From positions 192,001 through 256,000 of the forward strand of contig CAWECG010000004.1 in the NCBI GenBank assembly GCA_963807605.1: a stretch of 64,000 nucleotides of DNA, in the 5' to 3' direction. Below are positions 1-64,000 of the stretch, in pieces. The notes beneath the pieces were generated by a model. The model ran no database searches. It was given only the letters and a program-made list of their open reading frames with translations, and had not been told where the DNA came from. How positions within the stretch are numbered: the first letter of the stretch is position 1; the number at the start of each line of letters is the position of its first letter. The position numbers were made by a program, and so were the translations under genes. This DNA is from Candidatus Bathyarchaeota archaeon (lineage in GTDB: Archaea; Thermoproteota; Bathyarchaeia; 40CM-2-53-6; RBG-13-38-9).

Positions 1-513
1 CGAGGGTTTGAGCCTGATAATATCTGCGGAATCGTAAATGGTCGTGTCCCCAGTTCCATTTCTCAACATTGGACAACATACACCCGCGTATTTGTTACTG
101 TTGTGCTTCTGCATGTTCGTCGATCGATGAGCGCTCATAATGAACGTTGTGGAACATTGTTAAACAACCTGCTGAAAACGAGCCCGCAACAGAATAAGGA
201 CCGAAGGCCTTCAGGAACCCGCGCTGCAACGGCCACAAATGAGAATACGGCGGCTTTGACTGCGACTGAAGCACAGACTGCTACCGCGTATCATCGACCG
301 TCTCAATCCAAGTGGGGTCGATGTTCCGATGAGGCGCTTGATTTGCCTCCCCTCCGTCATCTACACGCACAATTCAGGATCCTTGCGCAGGAGTGCTAGA
401 GAAAAAAATGGTTTGCTCTTCCTCATCAACTGTCTGAGTGCATTGTGCACGCTACAATATTCAAAAGGCTTATTCTTCTAGGGTACTAATGAGCTGAAAA
501 GGAGCCCTTCACA

Positions 514-1014
514 GTGTCGGTAGTAACAAAAGCGATACTTGTCACCGTATTAACTTCTGTGCTTGCGGTTCTTGCATACGGGTATATCAATCACATAAGA
601 GATCAGATATGGCCTCCGAAACCTCCTCTGCCTGTAGAGATTGTTGATCTGAAGATAAATGGCAAGAAAAAGAAGGCAAAAGCCGGCGATGATTCTTCAG
701 CAGAGATCACGTTCGACCTGAAGCATAATGATGGAGTCGGTCACAATGTGACGGTCATTTTTGATCTAGGAAATGAAGGTATTCGTCATGCGTCAATTGC
801 AACATCGCCAAAATACCCGCTTCCTCTGAATGGAACCATGTTCTACTACACGCGACCTATCTACGCTGCAGACTCGGTCCTAACTCAGAGAGTGTTGGCG
901 TTGACACATATCAAAGACCTAGCAAGTGCAACTGTCGTCATCAGGATCGCCTTATCCTTGGATGGAAAACAGAATCGTGGCGAACAAAGTGTCAAACTTC
1001 AAATCTCCAAGTGA
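514..1014 (+). CDS. Hypothetical membrane-anchored protein (N-terminal TM helix, Pro-rich linker, beta-rich ectodomain)
   Basis: 166-aa ORF with hydrophobic N-terminus (AILVTVLTSVLAVLAYGYI), a PPKPPLP linker and alternating beta-strand patterns. Confidence 0.6.
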   Translation: MSVVTKAILVTVLTSVLAVLAYGYINHIRDQIWPPKPPLPVEIVDLKINGKKKKAKAGDDSSAEITFDLKHNDGVGHNVTVIFDLGNEGIRHASIATSPKYPLPLNGTMFYYTRPIYAADSVLTQRVLALTHIKDLASATVVIRIALSLDGKQNRGEQSVKLQISK

Positions 1015-1085
1015 GGCTCACGCGTTGTGATGCACGTGCGTGTAACAATGGAATCGATCTATCAGGTGAGCTAGCTAGCGATTCT

Positions 1086-1319
1086 TTAGCATATGTCTTC
1101 CAGTGTTACGATTTCTCGGCAGTGACTGCAATAGAACCATCCGTGCTTTGGCACATGCTCGTAAGGAGTTTTATGTTTCGGACAGTAACGATAAGCGCTG
1201 TATTCGTAGATGATTGGTTTTCTTGTTGTAATGAAACCTTCTTCCTTCAAGAGAAGTAACGTCATGATGAACAAGACGACGAATGGCAGTAGAATGACAA
1301 CGTATTGCAGATTAAGCAT
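1086..1319 (-). CDS. Small membrane protein with C-terminal zinc-ribbon-like motif
   Basis: N-terminal TM helix followed by CPKH-x13-CSHC. Confidence 0.55.
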   Translation of the reverse strand: MLNLQYVVILLPFVVLFIMTLLLLKEEGFITTRKPIIYEYSAYRYCPKHKTPYEHVPKHGWFYCSHCREIVTLEDIC

Positions 1320-1851
1320 GGGTTAGGCTACTAGCCCACTTGCCCATTTAGTAACAGTGTTGTATGAAAATCATGAAGAGTCTGGAACTAGAAGCCTAGG
1401 TCTCGAGTAACGTTAAGAAAGAGACACGTATGTGCAAGGAACTTTTATCCGCACTTCTACCTCTATCCGTGAATCGTGGAAGTCCCTTCTACGATTGAAT
1501 GCCCTAGGATCTTCTGACCTATTTCTGAGCCGAAAATACGAGAATCCGAGATTCGATCATACTAACAAAAGGCTTTTGAAAGGTGGAATTCGGTCTGAAG
1601 TTTTATATGGAGGCATTTTAGGCTCGAAAGCCCAAGCCACAAATGGGTAAGGTCGAACAGGTTTGAACCCTGGAATCGACCAGAGAAAAGTCAGAAGATT
1701 TCAGTACTTGTATTTATGACGGCAGGGTGTGCAAGGTAGCAGAGCCAAGTTGGGGCTTCTATTGGTGCTTAGCATGTCCGCTTGCACTTGTGCAAGTGGC
1801 AACTCAGTCTAATGCCTTCAAGTCATCTTGAGTCTTGTTAACTCTGAGTCT

Positions 1852-2994
1852 TCATCGTTGCCGTCTTGCTCTTGCACTTCTTTGGAGATAAGTATTGCTC
1901 GATCTTCTTGATGGTTCTTGTATCGCTTCCCTGGTCTCGGCCAGCTTCTCAGCTATCACGCCCAGCGAAACCTTCTGCTGATCTATCGATATGGTCATCT
2001 TAGGCGAGAGGTAGCTGTTCTTGATCGATCCAAAACAACCCGGATACTTTGAGCCGTAGAAGGACTCCCATTTGAGATAGTCCTCCAGACTGAGATGGGC
2101 TTCGAAAAGCAGCAGGTTGTAGCGGCCTTCACTCACCCTATAGGCTAGGCTGACATGCGGATCCGAGTGGACATCTCTTATGAATTGTTCAGAAGGTTTG
2201 CGCATCTCTATCAGAGAGAAGACTAGCATGAAATCGGGGGGCACGAAGAATGATGGAAATCTGCATACGGGTCCAAGTATGATCTCTGCCTCTGTGAGTT
2301 TTCTGATTCTCTCGCTCACTGTTCTACGGTGGACACCCAACTCTTTAGCGAGAGAGTTCTCGTTGACTGATATGCCCTCGCCGTTGGTAAGGCGAGTTAG
2401 TATGTCTAGTGAGAGTTGATCAAGGGGGCATCCATTTATTTCCCGTATTCTCTTCTGTGAGAAGTACTCTCTGATGAGTTGAACTGGTGCGCTCGGTTCA
2501 TACTTCTCGATAAGAACGTTGGAGAGGTATACTGCAGTTGATGGGATTCGCTCACCTCTACCGGGTATCTTTCCATCTTTGACGAGGGCCTCTCTCCACG
2601 TATGATAGGACCACAGGCTCTCGTGAAGTTCGAATAGCATCATGTTATACTCCCCCTCACGAATGCGAAATGCCGCGAAAACGTTGGCGTCGTCGATCAG
2701 CCATCTTTTGACTTGTTCATTGTCGGGCAAGTCCGCGTAAACGGCAACGAGCAGCGGTCGTTCCTTGTACAACGCTAGAAATGGGGTGATTGGTCTATCA
2801 ATGACGCCGTGATCTGTGAGATCCCTGACTCGCTCACGGATGGTATTCCGGTGTCTCCTGAGGCGTTTAGCTAGGTGGCTGAGGTTTATGCTGAGGCCGT
2901 CACCGGCACATAGTTTGCTCAACAATTGTAGATTCAGTTCATCATGTAGCATAGTAGGTACTTCTAGGGAAAGACGTTTGTTGGACATAGCCAT
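1852..2994 (-). CDS. Transcriptional regulator made of two tandem Lrp/AsnC-like (wHTH + RAM-like) units
   Basis: Internal duplication: DELNLQLLSKL..SINLSHLAKRLRRHRNTIRERVRDL vs DQLSLDILTRL..SVNENSLAKELGVHRRTVSERIRKL, and EGEYNMMLFE vs EGRYNLLLFE. A GAGGAG SD lies upstream and the gene is divergent from the glutamate synthase operon. Confidence 0.7.
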   Translation of the reverse strand: MAMSNKRLSLEVPTMLHDELNLQLLSKLCAGDGLSINLSHLAKRLRRHRNTIRERVRDLTDHGVIDRPITPFLALYKERPLLVAVYADLPDNEQVKRWLIDDANVFAAFRIREGEYNMMLFELHESLWSYHTWREALVKDGKIPGRGERIPSTAVYLSNVLIEKYEPSAPVQLIREYFSQKRIREINGCPLDQLSLDILTRLTNGEGISVNENSLAKELGVHRRTVSERIRKLTEAEIILGPVCRFPSFFVPPDFMLVFSLIEMRKPSEQFIRDVHSDPHVSLAYRVSEGRYNLLLFEAHLSLEDYLKWESFYGSKYPGCFGSIKNSYLSPKMTISIDQQKVSLGVIAEKLAETREAIQEPSRRSSNTYLQRSARARRQR

Positions 2995-3138
2995 CTCCTC
3001 TTTGCTATTATATCATTTCTGCCATAAAAAGATACTTTAGAATATAATTATGATATATATCCTTGATCTTCACAGGTGTTCAGTCAGTAAGGTGCTGCAG
3101 CCATAAAGGACAAGCACTCATTCATCAGGTGGCAGGTT

Positions 3139-3582
3139 TTGAAGAGAATATACGCAATAGAAGACCACTGCATCGGTTGTCGACTCTGTGAGGTTCGATG
3201 CGTTACTCAGCACTCCAGATCGAAGGATATAGTGAAAGCCCACAGAAAAGAGACTCCTGAGCCAAGCCGGGTAAGAGTCCAAGAGCAGGGGCCTGTCTCA
3301 TTTGCTGTTCAATGCAGGCACTGTAAGGAGCCCGCCTGCGTCTACTCCTGCCTTACGGGCGCTATGAGTCGGGATCCATCCTCAGGTATTGTTACACATG
3401 ATAAAGACAAGTGCATCGGCTGCTGGACATGCGTGATGGTCTGCCCCGTGGGAGCAATAGTTCCGGACTTGAAGACGCACAAAGTGGCTTCCAAATGCGA
3501 TCTTTGCATTGGCGTCGAGATACCTGTCTGCGTTCAGAATTGTCCTAACAGGGCTCTGGTATTCCAAGAGGTAGCGCCATGA
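3139..3582 (+). CDS. 4Fe-4S dicluster ferredoxin-like electron-transfer protein (CooF/HydN/DmsB type)
   Basis: Motifs CIGCRLCEVRC, CRHCKEPACVYSC, CIGCWTCVMVCP and KCDLC..PVCVQNCP. Confidence 0.9.
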   Translation: MKRIYAIEDHCIGCRLCEVRCVTQHSRSKDIVKAHRKETPEPSRVRVQEQGPVSFAVQCRHCKEPACVYSCLTGAMSRDPSSGIVTHDKDKCIGCWTCVMVCPVGAIVPDLKTHKVASKCDLCIGVEIPVCVQNCPNRALVFQEVAP

Positions 3583-4856
3583 AATTCAAATACGTCATTA
3601 TAGGCGGTTCTGCCGGCGGCATTGGGGCGGTCGAAGCTATACGGGCAATCGACAAGACAGAGCCTATCGCAGTCATATCGGATGAACCTACACCTCAATA
3701 CTCCAAACCCATGATCTCCGAATACTTGGGAGAAGGAAAGAAACTGCCCGAGATAATCTACCGTCCGTTGAAGTTCTGGGAAGATAATTCCGTCAACATC
3801 ATAGGTGGAAAGAAGGTCGTCAAAATCGATGCTCCTTCCAGACAGGTCATCTTGGAAGACGAGGGCAGGATTGGTTTCGAGAAGCTTCTCATAGCCACCG
3901 GTGGAAAACCAATAATCCCCAAGACAGATGGGGCAGATAAGAAAGGAGTCTACACATTCACAAGCCTTACTGACGCTCAGATCTTGGAAGAGAAGCTGTC
4001 AGGTGCAGACAAAGTTGTTGTTGTAGGTGGAGGATTGATTGGAGTCAGTCTTACAGAGGCTCTGGTAAAACTCCGAAAGAATGTAACGGTAGTTGAGTTG
4101 AAGGATAGAATCCTCAGTCTAATCTTGGATTCCGAAGGATCTACCCTAATGACAGAGGTAGTAGAACAAGCAGGTGTCAAGATAATCACAGGGCATTATG
4201 TGGCAAAGATTCTTGGAAGAAAAGACTCCGACGCGCAGGTTGGGGGGGTCATTTTGGATGACGGGACCGAGTTGGCCTCCGATCTGGTGGTATTTGCTAT
4301 AGGGGTGACCCCGAGGGTCGAGATAATCAACCCAGACCAAATTAAGATCAATCGCGGAGTCGTCGTGGACCGATCTATGGCAACATCGGCTCCCGACATC
4401 TACTCTTGTGGAGATGCAGCTGAGGCCTACGACTTTACTTACGGAGATTCTAGGGTTCTTCCGTTATGGCCACTTGCATATGTAGGCGGCAGGGTTGCAG
4501 GCTCGAACATGGCCGGGCTGAAGGTCGAGTATCCGGGTGGGACCCAGATGAGCGCCCTGAACTACTTCGGCATCCCTGTAATCACAGTCGGAATTGTGAA
4601 CCCGCCATCTGGTGAGGAATATGAAATCCTCTCGAATATGCATCGAGAGAACAGAGTATACAGGAAGATTGTGTTACGGAACAATGTTGTAGTAGGAATG
4701 ATTCTGATCGGTAAAGTGGAGAATGCAGGCGTAATCTTCGATCTCTTGAAGAACAAAATTGATGTCAGCACGATGAAAGAGAAGATCATCTCCGAAGACT
4801 TCGGGCTGCTCCATCTTGACGAGTCCATCAGGCGTGAGATGCTCAGGAGGGAATGA
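3579..4856 (+). CDS. FAD-dependent NAD(P)H oxidoreductase (Pyr_redox_2; NirB N-terminal/rubredoxin reductase-like)
   Basis: IIGGSAGG FAD motif, LLIATGG, VVVGGGLIG NAD motif, DIYSCGD. Confidence 0.85.
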   Translation: MKFKYVIIGGSAGGIGAVEAIRAIDKTEPIAVISDEPTPQYSKPMISEYLGEGKKLPEIIYRPLKFWEDNSVNIIGGKKVVKIDAPSRQVILEDEGRIGFEKLLIATGGKPIIPKTDGADKKGVYTFTSLTDAQILEEKLSGADKVVVVGGGLIGVSLTEALVKLRKNVTVVELKDRILSLILDSEGSTLMTEVVEQAGVKIITGHYVAKILGRKDSDAQVGGVILDDGTELASDLVVFAIGVTPRVEIINPDQIKINRGVVVDRSMATSAPDIYSCGDAAEAYDFTYGDSRVLPLWPLAYVGGRVAGSNMAGLKVEYPGGTQMSALNYFGIPVITVGIVNPPSGEEYEILSNMHRENRVYRKIVLRNNVVVGMILIGKVENAGVIFDLLKNKIDVSTMKEKIISEDFGLLHLDESIRREMLRRE

Positions 4857-4857
4857 G

Positions 4858-5988
4858 ATGAGCATCTGGGAGCATAACAACCCATACAACGATCCCAAAG
4901 TCGTAGATGCTTGCAGCCTATTTGGAATGATGGATCTATCAGGGCAGCGTTTCGGATCAAAGGACCCAGTGAAGGCTATTGCCAACATGCATGACCGAGG
5001 CAACGGGTTGGGAGGAGGGTTCGCAGTATACGGGTTATATCCAAAATTCGAGGATGATTATGCGCTTCATATAATGTACTTGGATTCAGAGACAAAGAAG
5101 ATTGTCGAAGCCCAACTAGAGAGATGGTTTGACCTTATCAAGAGCGAAGAGGTCCCATCAAGAGAGGCGAATGTTCGCGACCCGCCAATAATATGGAGAT
5201 ACTTCGTACAACCAAAGCACATCCGCATCCTACAGCCACCAGACGATTACATCGTAGAGAAAGTGATGAAGATCAACACTGAGACGGGAAAGGCGTTCGT
5301 CTTCTCAAGCGGGAAGAATATGGCGGTCTTCAAAGGCGTTGGATATCCCGAAGATGTCGCAGACTTCTTCATGCTCGAAGAATACCAAGGATACCTGTGG
5401 ACATGTCACGGGAGATTTCCCACAAACACCCCTGGATGGTGGGGAGGAGCCCACCCCTTCAACATTCTGGACTGGACTGTCGTGCATAACGGTGAGATAT
5501 CGTCCTACGACGCCAACAGAAGATATCTTGAGATGTTCGGGTATGACTGCAGAATGCAGACAGACACAGAGGTTCTAGCTTACGCCTTCGACTTACTCAT
5601 GAGGAAACAACACCTGCCAATCGAAGTTGCTGCAAAGATACTTGCCCCACACCTCTGGAGCGAGATTGACAGAATGGACCCGAAAGAGCGAAGACTCCAT
5701 ACGGCCCTACGTCAGACCTACGCCGCCCTACTGATGAACGGGCCCTTCTCAATAGTGGTCGCAAGACATGGGGAGATGATGGGTTTGACAGACAGAATAA
5801 AACTGAGGCCGTTAGTTGCCGCCAGGAAAGGCAGTAGGCTCTATCTATCGTCCGAGGAGTCTGCTGTCAGACTTGTCTCTCCAGTTTTGGACAAGTGCTG
5901 GGCACCGAGAGGGGGGGAGCCAGTGGTAGGCAGGCTGGGATCAACTGATATTGAGGGAGCTCTTATCCCGGAGGTCACTGTATGCTGA
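4858..5988 (+). CDS. gltB1: Glutamate synthase, glutamine amidotransferase subunit (class II GATase, GltB1)
   Basis: DACSLFG (Ntn Cys after a short propeptide), DRGNGLGGG, HGRFPTNT, AHPF, VHNGEISSY, TDTEV, NGPFS. Start placed at ATG 4858. Confidence 0.88.
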   Translation: MSIWEHNNPYNDPKVVDACSLFGMMDLSGQRFGSKDPVKAIANMHDRGNGLGGGFAVYGLYPKFEDDYALHIMYLDSETKKIVEAQLERWFDLIKSEEVPSREANVRDPPIIWRYFVQPKHIRILQPPDDYIVEKVMKINTETGKAFVFSSGKNMAVFKGVGYPEDVADFFMLEEYQGYLWTCHGRFPTNTPGWWGGAHPFNILDWTVVHNGEISSYDANRRYLEMFGYDCRMQTDTEVLAYAFDLLMRKQHLPIEVAAKILAPHLWSEIDRMDPKERRLHTALRQTYAALLMNGPFSIVVARHGEMMGLTDRIKLRPLVAARKGSRLYLSSEESAVRLVSPVLDKCWAPRGGEPVVGRLGSTDIEGALIPEVTVC

Positions 5989-7496
5989 AGAGCTATCTCT
6001 ATCCCGAATATTACGTTGACCGAGACCAAAACAGATGTATCCGCTGCAAAGTCTGTGTTAGGCAATGCACCTACGAGACACACAGCTACGACGCTGAAGA
6101 AGACGTCATCGTTAGCGATAACGAGAAATGCGTCAACTGCCAGAGGTGCGTCGTCTTCTGTCCGACCCGCGCACTAACAATAAGAAAGAATCCAGTTGCT
6201 TATCGCGAGAACTATAACTGGACACAGGATGCGATATACGACTTAAAGAAACAGGCAGAGACCGGAGGCATAGTCCTCACAGGAATGGGATCCGGCAAAC
6301 CAAACTACACCTACTTCGACCGGCTTCTACTCAACGCCAGCCAAGTGACTAACCCCTCAATAGACCCGCTTAGAGAGCCTATGGAACTCGTCACATACCT
6401 CGGCTCAAAGCCAGACAAGATTGAGCTTGACCAAAAACCTGACAGCGTAAGCTTGAAGACGAATCTCTCACCCCAACTGAGACTAGAAACACCGATATTG
6501 TTTTCCGCGATGTCCTACGGTGCTATCAGCTTCAACGTCCACGAAGCCCTAGCTAGGGCCGCAAGTGAATTTGGTACGTATTTCAATACTGGGGAAGGTG
6601 GACTTGACAGAAGACTCTACAAATACGGTAAAAACACGATAGTTCAAGTTGCATCAGGCAGGTTTGGCGTCCACAAGGACTACTTGGAGGTTGGAGCAGC
6701 CGTGGAAATAAAGATCGGCCAAGGCGCAAAACCCGGAATTGGCGGACACCTTCCAGGGGAAAAAGTCACAGCAGACATTTCAAGAACCAGGATGATCCCC
6801 GTTGGAACAGACGCCCTCTCACCTGCACCCCAACATGACATATACTCAATCGAGGACCTGTCGCAGCTCATCTACGCACTAAAGGAAGCTACAGACTACG
6901 AGAAACCAGTTTCGGTTAAGATAGCTGCTGTCCACAATGTCGCAGCGATTGCAAGCGGAATAGTCCGCGCAGGAGCAGATATCGTTGCCATAGACGGTGT
7001 CAGAGGCGCTACTGGAGCAGCACCAAAGGTGATCCGTGACAATGTTGGGATACCCATCGAGTTGGCAATTGCAGGTGTGGACCAGCGGCTCAGAAGCGAG
7101 GGAATCAGAAATAGGACCTCAATAATTGCAGCGGGCGGGATACGAAGCAGCGGTGACGTCGTGAAGATCTTGGCCTTGGGGGCGGACGCCGTCTACATAG
7201 CCACAGCGGCGTTGGTCTCCATGGGATGCACAGTATGCCAGAAATGCCACACAGGAAAGTGCCCATGGGGCATAGCAACAATGGATCCGTACATAGCCAA
7301 GAGGATCAACCCCGATATCGCCACGGAGAGACTCCTCAATCTTCTGACAAGCTGGAGCTTGGAGATCAAAGAGATGATGGGCGGGATGGGAATCAACGCT
7401 GTTGATAGTCTAAGAGGAAATAGGCTAGCCCTAAGAGGCGTCGGTTTGACAGAGGGAGAACTCAAAGTTCTTGGTGTCAGGTTGGCGGGTGACTAA
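5982..7496 (+). CDS. gltB2: Glutamate synthase FMN-binding subunit with N-terminal 2x4Fe-4S domain (GltB2)
   Basis: AMSYGA, NTGEGG, QVASGRFGV, EIKIGQGAKPGIGGHLPGEKV, CQKCHTGKCPWGIAT. Confidence 0.95.
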   Translation: MLKSYLYPEYYVDRDQNRCIRCKVCVRQCTYETHSYDAEEDVIVSDNEKCVNCQRCVVFCPTRALTIRKNPVAYRENYNWTQDAIYDLKKQAETGGIVLTGMGSGKPNYTYFDRLLLNASQVTNPSIDPLREPMELVTYLGSKPDKIELDQKPDSVSLKTNLSPQLRLETPILFSAMSYGAISFNVHEALARAASEFGTYFNTGEGGLDRRLYKYGKNTIVQVASGRFGVHKDYLEVGAAVEIKIGQGAKPGIGGHLPGEKVTADISRTRMIPVGTDALSPAPQHDIYSIEDLSQLIYALKEATDYEKPVSVKIAAVHNVAAIASGIVRAGADIVAIDGVRGATGAAPKVIRDNVGIPIELAIAGVDQRLRSEGIRNRTSIIAAGGIRSSGDVVKILALGADAVYIATAALVSMGCTVCQKCHTGKCPWGIATMDPYIAKRINPDIATERLLNLLTSWSLEIKEMMGGMGINAVDSLRGNRLALRGVGLTEGELKVLGVRLAGD

Positions 7497-8329
7497 TGAT
7501 CGAGGAAACGAAGATGCAGGTGCCGATGAGAACAGAACTCAACCCTGTAGATCTAGCGCGAATATGTGCGTTACCGCGATGCAGCATCACGAATGGAGTT
7601 GCGAGGCTAGATGCTGCAGGCCTACACTACAAGGACTTGAACAACAGACTTCGAGAAATCGCGAGAGCCAACCTTCGGACGATTGAACTTCACAATATCT
7701 ACGGTCAGAGGTACATCGGTACTTCCCTCAAGGGCAATTTTGAAATCTCTATATCGGGAACTCCCGGGAACGACCTTGGGGCATTCATGGACGGTCCTAG
7801 AATTCACGTCTATGGCAACGCCCAAGATGGATGCGGGAACACAATGAACAGCGGCGAGATCATAGTGCATGGGTCGGCAGGAGACATCCCTGGATACGCT
7901 ATGCGGGGCGGCAGACTCTTCATACAAGGCAACGTAGGATACAGAGCTGGAATTCACATGAAAGAGTACGGCGACCAGAGGCCCTCAATGGTAATAGGAG
8001 GTACCGCCGGTGACTTCTTGGCAGAGTACATGGCGGGCGGGATAATAGTCCTGTTGGGCTTAAATCTGGAAGAAGGTCAAGTTCATAGATCATTACATGT
8101 CGGGACTGGAATGCACGGTGGAAGGATCTATGTGCACGGGAAAGTGGCTGATCTCGGAAGAGAGGCTGTTGTGGAAGAGCTTACTGACGATGATCTCTCG
8201 ATCCTCCGTCCACTGGTAACCGATTTCAGCAAATACTTCGGCTACGATTCAAAAGCGCTATTGAGTCTTAAGTTCTCCAAGATATCGCCGAGTTCTGAGA
8301 GGCCGTATGGACGGCTCTACGCTTACTAG
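7496..8329 (+). CDS. gltB3: Glutamate synthase GXGXG beta-helix subunit (GltB3/FwdC-like)
   Basis: GQRYIG, GTPGNDLGAFM, GDFLAEYMAGG, GTGMHGG. Confidence 0.9.
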   Translation: MIEETKMQVPMRTELNPVDLARICALPRCSITNGVARLDAAGLHYKDLNNRLREIARANLRTIELHNIYGQRYIGTSLKGNFEISISGTPGNDLGAFMDGPRIHVYGNAQDGCGNTMNSGEIIVHGSAGDIPGYAMRGGRLFIQGNVGYRAGIHMKEYGDQRPSMVIGGTAGDFLAEYMAGGIIVLLGLNLEEGQVHRSLHVGTGMHGGRIYVHGKVADLGREAVVEELTDDDLSILRPLVTDFSKYFGYDSKALLSLKFSKISPSSERPYGRLYAY

Positions 8330-9351
8330 GGCATAATCATTAGCCTCAACGCAACCGCCCTTTTCAGTTCTCCTGATGCCCCAGCAATTGCGAGCCTGAT
8401 GTTTCGTATCTCAAGTAGCTTCATTACCATTCCCGAAGCAATTGTGGAGGCTCTGAAGGGGTATCCAGCGAGAGTCGAGTGAGCTTCACGTGACATCATG
8501 CAGTAGGAGAGTCCGTACTTCATGTCTTCTATTCCCCCTTCCGACTCTTCTTTAGCACAAGGTCCATAACGACTATTGGCTACCCAAATCATCAGTTGAT
8601 CGATATTTCTGGTTCTTAGGGCAACTTGGCGGAGGTTTTCTTCACTAAGCCAGCTGCTGAATATTTGAGGTTCTAATCGGCATAGCAAGCTTGTGATTAT
8701 TATCTCTAGGTTAGCTCCATCGATGGCTGAGGTGATCAGTCTTGTCAGCGAGGTTTGATCTTGAGAAGAGATTTCTGGAATGATATTCCAGAATCTCGTG
8801 GCGCAAAACGTGATTATTCTTAGTAACGGAGCCATACACTTGTAGCTTCTTGCTAGCTCCAGTGATTCCGAGATTACAGCGTCCAGACCGAGAGTCTGAA
8901 GAGTCCTGATTTGTTCTTCATTTGACAACTCCGATTGCTGGTAATATGTGGTGGGGAGGGCTCCTAGAGGCACAACGCCCGCGTCAGCAATTACATCTTC
9001 ACCGATCATTGTGGCCAATGAGTTGACAATGCTTTTCGATTCCAGTAGAAGCCTGTACTCTTGAAGAAGGGTCTTTGCATTGTCTGGACATGACGCAATG
9101 AGGGTGTCCAAAGTCTTAGAAATCGTCGATGTCAGAGACTCCTTCAACGTTGTGAAGCTGCTGTTTTCAGTCTTCTGAAGAAGCTCGCCGTAGGGCGTCT
9201 TCTTCAGAACGTGAATCAGATCACTGGGTCGTGTGCAGCCTAAGATGGCTTCGTAGTCATGGAGTTTTAGCAGATTTCCTATTTGGCCTCTAACTAACGC
9301 ATTGACGTATTCGTAATTGCCTGTAGGCCTTAAGATATCCAAGTTGTCCAC
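8326..9351 (-). CDS. Divergent A/V-type ATPase subunit C paralogue
   Basis: N-terminal YEYVNALVRGQIGNLL..YEAIL...LKKTPY; IDGANL; C-terminal GYPF...LEIRNIR. Confidence 0.7.
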   Translation of the reverse strand: MDNLDILRPTGNYEYVNALVRGQIGNLLKLHDYEAILGCTRPSDLIHVLKKTPYGELLQKTENSSFTTLKESLTSTISKTLDTLIASCPDNAKTLLQEYRLLLESKSIVNSLATMIGEDVIADAGVVPLGALPTTYYQQSELSNEEQIRTLQTLGLDAVISESLELARSYKCMAPLLRIITFCATRFWNIIPEISSQDQTSLTRLITSAIDGANLEIIITSLLCRLEPQIFSSWLSEENLRQVALRTRNIDQLMIWVANSRYGPCAKEESEGGIEDMKYGLSYCMMSREAHSTLAGYPFRASTIASGMVMKLLEIRNIRLAIAGASGELKRAVALRLMIMP

Positions 9352-9566
9352 ATCTTCTTTTTTCCCGACATAAGTCCAGAGAGTCTCAGCATATCGATCC
9401 AGACGAGAAAAGTTCCGAGGAGTGTGCCGGCAAGGGCACCAAGGATTTCATGATGATATTGTCTCCCAATGACGTAGCCGGCGAAAGCCATTATTGGTAT
9501 TGTTGCTGTTACTCCCAGATACCAAAAAGCCTTGCTCGTTTCTGGTCGTTGACTCACTCCAAGCAT
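9330..9566 (-). CDS. AtpZ/AtpI (ATPase gene-1)-like two-TM membrane protein
   Basis: Two TM helices with pattern P-x4-AGY-x-IGR...LAGTLLG; overlaps the subunit C paralogue. Confidence 0.6.
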   Translation of the reverse strand: MLGVSQRPETSKAFWYLGVTATIPIMAFAGYVIGRQYHHEILGALAGTLLGTFLVWIDMLRLSGLMSGKKKMWTTWIS

Positions 9567-9700
9567 CCATCCAACTATCTGCTAAGACATCTTTGGGCGC
9601 GGTCGACTATTTGCTTTTCGTAAGCGCTAGCAGTTCAATATGGCGCTAAGATTTGGGGAAAGGTCAACGTGGAAACTTGTATGTTAGCATGGAAATAGGG

Positions 9701-9826
9701 TCAGGCTGCAGCCTCTTCTAAGAGCCACCCGCAAGAGTCACAGATAACTGTCAGATTTGGGGAAGTAGATGCTTCAACTAGGACTCGCCCACATTTCGGG
9801 CAATAAAGAAATGTTTCAGGAAACAA
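9701..9826 (-). CDS. Putative zinc-finger microprotein (41 aa)
   Basis: TTG start; LFPETFLYCPKCGRVLVEASTSPNLTVICDSCGWLLEEAAA with CPxCG and CxxCG knuckles; below the ORF-track cutoff. Confidence 0.55.
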   Translation of the reverse strand: MFPETFLYCPKCGRVLVEASTSPNLTVICDSCGWLLEEAAA

Positions 9827-10219
9827 AGTCTCTTCAGGATCCTATCCGTATCTGAGACATTCTCCTCCAGCACATAGAAGTGCATTATCTCTCCGTCACG
9901 GTCCAACATGCGTGACAGAGCCATTCAGCCATAGAACAATCATGGTAAGGCTAAGAAGACTTAAAAGAATAGAAATACAATCGGAACGAAAAAATGCAGG
10001 ACGGAGGCTGGGCCAGAATACGATAGCTCAAACCACTAACAGAACCAGGTAGACATTCAAAACAACAAAACAACACATACGAAGGTAGCATAGATAATGC
10101 CTGGCTATTCCTAATTACTATAGAAGGCCATCGCAAAGTAATTGAAATATAGGTCAGACATCACTAATGCCGCGCTGTCTTTCAAAAGTAGACATCTTCA
10201 AAGGAAAGGTTATGAGTCT

Positions 10220-11296
10220 ATGACCCGAGCTGACAACTACGCCTATGCAATCGCCTACGTCAGAGCATTGAGATCTCACTTGCTATCTGGTCAACAATAT
10301 GATACATTGTTGAAAGCTAAAGATGATCAGGATGTGCTTCGCGGCTTAGGTGATACGGTCTATTCCACACATCTATCAAAGTTTTCGGGAAAGGCTCTGA
10401 ATCTGGCCGATATCGATTCAGTCATCTTTGAAGATTACTACCACATTCTGAGAGAATTGCGGAACGCCCGTACAACTGAGCAAGCCAACCAGCTACTGGA
10501 GGTGACTTACCTCCGCCATGAATTTTCATGCCTAAAGATCATTATGCGTATGGTAAAGGCAGGGGCACCTTCAGAGGAATCCACTCGGCTGGTCACTCCA
10601 ATTGGAAGATACACTCGCGAATACGTCCTGAAACTCCTGAAAACAAAGGATCTTCGTCAACTATTCACAGAGATAGATGACCCTAAGATAAAGGCGATAG
10701 TCCTCGATAGGCTTGCAGAGTGTGAGAAGGTAGGTTCTGCCCTTCCGGCAGAGATGGCTGTCGATAGTTACCATCTAGATTATCTGTGGAGTATTGTCAG
10801 TAAACTCGACAACTGGGACAAAGACGCCGTACGAGACATGATCGGGACTGATATCGATGCTACGAACATGAGCTTAATTTTGCGAGGCAAACCACTAGGG
10901 GTGCCCTTTTCCATCCTCCGAGATCTGCTAATTCCGATAAGATACAAATTGGGACAAGAGGCAGACGCTGCTGTCGAGGCCACGTCAACGGGGGACGCAC
11001 TGCGGACCTTATCCGCAGGTTATTACGGAAACATCATTTCCAACATCACAGCCGAATGTGAGCAAAAACGAACTCTGGTGCCCTTCGAAGTCGCGCTTAA
11101 ACGCTACTTTGCAGAAAGATGCTCCCGGACCTTCACAGGTTACCCATTCGGTGTCGGACCACTTCTGGCCTTTCTCAATCTAAAATACTATGAAGCTCTG
11201 GACATCCGTACAATATTTCTGGGAAAAAGAGACAAGATCAATCCTCAAGTTCTCCGTGGTCTTCTCTTATCCCCCTCAACAGAAGCTCACGATTAA
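10220..11296 (+). CDS. atpC: A/V-type ATP synthase subunit C
   Basis: YAYAIAYVRALRSHLL, IDATNM..ILRGK, LLAFLNLKYYEALDIRTI. Start placed at ATG 10220. Confidence 0.88.
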   Translation: MTRADNYAYAIAYVRALRSHLLSGQQYDTLLKAKDDQDVLRGLGDTVYSTHLSKFSGKALNLADIDSVIFEDYYHILRELRNARTTEQANQLLEVTYLRHEFSCLKIIMRMVKAGAPSEESTRLVTPIGRYTREYVLKLLKTKDLRQLFTEIDDPKIKAIVLDRLAECEKVGSALPAEMAVDSYHLDYLWSIVSKLDNWDKDAVRDMIGTDIDATNMSLILRGKPLGVPFSILRDLLIPIRYKLGQEADAAVEATSTGDALRTLSAGYYGNIISNITAECEQKRTLVPFEVALKRYFAERCSRTFTGYPFGVGPLLAFLNLKYYEALDIRTIFLGKRDKINPQVLRGLLLSPSTEAHD

Positions 11297-11430
11297 GACG
11301 GAGGATGTATAATGAACAATTCTCCGAAGAGATCTACGTCGCTGTCTGGACAGAATACAACTCTGAGTGTGGCAATAATCTTTTAAAGAGGTACAAGAGA
11401 ATCTAGAGCCTACAATTTGGGGTTTAGCTC

Positions 11431-11742
11431 TTGAAATTACACAAGCTCTTCGCATTGCTCTTTCTCACTGCTGGAGTGGCTCTTGCAGTCACGGGTCTTG
11501 TTTACGCCCAAGGTGGTACAAGTGAAGCTGCGGCATCAGGCTTCAAGCTGATTGGTGCGGGAATGGCCATCGGTCTTGCTGGTTTGGGAGCTGGGGTAGG
11601 CATGGGCACAGCAAGTGCCGCCGCCATTGGAGCCATGGCTGAAAAGCCCGAGACCTTCAGCAAATCACTGATCTACATAGTCTTCATAGAAGCTATAGCG
11701 ATCTACGGTCTGGTCATCGCCTTCATGATAATGATGGCGTGA
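11431..11742 (+). CDS. atpK: A-type ATP synthase proteolipid subunit K (c), single hairpin with signal-peptide-like N-terminus
   Basis: GLAGLGAGVGMG glycine motif, AEKPE loop, ion-binding Glu in FIEAIAIYG (no Q...ES/T Na+ signature, so probably H+). Confidence 0.93.
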   Translation: MKLHKLFALLFLTAGVALAVTGLVYAQGGTSEAAASGFKLIGAGMAIGLAGLGAGVGMGTASAAAIGAMAEKPETFSKSLIYIVFIEAIAIYGLVIAFMIMMA

Positions 11743-11820
11743 AGACTTACCAGTACCCAGTCTAGGCTCTCCAGATGGTTCTCCTAACTAGAAGTTACGC
11801 TAGATGGCAACTGGTGTGAC

Positions 11821-13602
11821 TTAGCTGAATCTCAGGGGTTCATACGCGTAACCGTCTCCGGTGTAGAATTTTAGAAACCACTCAACCCAATGCAACCTGA
11901 GAGTCTGGATAAAGGACAACAGTCCTTCAAAGCAAAGTATCAAAAGGAAAGTGAACATTCCCCACATTACAACGCCAACTATGGCCAAGGCAGACCCTAA
12001 TCCTAGGAACATCAGAAGGATCTTGCTGAAAGCCCCATGCGTCAAAGCCAATGCCAGAATTCGGGCATATGATATTGAATTTGAGAGTGACGATATTAGA
12101 GATTCGAGAGCATGTCCAAAGCCATCCATGCCGTGCAAGCCTGTCCTTGCAAGTACCATGACGATGGCCGGCAACGCTATGTAAATTCCGAGGATATCAG
12201 CACGTTGAAGGGCTACTGTGAAGAGACCTGACTTGAACCTGAGGAATAGATATGCGCAACTCAAATAGAACCAGAGCCATAGGCCCGGGCCAATAATCGC
12301 TTCGCGATAGTCTCCTTTTCTTATCTGATTGATCAATCCGAGGACCAACCCGAAGGTTATCTGAATAATGGCAACGTAAAGGGAGACCAGAAGAAGCAAC
12401 ATGGGTTTCTCGAATGGGCTGAATGGAAAAGGAACAGGTACCGAGAAGCCTGCGACCCCCGAGAGAAAAGTCTCAATAGAATGCGATGCTGATCTCACAA
12501 CCTCTGAGATGATGACGCCGGTGGCACCGTGAATAAACCCCTCAAGAACATGATAGTATTCCGGTGAGCCGAAGAGCTCGCCGTAAAGGAATCCAAAGAA
12601 TATCGCGGCTATCGAACACATTATCAGAAGAGGAGACCCTTTTATCATATACTCGAAGAGCTCAGACGTTTTGATACCCTTGCGGTTAACGACATATAGC
12701 AAAAGACTTAGGATAAGAAAGATGGCTCCGTGGCCGACATCCCCAAACATGAGTCCGAAGATGATGGGGAACGAGATGAACATGAAGACGGTGGGATCTA
12801 CTTCAAAATAGTTCGGCAGACCGAACCCCGTAACGATTTTCTCGTACACGAAAGTTATCTTCGGATTTCGAGTCAAAGTTGGTGGAGGTTCAAACTTCTC
12901 CTCAATTGGTTCGATTGCGGTTCCAGGCTCTCCAAGCTGGAAGGAAGATTCCACTTCTTCGTGGTGATGGCTATCGCCTTTGGAGGGCGGTAGATACGAA
13001 GTGGCGCAGTAGCCATCCGATCCTTTTTTCAGGGCTTCTTCAAATTCCACCTTCTTTTCTGTGGGGATCCATCCGCTAATAGCGATGGTTTTGGCGGTCC
13101 GGGCACACTTGGACTTTGCCTCCTCAACTACTCTAGTGATATCGAGACATTGTCTCCAAGCTAGAAGTTTCCCCTTGCAATTATTCGATAACTCTGACAG
13201 TTGCTGTTCTATCTTCACCTTTGTCTCTGGACCCGGCTTCGTCGGTTCTGAAGCGATCGCAGAATACGATTGCTCGACCTCCAAAAGCCCTCGATCAATT
13301 TCATCGATCTCTGCGTCCCCAAGCACTTTCAAATTGTTCCCAGAAGTTCGCGGAAGATCCAGTTTTAGGCCTGAAAACACTGATTGCAAACGTGAGATTA
13401 TCGATGTGACTTTGAAGAGTCTCTCGGATGGCTCAATGGGCTTGACGCGGGGCTCATATCCCTTGAGGCTTGTGAGCACTTCCGTCTGATGCAGCATTCC
13501 GGCCTTGGCAATCTCAAGAATTACATTATCGATATACTGTTCATGAAAGTAGGCTCTTGTCTTAATCATTGATTGAGTTTTGAGCAAGGCTTGCGATCCC
13601 AA
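11821..13602 (-). CDS. atpI: A-type ATP synthase subunit I (a)
   Basis: GWIP, PPTL, EVDPT, FGLMFGDVGHG, ISYARILAL (essential Arg), LRLHWVEWFLKFY. Confidence 0.95.
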   Translation of the reverse strand: MGSQALLKTQSMIKTRAYFHEQYIDNVILEIAKAGMLHQTEVLTSLKGYEPRVKPIEPSERLFKVTSIISRLQSVFSGLKLDLPRTSGNNLKVLGDAEIDEIDRGLLEVEQSYSAIASEPTKPGPETKVKIEQQLSELSNNCKGKLLAWRQCLDITRVVEEAKSKCARTAKTIAISGWIPTEKKVEFEEALKKGSDGYCATSYLPPSKGDSHHHEEVESSFQLGEPGTAIEPIEEKFEPPPTLTRNPKITFVYEKIVTGFGLPNYFEVDPTVFMFISFPIIFGLMFGDVGHGAIFLILSLLLYVVNRKGIKTSELFEYMIKGSPLLIMCSIAAIFFGFLYGELFGSPEYYHVLEGFIHGATGVIISEVVRSASHSIETFLSGVAGFSVPVPFPFSPFEKPMLLLLVSLYVAIIQITFGLVLGLINQIRKGDYREAIIGPGLWLWFYLSCAYLFLRFKSGLFTVALQRADILGIYIALPAIVMVLARTGLHGMDGFGHALESLISSLSNSISYARILALALTHGAFSKILLMFLGLGSALAIVGVVMWGMFTFLLILCFEGLLSFIQTLRLHWVEWFLKFYTGDGYAYEPLRFS

Positions 13603-13782
13603 CTCGGAGGTTGCGGCTTAGTTTCAAATCATTTTTGATATAAAGTCTCTGGTTTCACCAAGTTATTTTTTCTAAAGTAGCGGAGTCCGAGAGGGGTAAA
13701 ACTTGGCTTGCAATCTCCGCGTGCACTAGTTATGCTTCGAAAAGCTATTATGCGTGTGTTATGTGGGCATACTAAGATAATC

Positions 13783-14109
13783 ATGGTCGACCAGATCATC
13801 GCGAAGATCCTGAAGGCAGAGGAGCAAGCTGGGAAAGAAATCTCAGAGGCTTCAACCGAAGCGGACAAGATCAAAGAGAGCATAAACGTATCAGACCAAG
13901 AAACCTTCGATAAGATCGTAGCCTCCTGTAGAAAAGAGGCTGAAGAATCACGGGAACTAGCCAAACAGAAGGCAGTAGAAAGATCCAAGAGGGTTATGGA
14001 TGAATGCGAAGGCGAAGTTGCCAAATTGAGGAATCTTGACGAGAAGAAACTGATGAGGGCAGTGGAGCTGGTCATACACGAAATCACGTCTGGTGAGAAA
14101 GAGCCTTGA
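13783..14109 (+). CDS. atpH: A-type ATP synthase peripheral stalk subunit H (G)
   Basis: Charged coiled coil IIAKILKAEEQAGKEISEA, immediately upstream of subunit E. Start placed at ATG 13783. Confidence 0.7.
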   Translation: MVDQIIAKILKAEEQAGKEISEASTEADKIKESINVSDQETFDKIVASCRKEAEESRELAKQKAVERSKRVMDECEGEVAKLRNLDEKKLMRAVELVIHEITSGEKEP

Positions 14110-14750
14110 CCGAGGAATCTCTAGACCGACTCATTTCAAAGATACAGGAAGATGCAAGGGAACAGGCAAGTGTGATAGTCAATGAGGCGAAGGTCTCATC
14201 AGAAAAGGCTCTTGAGGAAAAAAGGAGAGAAGTGCAGGAGAACGCTCAGAAGGCCTGCCAAGAAATACTCCGCTCTGCCAAGGCTGAAACAGAAAACATA
14301 ATCCATCGAGAGTCCGTCGACGCCGTAATCAAGTCACGATGGATAATACTATCAGAGAAACAGAAGATTCTAGATGTTGTCTTCAAGAAAGCTCAGGAGA
14401 GGCTCCAATCCTTCACCAATGAAGAGAGTTACAGGCCGATGCTGGAACGACTCATAGAGGATGCGGCCGCGGCGGCCGGGGGAGGGAAACTCGAACTGCT
14501 CCTTAACAAAAAAGATATGCAGTTAAGACTGCCCCTTGAAGAAATATCGAAGAAGATTAGCTCTAGCTTGGGTGTCGAATCAACTCTGGACATGTCAGAA
14601 GAGACGATCTCGGCTATAGGCGGAGTCATTGTTCAATCAGCCGATAAGAAGACGAAGATCGATAACACGTTAGGTTCAATCCTTGAAAGGGAAAGGAAAA
14701 GTCTAGAGCCAAAAATAGCAGCCATACTCTTCTCTTCAAAGGCCGAGTAA
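14106..14750 (+). CDS. atpE: A-type ATP synthase subunit E
   Basis: LISKIQEDAREQA coiled coil; C-terminal IGGVIVQSAD..IDNTL. Confidence 0.9.
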   Translation: MTEESLDRLISKIQEDAREQASVIVNEAKVSSEKALEEKRREVQENAQKACQEILRSAKAETENIIHRESVDAVIKSRWIILSEKQKILDVVFKKAQERLQSFTNEESYRPMLERLIEDAAAAAGGGKLELLLNKKDMQLRLPLEEISKKISSSLGVESTLDMSEETISAIGGVIVQSADKKTKIDNTLGSILERERKSLEPKIAAILFSSKAE

Positions 14751-14847
14751 AAGTATCTTGCAGCCCATCTGCTCGTTCCTGGGCGAAGACGATAAGACAG
14801 CCTCCTCACGTCAAAGCCACCTCTACCTGTCCTAGGATGAAATCCAA

Positions 14848-17115
14848 TTGCTAGCTGACATACTGGTAAAGGGTATTGTTCAAGGGGTTGGCTTCAGACC
14901 TTTCGTCTACCGGCTTGCCACAGAGAATGGGCTATGTGGTTTTGTCCAGAACCGTGGCGACGCCGGAGTAAGAATAGAAGCTGAGGGAAAAAAACCTCAG
15001 CTTGAAAAATTTGTCAACGAACTGAGAACAAGAAAACCACCTTTTGCCGAGATACGTGACTTGATAGTGTCCTATCAGGATCGAGAGACAGGCTGCTCAC
15101 ACTTCAAGATCAAAGAGAGCTTCAAAGGAGGAAACGAAAAGGGGTCCACAATCCCTCCAGACATCTCGATCTGTGTTGAGTGCCTTCGAGAGATGAGCGA
15201 TAAGAAAAACTCGAGGTACAAGTACTTCTTCATAACCTGCACAAACTGCGGACCAAGGTACACTACAATTCGAAGCCTCCCATACGACAGGGTCAACACC
15301 AGCATGGACGAGTTCAAGATGTGCCGCAGCTGCGAGATAGAGTATACTTCTCCCGCCGACCGCCGATTTCATGCACAGACAAATGCCTGCCCGAGATGTG
15401 GCCCACGGCTCATTATCACAAACAATATGGGGAAGCGTATAGCGAGCAGAGACCCCGCTGCTGACGCAGGAAGGCTCCTTGACGAAGGGTGTATCCTGGC
15501 AATCAAGGGAAACGGAGGCTTCCACCTAGTCTGCCCCACAACAAAACCGAAACCTCTATCCCGACTTAGGGCGGCCAAAGAGCGCAGGACAAAACCCTTC
15601 GCCATCATGGCTCGCGACCTAAGGACAACAAGATCATTTGCTGAAGTCAACGATTTTGAAACTGAGCTCCTTGAATCATATGCAAAGCCGATCGTTCTCT
15701 TGAGGAAGAGCGCGAATTATTCCCTATCTGAACTGGTCTCACCAGGGCTCCACACTGTAGGCGTGATGTTACCATATTCAGGTCTCCATCACCTGCTATT
15801 CGACTCGACGAAGGAACCCGCCCTGGTCATGACGAGTGCAAATCCCCCTAACGAACCAATAATAATTGAAGATGATATTGCTCTCAAGCAATTAGGAAAT
15901 GTCGTCGATTATTTCCTCTTCCATAATAGGCGTATAGAGCAGAGGTGTGATGACACCGTCCTTCGAGCAATGGGTCAGAACAAGTCCTTCATCAGGCGTT
16001 CAAGGGGATATGCGCCAGCCCCCCTAGCCTTGAAGACGGCTTGTTCAAGAGATATCCTTGCACTGGGCGCTGAACTGAATGCTACATGCTGCGTTTTGGT
16101 TAATCAACAGGCTTTTCTTTCACAACACATCGGCGATGTGGAGACTCCTGAGACCCTGAAGTTTCTGGAAGAAGTCATCCAGCATTTGTTAGGCCTTACC
16201 AAAGCAGAGCCAACCACCATCGCTTGTGACCTACACCCGAAGTTCAATACAACATTCCTAGCTAAACGTCTCGCAGATCAGTGGCGCATACCAGTTGTTC
16301 AGGTCCAGCATCACCACGCTCACCTATCCAAGCTGTTGCTTGAAAACGGGATAAATGAAGCCGTGGGAATAGTCTGCGACGGATACGGCTATGGTCCTAA
16401 CGGAGACGCATGGGGAGGAGAGATACTTTACTCGAACATTAAGAGCTACAAAAGGATCGGTCACCTTAAAGATCAACCGATGGTCGGCGGCGATCTCGCA
16501 ACAAGATACCCCATTAGAATGGTTGCCGGAATCCTTCGTCGTTACATCGATGCCCACTCTTTCCTGTTGAAAGAGGTTGAACATCTTCCTCACGGCAGGG
16601 CAGAGGTAGACCTGATAACGAAACAGCTTGAGGCCGCCAGAATACAAACCACCTCTAGTTGCGGAAGGGTTCTCGACGCAATATCCTGCATCTTGGGAAT
16701 ATGCAACGAGAGAACATACGAAGGAGAGCCGGCTATGAAACTGGAGGCGGTAGCATCATACGGTAATGATGCGTTGAAACTGGACGCGAAGATAGACGGT
16801 AACGTCGTGGATACAACCTTCCTGCTGGAGCAGCTCTACTCAAATCTTGGCAAGGTCTCTATCCCCGACTTAGCTTTCTCGGCACAGTCGTATCTTGCCA
16901 GATCTCTTGCAAAGATATCTGTAGAATATGCCTTAAGCGAGGATATCTCAGCCGTTGGATTCACTGGGGGAGTTGCGGTTAACGAGGATATCTCCAACAT
17001 CATCCGGTCAGTGGTTGAAGCGAATGGGCTGGTCTTTTTGTCTCACGATAAAGTCCCTCCTGGCGATGGAGGAATATCCTTGGGTCAGGCCATAGTTGCA
17101 GCCGAAGCTACTTGA
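14848..17115 (+). CDS. hypF: Carbamoyltransferase HypF
   Basis: VKGIVQGVGFRPFV acylphosphatase domain, Zn fingers (CTNCGPRY, RRFHAQTNACPRCGP), QHHHAH, PGDGGISLGQ. Confidence 0.98.
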   Translation: MLADILVKGIVQGVGFRPFVYRLATENGLCGFVQNRGDAGVRIEAEGKKPQLEKFVNELRTRKPPFAEIRDLIVSYQDRETGCSHFKIKESFKGGNEKGSTIPPDISICVECLREMSDKKNSRYKYFFITCTNCGPRYTTIRSLPYDRVNTSMDEFKMCRSCEIEYTSPADRRFHAQTNACPRCGPRLIITNNMGKRIASRDPAADAGRLLDEGCILAIKGNGGFHLVCPTTKPKPLSRLRAAKERRTKPFAIMARDLRTTRSFAEVNDFETELLESYAKPIVLLRKSANYSLSELVSPGLHTVGVMLPYSGLHHLLFDSTKEPALVMTSANPPNEPIIIEDDIALKQLGNVVDYFLFHNRRIEQRCDDTVLRAMGQNKSFIRRSRGYAPAPLALKTACSRDILALGAELNATCCVLVNQQAFLSQHIGDVETPETLKFLEEVIQHLLGLTKAEPTTIACDLHPKFNTTFLAKRLADQWRIPVVQVQHHHAHLSKLLLENGINEAVGIVCDGYGYGPNGDAWGGEILYSNIKSYKRIGHLKDQPMVGGDLATRYPIRMVAGILRRYIDAHSFLLKEVEHLPHGRAEVDLITKQLEAARIQTTSSCGRVLDAISCILGICNERTYEGEPAMKLEAVASYGNDALKLDAKIDGNVVDTTFLLEQLYSNLGKVSIPDLAFSAQSYLARSLAKISVEYALSEDISAVGFTGGVAVNEDISNIIRSVVEANGLVFLSHDKVPPGDGGISLGQAIVAAEAT

Positions 17116-17297
17116 CAGTCTTCGCAGTTAGTAAGTCGTCGTAATTCAGGAATGGGTGGAGAACAGTTTATATCTGCGCCGGCGGAAGACTCATCCCAGC
17201 TCGGTGAAACCTCAGGTCATATCCTTAAGGCAATAACGGCAGTCTACGGCCGCGATGTTTTCTCAGCAACAGATTCTAAGTGAGTGCATCTATAGGA

Positions 17298-17516
17298 ATG
17301 TGTCTCGCAATACCCGGAAGGATTACGAGCATAGACGGTTCAATGGCGTATGTCGACTTTGGGGAGGGAACAAAACGAGAGGTCAACATCTCACTTGTAG
17401 ATGTGAAGGTAGGACAGTACGTGATAGTCCATGCCGGATTTGCAATTGAAATCCTCGACGAGGAAGCGGCCAAGGAGACTCTGAAGCTGTGGGAGGAGAT
17501 TTTAAGCCTCCAATAA
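17298..17516 (+). CDS. hypC: Hydrogenase maturation chaperone HypC
   Basis: MCLAIPG N-terminus; YVIVHAGFAI. Confidence 0.97.
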   Translation: MCLAIPGRITSIDGSMAYVDFGEGTKREVNISLVDVKVGQYVIVHAGFAIEILDEEAAKETLKLWEEILSLQ

Positions 17517-17552
17517 TGCTTAGTGAGATGAGCTATTCTTTCAAAGTAAGTA

Positions 17553-18251
17553 GTGTCTACTAGCGTGAACGCAATGACTCGGCTGATCAAACATAACGAA
17601 GGCGAAGTTTTCGATGTCGAGCTAGAAGAAAGTATACTCAAAGACAATGCAGAAACGGCGGCAAAGAACCATCAACTTCTTCAAAAGCACGGCATCAAAG
17701 CCATAGATATCATGGGCTCCATCGGCTCGGGAAAGACTTCTCTAATTGAGAATATGGCTGAAAAACTGAAAGACAGACGTAAGATAGCTGTCTTGAATGG
17801 TGATTTGACGACAACCATTGACGCCGATAGGGTTGCAAAACACGGCGTCGAGGTCGTCCAAATAAACACTGGAAAGGAGTGTCATCTGGATGCCAATCTG
17901 GTCGCCAAAGCCCTTGCAGATCTGAACCTGGACCGGGTGAACCTAATCCTAATAGAGAATGTTGGGAACCTGATCTGTCCAGGAGAGTTCAGGCTCGGCT
18001 CTGACAAGAGGATTGTCATGATAAGTGTGACCGAAGGCCCGTACATGGTTCTGAAACACCCCTTCATCTTCATGGAGGCTGACGTCGTCGTCATAAACAA
18101 ACTCGACTTGGCTGAGGCGATGGGCGTCAGATTTGAAAAGCTCCGAGATGACGTTGTGAAGATCAATCCAAGAGCGAAAGTTGTTGGGACAAGCTGTAGA
18201 AGAAATCAGGGTATTGAAAATGTTATCCAAGCTTTGCAGCTTGACAACTGA
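17553..18251 (+). CDS. hypB: Hydrogenase nickel incorporation GTPase HypB
   Basis: GSIGSGKTSL, QINTGKECHLDA, IENVGNLICP, NKLD. Confidence 0.96.
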   Translation: MSTSVNAMTRLIKHNEGEVFDVELEESILKDNAETAAKNHQLLQKHGIKAIDIMGSIGSGKTSLIENMAEKLKDRRKIAVLNGDLTTTIDADRVAKHGVEVVQINTGKECHLDANLVAKALADLNLDRVNLILIENVGNLICPGEFRLGSDKRIVMISVTEGPYMVLKHPFIFMEADVVVINKLDLAEAMGVRFEKLRDDVVKINPRAKVVGTSCRRNQGIENVIQALQLDN

Positions 18252-18281
18252 CAGGGAATTATTGAATGTTGGCTGGCTTCT

Positions 18282-18668
18282 ATGCATGAGCTCTCTATGG
18301 CAAGCAGCGTAGTCGAAACGGCTCTGGCTGAGGCTAAGAAGAGGAACGCCAGCTCAATCTTGCAGGTTAACTTAGTTGTTGGAGAGTTCACTATGCTAGG
18401 GTTGGAGCAACTTCGTTACTGCTATCGACTTCTGACCAAGGACACAATCCTTCAGCATTCAAGGCTCACAATAGAGAAGCAGGAAGGGAGGGTGCGTTGC
18501 GAGAAATGCAAGTTCGAAGGACCGATTCAATTCAAGGAGGAGCCTGAGTATCATCTTCTTTTCCCAACGCTTGAATGTCCCAGATGTGGAGGGGCGGTTG
18601 ACTTGATTGCCGGAAGAGACTGCTACATCAAATCGGTAAAATTGAAGACGAATCAGATCTCTCCATAG
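18282..18668 (+). CDS. hypA: Hydrogenase nickel metallochaperone HypA
   Basis: MHELSMA, CEKC...CPRCG. Confidence 0.96.
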   Translation: MHELSMASSVVETALAEAKKRNASSILQVNLVVGEFTMLGLEQLRYCYRLLTKDTILQHSRLTIEKQEGRVRCEKCKFEGPIQFKEEPEYHLLFPTLECPRCGGAVDLIAGRDCYIKSVKLKTNQISP

Positions 18669-18952
18669 CACGACGTGACCGCTCTATCAATTCATGAAGC
18701 TGACCTTTTCGGCTACCAATTCGCTCTCTTTTTAGAATTAATATTATAGCGTTAACTATGATTTAGTTGAAGGAGAACTCTGCCATGCCCAGGACCAGCC
18801 GTTTTGAGATGAATTATGCGTGCGCCATATCAAGTGTCAGACGATCTCATCAAAGATTCTGATATTGCATTCGCTTCGAATCTATTCATCTATAAGCTCC
18901 GTGCGAGGCATAACCGAGCTAACAAGTCAAAGATGTATAAGGTGATAAGGCC

Positions 18953-19690
18953 TTGAAGTTGGTGACGGCGGTTTCACCATCAATATTCGTATTGGGACTG
19001 ACTTTATTTGTCTCCTTTGTTACGGGGCATCCAGAAGGGTTGTTTCTCACTCACTCTATCAGAGGCATTCCGACAAGATTCGTTATCGTGACCATAATCG
19101 TTATTCTGCCCATTCTTGCCGTTCCCAAATTTCTAGCTCTGGTAGGAAGGTTAGGAAAGAATGAAAAGTCTCCTGTTCAGCTTGTCAGAGCCTTGACAAT
19201 TCCTCATGAAGAATTCAGCAAGGCTGTTGACTGGGTTTTCAGACCTCTCCAAGGGATCGCTCTCTCCTTACTTTTTGCGGAGAAATTTCTAAACCTGCTA
19301 GAGGTTTCAATTGGACCAGCTATGGCTGCCCTTCTTGCTCACGCATCTCTTTTTCTGATAGGAAGTGCGTTAGTTTCCATATTTCTGGCAGTAGTCTGGA
19401 CCTTGGATGATCTAGGCGTAAAGATCTACAATATGAAGACAGGTGAGGTCCGTATGTTTGGCACCAGCGTGGGTACTCTCTTCCCTCTACTCGCTGCAGC
19501 TATCGGAATTACTGGGCTGTTTCACCTGAATTCACCTTTAGATGCCTTGCTGGACCTCGTCGAGATCGCAACTGTGCTCTACCCACCCTACTTGTGCTTC
19601 GTCATTGTTCATCACGAGTTCATTGAGAAGCGCAGTGCGGTTCTCTCGGAAAAGCTTCCTATAAAGAGGATTGAGACAAAATTGTTCTAA
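18953..19690 (+). CDS. Hypothetical multi-pass membrane protein
   Basis: 245-aa ORF with about 6 hydrophobic segments, between hypA and hypD. Confidence 0.65.
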   Translation: MKLVTAVSPSIFVLGLTLFVSFVTGHPEGLFLTHSIRGIPTRFVIVTIIVILPILAVPKFLALVGRLGKNEKSPVQLVRALTIPHEEFSKAVDWVFRPLQGIALSLLFAEKFLNLLEVSIGPAMAALLAHASLFLIGSALVSIFLAVVWTLDDLGVKIYNMKTGEVRMFGTSVGTLFPLLAAAIGITGLFHLNSPLDALLDLVEIATVLYPPYLCFVIVHHEFIEKRSAVLSEKLPIKRIETKLF

Positions 19691-19860
19691 AACGCGCGTA
19701 TACTCTGTGTTGGACTCTGACATCGATTATGTGGCCTGATGCCCTTGAACCACGAGATTAAATAACGGCGTTATGCAGTAATTTCAAAAGTTAAATGTGA
19801 CTAATCTTCGTCCCGCACCTTTGTTCCGCATCAACCCATTCTCAAATCGAGGACTGAACA

Positions 19861-20946
19861 ATGCTTCAATTCAGAGATCGAACTACTGCGAACAGGATCC
19901 TTGAGCGGTTAGCATCGATGAAACTCAGCTTGACCCTGATGCATGTCTGCGGCACCCATCAAGACACGATCGTCCGCTACGGATTAGACGCGTTGCTTGA
20001 GAAATGCGGTGTGAACATAAGACAAGGCCCGGGATGCCCTGTCTGCGTAACCACGACCGCTGAGATTGAAGAAGTGGTTACGCTTGCTAGATGCGGGAAA
20101 GTCATAGCGACTTACGGGGATATGCTCCGGGTTCCAGGAGCCTCAGGATCTCTTGCGGATGCACGCTCGGAAGGTGCTAGGGTTAGAATTGTATATAGCA
20201 TTACAGATGCGGTGAAGATTGCTGAGCAGGCTGAGGATGAGGTAGTTTTTGTTGCTATAGGGTTTGAGACCACGGCTCCGAGTACCGCGGTGACCCTGCT
20301 TGGTGATCCTCCGAAGAACTTCTCCATAATCAGCTGCCACAGATATCTGCCTCCGGCTCTGGAGGCGTTGCTTGGTATGGGTGAACTCAAACTGCAAGGC
20401 ATCATAGAGCCCGGTCACGTCAGCACCATAATCGGGACAAGACCCTATGAGGAGATCTCCAAGAGGTACAAGCTACCCCAAGTCGTCGCAGGTTTCGAGC
20501 CATTGGATGTATTGATGGCTGTCTATATGATAGCGAGGCAGGTCCAAGCCTCCAAATCGATTGTTGAGAACGAGTACAAGAGGACCGTAAGAAAAGAAGG
20601 AAACCTCAAAGCTCTAGAAGTTATGTCACAAGTCTTTGAGCCTTCTGACTCGAAATGGCGGGGGTTCCCCACGATACCGGACTCCAGGATGAAATCGAAG
20701 AGCGAGTTTGCTTCATTCGATGCCGAAGAGAAGTATGCTGACGACTTGAAGGCGGTTCTTGAGAAGGATTTTGTTGAACCTGTGGGATGCGGTTGTGATA
20801 GAGTACTCAGAGGATTGATGGAACCACAGGAATGTGCCCTTTTTGGTAAGGCCTGTACTCCGGAGCATCCAGTTGGTCCATGCATGGTTTCGATGGAAGG
20901 TTCATGTAACATCGAATACAGATACCGAAGGGCAGGCCTAGTCTAG
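19861..20946 (+). CDS. hypD: Hydrogenase maturation protein HypD
   Basis: HVCGTH, GPGCPVC, GFETT, PGHVS, GPCMVSMEGSC. Confidence 0.98.
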   Translation: MLQFRDRTTANRILERLASMKLSLTLMHVCGTHQDTIVRYGLDALLEKCGVNIRQGPGCPVCVTTTAEIEEVVTLARCGKVIATYGDMLRVPGASGSLADARSEGARVRIVYSITDAVKIAEQAEDEVVFVAIGFETTAPSTAVTLLGDPPKNFSIISCHRYLPPALEALLGMGELKLQGIIEPGHVSTIIGTRPYEEISKRYKLPQVVAGFEPLDVLMAVYMIARQVQASKSIVENEYKRTVRKEGNLKALEVMSQVFEPSDSKWRGFPTIPDSRMKSKSEFASFDAEEKYADDLKAVLEKDFVEPVGCGCDRVLRGLMEPQECALFGKACTPEHPVGPCMVSMEGSCNIEYRYRRAGLV

Positions 20947-21034
20947 ACTCATGGCCGGCGCTTCAAAACCTTTGGTCTCCCCGCCTAGCCGTGAAGGCTG
21001 AGATACAAGATTCATCATTTTTATATCTCTGCTG

Positions 21035-21556
21035 TTGTGTCAATCCTCAGCGGTGTTGCACTTGGACGCACTGGAAGCAATACAAAAGCGAAGAAGCATT
21101 AGGAAGTACCGATCCACTCCTCTATCCAAAGAAATAATTGAGAAACTCGTAGACGCTGGAAGATTAGCTGCGTCAGCAGTCAATATTCAACCGTGGGAAT
21201 TCGTGGCAGTTACACGTCAGGAAACCCGCAGAAAAATAGCTGACGCAGCGGACTATGGCAAGCATATCGCTGAAGCACCCCTGTGCATCGCCGTATTCTG
21301 CAAGGAGACCCCATTCTATCTTGAAGATGGGAGTGCTGCAGTTGAGAATATCTTGGTTGCAGCAACCGCCCTTAACCTGGGGACCTGTTGGGTTGCCGGA
21401 GACAAGACGTCATACGCTAATACCATACGAGAACTCTTAGCAGTTCCCGAAGGCTACAAACTGGTCGCCCTTATCGCAGCAGGCTATTCTGATGAACCAG
21501 ATATCAGGAAGAAGAAACGCGAGCTGAAGGACGTACTACACTACGAGGAATTCTGA
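21035..21556 (+). CDS. Nitroreductase family protein
   Basis: KRRSIRKY, ASAVNIQPWEF, AATALNLGTCW. Confidence 0.92.
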   Translation: MCQSSAVLHLDALEAIQKRRSIRKYRSTPLSKEIIEKLVDAGRLAASAVNIQPWEFVAVTRQETRRKIADAADYGKHIAEAPLCIAVFCKETPFYLEDGSAAVENILVAATALNLGTCWVAGDKTSYANTIRELLAVPEGYKLVALIAAGYSDEPDIRKKKRELKDVLHYEEF

Positions 21557-21586
21557 TATACCATCGTCACCACATTGACTGCCCAC

Positions 21587-21635
21587 TTGACACACCCCTG
21601 CCTAAAGCAGGGAGCCTTCTTGCTGAATTTGGTAA
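21587..21635 (-). mobile_element. IS200/IS605-family end remnant (hairpin-bearing end, no transposase)
   Basis: On the - strand: GAAGGCTCCCTGC-TTTAG-GCAGGGGTGTGTCAA, a stem-loop followed by TCAA, like IS605/IS1341 right ends. Confidence 0.55.
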
Positions 21636-21712
21636 GCGCGCTTGCTGTCTCTGGACTTGCAGATTTCTAGCGGCGTACGCATAGACGACTCAAGAACAAA
21701 TGGTGTTGACTC

Positions 21713-21925
21713 ATGGGTCAGTCCTTGAGTTTGGCGTTGAGGGGGGCTGTCGATGTCACCGCGGTACCTTCTGAGCTTCTTACGCAGTTGATTGCCGGGT
21801 TTGAAAGCGGAACTGGGATGGTTACTGTTGAAGCGTTTGTGGAGGGTATCCGCCGAGCATTCTACGTCTCAGGATTCATGGCGGCCTTAGGCATCTTAAC
21901 ATCGCTTGTCAGAGGCAGAGTATGA
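21713..21925 (+). pseudogene. C-terminal fragment of a DHA2 (EmrB/QacA) MFS transporter
   Basis: GQSLSLAL...AFVEGIRRAFYVSGFMAALGILTSLVRG corresponds to the last two helices only. Confidence 0.6.
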
Positions 21926-21989
21926 TGATGCTCAGCTGCGCGGCGCTTTTAAATACTAATAGGCGTGACGGTTTTGATGGTGTCGGAGT

Positions 21990-22397
21990 ATGAAGATACT
22001 AGTGTCCATCGATACGTCAAAGGCTGCTAGGAAGGTTGTAGCCTTCTCATGCGGATTGGCTAAGAAGCTAGAGGCAAGAGTCACTATTCTTCATGTGATT
22101 ACAGTTCCTACAGGAGTCGCAGTCGGAGTAGATCCAACATCCTTTCTGAAGGCAGGTGAGGAGTATCTGGCCAATTTCAAGCGCCAGGCAGAGAAGTCTG
22201 GAGTCAGAGCATCTACGCGCCTGGAGACTGTTTACGGTAATCCTGCCCACAGGATTGTAGAATTGGCTAGGGATGAAAGATTCGATCTGATAGCATTAGG
22301 GGCTATGGGAGAGAGTGAACTGCGAGACCTTCTTCTGGGGAGCGTCGCACACACAGTGTCCAGAAACGCCTCATGTCCAGTCCTGATTGTCAGATAA
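21990..22397 (+). CDS. Universal stress protein (UspA family)
   Basis: KILVSIDTS, GNPAHRI, DLIALG, LLGSVAHTVSRNASCPVLIVR. Confidence 0.93.
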   Translation: MKILVSIDTSKAARKVVAFSCGLAKKLEARVTILHVITVPTGVAVGVDPTSFLKAGEEYLANFKRQAEKSGVRASTRLETVYGNPAHRIVELARDERFDLIALGAMGESELRDLLLGSVAHTVSRNASCPVLIVR

Positions 22398-22460
22398 GTC
22401 GTGCCTGAACTAACCAGCAGTAAAGGCGTGTGAGAAGCACTTTACTACGTATGAATCACA

Positions 22461-22508
22461 GTTCAAATTTAGGCGCTCTCACCAGCTACGACACACACAC
22501 AAAAAAAA
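22461..22508 (+). repeat. Island site family, copy A (X-core-Z)
   Basis: GTTCAAATTTAGGCGCT-CTCACCAGCTACGA-CACACACACAAAAAAAA. Confidence 0.85.
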
Positions 22509-22516
22509 GAATCAAT

Positions 22517-22564
22517 GCCTAACGGTTCAAATTACGACGCTCTCACCAGCTAAGGTACACACAG
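22517..22564 (+). repeat. Island site family, copy B (X-core-Z)
   Basis: GCCTAACGGTTCAAATTACGACGCT-CTCACCAGCTAAGG-TACACACAG. Confidence 0.85.
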
Positions 22565-22676
22565 ATTAAAACGATAACGCTTGTTTTCTGACTGAAGATA
22601 CGGAATGGTAATGACTGGCTCTGCGTCGAAGAATTCGACGCAAAACTGCAATGAACTTAACGTGAGTGGTTTAATC

Positions 22677-24303
22677 TTAGTGTAGTTTGGCGCCGCACTT
22701 TATGCAGAAGTCGTTGGCGTCGGGATTTTCTGTTCCGCATTTTCCGCAGTAAACCATTCCAGGTGTTAGGGGTGTTTTCGTTGGTTGGGTGGGGGTTGAT
22801 TTTCGTCGACTCCGCAACGCGACCACAATGATGACGACGGCCAACAAGACCATGCCTGCAAGTATGAGGAGTTGGTTTTGCTGGATCACACTCATCAGGT
22901 CGCTTGATGTTTGAGTTGAGGAGGTTGAGGTTTGCGTTGCTGTTGCTGCGTTAACTGCTAGGACTAGGTTGCCGACATGAGTTAATCCTCCTCCACTCCC
23001 GGTTACCGTCAACGTATACGAACCAGTTGGTACATCGCTTGGCAATGTAACCGTGAGCGTCGAAGCGAAGTTTGGAGTTCCGGAGGGACTGCTGAAGACT
23101 CCGCTGGCGCCCGAAGGCAATCCTGAGACGGACAATGAAACCTGCGAGTTGAAGCCGTTGAGGGCGGTAACGCTCACGGAGTACGATGTCGTCTGTCCCT
23201 GAAGCACACTCTGAGAGGGGGGACTCACACTAATTGCAAAATCAGGGGCAGCCGAAACGATGAGAGTTACGGAGGCTGTATGGGTTACCCCACCTCCACT
23301 CCCAACGATGGTTAGCGTGAACGTTCCAGGCGAGACTGAGGACGCCACAGTAACACTTAGTGCTGAAGTAAATGGAGGTGTTCCTGAGGTTGGGTTAAAT
23401 GACGCGGACACACCGCCGGTAACCCTGACACGCTGAGAGCAACACTCTGCTGTGGCCCTGTTACCGGGTTCACGGCGACAGTGTAGCTTGCGCTCCCACC
23501 AGGAGTGGCGCTCTGCTGGGTGGGTGAAGTGGATAATGAAAAATCAAATTGCGCTACCGGTTGCGTTGTCGTTGGTACTGCTGGTCCGACAGTGAACGTG
23601 GTGCTCATTACGTTATTGCTGGGGTTCGGATCGTTAATCGTCGAAACCGACCAGGTTAACGTGTGTGTTCCTAGCGTTGCCGAACCACGGCGTCTGCGTG
23701 TTTACACTAGCCGGGGTTGCCAGTTGGTCCAGGGTAGGAGAGGGAACCCCCTCCCCACGAAGCACCATCAATTGTGCATTCCACATTAACAATCTGCGGA
23801 TATGAACCCGATGTCGAGAGTGCAACAAACACCGCGCTGAAAGTTACGGAGTCACCAACTTGAGGGATAGAAGGAGTTAGTGAGACTGACTGGATCGCCC
23901 AGTCCGTAGATACAGATGCCGATCCAACCACTGAAAAAAGTTTCTCTCCTAACTCAGTAGAGCCTCCGCCTGTTTTCAAGAACGAGACTGCCGCAAAGTA
24001 ACTTCCCGGAGTGATTATTCCAGGGACATTCACCTCGTAGTCTAACCCACCACTGATGCTCATCGGTGAGGCCTCCCAGATGGGCGTAACGCTGAAAGTA
24101 GGCCGAACAAAAACAACGGCCTTGCCGTTATACCCTGGGTCAGTGTAAAACGAGATCACGAAGGGTAAACCAGCATGTATGGGAGCTCCTGGAACGCCTA
24201 CGTGAACGTGCAAAACCCCTTCTACATTCTGAAAGAGCATTACAGATGAGATAACAACCACAAGTAAGATTGCAATCGTCGATTTAGCTAGCAAACCTTC
24301 CAA
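22677..24303 (-). pseudogene. Cell-surface protein (signal peptide, CARDB/Ig-like domains, Ser/Thr-rich repeats, TM helix, cytoplasmic zinc ribbon) split by three frameshifts
   Basis: ORFs 23707-24303, 23357-23608 and 22677-23411 join into about 541 aa with indels near 23714, 23684 and 23413; repeated DF.LS.SP...SY.V.V...VSLSVSGLP units; C-terminal YCGKCG..FCIKCG. Confidence 0.7.
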
Positions 24304-24385
24304 TTCTCGAGATTAAGTAGATAGGTCACGAAAGTATTTGAGGATTTACAAGTGTTCCTTTGATTCTCTGGGGAGGTGGATTGTA

Positions 24386-24412
24386 GGCCTAGTGGTGCGC
24401 ACACACAAAAAA
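24386..24412 (-). repeat. Island site family, degenerate copy C0 (Y-core)
   Basis: - strand TTTTTTGTGTGTG-CGCACCACTAGG. Confidence 0.45.
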
Positions 24413-24425
24413 TTAAAGCCTGGCA

Positions 24426-24465
24426 GTCCAAAATAGGATGCTCTCATCAGCTAAGGCACACACAA
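24426..24465 (+). repeat. Island site family, copy C (X-core-Z)
   Basis: GTCCAAAATAGGATGCT-CTCATCAGCTAAGG-CACACACAA. Confidence 0.8.
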
Positions 24466-24602
24466 CACTCCCAAGATTTACCACTTACTACTACACAAAC
24501 AACGAATCCTATCCCAACTGATACCGAACGGAAAACAAGTTTAGCACGCCATAATCGCCGGTTTCTCCAATGTCGAAGGGTTTTGCCACGTTCTTTTGCA
24601 GA

Positions 24603-25463
24603 CTAGAGGATAGCGTTCGCAATGTGGGCTCTCTTCGGTCCGTGAAGACCGTCTCGGCGATCGCGGAAATATCGAGCATCAGCATCCGTAGCTGATAGGA
24701 ATGACGCTCTCGAAAAACCCAACCCTTGCAACTTTGAGACCAGGTCATTTGGCTCGAATCGCGTAAGCCATGGCTCACCCTGCGCTGCCGCAAGTGCAGC
24801 AGTCGAGTGCGAAGGTTCGGTGCTCGTTTCTTTCACCTCTGAAGTCGGAGAGGCGAAGTCAAAAATGATCTCGCTTGACCGTGGGAGTGAAGCTACGAAG
24901 CGGAATACGACATCAACCGTGCTCGTCCTTAGGTACATCATGACACCGAGCCACGAAAAAAATGCAGGCTTTCCAAAATCGAAACCACTGTTACCCAAAC
25001 GCTCACGTAGGGAGGTGGTCTCAAAATCAAGAGAAACAAACTCGACGTTAGATGGAGTTTCTATCCCCGCCAAGGTCAACCGTTCGCGTTTCGAGCGTTG
25101 GCTCGCCACATGGTCCACTTCGAAAATGCGCAACGTTGTCGCCCAATGAGGTTGTCGATAGGGGAACGAGTCTAGGCCAGCGCCCAACATCAAATACTGC
25201 CTAACCCCATTGCCGACCGCTTCAGCCAGAAGATCCTCCGCATACCGGCTGCGCAAAACGATGTGCGATCGTAGCCCTCTCATCCTCGACGTGCGAAATC
25301 TATTCGGATTCAAGCGAATTTGCTCGAGTATTGATGTGCGAAGGAGCTGAAGCACGATAGGATCATCGAGAACCCTTGGTTCGTCATCAATAAGTTGGTG
25401 AACCGCACGAAGCACCGCCGCACCCAACGCGGTACGGCTAGGACGACGTTCCATCACATGCAT
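24603..25463 (-). CDS. SAM-dependent methyltransferase, leucine carboxyl methyltransferase (LCM/TIGR00027)-like
   Basis: SRTALGAAVLRA, RSRYAED, QYLMLGAGLDS, FEVDH, WLGVMMYL. Confidence 0.9.
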   Translation of the reverse strand: MHVMERRPSRTALGAAVLRAVHQLIDDEPRVLDDPIVLQLLRTSILEQIRLNPNRFRTSRMRGLRSHIVLRSRYAEDLLAEAVGNGVRQYLMLGAGLDSFPYRQPHWATTLRIFEVDHVASQRSKRERLTLAGIETPSNVEFVSLDFETTSLRERLGNSGFDFGKPAFFSWLGVMMYLRTSTVDVVFRFVASLPRSSEIIFDFASPTSEVKETSTEPSHSTAALAAAQGEPWLTRFEPNDLVSKLQGLGFSRASFLSATDADARYFRDRRDGLHGPKRAHIANAIL

Positions 25464-25608
25464 TCCGCCTCAAGAGCGGTGCAGAAATACTTCAACGTAA
25501 CAACTTCCGGATCTGAAGTCGCGAGCTACGCTAAAAGTCTTCGATACAGATCTCAAACATCATGAGGGAAAGAAGTTGGAGACACATATGATGTTGAACT
25601 CAACTCCA

Positions 25609-25657
25609 GTGTGTGTGCCTTGGCTGGTGAGAGCACCCAAAGTTGAACCATTAGATT
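25609..25657 (-). repeat. Island site family, copy D (X-core-Z)
   Basis: - strand ATCTAATGGTTCAACTTTGGGTGCT-CTCACCAGCCAAGG-CACACACAC. Confidence 0.85.
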
Positions 25658-25676
25658 TCTCCGTCGTTGGATCGCT

Positions 25677-25700
25677 TGGTGGGAGTATCGGGATTTGAAC
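25677..25700 (-). repeat. tRNA 3'-end-like fragment (island site copy D2)
   Basis: - strand GTTCAAAT-CCCGATACTCCC-A-CCA, i.e. T-loop, 12 nt, discriminator and CCA. Confidence 0.65.
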
Positions 25701-25890
25701 AGATGAAGAGAATCTATTGTTGCCTAGTTACAATCAAAGGTTCAGTCCCCGAAAATGTTGCAGAAACCAAAATCCTATCATAAAATTATGGAACCTTAAA
25801 ATAATCTACCTTGACACTTGCAGCAAGAACCCGTATTTCATGATCGAGGAACCAGCTTAGGAGCAAACATGAGGCCTGGGGAGAGGTTCA

Positions 25891-27633
25891 ATGGTTGAGT
25901 ACAAGTGGGTTGTTCTTTCGAACACTACACTCGGCACGTTGATGGCTTCAATAGACATCACTATAGTAGAGATTGCGCTTCCAGCCATCTTCAGAGGTAT
26001 CGCGATTGACCCGTTCACGTCCTTCGAATACTTGCTCTGGATACTCTTCGGCTACAGCATAGTAACTGCAACCCTACTCGTCACCTTCGGTCGAATATCA
26101 GACATCTTCGGCAGAGTGAAACTCTACAACCTGGGCTTCCTAGTGTACACTGTCGGCTCCGTGCTGCTCTACCTGACGCCTAACACTGGAAACTTGGGAG
26201 CCATTGAACTGATCTTATTCAGAATCGTCCAAGGAGTAGGAGGGGCCTTCCTATTCTCGAACAGCGCAGCGATCATTACCGATGCTTTTCCAGCAGAGGA
26301 GAGAGGCAAGGCATTGGGACTCAACCAGTTAGCTTTCCTCGGAGGCTCGTTTGTCGGGTTGGTGCTTGGTGGGGTACTGGCCGTCTATGACTGGCGATAC
26401 GTGTTCCTAATCAGCGTGCCATTCGGGGCTTTCGGGACAGCGTGGTCGTATTGGAAGTTGAAGGAGCTAGCAACCATACGAGAGGGGCAGAGGATCGATG
26501 TGTGGGGGAACATTACGTTTGGCGTGGGCTTGACGGTTTTCCTCATAGCGATAACCTATGGACTACTACCTTACGGCACCTCGACGATGGGATGGGGCAA
26601 CCCATGGGTAATAAGCGGCCTGATCTGTTCAGCTGCACTGCTAGTTGCATTTCCGTTCATCGAGACACGTGTTCAAGACCCAATGTTCCAGTTGCACCTT
26701 TTCAAGAGAAGAGCCTTTGCCGCGGGTAACTTCGCCGCTTTCCTAGCGTCTATTTCGAGAGGTGGGGTATCGCTACTCCTGATTATACTGCTGCAAGCGA
26801 TTTGGCTGCCGCTGCACGGCATCAATTATGAGGATACTCCTCTTTGGGCCGGGATCTACATGCTTCCGTTTACCGCGGGGTTCATAGTCATGGGCCCACT
26901 CAGCGGCTACCTCTCCGACAGGTATGGTGCGAGAGGCTTCTCGACTGCGGGCATGCTCACAACGGCAGTTGGGTACTACCTGCTTTCAACGTTCCCATAC
27001 AACTTTGCTTATCTTTCGTTCGCTGCGGTCATCTTCTTGATGGGAATCGGTATGGGTATGTTTGCTTCTCCGAATACAGCATCCGTAATGAACTCGGTGC
27101 CAGCCGAGCATAGAGGCTCCGCATCAGGAATGCGGAGCACCTTACAGAACACAGGTTCGGTCATAGGCCTTAGCATATTGTTTACGTTAGTTCTCTTGGT
27201 CTTATCGAGAGACATGCCTTCTTCACTTGCAGCAGCTGCCTCACAGGCTGGCGCCCCACAGTTATCCTCCGCGTTAACCCAGATTCCTCCAACAGCCGCA
27301 GTATTCGCGGCTTTTCTAGGCTACAACCCGATGGGCACGGTACTGAAGCAGCTTCCTTCGAAACTTACGAACTCATTGAGCCCGCAGGCGATCGCAGTGG
27401 TCACCGGAAAAGTGTGGTTCCCAACAGCGATCGCTAACGCATTCATGTCATCCCTAGGATTTGCTCTGTACTTTAACGCGGCATTAGCTGTTGTGGCTGC
27501 CGCCGCATCAGTGCTTCGCGGGAAGAGATATGTTTACGGGACGGGAGATGAAAAGCTGGAAATAGCTACACCAATAGTGAAGACTTCTAAAAGGGCAGAC
27601 CCGTTGCCTAACTCAGAAAGTCGCCCAAAATGA
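25891..27633 (+). CDS. DHA2-family (EmrB/QacA-like) MFS transporter
   Basis: LSNTTLGTLMASID, FGRISDIFGR motif A, FRIVQGVGGA, ERGKALG, about 14 TM helices. Confidence 0.93.
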   Translation: MVEYKWVVLSNTTLGTLMASIDITIVEIALPAIFRGIAIDPFTSFEYLLWILFGYSIVTATLLVTFGRISDIFGRVKLYNLGFLVYTVGSVLLYLTPNTGNLGAIELILFRIVQGVGGAFLFSNSAAIITDAFPAEERGKALGLNQLAFLGGSFVGLVLGGVLAVYDWRYVFLISVPFGAFGTAWSYWKLKELATIREGQRIDVWGNITFGVGLTVFLIAITYGLLPYGTSTMGWGNPWVISGLICSAALLVAFPFIETRVQDPMFQLHLFKRRAFAAGNFAAFLASISRGGVSLLLIILLQAIWLPLHGINYEDTPLWAGIYMLPFTAGFIVMGPLSGYLSDRYGARGFSTAGMLTTAVGYYLLSTFPYNFAYLSFAAVIFLMGIGMGMFASPNTASVMNSVPAEHRGSASGMRSTLQNTGSVIGLSILFTLVLLVLSRDMPSSLAAAASQAGAPQLSSALTQIPPTAAVFAAFLGYNPMGTVLKQLPSKLTNSLSPQAIAVVTGKVWFPTAIANAFMSSLGFALYFNAALAVVAAAASVLRGKRYVYGTGDEKLEIATPIVKTSKRADPLPNSESRPK

Positions 27634-27729
27634 CTCTAGACTAAAACAGAAACCGGAAGCAAGGCTCAGAAGAACTCCAAGTGAGACCTAGCACGCGCTT
27701 CTATTCACTTTACAGTTCTGAGGATCTAT

Positions 27730-27900
27730 GTGGAGACAAAACAGTTCAAGCGGATACAGGTGGCTGTTAATGGCTTCGAGAACGCCACTCGCGCAGCCAG
27801 GGTTGCCATTGCGTTAGCAAAGAAGTTCGGAGCGTAACTCATTGTATGCCATATCATTCCAACGCCAGTCTACTCTGCTCAAACAGTTTTCACCGTTCCA
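27730..27900 (+). pseudogene. Universal stress protein pseudogene (N-terminal part)
   Basis: VETKQFKRIQVAVNGFENATRAARVAIALAKKFGA*LIVCHII with in-frame TAA at 27835-27837; C-terminal half absent. Confidence 0.7.
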
Positions 27901-28160
27901 AGTGACACAATGCGAGGCTTACGGATCGAACCGATTTGCGGAGACGTTGGAAAGGCTAACTTGGTAGACACAAATGAAAATATGGCATCTAACTGTGCAT
28001 TCTATGCCTGGGAACTGGCTTGTTGAAACCAACGCCACACGCTCTGTTTGTCCGACTTCGTTGAGGAACACAATATAGCACGCGTGTTTCTAGATAAATG
28101 AGTTGAGTGAATCGCTAACGTTTAATAGCGTGCATGTTGAGCACAGCGGCAGTGAATGAT

Positions 28161-28412
28161 ATGCTAAAATGGGAATATTGCAGATTGTCCCTTCATGGTC
28201 AGAAGCCGATAACTGCCAAAGCAGTGTATTACAAAGCAGATGGAAAGCACACTGTGGACATCTCTGAAGGTGTGGACGCTGATGACGTAAGAAGCTCTGC
28301 CGCAGCCTACATGGCGAAAATGGGCGTTGAGGGTTGGGAGCTGGTGAGTGCTTCCGACACTATTGGGGCATTGGAGATAGTTTTCTATTTCAAGCGTCCA
28401 CTTGAAAGTTAA
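28161..28412 (+). CDS. DUF4177-like small protein
   Basis: KWEY...MGVEGWELVS...FYFKRP signature. Confidence 0.7.
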   Translation: MLKWEYCRLSLHGQKPITAKAVYYKADGKHTVDISEGVDADDVRSSAAAYMAKMGVEGWELVSASDTIGALEIVFYFKRPLES

Positions 28413-28437
28413 CAAGCCATACTATTTGGTAGTGGTG

Positions 28438-28496
28438 CCATATCTGGTTAGCGTGTGTGCCCTTTGGTGAGAGCACCATAATTTGAACTGTTAGAC
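28438..28496 (-). repeat. Island site family, copies E (X-core-Z) and E0 (core)
   Basis: - strand GTCTAACAGTTCAAATTATGGTGCT-CTCACCAAAGGG-CACACAC-G-CTAACCAGATATGG. Confidence 0.8.
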
Positions 28497-28498
28497 AG

Positions 28499-28521
28499 TT
28501 GTGTGTGCTCATCAGATAAGG
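28499..28521 (+). repeat. Island site family, copy F (Y-core)
   Basis: TTGTGTGTG-CTCATCAGATAAGG. Confidence 0.75.
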
Positions 28522-28680
28522 TCCAATCAAGCTGTTTTCTGGGGCTAATATGAGAGTGTCTGGGCTAGGGCAAGGGACTATGGGTCAGACATATGGGGAT
28601 AGTTGGATACAACGATATTCTCCGTATTACTATACTTCCCTTACGTTGTGCTGCTCTAGTAGTATTCAACATAGGTAATT

Positions 28681-28787
28681 GGAATAGTACGTCTCAAGAC
28701 TACTCTAGTACTATTCCCTGGGCTATCCCCCATTATCCCTCTGGCACAAATGACATTATCCCCCGTTATCCCAAGATCTCTGGTACA
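28681..28787. repeat. Inverted repeat plus iteron-like direct repeats
   Basis: GGAATAGTAC (28681-90)/GTACTATTCC (28708-17); TATCCCCCRTTATCCC at 28724-39 and 28757-72 (33-bp period); TCTGGYACA twice. Confidence 0.7.
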
Positions 28788-28808
28788 TTGTCCTTTCTTA
28801 GGTGACCT

Positions 28809-28937
28809 ATGGACCGTGGAATTGAGGAAGTTCTACGAGAATTACTGAGCTTGGCAGGAAAGAAGCCCCTATCCAATGATGACTTGCGCTCACCAGATAA
28901 GGTACGCACAAAAATAGTCTACTCTAACCTTAGCTAG
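28809..28937 (+). pseudogene. Short ORF apparently truncated by an island site
   Basis: AGGTGA SD then MDRGIEEVLRELLSLAGKKPLSNDDL; the repeat core begins at codon 27 and a stop follows within the next copy. Confidence 0.4.
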
Positions 28938-28956
28938 TGAGCACACATGCACAAAA
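28885..28956. repeat. Island site family, copies G (core-Z, +) and H (Y-core, -)
   Basis: + strand CTCACCAGATAAGG-TACGCACAAAAA (core 28889-902); - strand TTTTGTGCATGTGTG-CTCACTAGCTAAGG (core 28928-941). Confidence 0.75.
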
Positions 28957-29305
28957 CCGTTCATTACGTTGGGAAAAGAATTCCGCGAACTCCTTCTTTG
29001 TTTTACGAATGGCTCGCTGCGCTTGGAGAATGCTACGAAAAAGAAGTGTCTTAGGAAGTCTAGAGAGATGGAGAAGGAGGTTTTGTCTAGTCTTTGGTTT
29101 CTCACTTGACAACTACGACTAGTGATGCGACTGCGACTAGTCCTGCCTAGGCATACGGAGCTGTTCTGATCAGAACCGGAGGTTTTGTTTGATATCCTAG
29201 GAGGCAAACATTACTTCGGGATTTAGGAGACCGAGAGGGTCAAAGAACGATCTCTGAAGCTTTCGTAGCCTTCGTCACCCCACTCATTCCTAGCGGGCGC
29301 TGGCT

Positions 29306-29890
29306 CTACCGCTTGAGCTTCTCCCAGTAATACTTGCGCAACTTGGCGACTTTTGGCTCGATGACTATCCGGCAGTAAGACTGTTCAGGATTCTTTTCGA
29401 AGTAATCCTGGTGGTAACCCTCGGCCCTGTAAAATGCCTTGAACGGCTCGACTTGGGTCACTATGGATGAATCCCAGACTCCTGTGCTATTGATTTCCTT
29501 GATGACCTGCTCAGCGATTGCCTTCTGTTCGTCGCTATGGTAGAAAATCACTGAACGATATTGAGAGCCCACGTCGTTACCTTGACGGTTTAGCGTAGTT
29601 GGATCATGCACAGTGAAAAAGATCTGCAAGATTTCCCTAAAGGAGATTACATTAGGGTCGAAGGTGATTTGTACGGCCTCCGCATGTCCTGTTCTCCCCG
29701 TACATACTTGTTCATAAGTCGGATTCACGACTATACCGCCAGAATAACCCAACTCTACTTTCTCCACACCATTCAACTGATTGAAAACAGCTTCTGTGCA
29801 CCAGAAGCAGCCACCACCAAGCGTTGCCACTTCCATGCCTCTGCGAGAAGCGATCTTCAATCGTTCTTGGATCATAATGCCACTATCCAT
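29306..29890 (-). CDS. msrA: Peptide-methionine (S)-S-oxide reductase
   Basis: [39 protein letters not shown]; true start may be a little downstream. Confidence 0.97.
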
Positions 29891-30929
29891 TTGTCAATAG
29901 CGTCCTTGCAGTTGTTACACGACGGGACTGAGTATTAGATGTGTTCGCTCGTTTTGCATCACGCCTCTTCCTTGTCATTACGCTTACGAATACAACCGCG
30001 GCCACTCCAACTAATGCTAGATAAGGTGTCAATTCTGATGGGACGTGGAAGCCATGGTCCTGTATCTTGATTTGATTTCTTATTCTAGAGATCAAACCGT
30101 CATTGTAGATCAAAAGTGTGAGGGCGGTTGTCTCTGCATTGGCTGATCCGATAGGTTCACCATGTCCAGTGCTTAGGGTGGTGATTCCCCCGTTGGCCTG
30201 TTGCTTGCTCCAGAGAACCTCTTCGAGCTTTTCAAAGTCCGGTAGGTATGTCCCTGTGACTTTGACTGCGTACAATAGTAGAGCAAGTTTGAAGTTAAGT
30301 CCGAAGCCGATGTCTGAGGGAGCGTTGTTAGGCCAGAGGAATTGTTGTCGAACTCCAGAATCTACGAGACACGTGCCGTTCCACATGCCGTAGACTTCTC
30401 TGACTAGGGCTTGTGCTTCTGTTTCCTGTCCCCTGTAATACTTGGAGAGCGCTTCACAGAGCATGTTGTCTGCGTACTTGAAGAAGGGATTTCCGAGTGT
30501 CCCGTTGTGGATCCTGATGAGAATCGCATAGTCTTCAGTTTGTTTGATTATGATATCTTGAGCCTGCGTAGCCGATCCTACCGGGTAACCCAAGATCGCT
30601 TCAAAATGGTTGCTTGGTGGAAGATCATATGAGTTAATGGTTCCATTGACCTTCTTAGAGATCTCCGGAGCGTAGGGTTGGAGTGCGTAAGCTGCAAGCA
30701 GATTGTCTGAGTAAAGCCAGAAGGTCCGCTGATAACTGCAGTTATAGTTCGGATACTCAACTCGCCTTAGCCAATGAACTCCCTTATCTTCGCTCTCATA
30801 GATCAAGCCAACTTGAGGGTTGTAATGGCTGACCAGATAGTCGACTGCGCGATGGATGCGGCTGTCGCTATTAGATGTCACAGGTGAGCCTACTGAGGTC
30901 AGCAGAAGAATCAGTACAAGAAATCTCAT
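29883..30929 (-). CDS. Secreted, C-terminally anchored hypothetical protein (possible alpha/alpha-barrel)
   Basis: Signal peptide, [24 protein letters not shown]-terminal TM helix with basic tail. Confidence 0.7.
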
Positions 30930-30967
30930 AACAAGACGCAGCGAGACATCTCACAGTCCTTTGTCTG

Positions 30968-32014
30968 CTAGCAAATTCTTGGTACTGGATCCCCGATAGG
31001 TGGAAGTATGATTCTTCTTCCTCCGACAGATGTCTGAAGGATGACTTGGTTGAGCTCACTCGAAACCTCGCCAATGATCGCAGCGTCTTTGCCGAGTTTT
31101 GATTTTTTGAGGGTTTCCAGAATCTCATCCGCCTTCTCTTTAATCACCGCCACGGCGAGTTTTCCCTCGTTTCCAATCTCCAAGGGGTCTATGCCCAGCA
31201 TTTCACACGCTGCCCTGACACCAGTTTTTATGGGAATATCTTCCTCTTTGATCATGATGCCGACATGTGATTTCTCGCGCCACTCATTCAATGTGTTGGC
31301 CAATCCGCCTCGTGTTGGGTCTTTTGCCTTCACTACACCCCCGACTTGAAGGAGATCTTTCACGAGTTTGTTCAGTGGTGCTACATCAGATTTCACGTCG
31401 GTCTCGAATCCGTAACCTTCCCTAGATGAGAGTACACTTATTCCGTGATCTCCAATCGTTCCTGAGATGATTATCTTATCCCCTGGAGCAAGGTTTGAGT
31501 CAAGAAGCCATCTGGAACTAAAACGTCGGTGCTTCTTTACTTCTTCAATATTCCTATCAAGCTCAGGGATACGCTTTCCAATCCCTGATGTGTTCATTAC
31601 GAGCTGGTCTAGTGCGCCTTTCTCCATTACTTTTGTATCGCCGGTTAGAACGTAGACTTCTGCTTCTTGGCAGGCCTCATGCATACTATCAAGTATGCGT
31701 TCAAAATCTTCAAGCGGAAAGCCTTCTTCGATGATGAAGCCTGATGTTAGGGCCAGCGGCTCGGCGCCCATGACTGCTATGTCATTGACTGTTCCTGTTA
31801 TGGCCAGTCTGCCGATATCTCCCCCTGGAAAGAATAGAGGCTTGACCGTGTGAGAGTCTGACTTTAGAACAATATCGTCTATCACGGCGGAGTCATCAAG
31901 CGCCTCTAAAGGGACCTCAGCACCGCTGCCTCCGAGGTATTTGAGAATATATTCTTTAATCAGTCCCTGCATGACAGCGCCCCCTCCGCCGTGTGACATG
32001 GTGATCTTGCTCAT
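30968..32014 (-). CDS. hypE: Carbamoyl dehydratase HypE
   Basis: MSKITMSHGGGG, FFPGGDIG, GDTKV, DPTRGG, C-terminal PRIC. Start placed at ATG 32014. Confidence 0.98.
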   Translation of the reverse strand: MSKITMSHGGGGAVMQGLIKEYILKYLGGSGAEVPLEALDDSAVIDDIVLKSDSHTVKPLFFPGGDIGRLAITGTVNDIAVMGAEPLALTSGFIIEEGFPLEDFERILDSMHEACQEAEVYVLTGDTKVMEKGALDQLVMNTSGIGKRIPELDRNIEEVKKHRRFSSRWLLDSNLAPGDKIIISGTIGDHGISVLSSREGYGFETDVKSDVAPLNKLVKDLLQVGGVVKAKDPTRGGLANTLNEWREKSHVGIMIKEEDIPIKTGVRAACEMLGIDPLEIGNEGKLAVAVIKEKADEILETLKKSKLGKDAAIIGEVSSELNQVILQTSVGGRRIILPPIGDPVPRIC

Positions 32015-32104
32015 GACGCGTTCCTTCACTTGTGGAGAAGTCAACAATGCTTGCTCGTTAATATTGCTAGCAGGTCGAGAAGAGATGGTGTTAAGAGAAT
32101 ACAG

Positions 32105-32246
32105 TGGTGGGGTCGGCGGGACTTTCATGACAGCGTCAATTTGAACCCGCGACCGCCAGCGTTCTGGGTAGCTCCCCAGGTTCACCGCGCAGTGCTCTGG
32201 TATCCTCTTGGCGGTTTAACCCAAGACCAAGCTAGACGACGACCCC
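32105..32246 (-). tRNA. tRNA-Pro(GGG) with four BHB-type introns and encoded CCA
   Basis: Removing 32207-32223, 32181-32196, 32162-32173 and 32122-32139 gives the 79-nt cloverleaf GGGGTCG TC GTCT AGCTTGGTCTA GGAT A CCAGC CTGGGGC GCTGG CGGTC GCGGG TTCAAAT CCCGC CGACCCC A CCA. Confidence 0.92.
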
Positions 32247-32320
32247 ACAACCTTAGCTCTATCTGATTCAGTCTCGCGCTAATAAGATCATTTCTCGTCC
32301 ACTAACGGGCATGAGCACGC

Positions 32321-33781
32321 CTATTCCAGACGGAGATCTTTGAAGGTCTCCTTGAACAATCTCGTCAAGTAATCTTCAGTTCGAAAGCCTCTACCCTTGG
32401 CTAACATCTTTATGCTCTTGTCAACACCTGTCGAATACTGCATCGCCTTCTTGGGGGTATCAGCAAGCTTCTCGGGCAGACCAAGATCTCTGCAGGCTTT
32501 CCTAAGGATACGTTTTCTCAAACCATCGGTCGGGCTTTCAATCTTCATACTGACAGGTATCGAGAGACCATACATGATGAGTTCCCAGTCAGCGAATGGA
32601 TGCAGCATCTTCACTCTCTCAGGCGCGGTGGCTTGTTCACATGCCTGATAACTGTCCTTGTGGGCATCTAGAACCCGATGGAAGATAGCGTCTTCGAGAG
32701 CCCGCTCTCCGCCCTGCTTTAACACTTTAAGAAATCCATGGTAACCTGCAAAAAGCTCGTCAGCGCCTTGGCCAGTAAACACAGTCGTGACACCACAGCT
32801 CTCGGCCAATTTCGCAGACCAAGAGAGAGGAATTGAGACGCCCAACTTCACTTGGTTCGCCTCCTCTATTCGCCAGAGGCATTTCTTCAGTTGTTCCTCG
32901 ATCTGGTCCAACTCGTACTCCTTCGTCTCTGCCTTGATCCCTAGAAGTTCCGCTGACCTCATCGCCAACTCTGTTGCAGGGTGCCCCTTGACTCCAACAA
33001 TAAAGGCGCAGGTTTCAATCTCCAGTTTTGACAAGAGGTACGCCGTTATTGAGCTATCTACACCTCCAGAGAAACTGACGCCAACTCTTTTGAGTCCTCG
33101 TGCCCTTTCAGAAATTGACTTGTGCAGTAGTTTGCCTAGTCGCTCAGAGATCTCCGTCGTTTCTCCACGCAGGGTATTCGATGGTGTGATCTGCTTGATC
33201 GGCCACGGGGGACGATTCGGTTGCAGCTTCCATAGGTGACCAGGAGGAAAGATTAGCGTGTTACGTACTCCAAGCCTCCAGAGGCCTTTACTCTCCGTCG
33301 ACACGGCGGAGAGGTTCTCGTCTGAATAGTAATAGAGTGGTTTTAGACCAACAGGGTCCCTTGCTGCAAAGATCTCTCCGTTTGAGAGAACTGCTAGCGT
33401 GTACTGACCGTCGAATTCCGACACAAATCTTGCCAGAGCCTTCTCCGGGGTCTCTTCGGAAAGATACTCAAGCAACTCATCGAACGTTCCTCCGAAATCA
33501 GTGTAATCACTCTCGACGATGATGGAACGATCCTTAGAGGTTCTGGGTTGAGGGAAATCTCTCGGTTGAAGTCTCATTAGATTGTATGCTATTGCTGATC
33601 TAGTGCTTTGCAGCTCATTGAGGTCGCTGAGGTCTTCAGTGAAGAGCGTTTCTCGTTGTGTAGCAACCCCGAATACGTCGTTACCTCTGTGAAGTTGATT
33701 CTTGATCAGCTGGATGAGGAGTGGAACTGCGTCTGTTCCCTCCTTTGTTCTTATCGCGCTTATTGCTCCCATTCGTGTCAA
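32321..33781 (-). CDS. Asparagine synthetase B-like protein (Ntn Cys absent)
   Basis: ARDPVGLKPLYY, SFSGGVDSS, TGQGADELFAGY, KKAMQYSTG. Confidence 0.85.
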   Translation of the reverse strand: MTRMGAISAIRTKEGTDAVPLLIQLIKNQLHRGNDVFGVATQRETLFTEDLSDLNELQSTRSAIAYNLMRLQPRDFPQPRTSKDRSIIVESDYTDFGGTFDELLEYLSEETPEKALARFVSEFDGQYTLAVLSNGEIFAARDPVGLKPLYYYSDENLSAVSTESKGLWRLGVRNTLIFPPGHLWKLQPNRPPWPIKQITPSNTLRGETTEISERLGKLLHKSISERARGLKRVGVSFSGGVDSSITAYLLSKLEIETCAFIVGVKGHPATELAMRSAELLGIKAETKEYELDQIEEQLKKCLWRIEEANQVKLGVSIPLSWSAKLAESCGVTTVFTGQGADELFAGYHGFLKVLKQGGERALEDAIFHRVLDAHKDSYQACEQATAPERVKMLHPFADWELIMYGLSIPVSMKIESPTDGLRKRILRKACRDLGLPEKLADTPKKAMQYSTGVDKSIKMLAKGRGFRTEDYLTRLFKETFKDLRLE

Positions 33782-33999
33782 CCCGCAGACCAGGCCTAAA
33801 GCTAGAACCAGACCTCTGGATGATTTAGGCGCTTCTTACCTATACTTACTGCTGCTCATTGGACTGGCATTAGAGAAGCCTACAAGACCCGTTTAGGTGA
33901 AGACTACCGCGCGCTGGGCCGTCCAAAATCCCACCTTGACGGCGTCACGAGTCTGGCTATAGTTAGCCTTTTTTACGACTACAGGTTCTCTCCTTCATT

Positions 34000-34413
34000 A
34001 TGCAGTCATTCAGCATGAAAGATCTCACTCTGCTTCTTGCGCGGATTCTCCTTTCAGCCATCTTTCTTGAGGCTGGTTATGGCAAGATCATAAACCCTGA
34101 TGCCACAATCAAAACAATTGCCGCTCATGAAGTACCCTTCGCAGGTTTCTTTCTAGTCGTTTCAATTGCATTCGAGATCATCGGCGGGTTATCAATCCTG
34201 CTTGGTTACAAAACTCGTTGGGGAGCTCTGGCGTTATTCTTGTACCTAATTCCCGTTACTCTCATCATTCACACTCGCTTCTCCGAAGCAGGCCAGATGA
34301 CCAATTTCATGAAAAACCTGGCGATAATGGGCGGATTTCTAGCAGTAACGAACTGTGGCGCAGGCAATCTGAGTCTGGATTCGCTATTCGCATCTCGAAA
34401 AAAGGTAGAGTAG
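34000..34413 (+). CDS. DoxX family membrane protein
   Basis: LARILLSAIF, EIIGGLSILLGYKTR, FMKNLAIMGGFL. Confidence 0.92.
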   Translation: MQSFSMKDLTLLLARILLSAIFLEAGYGKIINPDATIKTIAAHEVPFAGFFLVVSIAFEIIGGLSILLGYKTRWGALALFLYLIPVTLIIHTRFSEAGQMTNFMKNLAIMGGFLAVTNCGAGNLSLDSLFASRKKVE

Positions 34414-34626
34414 AAGGCGCTCAAGCAACTCACATCCAAAACCGGTCTAGAGCGACTTCTCATTCATTTGATGAGTGCAGTATTTCGTGTGCCGCTCAGG
34501 CAATACATACTCGGTTTTGAGAGGAGTCTTTTTCTGGCAAAATCGAGGCTGAAGTTCCTTAAGCATTCTTGGCGTTAGGAAATATCAATAAGTCCTAAAG
34601 CTGGACAATATACCCAGAGATATGTT

Positions 34627-35987
34627 ATGGCTATCCTTCCAATAGACACAGGTCGCTACGGCACCGATAAGATGAGAAGTGTCTTTAACGAAGAAAGCAG
34701 ACTCCAGAAGATCCTAACGTCGAAGCCGCCGTCGCATGTGCTCATTCTCAGGTTGGCAACATCCCAAAGGAAGCTGCTGAGGAGATCGTGCAGAAGGCGA
34801 ATACCCGCTACGTGAAGCTGGAGCGATGCAAAGACATCGACCGACAGATCAATCACGATCTAATGGCAGTCGTGAAGGCTCTCACAGAGGTCTGCTCGCC
34901 ATCAGCCGCCAGATGGGTACATTTTGGTCTCACCAGCGCAGACGTAGAGGATACTGCCTACGCCTTGCAGTTTAAAGAGGCACTTGCACTCGTTGAAGAC
35001 GGCCTAGTCACTCTTGAGAGGCTCTTGATGGGTCTTGTTGAGAAGTATCGATCTACGATTATGACTGGCAGAACTCACGGCCAACATATGGCAGCAATGA
35101 CCCTCGGTCTTAAACTGGCGGTTTGGATGAGGGAGATCTCACGACACCTAAGAAGACTGACTCAAACGAAAGAAAGAGTTCTCGTCGGAAAGGTAATGGG
35201 GGCTATAGGTACAGGGGCTGGCCTCGGTGAGCACGCCATCAAGATTCAGAGTATTGCGGTTGCAAGGCTTGGATTGAAGCCGGCTGATATGGTGACCCAA
35301 GTCATCCAACGGGATCTTCATGCGGAACTTATCTCGACACTAACGTTGATCGGCTCAAGCTTAGACAAGTTCGCTCTTGAGATACGCAATCTCCAGAGAA
35401 CCGAGATAATGGAGGTGATGGAACCCTTCAAAGTCGACAGTCAAGTTGGAAGCTCAGCCATGCCAGCAAAGAGAAACCCGATCAAATCAGAAAGGATATG
35501 CAGCTTAGCAAAACTCATGCGAGGGCTGCTCATTCCTGCCTACGAAAATATCCCACTATGGCATGAACGTGATCTTACGAACTCCGCAAATGAGCGCTTC
35601 ATATTTGCCATGGCCTTCATCCTCCTCGACGAGATGATCTCGTGTATGAATAACATTCTAGCCGGTCTGAGCGTTTATCCTGATAATATGAAGAGAAATC
35701 TCGCCATTACAGGAGGTCTTCTCGTGTCTGAGAATATTGTAAAGACACTCGTCGAGAGAGGCATGGGAAGACAGGAAGCTCACGAGACTGTTAGAAGGTG
35801 TTCCATGGAAGCTATCGCAGAGAGAAAACCATTCTCCGATGTCCTCGCTAAGGAACGCCAAGTAACAGGCCTGATCCCTGCAAGAGAGATCTCGGAGTTG
35901 CTGGACTACTCTAGGTATCTGGGCGTGACCCAGAAACTCATAGACAATGCCCTAGCCTCAACTCAGAGTGAGCTTGCCGTTCACTAG
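34627..35987 (+). CDS. purB: Adenylosuccinate lyase (one-base frameshift near 34716)
   Basis: MAILPIDTGRYG, HFGLTSAD, GRTHGQH, GSSAMPAKRNP, WHERDLTNS; adding one A (CTA AAC) restores KILNVEAAVA. Confidence 0.93.
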
Positions 35988-36163
35988 GATGACTTACCCT
36001 GGCTGAAACAACGATTGAGAAATGAAGACAAGAGCATCCTCGGGACACAGAAACTCATAGTCAGAGCATGGGATAGACCATAAATGAAGGGCCAAACACA
36101 CACGTGTGAAACGCCCAAGACATTCATACCATTGGAGTTCTGAAGATCAGCCATCCCGCTACT

Positions 36164-38410
36164 CTAGTATTCTGTCATAAACTTCTGTTCGTCAAACGTC
36201 TCGCCCTTCTTTAGGGCCTCCCATTCCTCAGCTTTCAGCTTCCCTCCGACCTGGTCCTTGATCTTTTTGGCCACGATTGTTCCAATGGTCGGCACGGCGA
36301 TTAGCGAGCTAAGACTTGCCTTCTTCAGGTCGGCTAGGGTTTGGAACCCATTATTATAGAGCATTCTGGCTCGAACCCGCCCCACACCTTCAAGTTGGAC
36401 GAGCTCAATCAATTCCTCCTTGATTCCGCCCTGAATTCGCGTCCTGAGCTTGTCAAGTCTCTTCAAGAGATCTTTATGTTGGAAGAGTTTCGCGAGTTCG
36501 TCAGTGGCGTAGAATAGCCAGTCAGCAGTCTGGGTCAACCTTAAGAGATCTCCGGGCTCAACATTATGATTTCTCAGAAGATCTTCTTCACTTGTCTCCT
36601 CAATCCAACTTGCCAAGACCGCGACGCACTTTAACTCGGAGAGAAATTCTTCGTAATCATACTCGTATGAGAGCATTGCACTCCATAGTTCAGGTTGTTT
36701 AAAGATGAGCTCCTCTGAATGCTCCCTGGCGTAAGCGCCTAGTTTTTCAGATTCCTTGCCGCGTGGATGAAGTTTGGGGAAGATATCTGGGGTATGAGAG
36801 ATGAGCTGCAGAAGGCTAAGCTCCGTGAGTCTGGTAGGTCTATTATAAAGGCCATCTCTGATGATGACGGCTGAGAGTGGGTCGATGTAAAGTTCGGAGA
36901 CTCTCCTGCCGAACTTGGTGGCAGATAAGTTTCTCGTCTCGATCTCGATCATCTCTTCTTTTACTAGAAACTCAAGGATCTTTCCAACCTTGGATCTCAG
37001 CATCTTCAAATCGTATTGTTGAGCGTGGAATGTTCGGGAAAAGAAGTTGTAAAGGCTCTCTTCAGTATGTGCAAATCCAGTTGCGATGGTGGAGAGCACG
37101 TGTGGCCTGAGAACTCTCTCAACTGAGAGCTTAGACCATATCTTCTCGGGATCTGCACAGACGTAGCTTTCCATAAGGTGTTCTTGCTCGTCAGTGGTCT
37201 TTGCGATCAGGATTGCTTCTCCAAACTTGTCATACCGTGGCCTGCCCGCTCTGCCGCAGAGCTGCTTGTACTCGAGGACCGATATGGGATAGCTTCCGTA
37301 TCCCGCCTCGTATCTGTGGTAGCTACTTATCAGGACGGCCCGAGCTGGTAGGTTGACTCCTGCTGCAAGCGTTGGTGTAGCGGCTAGTATTTTGATCAGG
37401 CCGGCTTTGAATGAGTCTTCAATCAGTCTTCTGTGGACTCCGGCGAGTCCAGCGTGGTGGAAGGCTGCCCCAGATGAAACCTGATCCGCTAGGAATTCGC
37501 TCAGTCTCGTCTTTTCACCGGAGGCCAGTATCTTCTGAGCCAACAGCTTAAGGCTACGTCTCTGGGTGTTAGACAATTTTCCGGAGAGGGCAGCTGCCGC
37601 TTTCTTGCCGTTTTCTACTGCGGCGCGCCGGGTCTCGGCGAAGATGAGAACTTGTCCTCCACCACCTATCACATCTAGAGCAATGTCAAGTATCGGTTTG
37701 CCAGTGTCTTCGGGGATTCTTCTCGCTGAGCCGTCTTTGAACTGGATCTCGCCGCCGTAGTATACCCCCTCTTTCAGAGGGATTGGTCTCCACTCAGTTG
37801 TTATGGGTGCGCCTCTGATCCATCTCGCGACATCGTCAGCATTTTTGACAGTGGCACTCAACGCCAGTAACTGCGCTTTTGGGTTTAGTTCCATCAGTTT
37901 TGTAAGTGTGACTTCCAGTGTAGGTCCTCTGTCTTGGTCTGTCAGCAGATGTATCTCGTCGGCAACGACTGTCCTGACTTCGCTCATCCACGGCGTCTTA
38001 TGTCTGAGGAGGCTGTCTACCTTTTCATTTGTTGAGATGATTATATCATATCTGCCCAGCCATTCGTCTGAGCTGTCGTAGTCGCCCGTGGAGGTCGCGA
38101 TTCTCAGTCTGCTACCGTCTGGTTTCCTAAGTTCTGTGTATTTCTGGAACTCTTCATATTTCTCTCGAGCCAAGGCGCGCAGTGGAGTGAGATACAGGCC
38201 TTTGCCCATTGACTTTAGTGTGTTGTTTAGAATGCAGAGTTCGGCGACAAGCGTTTTGCCACTGGCAGTCGGACTCGCAAGAACTACATTTTTTCCTTCA
38301 AGCACTCCAGCAGTGATCGCTTCTTCCTGAGGTGGATATAGTGAACCATAACCTGCCTTGAGAAGGATCTCCTTCACTGCTTCAGAGATATCGAGTTCAG
38401 TAACTCTCAA
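36164..38410 (-). CDS. hel308: Ski2-like ATP-dependent DNA helicase Hel308
   Basis: LYPPQ, PTASGKT, DEIH, LSAT, TPTLAAGVNLPAR, GRAGRP, C-terminal HhH GVGRVRAR. Confidence 0.95.
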   Translation of the reverse strand: MRVTELDISEAVKEILLKAGYGSLYPPQEEAITAGVLEGKNVVLASPTASGKTLVAELCILNNTLKSMGKGLYLTPLRALAREKYEEFQKYTELRKPDGSRLRIATSTGDYDSSDEWLGRYDIIISTNEKVDSLLRHKTPWMSEVRTVVADEIHLLTDQDRGPTLEVTLTKLMELNPKAQLLALSATVKNADDVARWIRGAPITTEWRPIPLKEGVYYGGEIQFKDGSARRIPEDTGKPILDIALDVIGGGGQVLIFAETRRAAVENGKKAAAALSGKLSNTQRRSLKLLAQKILASGEKTRLSEFLADQVSSGAAFHHAGLAGVHRRLIEDSFKAGLIKILAATPTLAAGVNLPARAVLISSYHRYEAGYGSYPISVLEYKQLCGRAGRPRYDKFGEAILIAKTTDEQEHLMESYVCADPEKIWSKLSVERVLRPHVLSTIATGFAHTEESLYNFFSRTFHAQQYDLKMLRSKVGKILEFLVKEEMIEIETRNLSATKFGRRVSELYIDPLSAVIIRDGLYNRPTRLTELSLLQLISHTPDIFPKLHPRGKESEKLGAYAREHSEELIFKQPELWSAMLSYEYDYEEFLSELKCVAVLASWIEETSEEDLLRNHNVEPGDLLRLTQTADWLFYATDELAKLFQHKDLLKRLDKLRTRIQGGIKEELIELVQLEGVGRVRARMLYNNGFQTLADLKKASLSSLIAVPTIGTIVAKKIKDQVGGKLKAEEWEALKKGETFDEQKFMTEY

Positions 38411-38473
38411 TTCATTTTCCGCGCAAAAAACGTTGTCAAAAGTCCTCTCAGATTTTCTTGGAGATGTCTCGGC

Positions 38474-40537
38474 CTAGACAGAGGTACCTGCGGTCCTTTT
38501 GACCTTGCCATCCTCTGGTGAATAGATCACTCCGTCTTTTATCAGTCGGCTCACAATCATTTTTGCCTGCTCTTCGCTCATCGACTTCTTCTCCTGAAGA
38601 GCCTCGTATAATTTGGTCTCTTCTACTGTGCCTGTCTCTTTCTCCATCTCAGCAATAAGGTCGAGGATGTCCTTCATCCTATCCACAAGGCTCTTGGGCT
38701 TTCCTGTCATGATGACGTCGATGTCGATCCTTCCAGTACTGGTGTCAATTCCCACATCTTGGAGCGAGACCGTCATCAGTCTGATTATTGCTCTGGAATC
38801 TTCCACAGTCACCTTATCCCTCAAGTAGGCTTTTGATCTGGCCTCGCAAAGTCTGATGAGTGCCTCGAGTTGCCTTGGAGTTATCGCTATAGGTGATTCT
38901 GTGGCGGCGCCTGAGCCTGCCCTCATCTTCAGGTAAAAATCCTTAAGCTCAGCAGCCGCCTCATCTGTAAGAGTTGTCTTAATCTTCTTAGCGTAGCTGA
39001 TGTATTTTCTGAGAAGGTCCGGAGGGAGAGGCGCGGCGTCTGCAGTAGCCCGCATTCTGTGGAGTGTGAGGATATGTTCAGACATCCTGCTGTCGATTTC
39101 AATCTCAGGGATGTCACGCATCACGAAGATCAGGTCAAATCTTGAAAGAATGGTTACTGGAAGGTTGATGTTCTCGTTGATATTCCGGTAGGGGTCATAG
39201 CGTCCTAGGGATGGATTTGCCGCTGCGAGGATCGAGTCTCTAGCGTTAAGTGTTGCAACGATTCCGCCTTTTGCGATGCTTATAGTCTGTTGCTCCATCG
39301 CTTCATGGATTGCCACACGGTCATCTGGTTTCATCTTATCTATCTCGTCTATCGAACAGACTCCACGATCGGCAAGGACTAATGCACCTGCTTCCAAAAC
39401 CATTCCCCCGGTCTTCTCCCTGACAACAGCCGCTGTCAGCCCGGCTGCTGTCGATCCTCTACCACTAGTGTAGAGGCCTCTCGGCGCAACCCTTGAGACA
39501 TACTGCAGCAGTTGACTCTTCGCTGTTCCCGGGTCGCCCACCAAGAGTATGTTTATGTCCCCCCTAATGGTTATGCCATCGGGAAGCCTCTTCGGCACCC
39601 CGCCGAAGAGAAGATAGAGAATAGCTTCCTTCATGTCGTCGTAGCCGTAGATCGAAGGAGCTATCGACATGATGAGTTTACGATGTATCCACGGATCCTT
39701 TGAAAATTCAAGGATCTTCTGTTCTTCCTCAGGGGTTATCTCAACAACCTCAACCTCTTTTCCAGAGACCTCGACGTGATTAGCATCCATATAGAGGTTG
39801 AAGGTTCGAAGTCTTCCCTTCCTGCCTATGTACTCCTGCTCGGCTCTAACAATACCCGTGACTGTTACCCGATCCCCCGGCCTGGCGACATCGGCAAGGT
39901 CTTCCAAGACCCGTACGTCCATAGACCTAGGAAGTTGTCCGGGCGGCAGATCCTCAGGACGCTCCTGTAATCGGATCTCTTGAGAGTTCACATAGCTCGA
40001 TTCTTTCTCTTTGAAATCTAGAAACTTGCCCCTGCATCCAGGTCTAGGGCATGAGGTGGGCCCCTTCATGAAGAGACCTTTCTGGTCAACATGAACAGTA
40101 GCTCTGCATCTTCTACACTCAAACGCTGCTTTGGTAAGGTAAGGTTTTACCTGTGAGGCTCTGACTACAATTCCGTCCACTGAAATGAATCTGCCTAGGT
40201 GTTGGGAACCGACTTCCCTTAGTGATATTCGATTGGGCTCGAGAAGACCACGAAGCCTAGCAATGAAGTTCTTCGTACTCTCAGCATAGTCTGGATCTTC
40301 TATCTTCATCTGTGCCCAGATGGCTCTGTTGCAGTAATCCAAGTACTCCTCTGGGTTGGTGATGAGCTCCTGAGCGAACTGGCGATCGAATGCGATAAGA
40401 TCCTCAAATTCTATAGTCATTGCTTTTGAATTTGAGATCGCCATCTGCGATATGCGTCGCCTGTACTTTTCCTTGGAGTCAACCCTGAAGTCCTTGAGGA
40501 AGCTCTGGAATCTTTGTTCAGGACTTTTCTCGCTCAC
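38474..40537 (-). CDS. mcm: Replicative helicase MCM
   Basis: Zn finger, GDPGTAKSQ, IDEIDKM, SRFD, ITPRQLEAL; no intein. Start placed at the GTG overlapping the gins stop. Confidence 0.97.
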   Translation of the reverse strand: MSEKSPEQRFQSFLKDFRVDSKEKYRRRISQMAISNSKAMTIEFEDLIAFDRQFAQELITNPEEYLDYCNRAIWAQMKIEDPDYAESTKNFIARLRGLLEPNRISLREVGSQHLGRFISVDGIVVRASQVKPYLTKAAFECRRCRATVHVDQKGLFMKGPTSCPRPGCRGKFLDFKEKESSYVNSQEIRLQERPEDLPPGQLPRSMDVRVLEDLADVARPGDRVTVTGIVRAEQEYIGRKGRLRTFNLYMDANHVEVSGKEVEVVEITPEEEQKILEFSKDPWIHRKLIMSIAPSIYGYDDMKEAILYLLFGGVPKRLPDGITIRGDINILLVGDPGTAKSQLLQYVSRVAPRGLYTSGRGSTAAGLTAAVVREKTGGMVLEAGALVLADRGVCSIDEIDKMKPDDRVAIHEAMEQQTISIAKGGIVATLNARDSILAAANPSLGRYDPYRNINENINLPVTILSRFDLIFVMRDIPEIEIDSRMSEHILTLHRMRATADAAPLPPDLLRKYISYAKKIKTTLTDEAAAELKDFYLKMRAGSGAATESPIAITPRQLEALIRLCEARSKAYLRDKVTVEDSRAIIRLMTVSLQDVGIDTSTGRIDIDVIMTGKPKSLVDRMKDILDLIAEMEKETGTVEETKLYEALQEKKSMSEEQAKMIVSRLIKDGVIYSPEDGKVKRTAGTSV

Positions 40538-41111
40538 TTTTGCTCCTCCAGAGATAGAACCTTCTGCCTCCATTCACTAACTATGGCGCTGAGTTGGTTA
40601 TAGAGTGCTCTCTCCTCCGCTGTCATCTTTTGGAGATTTGTCTCTCTTTGTGGAGGCGCTGCAGCCAGATGCAGTATCTTCTGTACTCGACAATTGACTA
40701 TGTCTTTGAATTGGCTCTGGGCTTTGTCAAGCTCGACTTTTCTTGACGGTTCGCGATTGGACTCTTCTGTTAGGTCGTCAATTAGGCGTCTCAATTTGTA
40801 GTAGAAGTCGTATTCCATTGGGGGGATCTCTTGGAACTGGGGATGGATTCCCTCCAGTGGATCTTGGATAGTGTAGACATTTCAAGTGGTTCACGTTCGA
40901 GGAGCTTGACTATCATTTCCTTGGCCAATTCCTTGGCCATCCAGCTTGGCACCTCGACCTCCTCCCCCTCTTTCAACGGGCCGAATTTTTCACCACCAAG
41001 GAACAATTCGGGCGAGTCGTGGAGAACTCTAACTTTTACGGGCGAGGAATCTAGATCTAGTTCAATGTCGGTTACTGACAAAATCGATTCACGTAGGATC
41101 CGTATGTGCAC
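40534..41111 (-). CDS. GINS subunit (Gins23/Psf2-like), frameshifted at a G6 run (40820-40825)
   Basis: B-domain VKVRVL..GPLKEGEEVEVPSWMAKEL followed by A-domain DFYYKL...RVQKILHLA...MTAEERALY; directly upstream of mcm. Confidence 0.82.
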
Positions 41112-41791
41112 CCTAATGGACTTTCACGCAAGAAAATAAACATTGAGAACAATCGTAATAGCTTTCGTGGTAGCGGACGGTGATGAGCGTAACAGACGTG
41201 TTTATTCTCCGTCAGTTGATGCATATTAAAGTAAAGTTCGTCGAAGCGCGTGTATTCCTTCTTTCTTGTTTTCACGAAGCTCTTACATGCCTTCAAGGAG
41301 GTCAAACATTGCGCCGTGCAATTCCATACTTCCATGTGCATGCCTTGTGCGTGCGCCTAGTAAGGACGGATCAAGCGCCAGCCACACAAGAGTCCTAGCG
41401 TGTATCGTGGTAATCGTGTCGTGCGACACACATTCCAACAGTTTGGATAAAAAGGTCAGTGGCATTAATCTCTGCGCTATGATGTCATTAGTAAAGCCCC
41501 AACACAACTAGTTGGATTCCCTGTCATGCCTCCCTACGCGGGCCATCTCTGCGTGTCAATAGCTTGAAGCGTACGTAGGCGTAATGGCATAACCCTGTCC
41601 TTCCGTCCTACTTTTCCTGTAGTTTCTTATCTTCATTGGATTAGGATGAGCCAAGATTTTGATAGAACAAAATGCTTTTTTGGAGGAGAGCGGACTTTTT
41701 TGTCTCACGCGAGAGTGTAATAAGCCTTATTTCGTTAGTAGGCTATTCTGGCGCTATACCTCGGAGCCGAGGTGCCCAACGGTTTTCAATT

Positions 41792-42619
41792 ATGACCTTG
41801 ATCCTCGAAAAGAAAGAGCTGGGGCCTAGCATCAAATCTTACACTTTGCTATCGCCCTTGATCGCTAAGAAGCAGAAACCTGGCCAATTCATAGTCCTAA
41901 GAGTCTCAGAAGAGGGCGAGAGGATTCCCCTAACCATCGCTGACGCCGACCCTGAAAAGGGAACCATAAGAATTGTTTTCCAGGAAGTTGGCCGGACGAC
42001 AAAGCAGCTTGGGAAATTAAATGAAGGGCAGGAAATAGCCGATTTGGTCGGCCCTTTAGGCCACGCCTCCGAAATTCGACCTTTTGGGACAGTAGTTATT
42101 GTTGCGGGGGGCGTGGGAATAGCAGAGGCGTATCCTATAGCTAGGGCTTTGAGAGCTGTGGGGAACAAGGTTGTCACAATACTTGGGGCAAGGCAGAAAG
42201 AGCTGTTGATACTGGTGGAGGAAATAAGCAGAGTCAGTGATGAACTCCTGACTATTACAGATGATGGTTCAAGCGGTCGGAAAGGACTGGTAACCGATCA
42301 ACTCAAAGATATCCTGGAAAGGGGGGCGGTCATTGATCGGGTAATGGCAATCGGACCAACTATCATGATGAAGGCCGTGTCTGAGTTGACCAAGAAGTAT
42401 AGCGTAGCCACGGTTGTAAGTCTGAATCCGATAATGATCGACGCCACTGGGATGTGTGGTGCATGCAGGGTCTCTGTAGGTGGTGAGACAAAATTCACAT
42501 GTGTAGACGGTCCGGAGTTTGATGGACACAAAGTCGACTTCGACCTTCTTCTCTCCCGACTCAGCATGTACAAAGACAAAGAGAAGGTCTCAGACCATAA
42601 ATGCAAATTGGAGAATTGA
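41792..42619 (+). CDS. nfnA: NADH-dependent reduced ferredoxin:NADP+ oxidoreductase small subunit (NfnA/SudB)
   Basis: PGQFI, GERIPLTIAD, GGVG, DATGMCGACRV, CVDGPEF. Start placed at ATG 41792. Confidence 0.9.
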   Translation: MTLILEKKELGPSIKSYTLLSPLIAKKQKPGQFIVLRVSEEGERIPLTIADADPEKGTIRIVFQEVGRTTKQLGKLNEGQEIADLVGPLGHASEIRPFGTVVIVAGGVGIAEAYPIARALRAVGNKVVTILGARQKELLILVEEISRVSDELLTITDDGSSGRKGLVTDQLKDILERGAVIDRVMAIGPTIMMKAVSELTKKYSVATVVSLNPIMIDATGMCGACRVSVGGETKFTCVDGPEFDGHKVDFDLLLSRLSMYKDKEKVSDHKCKLEN

Positions 42620-42623
42620 TTAA

Positions 42624-44054
42624 ATGACTGGAAAGTCTGAGCAGCGGCCTGTCTCACGCTACGTTCAACGGCAGGAGGTCCGCAAGAGATCTCCATCAGA
42701 CCGGATAAAGGACTTTAAAGAGGTCTCATTTGGACTAAGCCAAGAGCAGGCCATTATCGAGGCCAGTCGTTGCCTCCAATGTCCAACCCCGACGTGTGTT
42801 CGATCATGCCCGGTTGGAATCGACATACCAGCATTCATCAAGCATATCAAGAATAGTGATTGCAAAGCCGCGGTTAGGGTTCTGCGAGACAGAAATAGCC
42901 TTCCTGAAGTCACTGGACGAGTCTGTCCGCAAGAGAGATTATGCGAAGCCGTCTGTGTCCTCGCGAAGAAAGGTGAACCTATCGCTATCGGAGCACTTGA
43001 GAGATTTGCGGCAGACTCCTCTGAAGACCTAGAATACACGGTTCAAAAATCGACTGGGAAGAAGGTTGCTGTTATCGGGTCTGGACCTGCAGGCCTGACA
43101 GTTGCCGCCGATCTTCAGAGACTCGGCCATCAGGTAACTATCTATGAGGCCCTTCATGAAGCTGGCGGAGTACTCACTTACGGCATACCATCATTCCGTC
43201 TGCCGAAAGAAATCACCAAGAAAGCAATCAATTACATCAAACATCTCGGCGTGAAAATAGAGAAGGATATTGTGATAGGAAAATCACTAACGATAGATGA
43301 TCTACTGAACTCTAACTACGATGCCATCTTTATTGGAAGCGGCGCAGGCTCACCAAAATTCCTGGGTATCCCTGGAGAAAATCTCAATGGGGTCTTCACC
43401 GCCAACGAGTTTCTAACCAGATGCAACCTAATGAGAGCCTACAAGTTCCCAGAATACGACACTCCAATCTTCGTTGGAGAAAGAGTTGCGGTGATTGGGG
43501 GCGGAAATGTGGTGATGGATTCAGCAAGAACTGCACTCAGACTTGGAGCAAGAAAAGTTCAGGCGGTCTATCGAAGGACAGAAAAGGAGATGCCAGCGAG
43601 GGTTGAGGAAGTTGAGAACACCAAGATCGAAGGCGTGGAATTCCTGACTCTTACGAGCCCAGTCGAGATCGTAGGCGATGAAGCAGATCGTGTCAAAGGG
43701 CTCGAATGTGTTAGAATGGAGCTCGGTGAGCCTGACAAATCTGGAAGAAGGAGGCCTTTGGAAATGAAGGGGTCAAACTTCACACTAGACTTGGATATGG
43801 TCATCATCGCCATTGGTCAAGGGCCGAATCCTATCATTCGTAATACAACACCCAATCTCAAGGTGGACGAAGATGGATACGTAATCGTCGACGGTCGCGG
43901 AAGAACCTCCCACCCTAAGATCTGGGCTGCTGGAGATATCGTGCCCAATTCTGACACCGTGATTGAGGCTATGGGCGGTGGAAGAAAGGTAGCGAGGGAC
44001 ATCAACTTGTTCTTGACAAGTACAGAAGTCGAGGCTGCGGCGTGGACAGATTAG
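42624..44054 (+). CDS. nfnB: NADH-dependent reduced ferredoxin:NADP+ oxidoreductase large subunit (NfnB/SudA, GltD-like)
   Basis: EASRCLQC..CPV, GRVCPQERLCEAVC, GSGPAG, YGIP.FRLPK, GGGNV.MD, YRR. Confidence 0.9.
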   Translation: MTGKSEQRPVSRYVQRQEVRKRSPSDRIKDFKEVSFGLSQEQAIIEASRCLQCPTPTCVRSCPVGIDIPAFIKHIKNSDCKAAVRVLRDRNSLPEVTGRVCPQERLCEAVCVLAKKGEPIAIGALERFAADSSEDLEYTVQKSTGKKVAVIGSGPAGLTVAADLQRLGHQVTIYEALHEAGGVLTYGIPSFRLPKEITKKAINYIKHLGVKIEKDIVIGKSLTIDDLLNSNYDAIFIGSGAGSPKFLGIPGENLNGVFTANEFLTRCNLMRAYKFPEYDTPIFVGERVAVIGGGNVVMDSARTALRLGARKVQAVYRRTEKEMPARVEEVENTKIEGVEFLTLTSPVEIVGDEADRVKGLECVRMELGEPDKSGRRRPLEMKGSNFTLDLDMVIIAIGQGPNPIIRNTTPNLKVDEDGYVIVDGRGRTSHPKIWAAGDIVPNSDTVIEAMGGGRKVARDINLFLTSTEVEAAAWTD

Positions 44055-44381
44055 TCAATGTGCATATTCATCAAGTGAGAACCTACGCGCCCGCGTCATC
44101 ACCTATGGGGAAAGCAGGTATTGCTAGCCCCTTTCTCCGAAATCCTGGTTGACAAATGTCAATCTGTTTTGCTGTTGCCATAGAAGTATAAATTGTGCGC
44201 CTAGATCTGTGCAGGAGCGTCACTATTTTAGCTGTTTTGTATCATATGTGCTGAAAGACTAGCGCCTTTAATGTCATTATAATACATATAATTCTTTACT
44301 ATACTTACGTTCAATTTGGAGACCCTGATAGAACGAGTATTCAGATTCGACAAAATGATGAATAGGAAAGGTTGATGTGTA

Positions 44382-45988
44382 TTGGTAGAACGTGTACAAA
44401 GAAATTCGGCATACCTCGACGGTAAGTCGACATCCGGAACCTCAACTAGAGTAAGAGACACAAACTGCACTAGTGGTATGTGTCCTATATGCATTAGAGA
44501 GTGTCAAAGTCTATGCGAAATTAGTCTCGCAGCGTTCAGGGGGAGGGAGGCTCTCTACCCTGATCCCCAGCAGTACGGGAAAAGTACCGCCAGCGCACTC
44601 AAAGATTATGGTCTTGACTGGTCGTATTTCAACATCCAGTCGTCACTTCTTGGAGCTGATGGGATAGAAGCAGACTCAGACCAAGCAGTCTTTCCGAATG
44701 TAGATATCGAGACAAGCGTAGGCGGGATTCCGCTAAAGATCCCCGTGTTGATCGGCGCATACGGATCAACAGATGTTGCAAGAGTCAACTGGCAAGGTCT
44801 TGCCAAAGGCGCAGCCCTAGCAGGGATAGTTATAACAATAGGCGAAAACGTCTGTGGCATGGATCCTGAGACAAGACTCACCAACGGAAAGGTAACCTTC
44901 TCAAAAGAATTATCGTCCAGAATTAAAGCCTTCAGAGAGTTCTGGGACGGCAAAAATGGAGAGGTGGCTGTCCAGACCAATGTTGAAGATCAGAGGCTCG
45001 GTGTAGGCACCTACGCCCTTTCTAAGCTTGAAGTAAACGTGATAGAGACGAAATGGGGACAAGGAGCCAAAGCGATCGGAGGAGAAGTAAGAGTCAACAA
45101 CCTAGAGAAGGCTCTAATGCTCAAGAAGAGAGGATATTTCGTAATCCCTGATCCAGAGGACAAAGCCGTTCAAGAAGCCTTCAAAACGGTGTCTTCACAA
45201 CATTCGAGAGACACAGCAGAGTTGGCATGCCAAGCGAAGAGGGCTTTCTCGAAGACATTGACCAGTTAAGAGAACAAGGTGCAAAATATGTCACACTCAA
45301 AACCGGTGCGTACAGAGCCTCTGCTGTCGCTTTGACGATGAAGCTGGCGTCAGCTGCCAAAATCGATTACGTGACATTCGACGGAGCAGGTGGAGGAACA
45401 GGTATGAGCCCAGTACCCATGATGGATGAGATGAACACCCCCACAGTGTACCTAGAGACTCAAGTCCTAAAATGCGCCGAGATACTGAGAAGTAAAGGGC
45501 GACATGTCCCCGACATTGTGATGGCAGGCGGATTCATAGACGAGAGTCAGACGTTCAAGGCAATCGCGATGAGCAACTTTGGTAACGGGCCGTACGTAAA
45601 AGCAGTCCTTTTCGGTCGCTCACCTTTGACCGCGGTGATGAAGGCCTCATACTTCCTAGAGCTTAACTCGAAAGGCAGTCTTCCCAAGAGTTTTGTCGAT
45701 CGGTACAGCAAGACTCCTGAGAACTTCTTCTACTGTGCGAGCGAGCTTAAGGCAAAGTACGGAGAGAGATTCAAAGACATACCTTGGGAGGCTGTGGGAC
45801 TCTACAGTTACTTGCACGACAGAGTGAGGGTAGGCCTTCAACAACTCATGGCCGGAGCACGCAAATGGAAACTCGGCCTCCTGTCAAGATCCGACCTGAT
45901 TGCCTTAACTGAAAGAGCCTCCAAAGTCACTGGGATACCAACACCTGAACAATCAGAAGTAAACCTGATCGACGAAATACTGTCATGA
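44382..45988 (+). CDS. Stand-alone FMN-binding glutamate synthase family protein (frameshift at A4 run 45183-45186)
   Basis: N-terminal Cys cluster CPICIRECQSLCE, GENVCGMD, KWGQGAKAIGGE, LKTGAYR, DGAGGGTGMSP; one extra A restores FKNGVFTTFERHSRVG. Confidence 0.82.
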
Positions 45989-46085
45989 TCTCACGCCAAT
46001 AGCGCGGGTTAGAAGCTTCCAACAATATTTTTAGACTCTTCACAGCCTCTTCTCCAACTATCAAGTTTGAAGTGGATGGGGTATT

Positions 46086-47045
46086 TTGGAAGCTGCAATG
46101 TGGGTTGAGAAGTACAGGCCGCGCGTACTCGGTCAAATAAGGAATCAAGAGGAGATAATGGAGCGGCTTAAGAGATTCGTGAAAGCGCAATCCATGCCTC
46201 ACTGCCTCTTCGCCGGGCCACCAGGAACCGGCAAGACCACTGCTTCACTATGTCTGGCTCATGAATTATTCGGCGAGAGGTACATGGATGCTTACATGGA
46301 ATTGAACGCCAGCGATGCACGCGGCATAGATGTGGTAAGGACCACAGTGAAGGATTTCGCCAGAATATCAACCATCACTAGGGTGCCCTTCAAACTTCTA
46401 GTTCTAGATGAAGCAGACAATATGACCTCTGACGCACAGCAGGCATTACGTCGAACAATGGAGAGATACGCAGAAAGCTGTCGCTTCATCTTATCGTGCA
46501 ACTACTCAGGAAAGATAATCGAACCTATTCAATCCAGGTGTGCACTTTTCAGATTCACAAGACTCAAGGAAGAAGATGTCTTAGCGCATCTCCAAGAAAT
46601 CGGGAAGCAGGAACATGTCAACTCCGATCTTTCAGGGTTGAAGGCAATAGTCTCTGCCAGCGAAGGCGATATGAGACGTGCGATAAATGTCTTTCAGGCA
46701 GCAGCATCATACGGTAAGAGTGTTGATGAGGAGTCAGTCTACAAAGTGCTTGGAAGGGCGAAACCTCAGGATGTCGCTGAAATCCTTTCGCTAGCTTTGA
46801 GTAACAAATTCATTGAGGCAAGGGACAAGCTTCGGACTATGTTGATAGAATATGGTATCTCAGGCCAAGACGTTCTGAAACAAATCCATTCGGAGATCTT
46901 CCGGATGGAGCTACCGGAGAAGGAAAGGATTGAAATTGCCGAAGCTTTGGGTGAGGTCGACTTCAGAGTATCTCAGGGGGCAGACGAAGAAGTCCAATTA
47001 AGTGCTTTACTGGCTAAAATCGTATCGACGCACCTAGGAAGATAG
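46086..47045 (+). CDS. rfcS: Replication factor C small subunit
   Basis: WVEKYRP, GPPGTGKTT, ELNASD.RGID, DEAD, IQSRC. Confidence 0.97.
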   Translation: MEAAMWVEKYRPRVLGQIRNQEEIMERLKRFVKAQSMPHCLFAGPPGTGKTTASLCLAHELFGERYMDAYMELNASDARGIDVVRTTVKDFARISTITRVPFKLLVLDEADNMTSDAQQALRRTMERYAESCRFILSCNYSGKIIEPIQSRCALFRFTRLKEEDVLAHLQEIGKQEHVNSDLSGLKAIVSASEGDMRRAINVFQAAASYGKSVDEESVYKVLGRAKPQDVAEILSLALSNKFIEARDKLRTMLIEYGISGQDVLKQIHSEIFRMELPEKERIEIAEALGEVDFRVSQGADEEVQLSALLAKIVSTHLGR

Positions 47046-47054
47046 TGTAGAATT

Positions 47055-48314
47055 TTGCACGTAACTTGGACACAGAAATATAGGCCACGCCATCTTAGCG
47101 AGATTGCGGGGAACAAAGAGGCTATCCTAACACTCAGAGAGTGGCTTGCCTCTTGGAGCAGATCGCCACCAAAGAAGAAGGCAGCACTCCTATGCGGCCC
47201 AGCCGGGACTGGAAAGACCGTGACAGTCGAGGCTGCCTCGAGGGATCTCAACTTCGATTTGGTCGAGATGAATGCAAGTGATCAGCGCACAACCGCTTTA
47301 ATAGAGAAAATCGTTGGAACCGCAGTAGAACAAAGCACACTGACCGCAGGTAAGAGGTTAATACTGCTTGATGAGGTCGACGGAATAGACCCAAGCGCAG
47401 ATCGAGGCGCAGTAGCCGCGATGTCTTCCACAATAGAACGCACGAAATGGCCTGTCATCCTGACGGCTAATGATCCATGGGATCCGAGACTAGCTCCTCT
47501 TCGCATTCTTTGCTTGACGATACAGTTCAAGCGCCTGGGATTAAGAGATACCATACCGTACCTCAAGAGAATCTGTGAAAAAGAAGGAATAGCGGTCGAG
47601 GAGAAGGCGCTGAGATTCATTGTCGAAAGAAATGAGGGAGACATGCGCTCGATCCTGAACGACATGCAGACACTTGCAACCGGAAGGAAGGAGCTTACCT
47701 ATGATGACGTCACATGGCTAGGATGGCGGGATCGAAAAGATAGCATTTTCGACGTGTTAGCTACAATCTTCAACGCAAAAACCTGCCTGTGGGCACGGAA
47801 GGCTATCGATCTTGCAGATGTGGATTACGAGATGCTTTTCGAGTGGATATATGAGAACGCTCCTACCCAGCTCGCAGATCCTAAAGATAGAGCGAAAGCT
47901 CTAGAAGTTCTGGCGCAAGCTGACCTCTACATGGCAAGAATCCGAAAGACCCAAGACTGGAGCCTGCTCGTATACGCCCTCGATCTGATGACCGCAGGGG
48001 TCGCCATGTCTAGGGAACAGACGAAACCAGGATGGATCAAGATGAGGTTCCCAGAGCGGATCAAACTCCTGAGCAGGCTAAGAAGGCACAGGGCATTAAG
48101 AACGTCAATCGGCAGGAAGATCGCATCCAAATGTCACATATCCACTGCCGGAGCTATTCGATACTACGTGCCATACGTCAAGCAGTTACTTGAAGGCGAT
48201 CCAGAATCCGCAGAGGCAATATCTACCTGGCTTGAGCTTGACGAGGATATGAAAGAATACCTTTCAGACGGGCCAACGGCGACTAAGAAATCAGTTACAC
48301 AAACCAATCCGTAA
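47055..48314 (+). CDS. rfcL: Replication factor C large subunit
   Basis: WTQKYRP, GPAGTGKT, EMNASD.R, DEVDG, GDMRS. Confidence 0.95.
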   Translation: MHVTWTQKYRPRHLSEIAGNKEAILTLREWLASWSRSPPKKKAALLCGPAGTGKTVTVEAASRDLNFDLVEMNASDQRTTALIEKIVGTAVEQSTLTAGKRLILLDEVDGIDPSADRGAVAAMSSTIERTKWPVILTANDPWDPRLAPLRILCLTIQFKRLGLRDTIPYLKRICEKEGIAVEEKALRFIVERNEGDMRSILNDMQTLATGRKELTYDDVTWLGWRDRKDSIFDVLATIFNAKTCLWARKAIDLADVDYEMLFEWIYENAPTQLADPKDRAKALEVLAQADLYMARIRKTQDWSLLVYALDLMTAGVAMSREQTKPGWIKMRFPERIKLLSRLRRHRALRTSIGRKIASKCHISTAGAIRYYVPYVKQLLEGDPESAEAISTWLELDEDMKEYLSDGPTATKKSVTQTNP

Positions 48315-48549
48315 CCCTCGCACCCCATTGTTATAAGAATTAACCACCATCGCCATTGTGTAACTCGTTCTTCGATTAAATTCTAAGTCATGTGAGAAAT
48401 GGTAGGCCGGACTATGTTCCTTCTTAGTTCACCGACTAATGATTCTGCGATCTTACGCGTATCGAAGGGCTTCTTTCTGTTATGAAACGTCGGCTCTAAC
48501 AATCTGAAAAGACGACGGATTGATTCTGAGGATACCGAATGCCAAGATC

Positions 48550-49044
48550 TCATCGGGACCATTTGGAAGATTTGCGAAATAGCTCTTCAATGCCAAGGCC
48601 AGGAAGTGATCCTCTGTAGATCTTACGGAAAAGTTTCAGACCATCTTCTTTTGAAATCATGCATGATCTGGACGCCTTGATAATTACTGAAGGAATCCCT
48701 TCTGTGCTTATTTCGAGAAGCCTGGCGAGCGTATCGACTTCTCTATCATTCGTCACAACCGGCTCGGCATCGTATTGGAGGGCGAGGGCAACGCATGATT
48801 CTTCATGTGGCGACAATCTTATTCCGCTTCTTGACTCGATTCTGTCTACGCGCATGAAGGAGTCCGTATCGGCATCAATTAGCGTAAGCCAGCCGTCGGT
48901 TAATGCGTTGTCGAGTGAGTTACTTGGAATTTCTTGTATGATTGATGTAGGCAGAATTACTTCGTTGTAGGCGCCCTTTAGAAGATGAAGGGCATTATGC
49001 TTCAGGAGCGGTATCAGGATAGTTGGGTCTGTTGTTGCCGTCAT
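48550..49044 (-). CDS. PIN-domain (DUF3368/VapC-like) toxin
   Basis: TTDPTILI, IIQEI, HEESCVALA, VTNDREV. Start placed at ATG 49044. Confidence 0.65.
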   Translation of the reverse strand: MTATTDPTILIPLLKHNALHLLKGAYNEVILPTSIIQEIPSNSLDNALTDGWLTLIDADTDSFMRVDRIESRSGIRLSPHEESCVALALQYDAEPVVTNDREVDTLARLLEISTEGIPSVIIKASRSCMISKEDGLKLFRKIYRGSLPGLGIEELFRKSSKWSR

Positions 49045-49336
49045 TCTCAATCGACTCCTTGACCAAGAGGTCAAGGTTGTAGCGAGGGGTGATCCCTTTC
49101 TTTCGCATCTCTTCAAGAAGTTCGGCCAGACTTACCGCAGCCATCTCAGCGGCGCGTCCCACAGAGATGGATCCTCTTTCATACTGCTCGAGCGCGAAGC
49201 GAATCCTGAGCTCTCTCGCGCCCAGCTTGATCGATTCGACTAGGAGTGCTGACCTATTCACTCTCTTCACGCGTGCCAGTTCGTCTATGCTTCTTAAGAG
49301 TTCGCTGGGAATACTGAAGGAAATACGTGATCTCAA
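48995..49336 (-). CDS. RHH + UPF0175-type antitoxin
   Basis: RISFSIPSELLRSIDELA..NRSALL followed by ALEQYERGSISVGRAAEMA. Confidence 0.75.
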   Translation of the reverse strand: MRSRISFSIPSELLRSIDELARVKRVNRSALLVESIKLGARELRIRFALEQYERGSISVGRAAEMAAVSLAELLEEMRKKGITPRYNLDLLVKESIENDGNNRPNYPDTAPEA

Positions 49337-49429
49337 ATCGACTACCGCCCGAGGTCATATCTCCTCAATATCTAAGAAGATTCCTGTTAGTAAGTTTTCG
49401 AGAAGGAATTTCTCCTAAATGGCGTTTGC

Positions 49430-50173
49430 TTATTCCTCAAGTCTGAGTGTGGCCACAATTTCCTGAAATCTCTCCTCTGATGGGTCTTTCTTGTATTCCC
49501 TAAGCCTTTCCTTGAAGCATTCCAGGGGAATCGGTTCGTCAGTAAGTCGAGAATTGTTCAGGATCTCTCTCTTCACAAACAGGAATTGGCATATAGCGGT
49601 CAGATTCTTTGCTCGCCTGGTTCTACTTGCAGATTCAAAGTCGATTATGGTGGGACTTCTATCTAACCCTCTGAAGATTACGTGTTCGGATGCATTATGC
49701 AGTTCTCCATGATCGAGGCAGATCTTGTCCATCAAGTGGCATTGTGTCAGCAATGATCTAATCGTTGGCTTGGCTCTCTTCACCTCACCAGTTCCGGCTC
49801 TATCTAGCCAATCTGCAAACAGCGGCCCATCCGCGTACTCCATCACCATCAGGTTCTCTGAATATGCCCGGAGCTTGGGTCCGATCCCAAGACTGTTTGC
49901 TATTATCAGCATCTCTGCTTCATGGAACATGTCTGTTCGGTTCGCATCCGTTCTTCTGATCTTAAGTACGGCTAATCCTGAATCGATCTCAACGAGGACG
50001 ACTACACTAACGCATCCCTTGTTGATGATGGGGTACCCGTTAAGCTTCTTTTCTCCTCTTAACAGAACCTTCTCAATGCCTATGGTTTCTAGCTCTCTCA
50101 GTCTCTTCTGTCTCTGCTCCTCACTCGGTCTTGGGTAACAGATGATCTCATCTGGCATCTCTAGGGTGTTCAA
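49430..50173 (-). CDS. Archaeal RIO/Bud32-like Ser/Thr protein kinase
   Basis: KGCVSVV, VLKIRR, MEY..G, HGEL, IIDFESAS. Confidence 0.8.
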   Translation of the reverse strand: MNTLEMPDEIICYPRPSEEQRQKRLRELETIGIEKVLLRGEKKLNGYPIINKGCVSVVVLVEIDSGLAVLKIRRTDANRTDMFHEAEMLIIANSLGIGPKLRAYSENLMVMEYADGPLFADWLDRAGTGEVKRAKPTIRSLLTQCHLMDKICLDHGELHNASEHVIFRGLDRSPTIIDFESASRTRRAKNLTAICQFLFVKREILNNSRLTDEPIPLECFKERLREYKKDPSEERFQEIVATLRLEE

Positions 50174-50211
50174 ATCAGACGCATCCCTGAAATGAGATCT
50201 TAGCCGCCAAT

Positions 50212-51636
50212 CTATCGTAGCCAGTGATTTCTTCCCTTGAGGTACGATCCGATGAACTGTGGAAATCCTCTAATCTCCAGGAATTTCTCAAGTTGACGAT
50301 CGACTAGCAGCTCGCACTTTTCTTTCTTTATTCTATCAGCGATCAAACCTGAGACGCCTATGCTACGACCCCCGTCGGCAAGGGATTTCTTGAGCAGTTG
50401 GATAGAGTCAGTGTATTTCCGGGTCTTGGCGGTTACCCATCTATCTTTCTCGATCCACGGTCCTGAAAGGGTGTCCCTGGATCTCAAATGTGCTGAGACG
50501 AATCTATCGGACTCCATCATCCTCTCCACAGGCGGGCCCGAGTGTTTGATCGTCTTGGGTAGGAATCGGCTCTCCAACTCAACCATTATGATGTTGAAGT
50601 CATTTTCATCACTGAATGAGGATGATCTGATAATCGAGAATCCTTTGCCCCGTAGCAAATTGGTTATGCTCCTCTCCGTCTTGAAGATTTGACTCCATAG
50701 GACATCCACAGGGGCTTCTATTTTCCCGAATTGAAGGCCAATCAAACTCGTTCCTCTTTGAGAGAGGGCTCTGGAAAATTCCTTGCTTTTGATTCCTTTA
50801 GCCTTTTGAGGGTAGAAAAATCGGAGGTCAGGTCGACATAGGAAAAGCCTTGCAACAGATACGAATTCCCATAGTCGCTCATGCCTTACTGCTGCTGCGA
50901 CATTTCGGTTCTCGTCGACGGGATCGATTACTATCAAGGGTTGATCAAAGAGATCATAGACTTCTTCAAGGTCACCGCCAAAGAAGTCCTCAAGATCTAT
51001 GACGATTCTATCCTTCCATTTCGCGGCGGCTTGGAGAGTTCTTTCCATGGTGCCGTAATATAGAGTAAGAGTTTCGCAAAGCATACCGCTGAAACCTCCA
51101 ACTCGAATCTCAGCTCCATAGGTCCCGTTTGCTTTCATCAGTTTCTTAAGGAGCCTGACTTCGTTTTTCAATCCGGAGTCGAGGTGTTCCTTCATATATT
51201 TCGTGTGGTAAGGCGTTCTGTCTGTCGCGCTTTTCCACATCCCTTTTTTCACATTGTAGCATGGGACTATGTTTACTCTCAAACCTTCAATGAAGGTCTC
51301 GATATAAGGGTGTTCGGCAAAGCGTTCGATTATTCTTGTTTTGTGTCCTTTGATGGCATCCTTCGCAACTGTGAGGCAGGTAGTTTCGAGTTCCTTTCAA
51401 TCGAGGGTACTATCTACTTTGAGGAATATGTCGATATCCGCTTCACCTGAGAGCCAGGTATCTTTTGCAACGGAACCCTCTAGGCTGACCTCAGCCTTTA
51501 GTGAACTCTTACGGGCTGCTGAGGTAACTTCTTGAATAATTGTTTCCGAAAGTTCCTGTGCCCTTCTTCTTTCCTTATCTTTGGGCACGATTCCCTTCAG
51601 TACTTCTCTTTGGATTCGAACGGTATCTGGATTCAA
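50212..51636 (-). CDS. cca: Class I CCA-adding tRNA nucleotidyltransferase (in-frame TGA at 51397-51399)
   Basis: GSVAKDTWL...DIDIF, FAEHPY, DRTPYHT, GFSG; the two ORFs are in frame across DSTLD*KELE. Confidence 0.92.
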
Positions 51637-52196
51637 GCCTTTACCTCAAGTATTGTAGAATAGATTGGCCCTTTTGGAGTGAGGACACTTTTCTTAAGTG
51701 TGACAGATTCAGTTCTCATTGAGCCAAAATCCTTCTCGCCTAATTCGCTTAGCAGTCTCGCGATCTGATGCTTATTTCGACTTGTCCTTACTCGCGCAAT
51801 GGTGAGGTGTGCACTAAATCCCTTACTGTCTTTGGGGATGCCGATCTCACTTAAGCGCGGTTCCAATGCTTCTGCGATTGCTTCCAGTTCCTCTGCTCCC
51901 TTTCTTATGGCTATCCATATCACATTCATATGTGTCAAGCTCGGAAATGCTCCAACACCTTTGAACTGAATCTCAAACTGCTGAAAGTTCAATTGTTTCA
52001 TTGATTCAACAACCTTCGGGACCACTTCTTCTTCGTCGACTTCGCCCAAAAAGCGCAAAGTCAAATGTATGTTCTCAGGACTAACAAGTTTGAGATCCGC
52101 TCCTTCATCCAGGAGCCTCCTTTGAAAGCCAACAATCTCCTTCTTCAGTTTCTCTTCGTCAATGTCGACCGCTATGAAGGTCCTGATTTTTCCCAA
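51633..52196 (-). CDS. thpR: RNA 2',3'-cyclic phosphodiesterase (2H family)
   Basis: RTFIAVD, HLTLRFLGE, HLTIAR, SVLTPKGPIY. Confidence 0.93.
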   Translation of the reverse strand: MGKIRTFIAVDIDEEKLKKEIVGFQRRLLDEGADLKLVSPENIHLTLRFLGEVDEEEVVPKVVESMKQLNFQQFEIQFKGVGAFPSLTHMNVIWIAIRKGAEELEAIAEALEPRLSEIGIPKDSKGFSAHLTIARVRTSRNKHQIARLLSELGEKDFGSMRTESVTLKKSVLTPKGPIYSTILEVKA

Positions 52197-52285
52197 GTCA
52201 TCTCACTAAAGTAAGTAGCACCCAAACAATTTAAGCGTGGGTATCCTATCGACTGGTAATTTAGTCGTAGAGACTGTGATTACCT

Positions 52286-52837
52286 TTGGACAGTACGAAG
52301 ACTGTCATTGCAATAACTGGCATGCCGGGCTCCGGTAAAGCTCTGGCTTCGAGTTTAGCAGAAGAATACAACATTCCAGTCTTCATATGTGGTGATGTAG
52401 TGAGAGAAGAAGCCTCTGCAATGAAGATTCCCGCGACCCCAGAAAATCTGGGAAGCTTAATGCTGAAAATGAGAGCACAATATGGTGCAGATATCATAGC
52501 TAGGAGATTGATTACCAAGATCAACTCTCCTCTATCAAAAACAATCGTAATCGAAGGTCTTAGAAGTCTGGACGAAGTTGAGCTGCTCAGAGAGAAGTTT
52601 GATGTCAAACTTCTAGCCATTTATTCTCCGCCAGTGCAGAGGTTCCAGCGCTTGGTTCGAAGAGGGAGGAGTGATGATCCCAAAACCCTAAAGGAATTCA
52701 ATGAAAGAGATCATCGTGAACTCGTGGTGGGAGTCGGTTCCGTCATAGCGTTGGCGGACAAGCTAATAGTCAACGAGTCGACACTCGAAGCTTTCAAGCT
52801 GAAGTTGACTCGATTCTATGAGGAAACAGCTCTGTGA
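52286..52837 (+). CDS. UPF0200 P-loop (dephospho-CoA kinase-like) protein
   Basis: ITGMPGSGK, GDVVREEA, EGLRS, RGRSDD. Confidence 0.82.
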   Translation: MDSTKTVIAITGMPGSGKALASSLAEEYNIPVFICGDVVREEASAMKIPATPENLGSLMLKMRAQYGADIIARRLITKINSPLSKTIVIEGLRSLDEVELLREKFDVKLLAIYSPPVQRFQRLVRRGRSDDPKTLKEFNERDHRELVVGVGSVIALADKLIVNESTLEAFKLKLTRFYEETAL

Positions 52838-53253
52838 ATAACGTTCATTTTACTATTCAAGCTGAAGTCCATCCGACGGAAGATGAATCTAAAGTCAAGC
52901 ATGCCATCATGACTCTTTTCCCATCTGTTGAATTGAAGCGCATTCCTGATTCTGACGGACGTTTAGCATTGATAGGAGAAGCTGCAGGGCTCGAGGGTTT
53001 GACGGAGTTCCGAAGCCTCCTAAGAAGAGAGAGAATAAGAGCAGCTGCCAAGTCACTGATGTTTTCATCGGCATTAGATCACCGCCTTATCGTATATCTA
53101 AACAAACAGGCTGCGTATGCAGGTCACGTCTCATTTGCGACAAACCATGGAGAATCGCCTTTGGGACCGATAACATTACAGTTAGAGTGCTCCGACCCTC
53201 GATCGGTAATTGAATGGCTTGTTCAATCAGACAGGCTGATTCAAAATCGCTGA
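52834..53253 (+). CDS. UPF0201/DUF54 putative RNA-binding protein
   Basis: VHPTEDESKV, LNKQAAYAG, ESPLGPI. Confidence 0.85.
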   Translation: MNNVHFTIQAEVHPTEDESKVKHAIMTLFPSVELKRIPDSDGRLALIGEAAGLEGLTEFRSLLRRERIRAAAKSLMFSSALDHRLIVYLNKQAAYAGHVSFATNHGESPLGPITLQLECSDPRSVIEWLVQSDRLIQNR

Positions 53254-53520
53254 ACAATTCTTGATTTAGAGATCTTCCGGAGTGCGTAGGTGATACTGTA
53301 ATGTTGCAGTTCACCATATTCTCCATACGCTTATCGGTCAGTCTTTGCGAATACTCATAACAATAGCCTCTTCTGATATCGAGAATTTTGAAGTAGTGGA
53401 TGATTGATAGGTTGAATGGATCTCGCGTCTGAAGCCTGAGGCGACTTGAGGAAAGCTAGACGTTAACGCGCGCCAAGCATCAGTGACACGATCGAGAGCT
53501 ATCTAAGAGCTAGGGTCACA

Positions 53521-54423
53521 TTAGGTACTGACTTCCAGCCTCATCATGTCAGATGCTAAGATCGTATTTTGGAAGATTGTCTTTGCCTCCTTCAGAAGAG
53601 TGCTCGCATCCTCATAAATTGCGCTTATGTGAAGTAACACTAGCTTGTCTGCCCCCGCCGTCTTGGCTACCGTTGCTGCTTCCTCAGCCGAAGAGTGACC
53701 GTACTCCCGTGCTTTCTCTTTCTTTGAATTGTCAAATGTACAATCATGCATTAATAACGTCGCACCCTTGGCTAGTTTGATCCCAGAACTGCAAGGTCGT
53801 GTGTCCGTAATGTATACCACCTTGATTCCTCCTCTCGGCGGACCTAGGACCTGGTCAGGCCTTATCCGGATTCCTCTAGTCGTGATGGTTTCGCCCAGTT
53901 GTAGTTTCTTCCACAGAGGGCCTTCGGGAATCTCGAGGGCTCTGGCTTTGGCAGGGTTGAATCTTCCAGGCTTGTTCTTCTCAGCTAATGCGAAGCCCAA
54001 GCAGGGAACTCCGTGCTCAAGAGCTGCAGTCTCAACAGTGTACTCTTTCTCGTCCAGTATGGTGCCAGGAGTCACTTGATGGATCTCCAATTGAAAACGC
54101 TGGTTGAACCTTACTGTCCTATTGAAGGCATCGATAAAGTCTGCTATGCCTTCGGGACCGTAAATCTCGAGCTTTCTTTCTCGTCCAAGGAATGACATAG
54201 ATTGAAATAACCCGGGCAAGCCCAGAACATGGTCTCCATGCATGTGGCTTATGAACACCTTCATCTTCCTGTTGAACCCAAGCTTCGCGGTTGCCATCTG
54301 CCTTTGTGAACATTCACCGCAATCGAACATGAATAGCTCGGCTCCCCTTCGAAGGACAGTACTAGGCAGACCCCTATCCCTAGTCGGCATGGTGCCGCCA
54401 GTCCCTAAGAATATGAGCTCCAT
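53521..54423 (-). CDS. rnz: Ribonuclease Z
   Basis: FLGTGG..P, FDCGE, SHMHGDH, exosite GP motif, HSS, LHIS. Confidence 0.95.
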   Translation of the reverse strand: MELIFLGTGGTMPTRDRGLPSTVLRRGAELFMFDCGECSQRQMATAKLGFNRKMKVFISHMHGDHVLGLPGLFQSMSFLGRERKLEIYGPEGIADFIDAFNRTVRFNQRFQLEIHQVTPGTILDEKEYTVETAALEHGVPCLGFALAEKNKPGRFNPAKARALEIPEGPLWKKLQLGETITTRGIRIRPDQVLGPPRGGIKVVYITDTRPCSSGIKLAKGATLLMHDCTFDNSKKEKAREYGHSSAEEAATVAKTAGADKLVLLHISAIYEDASTLLKEAKTIFQNTILASDMMRLEVST

Positions 54424-55487
54424 GGAAGTCTCCTTCTATGCTCTTGTTTGCTTAGGCTGAAAACAATGATCTCTCGTGTAAGACTTCTGTGTACCCTTAC
54501 GACGTGACTCTCAACAATGTTTAAGCCCGCTCCTAGAACGAGTCTGCGGACGTCTGTTTCAAGTGCACTGGCGAGACAGACGAATCCATCATGTGATAAT
54601 ATCGATGGAACTTCACTCAGGAAGTCCTTGACGAGTCTTTTCGGTTCTGAGCCCATAGTCGAGGCCTCACGGCCGTAAGGAGGATCCGTTGCTATCGAGG
54701 GAGCTTTTAGGTATGGAATTCTTCTGGCGTCTGCAAGGATGAGCCCGTCAGGCTCTAGGTTGAAATGCTTGATGTTTTTGCAAGCGCTGCGAACCATCCT
54801 TAAGTTCAGATCTGAACCAAGAATGCGACAACCCATTATTCCCGCTTCAATCAATATGCCTCCGACCCCGCAAAAAGGGTCTATTAGAACTTCACCCTTC
54901 CTAGCCCTTGCAAGATTCACAAGACACCGTGCAAATCTTGGTTTAACGGTTGAAGGATGAAAAGCAGGTCGCCGTTTTGGTTTACGCTGGTCTTCGCCTA
55001 GGTCTTGTCGTCGACCGACTACCGAACAAAGGGCAAAATACCCTTCACCAATTATTCCGACAAACTCGTGTTCGGGCGTGTTCAGATCTACTTTGGATTC
55101 GGGAACGGACTTTGATACTCTATCACCAATCTTCGACTGTAGTTGAAGCCTACGTAGGTGTCTGGACGAGCCGAGGATCCTTATGACCTTCACAGAGAAG
55201 CTTCTCCCTGGATCTAGAAATTCCGCAAAGGGGGTCCTTGAAGCGGCTTTTAGTATAGCCTTCTGATCATCAGCGCATTGGAAAACGAGATGGCCTGCGG
55301 CTTCACACATTCCTGATCGTTGTACAACCGCACAAATGCATTCTTGGTTCGCGGTAAGAGTGAGGAGACTCGGCGCCAACTTTACGTCATCATAGTCAAA
55401 TTTCTCAGACTCGAGTATTGCCAGCACCTCTGCCGCTGGGAGAGTCTGATGCTCGCCAGAGAGTTGAAAGAAAAGCCTTGAATTCAC
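54405..55487 (-). CDS. THUMP-domain tRNA (guanine10-N2) methyltransferase (Trm11/TrmG10-like)
   Basis: LSGEH..LP, DPFCGVGG, TDPPYG, VHRSLTR. Confidence 0.85.
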   Translation of the reverse strand: MNSRLFFQLSGEHQTLPAAEVLAILESEKFDYDDVKLAPSLLTLTANQECICAVVQRSGMCEAAGHLVFQCADDQKAILKAASRTPFAEFLDPGRSFSVKVIRILGSSRHLRRLQLQSKIGDRVSKSVPESKVDLNTPEHEFVGIIGEGYFALCSVVGRRQDLGEDQRKPKRRPAFHPSTVKPRFARCLVNLARARKGEVLIDPFCGVGGILIEAGIMGCRILGSDLNLRMVRSACKNIKHFNLEPDGLILADARRIPYLKAPSIATDPPYGREASTMGSEPKRLVKDFLSEVPSILSHDGFVCLASALETDVRRLVLGAGLNIVESHVVRVHRSLTREIIVFSLSKQEHRRRLPWSSYS

Positions 55488-56365
55488 AGAATCTGCCTCA
55501 GCGACTCTGCAACTGCCGGAGCTACAGAGATCTTACTGAGGGAGCTGGGCACAGTATCTGTCCCTATTATTTCCATAACACCTTCTTTTCGCATATTCTC
55601 TTCAGCATCTCCGATTAGCAACGCGTGGGTACATGCGGCTATGATCTTTCTTGGTCGCTTCCTCTTTACGATCCTAGCAACATTTGCGATGGTCGACCCA
55701 GTCGAGATCATATCATCGAGAATCACCACATCTCTTCCCTCTAGTTTGAGTTCTCTGTCGGTCGTAACAACCTGCCCAGTAATTCTGTCCCTATGCTTTT
55801 CGAAATACGTGTGGTCTGTTCCCAAAATGGAAGCTACCAGTCGAGCATGAGTAGCGGCGCCGCTGTCTGGCGCCAATATATATGGTCGCGAAAGCTTCAG
55901 GTTCTTCAAGTACTCGGCTAGCAAGGGAATCGCTGACACGTTTATCGTCTTCGTCTTAAAGGACTTTAGTGATTGTTCGTTGTGGACGTCAACTGTCACC
56001 AGAAGATCTGTGCCCACAGACTCGATTAGTTTTCCGACCGCCACGTTACTTATAACCTCGCCAGTCCTGAAACGTTTGTCCTGTCGGGCATAGGCGAGGT
56101 AAGGAACCACCGCAATGGTGCGCTTTGCCCCGAGTTCTTTGGCTGCATTTAGAGTTAAGAGCAATTCGATGAGTCGCTTGTCTTGTTGGGGAAAACAGGA
56201 TTGGACAACGACGAGATCTTCATCATTGAAATTTCCTGCAAATCTCAGATACGATTCTCCGTCTGGGAAGCTCTTCGATTCAATCGCTATTCGGTTCGCC
56301 CGCAATTTCTCAGCTAGCTTGGTACTCAGCATCTCGAATTCAGGTCTGCAAGCAATAATCACCAA
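55484..56365 (-). CDS. prs: Ribose-phosphate pyrophosphokinase
   Basis: FPDGE, PYLAYARQDK.F, APDSGA, ILDDMISTG.T. Confidence 0.96.
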   Translation of the reverse strand: MVIIACRPEFEMLSTKLAEKLRANRIAIESKSFPDGESYLRFAGNFNDEDLVVVQSCFPQQDKRLIELLLTLNAAKELGAKRTIAVVPYLAYARQDKRFRTGEVISNVAVGKLIESVGTDLLVTVDVHNEQSLKSFKTKTINVSAIPLLAEYLKNLKLSRPYILAPDSGAATHARLVASILGTDHTYFEKHRDRITGQVVTTDRELKLEGRDVVILDDMISTGSTIANVARIVKRKRPRKIIAACTHALLIGDAEENMRKEGVMEIIGTDTVPSSLSKISVAPAVAESLRQIL

Positions 56366-56414
56366 TTCAAGTACCTCCTCAGATAGGTTCAGTGTAGTGA
56401 AAAGCCTGGGTATG

Positions 56415-56870
56415 TCAATCAGATCTTACGACAACAGTTCTTGCAAGAGTATCTCCAAGACGTTTTCTTCCCTTCGTAGATATTAGCGATATGAGCCCTA
56501 TTATGTAATAAGTTAGCAGGAAGTCGAGAATTCGGAGTATGTTTCTGACCAAGGTTTGGCGCATACTGCATCTTAACCCACCTTCACTGACTACCTTAAT
56601 GTTCATGAATTTCTTTCCGAGTGTTTGCCCGCTAGATCCTTCAAAGTACATCTAATAAACGATCCATACTGCTGATAGCAACCCAAAGAGAACGAGACTC
56701 AAAGGTTGACCCAGCAGCGACCAAGGTGTGGAGAGTGAACGAAAAGATCTGCCGGTGACAAGCAGGAAGAACACAAGTGCGATTGCTAATGTGATGACGA
56801 AATCAATCATACCTGCGATTAGACGACTTCCTATGTTGGCATAAAGTGACATAGGCATACCTGCAAACAA
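56415..56870 (-). CDS. RDD family membrane protein (in-frame TAG at 56652-56654)
   Basis: RLIAGMIDF...GQTLGK...RNILRILD...RLGD; the two ORFs abut in frame. Confidence 0.75.
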
Positions 56871-57100
56871 TGACAGTGTATGTCGCGGTGACGGTATAAA
56901 CCTCTAACTCTGGCTCACCACCAAGAAGGCCACTGGCCAGTTTTTCAACTATGTGTTTAACTATTTGTCATAGCGTGCGCATTTCCCTCTTAACAAAAAC
57001 ATGAGAATGATGACGAATCTGGGGACAATGTCTCATACCGAATTACCATCATCTTAAATAGCAACTAAACTAGTCTGATGGGCTATCCCAATCAGCACAC

Positions 57101-58375
57101 GTGATACCCGCCATGTCCTTTTCACCTGAACAGATTGGTGACTGGAGAAAATACTTCACCCAGCTTCCCCTGAAAGTAGAGCCGATGATAGACGACTCGA
57201 CCCTCAGGGATGGCGTTCAGATGCCCGGAGTAGCCGCGTCACCAGAACATACAGCAGAGATAGCGCAACTACTGGACGAGATAGGCGTGGATAGGATTGA
57301 AGTACACCACTTCCAAGAACCTGACAAGAAAGCTGTCAAGCTGATACATGAGAAGAACCTCCGAGCTAGAATAGCAGGCTGGTGTAGGGCAGTAAAAGAG
57401 GACATCGATAACGCCATAAATCTTGACTTCAAGGAAATCGGGATATCTCATCCGGTATCCTATATACACATAGCCTCGAAGTGGCCGGGCACTTCCTCTC
57501 AAGACATTCTCTCCAGAGTCACTGATGTCGTAGAATATGCGGCGAAGGATCATGGACTTAGGGTGTTCGTCCACGGCGAAGACAGCACGAGAGCTGACTG
57601 GGATTTCGAAAAGAGATTCATCAACACTGTTGCGGAAGCGGGAGCCGAAGTATACAGGATCTGTGACACAGTAGGGGTCGCACTCTCAGACCCCGCAGCA
57701 GCGCTGCCAAACGGAATACCTGCAAAGATAAAGGCCATCCGAAAAGAGACAAAGATAGATTGCATCGAGATTCATGCACATGATGATCTAGGGAACGCGG
57801 TTGAGAACACGCTCGCAGCAGTCAGAGCCGCCTCCGGTCTATATGAGAAGATCTATAGTAGCACAACCTTTCTAGGAATTGGTGAACGTGCCGGAAACGC
57901 AGAGACAGAGAAAGTTATACTGAATCTCTATCTTCACCATGGGGTAAAGAAGTATGAAAAGCAACTCCACAAGTTTAAGCAGGTTGCAGATTTAATCAGC
58001 AAAGCTACAGGGATAACGATCCCCCCAAACAAAGCTATCGTGGGAGATTACGCCTTTGCGCATGAGTCGGGAATCCATGCACACGGCGTTTTGAGCAACC
58101 CGCTTACTTACGAGCTCTATCCCCCAGAACTGGTTGGCAATCGCAGACTAATGACCGTCGGCAAACAATCAGGCAGAGCAGCAATTAAACACAAGATGGA
58201 AGAGATCCTTGGACAGCCGATAGATAAGAATGAACAGGCAGTCGAAGAGGTTGTCGTAAGAGTCAAGAAGATCTATGAAGACGGCAGGAAAGCCTCCCTG
58301 AGTGATGCAGAGTTCGATCAGATCTTGATGGAATTCGGGTACCTAAAAAACCGGGGAAAAGTTAAGCGCCCTTAG
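57101..58375 (+). CDS. DRE-TIM acyl-CoA condensing enzyme (homocitrate/isopropylmalate/Re-citrate synthase family)
   Basis: DDSTLRDGVQ, EDSTRAD, CDTVG, HAHDDLG, GIGERAGNA, FAHESGIH; no LeuA regulatory domain. Confidence 0.88.
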   Translation: MIPAMSFSPEQIGDWRKYFTQLPLKVEPMIDDSTLRDGVQMPGVAASPEHTAEIAQLLDEIGVDRIEVHHFQEPDKKAVKLIHEKNLRARIAGWCRAVKEDIDNAINLDFKEIGISHPVSYIHIASKWPGTSSQDILSRVTDVVEYAAKDHGLRVFVHGEDSTRADWDFEKRFINTVAEAGAEVYRICDTVGVALSDPAAALPNGIPAKIKAIRKETKIDCIEIHAHDDLGNAVENTLAAVRAASGLYEKIYSSTTFLGIGERAGNAETEKVILNLYLHHGVKKYEKQLHKFKQVADLISKATGITIPPNKAIVGDYAFAHESGIHAHGVLSNPLTYELYPPELVGNRRLMTVGKQSGRAAIKHKMEEILGQPIDKNEQAVEEVVVRVKKIYEDGRKASLSDAEFDQILMEFGYLKNRGKVKRP

Positions 58376-58817
58376 TAATCCTGAGATCTTCTTTTACTGT
58401 TGTAAGCACGACATGCGTTACTGTTCTCTCAACATTAGGCATCGCCAGAAGCGACTTCACAAACTGGCTGAGCTCACTTCTTGTCGTGAACTTGCATATG
58501 ACCATGGCATCCGTCTCTCCAGTAACATCGTAGACCTGATGTACCATAGGATTCTTGGCAATCTCTCTCTCAACCTCTAAAAGTCTGCCTTTAGAGACAA
58601 CAAGCTCAACTATCGCAGTCTCATAACCAAGTCTCTTCGGATCGACAATAGCTGAATAGCCTTTAATGACACCTTTCTCCTCGAGATTCTTCACCCTATT
58701 GATGACCGTCGCAACAGATGTTCCTACCTTAGCAGAGAGTTCTCTGAAAGATCTTCGAGCATTACTCTGCAACTCGAACAATAACTTATAATCCAGCTCA
58801 TCCAGTGCTTCGATCAA
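58362..58817 (-). CDS. Lrp/AsnC family transcriptional regulator
   Basis: LDELDYKLL..NARRSFREL, VYDVTGETD. Confidence 0.93.
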   Translation of the reverse strand: MIEALDELDYKLLFELQSNARRSFRELSAKVGTSVATVINRVKNLEEKGVIKGYSAIVDPKRLGYETAIVELVVSKGRLLEVEREIAKNPMVHQVYDVTGETDAMVICKFTTRSELSQFVKSLLAMPNVERTVTHVVLTTVKEDLRITKGA

Positions 58818-59020
58818 TTAACATCTGTCCATAATTGAAAATACGTGTGGATAAATGTCTATCCAAGGAATAAGCCATGCAGTCGATTGGTAACGGAAGA
58901 CCGAGAGGGAACTACCAGTTCAAGCTTTACGAAAAACCTATCCATATAGAAAAGGAAGAATGGTGCCGCCTGAACGTTTGGCTGGCACCCTAATAGTACT
59001 ACAAACTGTCGGTCAAGCCT

Positions 59021-60577
59021 ATGATCCACAAAGAAGAACCCGATACAATACTTGTTCTCGACTTCGGAGGGCAGTACGCGCATCTCATAGCTAGAAGAAT
59101 AAGAGAACAGAAAGTCTACTCTGAAGTCGTACCATGCGACATAACAGTCGAAGAGATAGAGTCCAAGAAGCCTCAAATGAACATCAAGGGTCTAATTCTC
59201 TCTGGTGGTCCGTCAAGCGTATACGGGCGGAATGCTCCTAGTTGTGATGCCAGAATACTTCACGTGGATCTTCCGATCCTAGGGATCTGCTACGGGCATC
59301 AACTCATAGCGCAAGAAGCTAAAGGCAAAGTCAGACCCGGAGAAAAGACTGAGTATGGATTGACATACGTCACGATAGATCGTCCAGTCGGCATCCTCAA
59401 AGGCTTGGAAAAGACCGAGAAGGTCTGGATGAGCCACAGTGACACCGTATTTGCTCTTCCGAAAGAATTCGAGGTGCTGGCGCATTCAGACATCAGCCCA
59501 GTGGCAGCCTTCAAACATAAATCGCGACCGCTGTACGGGACACAATGGCACCCAGAGGTTGTCCACACAGAGAAAGGAATTGTGGTGCTCAGGAATTTCA
59601 TCTTCGATGTGTGTGGATGCAAACCTAACTGGATTGTAGACGACTACGTAGAGAACGCCATCAATGAGGTAGGGAAGACAGTCGGTCAATCCAAGGCCGT
59701 TGTGGCTCTAAGCGGGGGTGTAGACTCAAGTGTTACCGCAGCCATCGCATCTCGAGCCATCGGTAAGAACCTAAGCGCGATCATGATCGACCATGGCTTC
59801 CTTAGAGAGGACGAGCCAGAAACTGTCAAATCGATCTTCAGCAAGTTCGAGATGAACCTCATCGTCTTGGATGAGAGAGAGCGTTTCTTGAGTAGACTTC
59901 GAAAAATTACAGATCCTGAAGAAAAACGGAAGGTCATCGGGGAAGAATTCATACGGTCATTCGAGCGCGCCGCTGAGAAACTTGATGCCGACTATCTAAT
60001 CCAGGGGACAATATATCCTGACAGAATAGAATCTGGATTCAAGAAGCACTCCGACAAGATCAAGACGCATCATAACGTGGCTGGCCTACCGGATGCTATC
60101 AGCTTCAAGGCAATAGTCGAGCCGATAAGAGACCTCTACAAAGACGAGGTTAGATTGATAGCAAAGAGGTTGGATCTCCCCAAGGAGATATGGGGAAGGC
60201 AACCTTTCCCAGGACCAGGACTCGCAGTAAGGATAATCGGTGAGGTTACTGAAGAAAAGCTGGCGATACTGAAGCGAGCCGACCGGATCGTGACTGAGGA
60301 GATAGAGAAGGCAGGTCTCGAAAAGGAACTATGGCAATACTTTGCAGTGCTGACCGACTCAAAGAGTACAGGCGTAAAGGGCGACGCTAGAGCTTATGGG
60401 TACACAGTAGCTGTCAGGGCTGTCAAGAGCCTAGACGGGATGACCGCCAGCTTTGCAAGTCTACCATACGAACTGTTGGGGCAAATATCGTCGAGACTGA
60501 CGAACGAGGTCCAGCAAATTGTCCGCGTAGTCTACGACATAACACACAAGCCTCCAGCAACCATAGAGTGGGAATAA
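59021..60577 (+). CDS. guaA: GMP synthase (fused GATase + ATP pyrophosphatase)
   Basis: [46 protein letters not shown]. Confidence 0.98.
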
Positions 60578-60728
60578 AAAAGAAAATTCGGATGCATGTC
60601 GAAGCATTCTCTTTAGCGCGCGCGCTCGTTTCCGAGAAAACCCGAAGCCTAAAGGAAGATGATAAATATCAGTTCTGTACCTCACTTGCCTCCATTCCGT
60701 GCGAAGAGAATAACGAGGAATATACGAA

Positions 60729-61070
60729 GTGTGGCCAGAACTTTTCACTTCACTTCCCTTTGTATTCATGGTCTCTCTTGTGACTTCACTTCTGCTCTAT
60801 TGGTATGGCGGCAGAATATCTCCTAAAGTTGCAAAGAGCCCTGGTAAGCTTTCCCAATATGCTTGTGGCGAAGAGATGCCCGCTCAGAAGCTCCAAGTAA
60901 ACGTTGAACGTTTCTTCATCTATGCCGTTTACTTCCTTGTCTTTGATATCCTCGCATTTATGTTGGCAACAAGCCTTGGTAGCCCAGGATTCATGCCTGC
61001 GCTTTATGCCACTATCACGCTTCTTGCCGTAGTTCTTCTCCTCCCAATGCTGAAGAGTCGCATAGGCTGA
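60729..61070 (+). CDS. NuoA-like membrane subunit of a group-4 hydrogenase complex
   Basis: Three TM helices; YACGE loop; FFIYAVYFLVFD. Confidence 0.8.
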   Translation: MWPELFTSLPFVFMVSLVTSLLLYWYGGRISPKVAKSPGKLSQYACGEEMPAQKLQVNVERFFIYAVYFLVFDILAFMLATSLGSPGFMPALYATITLLAVVLLLPMLKSRIG

Positions 61071-61076
61071 ATCCAG

Positions 61077-61499
61077 ATGAATCTCGTAAAATGGTCTAGG
61101 CTAAAGTCTCCGTGGGTATTTCACTTCAATGCTGGCGGATGTAATGGCTGTGACATTGAGATCCTGGCCGCCCTCACCCCAAGATACGACATAGAAAGAT
61201 TTGGAATGATCCTGCGGGGAAGTCCTCGCCACGCAGATGTAATGTTGGTTACCGGAACAGTGACGAGGCAGATCTACAAAAGACTCAAGAGAATATACGA
61301 ACAGATGCCCGATCCAAAGTTCACATTGGCGCTTGGTAACTGCGCTTGCACAGGAGGAGTCTTTCAACAATGCTACAACGTTCACCAGGGAGTAGATAGT
61401 GTGATTCCGGTAGATGTCTACATTCCAGGTTGTCCGCCCAGACCTCAAGCAATCATAGACGGGGCCGTCAAACTACTTCAGAAGATTTCGAATAGCTGA
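61077..61499 (+). CDS. Group-4 [NiFe]-hydrogenase small subunit (NuoB-like)
   Basis: GCNGCDIE, SPRHAD, GNCACTGG, VDVYIPGCPPRP. Confidence 0.92.
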   Translation: MNLVKWSRLKSPWVFHFNAGGCNGCDIEILAALTPRYDIERFGMILRGSPRHADVMLVTGTVTRQIYKRLKRIYEQMPDPKFTLALGNCACTGGVFQQCYNVHQGVDSVIPVDVYIPGCPPRPQAIIDGAVKLLQKISNS

Positions 61500-61506
61500 T
61501 GACAAT

Positions 61507-62001
61507 ATGTCGGAGACATCCAAAGAGCAAGAGATAGTTGAAAACCTCAAGGCTAGACTTGGCCAAAGCCTCCTTGATGTTCGAATTCAGAGACCACGAC
61601 GTATCTTCGCAACAGTGTCACAAGCCGTCCTCCTAGAAACTATCGGTTTCTTGTCAAAAGAATGCGGCCTGCGTCATCTTGCAGCTATTACTGGGATCGA
61701 TTTGGGGAATGATATAGGTGTGTACTACCATCTTCGAGACCAAACGATTACGTTTAACCTTAAGGTCACTACTCCAAAGACCGACCCCAAACTCCCAACA
61801 ATTCTACCCATGATCCCCGGTGCAGTGCTCTATGAAAGAGAGATCCATGACCTATTCGGAGTGGTCTTTGAAGGCCATCCAGACCTATCACCTGTTATCC
61901 TTCCGGAGGGCTGGCCCAAGGCCGTCTATCCTTTGAGGAAGGAATGGAAGACAGCTGCAATAATGGCAGAAGTTGCCAAGGCAGAGCTCGATGGGATATG
62001 A
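61507..62001 (+). CDS. NuoC-like subunit
   Basis: ITGID, YEREIHDLFG..FEGHP, YPLRK. Confidence 0.9.
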   Translation: MSETSKEQEIVENLKARLGQSLLDVRIQRPRRIFATVSQAVLLETIGFLSKECGLRHLAAITGIDLGNDIGVYYHLRDQTITFNLKVTTPKTDPKLPTILPMIPGAVLYEREIHDLFGVVFEGHPDLSPVILPEGWPKAVYPLRKEWKTAAIMAEVAKAELDGI

Positions 62002-63173
62002 GCGAATCAACATTCTCAATACCTGTTGGCCCCCAGCACCCAGCGCTCAAGGAGCCAGAGAACCTTACATTCACCGTGGACGGTGAACGCGTTGTCGATG
62101 TGAAGATTAGGCTGGGATACGTTCACAGGGGCGGAGAGAAAGCCTTCGAATCCAGAACTTACGTTCAAGGGCTATATCTCGTGGAAAGAATCTGTGGCAT
62201 CTGTGCGATGGCGCACCAACTCTGCTACGTCAACAACATTGAATCACTGATTGGTGCAGATATCCCGAGAAGAGCGGAGTATATTCGAACGATAATTTCC
62301 GAGCTGGAGAGAATTCACAGTCATCTCCTCTGGGTAGGTGTAGCCGGCCATGAGATAGGTTGGGACACGCTCTTCATGTATGCTTGGCGCGACCGTGAAG
62401 TAGTGCTTGACCTCATGGAACTCACGACTGGAAACAGAGTCCTCCACGCCATGAATACAATAGGTGGGGTGAGGCGCGACTTGACATCAGAAATGGTTGA
62501 CAAGATCAAGAAAGGAATGAGACACCTGGAAGAGCGCACGAGATACTACAAAACAATGATCCCTAAGGAAAGGACCCTCATGAAGAGGGCAGTTGGGGTT
62601 GGAGTACTAAGACCCCAAGACGCGGTCGCCTTGTGTGCCGTTGGGCCTACTCTGAGGGCAAGTGGGATAAAGAGAGATGTGAGGCGCGACGACCCGTATT
62701 CTGCTTATGATGAGATTCCATTTGAAGTCATCAGTTACGATGGCTGTGATGTGGCCGCCAGATTCCTTGTAAGGATTGACGAGTTGTTGGAATCTATAAA
62801 GATAGTCGATTATGCCCTAGAACATCTGCCATCTGGCCCTATTGGGATACGCTTGCCTAGGGCTGTTCCCGCTGGAGAAAACGTCAGCATCGTCGAAGCG
62901 CCAAGAGGTGAAGACCTACACTACCTAAAATCCAATGGAACGGATAAGCCAGAACGCTATAAGGTTAGAGCCCCGACCCTTGCCAATTGGCCTTCCGTGG
63001 CAACAATGATCAAAGGAGGCTACGTTGCAGACATACCGATAGTTCTAGCGGCAATAGATCCGTGCATGAGTTGCACTGACAGAATGACGTTTATTGACAT
63101 GAACTCGATGAAGAGCTGGCAGTGGACTCGTGATCAACTTAGAAGGTACTCGTTAAGATGGCGTGGCAAGTAG
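61998..63173 (+). CDS. Group-4 [NiFe]-hydrogenase large subunit (NuoD-like)
   Basis: GPQHP, HRG, Ni-binding RICGIC and DPCMSCTDR plus C-terminal extension. Start placed at ATG 61998. Confidence 0.93.
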   Translation: MSESTFSIPVGPQHPALKEPENLTFTVDGERVVDVKIRLGYVHRGGEKAFESRTYVQGLYLVERICGICAMAHQLCYVNNIESLIGADIPRRAEYIRTIISELERIHSHLLWVGVAGHEIGWDTLFMYAWRDREVVLDLMELTTGNRVLHAMNTIGGVRRDLTSEMVDKIKKGMRHLEERTRYYKTMIPKERTLMKRAVGVGVLRPQDAVALCAVGPTLRASGIKRDVRRDDPYSAYDEIPFEVISYDGCDVAARFLVRIDELLESIKIVDYALEHLPSGPIGIRLPRAVPAGENVSIVEAPRGEDLHYLKSNGTDKPERYKVRAPTLANWPSVATMIKGGYVADIPIVLAAIDPCMSCTDRMTFIDMNSMKSWQWTRDQLRRYSLRWRGK

Positions 63174-64000
63174 CACTATTTGATCTGTTTAGCGTCATTA
63201 TCTATCCAGGTATAGTCTTCCTCATCGCCCTAGCACTACTCTACGAGTGGGTAGACCGAAGATACTTTGCGAAGCTGCAGAACAGGTACGGTCCGATCTA
63301 CACTGGTCCAAGAGGAATCCTTCAACCTTTGGCCGATCTAATAAAACTTCTAGCTAAAGAAGACATAGAACCATCAGCAGTGGACAGACCTATCTTTAGG
63401 GCAGTCCCGATACTGATTTTGACACTGCCACTAACAGCTCTATTCATGATCCCGATTACAGGAACTTCTGCTCTGGTTTCGTTCGAGGGCGATCTCATCT
63501 TCATAATATTCCTCATGACATTGGTCGCAGTCCTAGCCTTTCTCGGAGGATGGGGTTCAACGAATGTGTTCAGCACTCTAGGAGGAATGAGGGTAGCGTT
63601 TCAAACACTCGGATACGAAGTCCCGATGGCCATCTCCTTCATGGGCCCAGCCATTTTGGCAGGTTCACTTTCAATAAGCAAGATCGTCCAGTGGCAATCC
63701 TCGCAGGGTCTCTGGGCCATTTTGTTCAACCCGATTGGTTTCGGAATAGTAATCGCAGCCTCACTGGCGGAGCTTGAACGAATTCCGTTCGACATCCCCG
63801 AAGCCGAGACAGAGATAGTGGCTGGTTGGCAGACAGAATTCAGCGGAAGAAAGCTAGCCTTGATTAGATTAACCCTCGACATTGAGTTGGTACTGGCATC
63901 CGGTTTGATCACAGCGCTCTTCCTCGGAGGGCCGACAGGTCCAATACCCTTTGTACCTGGAATCATCTGGTTCATCATCAAGACTCTGGTAATAGTCTTG
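63158..64000 (+). CDS. NuoH-like membrane subunit (partial, runs off the window)
   Basis: Translated from sequence: WVDRRYFAKLQNRYGP...GILQPLADLIKLLAKE...RIPFDIPEAETEIVAGWQTEFSG. Confidence 0.9.
   Translation, partial: MAWQVALFDLFSVIIYPGIVFLIALALLYEWVDRRYFAKLQNRYGPIYTGPRGILQPLADLIKLLAKEDIEPSAVDRPIFRAVPILILTLPLTALFMIPITGTSALVSFEGDLIFIIFLMTLVAVLAFLGGWGSTNVFSTLGGMRVAFQTLGYEVPMAISFMGPAILAGSLSISKIVQWQSSQGLWAILFNPIGFGIVIAASLAELERIPFDIPEAETEIVAGWQTEFSGRKLALIRLTLDIELVLASGLITALFLGGPTGPIPFVPGIIWFIIKTLVIVL

Follow-up and report, generated by a model that had tools for sequence, protein, structure and literature searches.

The window, a stretch of 64,000 nucleotides from a Candidatus Bathyarchaeota archaeon, contains an accessory island that extends from a nitroreductase gene to hypE (21557–30967), as judged by comparison with relatives. 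The island is absent from a genome of the same genus (G001), where hypE follows ~150 bp after the nitroreductase gene, and in four other relatives the hypD–hypE interval holds unrelated genes. The cargo varies among relatives, a comparison proposed in a sequence-only reading of the same DNA.

Architecture of the accessory island

Eleven copies of a 14-bp core are found in the window (first base on the copy's own strand: 22478+, 22542+, 24399−, 24443+, 25631−, 25683−, 28451−, 28471−, 28508+, 28889+, and 28941−). With up to two mismatches allowed, the core has nine matches in the window against 0.99 expected, and nine were reached in none of 100 shuffles. The sequence-only reading had reported about 11 copies in both orientations, and every copy that it listed was recovered.

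At the left junction lies a leader that mimics a tRNA T-loop (flank X; 22461–22477, + strand). Its TCAAATY motif at positions −15 to −9 has the register of the Aciduliprofundum boonei casposase leader (PMC6614799). The core of the left junction (22478–22491, +) is followed by an element end (22492–22541, +) composed of a (CA)n tip, an A-run, a spacer, and a further, element-borne leader X. The core of this element-borne target (22542–22555, +) is itself occupied by another (CA)n end. Next come a gene for a secreted or membrane protein with a C-terminal zinc ribbon, split over several frames (22677–24303, −), and a degenerate right junction made of a (TG)n end and a CGCACCA-type core (24386–24399, −).

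A passenger-only element, 4,051 bp long and bounded by inverted (CA)n ends of 10 bp, occupies the centre of the island and is a nested composite (24457–28507, +). Its left target-site duplication (TSD) is the core at 24443–24456, a rare CTCATCAG variant, within an element-borne leader and core (24426–24456, +), while its right TSD is the core at 28508–28521 in a right junction with a (TG)n tip (28499–28521, +). The two TSDs (cores 24443 and 28508) agree at 13 of 14 bases, and the variant common to both is represented genome-wide by only three GCTA/GATA-type cores. The cargo comprises an LCM-family SAM methyltransferase gene (PF04072; 24603–25463, −), an MFS transporter gene (PF07690) followed by a truncated usp-like piece (25891–27633, +), and a gene for a 92-aa protein (28134–28412, +), for which three relatives have homologous DNA at different loci and to which the label DUF4177 had been given, with no Pfam match at E 0.001. 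Two stacked leader-core units with end tips lie in the interior (25610–25700, −; cores 25618–25631 and 25670–25683), and an inward-facing element-borne target lies at the right end (28438–28498, −; cores 28458–28471 and 28438–28451).

To the right of this element, a 360-bp segment (28530–28888, +) recurs with 88% identity at two further loci, each copy having a different junction. It is followed by a core without a leader (28889–28902, +), an end tip, a leader cut short at 28927, and the core of a right junction (28928–28941, −). The ORF supposedly cut at 28889 (28810–28888) is a 26-codon stub that recurs at two other loci, and no uninterrupted version was found among 105 genomes.

Only one TSD pair could be assigned among the 11 window sites, and most element ends in the island are scrambled. 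Two inward-facing left junctions flank the methyltransferase gene, an arrangement that a single insertion cannot produce. Contigs of related strains, from sequencing runs in which 5–15% of the words were present, place breakpoints at core edges; the sequence-only reading had suggested looking for breakpoints in the core. For a contig from a soil run (X1), the alignment ends at 22477 and starts again at 24582, the two parts being separated by 149 other letters, and the alignment of a contig from a peat run (X7) stops at 28927. Each of these joints is a single contig, which makes it weak evidence, and shows no habitat.

A genome-wide family of sites

The repeats had been noticed only in a 6.5-kb stretch. 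A whole-genome scan detected 178 matches, 170 of them strict, in 29 clusters that span ~6.8% of the genome; the reversed genome gave two matches and a Markov shuffle of contig C4 none. No sites were detected in contig C5. The sequence-only reading had proposed such a scan to look for clustering and a linked recombinase. Clusters and a linked enzyme were found, the enzyme being a Cas1-solo casposase rather than the tyrosine-type or IS110/IS1111-like recombinase that had been proposed.

The core has a constant length of 14 bp. A second common variant ends in AGGGACA, and CGCACCA-type cores are also present. The three flanks X, Y, and Z are as originally described. Flank X is the T-loop mimic, with the leader logo TCAAATY at −15 to −9 relative to the core, and the majority of targets are tRNA mimics that lack a T-stem. 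Flanks Y and Z are opposite strands of the element end, which consists of a short tract of (CA)n, (CGA)n, or (CCA)n, with the GGGGATATAG end as a further type. Ends of the ATATCCCC type are named beside the (TG)n and (TCG)n types. Simple-repeat ends predominate, with a modal length of 8–10 bp, and about a quarter of them, genome-wide, contain a leader-core of their own 32–60 bp in.

An integron attC array was also considered. In its favour, the integron core occurs in reverse complement within the leader, and single genes lie between sites. Single sites fold like shuffles (z +0.6 to +1.6), and the lack of dyad symmetry, which the sequence-only reading had already set against attC, refutes such an array. 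The orientation of the sites is also mixed, and when three of the five tyrosine recombinases were compared with the integron-integrase model TIGR02249, the best score was 41.7, the cut-off being 265. This explanation has practically no probability.

The sites could alternatively be att sites of a tyrosine recombinase, with circles excised and inserted by crossover in the core, much as the sequence-only reading had supposed when it described attL/attR-like products. Five tyrosine recombinase genes are present in the genome, two of them 0.6–0.7 kb from a site, and crossover in the core could yield mixed junctions as well as the deletion in X1, which lies between two leader-core copies in direct orientation. 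However, the nearest site to the remaining three genes is 3–22 kb away. Tyrosine recombinases act on an overlap of 6–8 bp between inverted binding arms, whereas the asymmetric spacer here is 14 bp long and the leader-core junctions have no inverted arms. The leader register and the TSD length instead fit casposase biochemistry, and the casposase lies inside TSD-bounded elements. We consider crossover in the core very improbable.

Recombination by an IS110/IS1111-like enzyme, with the sites as its targets or junctions, is less credible still and can be practically dismissed. The one DEDD domain match in the genome is a broken 118-aa fragment on the site-free contig C5, and no IS110 gene was found in any TSD-bounded element examined. 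IS110 elements are also not known to make 14-bp duplications. Neither tyrosine recombinases nor IS110 show consistent linkage to the sites.

The casposase, its probable target duplications, and the origin of element ends

The full-length casposase gene (C3:803495–804703) lies outside a CRISPR-cas locus and encodes a Cas1-solo protein with a C-terminal HTH, which matches the Methanosarcina mazei casposase (6OPM) over residues 4–397 at E 6e-72. It appears to be family-2-like, a placement based on full-length similarity and the HTH, with a family 2 enzyme as the closest solved structure. The 9-kb element that contains the gene is bounded by identical TSDs of 14 bp and adjoins a second, tandem element; no other cas genes were found in the casposase element. 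Of eight casposase remnants, five have a site within 2 kb, compared with 13% of random positions. The catalytic E/H/E residues are conserved in the clade (120/120, 118/120, and 120/120 homologs), and the sole full-length casposase of this genome carries His236Pro at the catalytic His (codon CCT). The system in this genome probably either does not move or needs visiting elements to do so.

In relatives, casposase homologs are flanked by sites in 14 of 16 loci examined, and exact TSD pairs in Bathyarchaeia relatives amount to 10 of 23 against 1.6 after global shuffling or 4.8 after shuffling within loci (p = 0.002), the loci being a non-random sample picked via casposase or site matches. Exact pairs surround the casposase elements at loci L059, L079, L080, and L083. 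Real tRNA targets are found at L080 and L081; at L080 the element sits in a tRNA-Gly called by ARAGORN at a relaxed threshold and has its own target 76 bp inside. L083 exemplifies nesting, with a perfectly nested pair in an element-borne target and two different TSD pairs. The signal in the present genome is modest: an orientation-aware test found partners with up to one mismatch in 17 of 49 cases against 9.7 expected (p = 0.007), exact TSD pairs were not enriched (2 against 2.7), and naive nested or stacked pairing of ends gave no excess of TSDs or of end type.

The sites very likely arose through integration by a family-2-like casposase on PolB-less transposons of Bathyarchaeia. The sequences show that the target is a tRNA 3′-end or its mimic, with the T-loop leader followed by a core that starts at tRNA position 70, and that insertion duplicates 14 bp. 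One side of the element then reads leader-core-end and the opposite side end-core. Where a target has been used again, tandem arrays result in which end-core-end junctions separate the elements, and cargo-only elements share these ends and have exact TSDs. By analogy with casposase biochemistry, two 3′-ends may attack in a staggered fashion before gap filling, and the cargo-only elements may be mobilised in trans. Because about a quarter of the simple-repeat ends carry an internal leader-core, later elements nest there; each element supplies a further landing site in the form of a fake tRNA end, so accessory genes stack within one another. Free combination of the ends of different elements, along with recombination between cores, could have scrambled older islands such as this one. 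The earlier idea that a site-specific enzyme acting in trans made these junctions and stacked the accessory cassettes is supported, the linked enzyme being a casposase encoded elsewhere in the genome. The core, previously taken for a crossover spacer, is better read as a TSD, and the Y-core-Z arrangement, previously taken for a circle junction, as the TSD common to two tandem elements.

A conserved operon encoding an AEP-like protein, an ATPase, and a basic protein adjoins the casposase gene, and most elements carry the AEP-like gene and the ATPase gene. These two proteins might conceivably copy the element in place of PolB. A different role is assigned to the AEP-like protein if the junctions were made by the casposase and the ends de novo, by tailing loose DNA with (TG)n, (TCG)n, or (TGG)n for capture by the casposase, in a kilobase-scale version of spacer acquisition. 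Consistent with this, tails vary from 2 to 68 nt, have mixed units, are longer at one end of an element than at the other, and abut unique DNA in ~82 of 175 cases. The 157-aa module protein has an invariant DxD, a near-invariant His, and a GDD motif, and five terminal bases suffice for the A. boonei casposase (PMC6614799). However, long reading frames are almost never cut by unique ends (7% against 58% at random), so blind tailing of random fragments is unsupported; about half of all ends fall into recurring families, and slippage accounts for tail length. The DxD, sxH, and acidic-motif-III signatures of AEP proteins are conserved, and support for the AEP fold is weak. AEP-TOTE gave weak matches in 7 of 83 homologs of the 157-aa protein, and its best Foldseek match was the LigD polymerase domain at E 0.013, with nothing at E 0.001. 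VIA matched it to HP0184 (Z 6.1, rmsd 3.3, 95 aligned) and to ASFV PrimPol (Z 5.2), and the 123-aa protein had no usable ESM Atlas match. De novo tailing is rather improbable.

Relation to known casposons, CRISPR arrays, and integrons

We regard the system as a new variant of casposons. CRISPR spacer acquisition is proposed to descend from casposons, and arrays to have originated by repeated insertion at a single target. In known cases, a genome has one to three large casposons that encode PolB. In the present system, one Cas1-solo clade accounts for ~170 junctions in a single genome, with ~7% of it spanned, cargo-only elements, very short ends, and landing sites of its own. In CRISPR arrays (Cas1-Cas2), every insertion by the Cas1-family enzyme duplicates the repeat next to the leader. 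These loci are likewise natural leader-repeat-insert-repeat arrays, and their stacking could be likened to an oversized forerunner of a CRISPR array. Unlike CRISPR arrays, they have 14-bp repeats and inserts of 0.5–10 kb with defined ends, and neither cas2 nor an effector is present; a guide RNA is not implied. They also offer Bathyarchaeia a potential means of turning over accessory genes. The substrate rules would be a leader, a 14-bp target, and ends of roughly 8–10 bp, and targeted DNA insertion may profit from such short ends. A more speculative proposal, which we find unlikely, is that a PolB-less casposase and its AEP-like partner form an active gene-capture platform, giving or finding short simple-repeat ends and filing DNA at self-propagating tRNA-mimic leaders. 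Such a platform, if real, would represent a living link between casposons and CRISPR adaptation, acquiring whole genes instead of spacers.

As in integrons and Tn7-type hot spots, accessory genes collect between recurring short sites. Here no attC hairpin was found, nor an IntI among the three tyrosine recombinases scanned, and the sites are duplicated targets and element ends that travel with the elements. Casposases of a proposed family 5 from hot springs are likewise Cas1-solo and mostly lack PolB, and it was suggested that their transposons do not replicate themselves (PMC9755687). They branch near type I-A Cas1, whereas the protein described here is closest to family 2 among solved structures, and such target arrays are absent from their description (PMC9755687). 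In the openly accessible literature, no description was found of casposons in Bathyarchaeia, of non-autonomous casposons, or of a casposase with a primase.

The closest likeness is to family 2 casposons, which include those of A. boonei and M. mazei (MetMaz-C1; casposase PDB 6OPM) and have 14–15-bp TSDs, genes for PolB and an HNH nuclease, and terminal inverted repeats (TIRs) of 25–602 bp (PMC6614799, PMC6977970, PMC4779613, PMC10359463). The A. boonei casposase leader motif is TCAAATC at −15 to −9 (PMC6614799), and the M. mazei TSD is 14 bp long, begins with CGCA, and lies at a tRNA end (PMC6977970). Shared features are a Cas1-solo protein with a C-terminal HTH, a 14-bp TSD at a tRNA 3′-end, the TCAAATC leader at −15 to −9, and tandem re-use of one target, and a minority of ends here start with GGGATATA, as does the M. 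mazei end. In contrast, the elements described here bring their own tRNA-mimic target and nest, and the ~170 junctions per genome are mostly around cargo-only elements. Their ends are mostly simple repeats with a mode of 8–10 bp rather than TIRs of 25–602 bp, and match one another solely over these short repeats, at unequal length. PolB is absent, with the AEP-like, ATPase, and basic-protein operon adjoining the casposase gene instead: the two PolB genes of the genome lie elsewhere, and none is annotated in eight casposase loci of 17–21 kb. A 33-codon stub resembles the C-terminus of casposon PolB and is too short to search. No HNH match was found among nine scanned proteins of the casposase element, and one HNH gene is located near the casposase at locus L082.

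Sites that resemble casposase targets

Nine core matches at ≤2 mismatches were found in the window against 0.99 expected, and inspection confirmed the copies of the sequence-only reading, giving 11 cores from 22478 to 28941 and the leader (X) and element-end (Y and Z, its two strands) flanks as described there. They had been noticed only in a 6.5-kb stretch, but a grammar-based scan of the 2.65-Mb source genome (G000) returned 178 sites, 170 of them strict (reversed genome, 2 matches; Markov shuffle of one contig, 0). These form 29 clusters spanning ~180 kb and lie between accessory genes, as had been observed locally for unrelated cargo.

The 14-bp core comprises seven conserved bases ending in CCA, followed by a variable half. 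The left flank is either leader X or ATATCCCC, or else a tract of (TG)n, (TCG)n or (TGG)n; the right flank is the reverse complement of one of these tracts, or unique DNA. Leader X and the first seven core bases together match the 3′ end of a tRNA, in register from the T-loop through 16 bases to CCA, and since most copies lack the T-stem, most leaders are tRNA mimics. A TCAAATY motif occupies positions −15 to −9 of the core. The casposase (stand-alone Cas1 integrase) of A. boonei reads TCAAATC at −15 to −9 and duplicates 14 bp (PMC6614799), the same motif position and duplication as here, while that of M. mazei produces a 14-bp duplication starting CGCA at tRNA-Leu (PMC6977970).

Approximately 82 of 175 tails adjoin unique DNA. 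Blind tailing of DNA as the source of ends is not favoured, because these tails avoid reading frames; chance (CA)n tracts could possibly serve as surrogate ends, given that 47 lie away from sites. A palindrome of form TAGCGCGCGCTA is strongly over-represented in G000, often near element ends. Contig C4 holds most of the ~16 copies of a separate IS-like repeat, and a 30-bp perfect tandem repeat of 24 copies (C4:662758-663448) unrelated to the sites.

A linked casposase and its elements

The sequence-only reading had proposed scanning for clustering and a linked recombinase. Both were found, the enzyme being a casposase rather than a tyrosine-type or IS110/IS1111-like recombinase. A 402-aa Cas1-solo at C3:803495-804703 matches the M. 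mazei casposase over its full length, including the HTH (E 6e-72). The element around it spans 9 kb, has (CGA)n ends and is bounded by identical 14-bp target-site duplications (TSDs). A 4-kb (CA)n element and then a third core come next, giving the order leader, repeat, insert, repeat, insert, repeat. Seven further casposase fragments occur in G000, and five of the eight copies lie ≤2 kb from a site, compared with 13% of random positions. Because its catalytic His reads Pro (CCT, a single base away from His; C3:804200-804202, L006:2065-2067), this only full-length copy in G000 is either dead or mis-assembled, through real inactivation or an assembly error. A 72%-identical casposase (P0019) is named for Candidatus Njordarchaeum guaymaensis, and the clade may therefore reach beyond Bathyarchaeia.

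Of 16 loci examined in relatives labelled Bathyarchaeia, 14 have casposase homologs flanked by sites. L059, L079, L080 and L083 contain whole casposase elements bounded by identical TSDs, with four TSD sequences represented. The L080 element, located at a tRNA-Gly that ARAGORN called with a relaxed threshold, has a target of its own 76 bp inside. In L083, the element-borne target of an outer element is occupied by an inner one that has a separate TSD pair, and behind a tRNA in L081 stand three consecutive, near-identical cores. Cargo-only elements, which lack the casposase, have exact TSDs in L056, L066 and L077; in L056 the two ends differ, one being (CA)n and the other GGGGATATAG-type, and an exact-TSD element in L073 contains only a Cas1 remnant. 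Exact pairs number 10 of 23 against 4.8 expected from within-locus shuffling (p=0.002), in loci preselected by casposase or site matches and among non-independent kin. As read from sequence, the target anatomy, the 14-bp duplication, and tandem and nested insertion are evident, as are self-carried targets, cargo-only elements and casposase linkage. At C3:30973-58372, one of the largest site clusters in G000 is preceded by ~0.5 kb by a tRNA-Gly whose 3′ end is identical to that of the L080 target, possibly the ancestral landing site in this genome.

As for the alternative of tyrosine recombinase att sites, two such genes end at or near a leader-core junction (C1:287794-289005 and C2:56541-57421), but linkage is inconsistent overall, and the 14-bp spacer misfits these enzymes. 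IS110 is represented by a single broken fragment unlinked to sites. Earlier doubt about integron attC, for want of dyad symmetry, was upheld, as the sites fail on folding and the three of five tyrosine recombinases scanned fail as integron integrase.

The island in the window

Positions 21557-30967 are absent from same-genus G001, and the hypD-hypE interval holds different genes in other relatives. In one metagenome contig the alignment breaks off at 22477 and resumes at 24582, and in another it ends at 28927; both breakpoints fall at core edges, each in a single contig. Cores 24443 and 28508, which share 13 of 14 bases and a rare variant, delimit a cargo element of 4,051 bp that has 10-bp inverted ends and is itself inserted in an element-borne target. 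Cores 22478/22542 and 25683/25631 each pair a junction with an internal target, and the 28530-28888 segment is also present at two other loci, where its junctions differ; the remaining window ends cannot be paired. Across G000, near-identical partners exceed expectation (17 of 49 against 9.7, p=0.007), without enrichment of exact partners, which fits old, rearranged islands. The surface-protein gene at 22677-24303 is split over several frames, by decay or assembly indels.

Placement among casposons

Family 2 casposons work alike, and by analogy with their biochemistry, insertion would proceed by staggered strand transfer and gap fill, with elements mobilised in trans, as are artificial mini-casposons (PMC10359463). 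Mix-and-match end use and recombination between cores would then scramble the islands. PolB and long TIRs, two defining features of family 2, are absent here, so we file the system as a new casposon variant outside it. Tandem casposons (PMC4779613) and PolB-less family 5 casposases (PMC9755687) are already known; the literature searched did not describe tRNA-mimic targets carried by the element itself, ends made of simple repeats, or such site density.

The two PolB genes of G000 lie away from the casposase element, and PolB is annotated in none of eight long casposase loci. A 33-codon stub just inside a (CA)n end (L074:6320-6418, minus strand) may resemble the C-terminus of casposon PolB. In place of PolB, a divergent operon recurs whose genes specify a P-loop ATPase, a 157-aa protein and a basic protein of 123 aa. 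Nine of 14 loci have the gene for the 157-aa protein, which carries an invariant DxD and near-invariant His and GDD. Fold and profile matches point weakly to AEP primase-polymerases, and this label is therefore only a lead. At L076:1-11215, where sites were not detected near the casposase, the casposase, ATPase and AEP-like operon adjoin a type III CRISPR-cas locus (cas10, RAMPs, cas1).

Follow-up and report, generated by a model that had tools for sequence, protein, structure and literature searches.

A tRNA-Pro(GGG) gene with four predicted introns in a Bathyarchaeia genome with heavily interrupted tRNA genes

Reviews put the maximum number of introns in an archaeal tRNA gene at three (e.g., PMC8450103), which is out of date. 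In Asgard archaea, four introns were listed for the Freyarchaeia genes for Arg-TCT and Ile2, both by tRNAscan-SE and by curation, and for Leu-GAG and Atabeyarchaeia-2 Trp on curation (PMC11291895, Suppl. Data 4), and up to five introns per gene have been reported in Asgard (Goswami et al. 2026, bioRxiv 10.64898/2026.10.13.758758). In three Asgard families, the mean is 2.20 introns per gene, with 97% of the genes interrupted and 71% carrying multiple introns; the value for Pyrobaculum calidifontis is 1.54 introns per gene (bioRxiv 10.64898/2026.10.13.758758).

A search of the literature on tRNA introns in Bathyarchaeia, with subscription journals and GtRNAdb outside the search, yielded no report. 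The gene described here lies in a 64,000-nt stretch of DNA (the window) that belongs to an uncultured archaeon of the Bathyarchaeia. It is a real tRNA-Pro(GGG) gene, conserved and very probably functional, with splicing predicted at four introns. Taken alone, it is a clear-cut case of a known gene type and sets no record; its interest lies in the intron load of the lineage as a whole.

Gene structure and splice junctions

The gene occupies positions 32105..32246 of the window on the minus strand, as do all of its features, and comprises 142 nt with five exons, four BHB introns, and an encoded CCA. Exon 1 (32224..32246, 23 nt) carries tRNA positions 1-20b, and its junction is set by relatives without the intron. 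Intron 1 (32207..32223, 17 nt) lies in the D-loop at 20b/21 and has a 4/4 central helix with outer and inner helices of 2 bp each (hBHBh'). Exon 2 (32197..32206, 10 nt, positions 21-30) is followed by intron 2 (32181..32196, 16 nt), which interrupts the anticodon stem at 30/31 and also pairs 4/4, with outer and inner helices of 0 and 2 bp (HBh'). The 7-nt exon 3 (32174..32180, positions 31-37) contains the anticodon GGG (32177-32175). Intron 3 (32162..32173, 12 nt) sits at the canonical 37/38 site, again with a 4/4 central helix and an inner helix of 1 bp (hBH-like); its outer helix grows from 1 bp to 5 bp on removal of intron 2. Exon 4 (32140..32161, 22 nt, positions 38-59) precedes intron 4 (32122..32139, 18 nt), located in the T-loop at 59/60, a strict hBHBh' motif with outer and inner helices of 5 and 4 bp that is preformed in the precursor. 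Exon 5 (32105..32121, 17 nt) carries positions 60-76 with the CCA. As the five exons are collinear within 142 nt, a split or permuted tRNA gene was ruled out.

Coordinates, exon and intron lengths, and the four central helices are all as an earlier sequence-only reading of the locus had given them, and so is the intron share of 63/142 nt (44%). The spliced 79-nt product is identified as tRNA-Pro(ggg) by ARAGORN; its acceptor, D, anticodon, and T stems are complete and its CCA is encoded, in keeping with the fully paired cloverleaf proposed at that time. Our own splicer, a profile-plus-pairing beam search with a hand-set archaeal tRNA profile, base-pair scoring, and free choice of inserts, yielded exactly the same parse with or without motif-free jumps, and scored the locus at 94.1 versus a maximum of -2.2 in 40 shuffles.

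At all four inserts, the upstream exon pairs 4/4 with the intron stretch before the 3' cut, and every site has the elements of a BHB motif: a 4-bp central helix, 3-nt bulges, and one or more flanking helices. When each intron was shuffled, the probability of a 4/4 helix by chance was 0.066, 0.011, 0.020, and 0.024, respectively (joint p about 3e-7).

Splicing could nonetheless be partial, with one insert retained or cut in another register, the weak D-loop or 30/31 insert being the most plausible case. Motifs 1-3 do differ from the lowest-energy fold, and a second register (cut -1/+1) can be drawn for the D-loop exon/intron helix. This second register, however, deletes U20b and the conserved A21, is costlier in the host (6.9 versus 5.5 kcal/mol) as in all 17 genes tested (the host gene and those of 16 four-intron relatives), and conflicts with relatives lacking a D-loop intron. 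The one-base shift of the D-loop boundary that the sequence-only reading had allowed for is not borne out, as neither end slides in this gene without altering the mature sequence. Sliding is possible at 59/60 instead, where a shift to 60/61 leaves the product unchanged, and a BHB forms from 59/60 only. Among the 16 splice forms, ARAGORN recognized the fully spliced form and two single-intron forms only, and no partial form retaining the D-loop or T-loop insert was recognized as a tRNA. For each intron, moreover, relatives lacking it show the fully spliced junction, and partial splicing is therefore regarded as very unlikely.

Unspliced, the gene was missed by ARAGORN, which called neither a tRNA nor a tmRNA anywhere in the window. 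Rfam gave only a sub-threshold tmRNA match to the unspliced gene; a tmRNA (RF00023) was rejected, given a score of 18.9 bits against a gathering cut-off of 47 and an alignment limited to the acceptor and T-arm ends. The expectation that standard finders would miss the gene thus holds for ARAGORN and Rfam and may not extend to tRNAscan-SE, which called four introns in two Asgard genes. Most tRNAs of the host genome were missed or miscalled by ARAGORN, which distorts tRNA counts that serve as genome-quality criteria. A second ARAGORN "Pro" call, on contig C1, was rejected, being Leu(UAG) with two introns.

Genomic context and conservation in relatives

Downstream of the tRNA lies hypE (30968..32014, minus strand), a full-length match above the TIGR02124 cut-off with its start at ATG 32014. 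Upstream is an asparagine-synthase-like gene (32321..33781, minus strand), which falls below the TIGR01536 cut-off. hypE adjoins tRNA-Pro(GGG) in 9 of the 12 family relatives fetched, the asparagine-synthase-like neighbor is also found in relatives of several families, and the order of all three genes is retained in most of the host's family, f1. The longest open reading frame here (30968-32185, minus strand) begins at a GTG within intron 2 and so annotates part of the tRNA as HypE. This 405-aa frame from GTG 32185 was rejected as an N-terminal extension of HypE in favor of the true start at ATG 32014; under naive ORF calling, hypE thus runs into the tRNA gene.

An AT-rich motif (32279..32294, minus strand), 33-48 nt upstream of the tRNA, is conserved in several family members in the alignment, is common to several genera, and is a candidate archaeal BRE/TATA promoter. 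A scan for sigma-70 promoters and terminators, which does not cover archaeal promoters, gave no match at the locus. Far from the locus, the ends of contigs C3 (from ~1,155,000) and C4 (from ~725,000) have a GC content of 66-70% versus 47% for the genome and are possible chimeric joins.

Searching the order with a 5'-exon pattern gave matches in 31 of 41 genomes. The identical four introns are present in all 12 f1 relatives fetched, in 3/3 of family f5, and in one f10 genome, and the other families have two or three introns in varying combinations, with a fifth site at 45/46. For every junction there is a relative in which it is continuous, so the exons are set independently of the BHB motif. 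The exons are near-invariant across the order and the intron loops are variable. Among distinct orthologous introns, a 4/4 central helix is found in 16/20, 22/22, 17/18, and 16/21, where chance would give 2-7%. At 30/31, where all 22 distinct introns pair 4/4, a change at tRNA position 26 is compensated in the intron. In a 14-sequence alignment, 97.1% of the BHB cells are paired and six pairs show two-sided change (0/500 shuffles), compared to 35-45% paired in slid-partner controls; the aligned genomes are kin, so this pairing is support and not a probability, and few events underlie the covariation counts.

These patterns bear on whether the locus is a pseudogene or degraded tRNA with neutral insertions, with a working Pro(GGG) gene in the unassembled part of the genome. 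The assembly is 94.4% complete, and the gene goes unseen by standard finders, both of which leave some room for this reading. Against this, the exons are kept while the intron loops diverge, and BHB pairing is maintained by compensatory changes. A total of 46 tRNA genes were recovered from the host genome, one per expected anticodon plus three CAU, so the other 45 are all accounted for, and 44 of the 46 are interrupted. Pro(GGG) is single copy among them, which answers, for this assembly, a point that had been left for checking, and all three Pro anticodons are present once each. Neither an intact Pro(GGG) copy nor a junction-spanning 16-mer was found in the host assembly, and CCC and CCU make up about 48% of the Pro codons (a crude count on long ORFs). 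Decay of the gene is thus extremely improbable.

Among 119 named archaeal matches, tRNA-Pro(GGG) is intact in most Bathyarchaeia beyond this group. A Ca. Brockarchaeota sequence (L089, JAFNJA010000080.1) has a tRNA-Pro(GGG) with four introns, at 20b/21, 30/31, 45/46, and one in the T-loop, a set of sites that differs in part from that of the host. A contig labelled Dormiibacterota bacterium (L104, DASPWZ010000033.1) carries an archaeal three-intron Pro(GGG) of the type seen in family f2 and is probably misbinned.

In an EF-2 tree, obtained by a quick search only with one marker and one long-branch outgroup, family f1 is a clade (SH-aLRT 98), which makes the four-intron state at least as old as this family. 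Above the family level, the tree is compatible both with one ancestral gain followed by losses and with repeated gains.

Splicing enzymes and order of intron removal

The host encodes two PF01974 (EndA) genes and one RtcB, all above cut-off. The two EndA genes are located on contigs C4 (about 303.0-303.9 kb) and C3 (about 661.5-662.0 kb) of the host genome. EndA alpha (188 aa) has the triad Y125/H133/K164 and loop lysines K41/K43 that align to K44/R46 of A. pernix, and its closest matches are the catalytic subunits of Sulfolobus, Aeropyrum, and Pyrobaculum (E 1e-38 to 1e-34). EndA beta (175 aa) is a separate paralogue without the His motif. In A. pernix, the Crenarchaea-specific loop enables EndA to cut D-loop and relaxed motifs (PMC3241643). 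RtcB is the archaeal 3'-5' tRNA ligase (PMC3400036). By comparison with the A. pernix enzyme, we infer that the host EndA is a heterotetramer able to cut relaxed, non-canonical motifs.

The tRNA-Pro(GGG) gene would be transcribed as one precursor, in which an (alpha-beta)2 EndA would cut each of the four introns within the 3-nt BHB bulges and RtcB would ligate the exons, giving a mature tRNA that reads CCC/CCU. Judged from sequence, the locus is very probably a functional single-copy gene whose four introns are cut by EndA and whose exons are joined by RtcB, with transcription, cleavage, ligation, and their order as predicted steps.

As to the order, we somewhat favor removal of 59/60 first or independently, then 30/31 before 37/38, with 37/38 last. 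C31 is bulged in one of the two anticodon-arm motifs but paired in the other, which suggests that 30/31 is removed before 37/38, and the anticodon stem supporting the 37/38 motif forms only after 30/31 removal, which would place 37/38 last. In the host precursor, the folding cost is 0.6 kcal/mol for the 59/60 motif and 5.5-6.7 kcal/mol for the other three. Median costs in the full precursors of 16 relatives are 2.1 kcal/mol for 59/60, 2.6 for 30/31, 4.1 for 20b/21, and 6.1 for 37/38. In these relatives, the median for 37/38 drops from 6.2 to 4.5 kcal/mol after 30/31 removal, and 30/31 is indifferent to 37/38 (3.9 versus 4.0). In the host only, the 30/31 motif becomes cheaper once 37/38 is removed (8.3 versus 4.3), so that energy alone leaves the host order unfixed, and removal of 37/38 last is kept as the modestly better guess. 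The 37/38 intron is also the last to be removed in C. merolae (PMC3728597). Within 142 nt, the gene combines a strict motif, a relaxed motif, and two motifs that depend on each other, and so offers a compact substrate for studying ordered splicing by a broad-specificity EndA.

Intron load of the host and comparison with known systems

The tRNA genes of the host contain 99 introns (100 if Glu(UUC) holds two stacked introns), about 2.15 per gene; 96% (44/46) are interrupted, and 74% have multiple introns. Two genes have no intron, 10 have one, 19 have two, 11 have three, two have four (Pro(GGG) and Asp), and two have five (Tyr and Trp), so Pro(GGG) is not the host's most interrupted gene. The sequence-only reading had considered four introns exceptional, which fails within the host as well as against the four-intron genes tabulated in Asgard (PMC11291895) and the five introns reported there (bioRxiv 10.64898/2026.10.13.758758). 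Our splicer rewards BHB-like boundaries, which introduces some circularity into the genome-wide count of 79/99 introns with a 4/4 helix; the Pro junctions escape it, being set by intron-free relatives.

The five BHB introns of tRNA-Tyr(GUA) (host genome G000, C2:+53336-53549) are located at 9/10, 30/31, 37/38, 53/54, and 59/60 and leave one exon of 6 nt. The identical five introns are found in 12/12 family relatives and a different five in one f2 genome (L183-L194, L163). tRNA-Trp(CCA) (G000 C1:-69922-70173; orthologues L203-L229) likewise has five introns, a state seen in all ten f1 relatives fetched and also in f5, f6, and f8. Its conserved 37/38 intron spans 57-68 nt and contains C/D-like boxes as well as segments complementary to the anticodon arm, features which we take to resemble those of the known archaeal Trp intron guide RNA.

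The Trp 37/38 intron lends some weight to the idea that the four Pro introns likewise serve a function that keeps them in place, for instance as guides for modification or by making the supply of tRNA-Pro EndA-dependent, and are not merely tolerated. Their positions are conserved throughout f1 and common to f5 and f10, yet rare precise loss predicts this conservation equally. The Pro introns are only 12-18 nt long with variable loops, and little is kept beyond the BHB. For each of them there are relatives that lack it, and most other Bathyarchaeia matched have no intron in the gene. A function for the Pro introns is thus possible but unlikely.

In the tRNA-Trp of family f8 (L210, L211), the introns at 10/11 and 45/46 share exon context and in L210 are identical at 16/17, which makes it likely that in L210 one intron gave rise to the other by copying within the gene. 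Along the lines proposed for Thermoproteales, the Pro introns might similarly be recent gains that were copied from other tRNA genes. A cross-isotype match of at least 70% was found for 33% of the host introns compared to 20% under a null with splice ends kept. At 80%, however, 0/97 host introns match one in another tRNA type, where the published share, obtained by a different method, is 28.3% in Thermoproteales and 1.5% in Asgard. The four Pro introns are, moreover, older than the f1 radiation, and recent copying is an improbable origin for them.

Of the four introns in tRNA-Asp(GUC) (G000 C3:+457915-458082), two interrupt the acceptor stem (4/5 and 68/69). The central helix of the 4/5 intron includes two bases of the 5' leader, which implies that splicing would be needed before the RNase P cut. 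tRNA-Glu(UUC) (G000 C1:-533464-533586; also L270-L273, L277) has an insert of 27-30 nt at 37/38. As a single intron, this insert forms no BHB (0-1 of 4 pairs); as two stacked introns with one shared purine strand, removable inner-first only, it pairs 3-4/4 and then 4/4. A UCA anticodon obtained from the host Glu(UUC) gene in another cut register is probably a false reading.

The EF-2 coding sequence contains a 31-nt BHB-bounded insert (G000 C1:+210688-210718), the removal of which joins the frames. For most genomes of the order, the match to the aEF-2 model begins near position 21, versus positions 2-4 in outgroups. In two f2 sequences (L253, L255), the open frames that hold EF-2 are 1085-1270 aa long, and model positions 1-40 match 1.7 kb upstream, which suggests a large in-frame insert, for example, an intein.

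We consider it likely that this one Bathyarchaeia order is a further lineage, outside Asgard and Thermoproteales, at the highest recorded tRNA-intron load. This reading takes in the mean of about 2.15 introns per gene, Tyr and Trp genes whose five introns are conserved at the family or order level, stacked introns that can be removed in one order only, and BHB inserts that extend to mRNA, as in EF-2. If true, near-complete genomes would allow testing whether a permissive EndA drives the spread of introns across tRNA and mRNA. The extreme tRNA interruption of some Asgard classes is thus also seen within one order of Bathyarchaeia, with the Pro(GGG) gene intact in most others matched, and the order versus other Bathyarchaeia provides a separate natural comparison for the origin and persistence of tRNA introns.

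The Asgard archaea resemble the host in having four introns in one gene, as in the 143-nt Arg-TCT of Freyarchaeia, and the 2.20 introns per gene, 97% interrupted genes, and 71% multiple-intron genes of their most intron-rich families are close to the 2.15, 96%, and 74% of the host, although the methods are different. Few cross-isotype intron families and a two-subunit EndA are further likenesses. The host lineage differs in being Bathyarchaeia, which are absent from both the bioRxiv preprint and PMC11291895, and the tabulated Asgard Pro(GGG) genes (n = 3) have 1, 1, and 3 introns versus four in the host.

Thermoproteales (Pyrobaculum, Thermofilum) share with the host non-canonical BHB introns and neighboring motifs that form sequentially (Sugahara 2007, 2008, as reviewed in PMC8450103 and PMC4390854), as well as an (alpha-beta)2 EndA with the Crenarchaea-specific loop, which for the host is predicted from sequence. 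They have at most three introns per gene and at most 71 in 46 genes (PMC8450103), compared to up to five per gene and 99-100 in 46 genes in the host. In Thermoproteales, introns have often been copied recently from one tRNA type to another, which is not seen in the host (0/97 at 80%).

The nuclear tRNAs of Cyanidioschyzon merolae are similar in that a single gene can hold a D-arm, a 37/38, and a T-loop intron, for which RT-PCR has shown ordered removal ending with 37/38 (Soma et al. 2013, PMC3728597). They differ in being eukaryotic, processed by a eukaryotic endonuclease, and interrupted by at most three introns.
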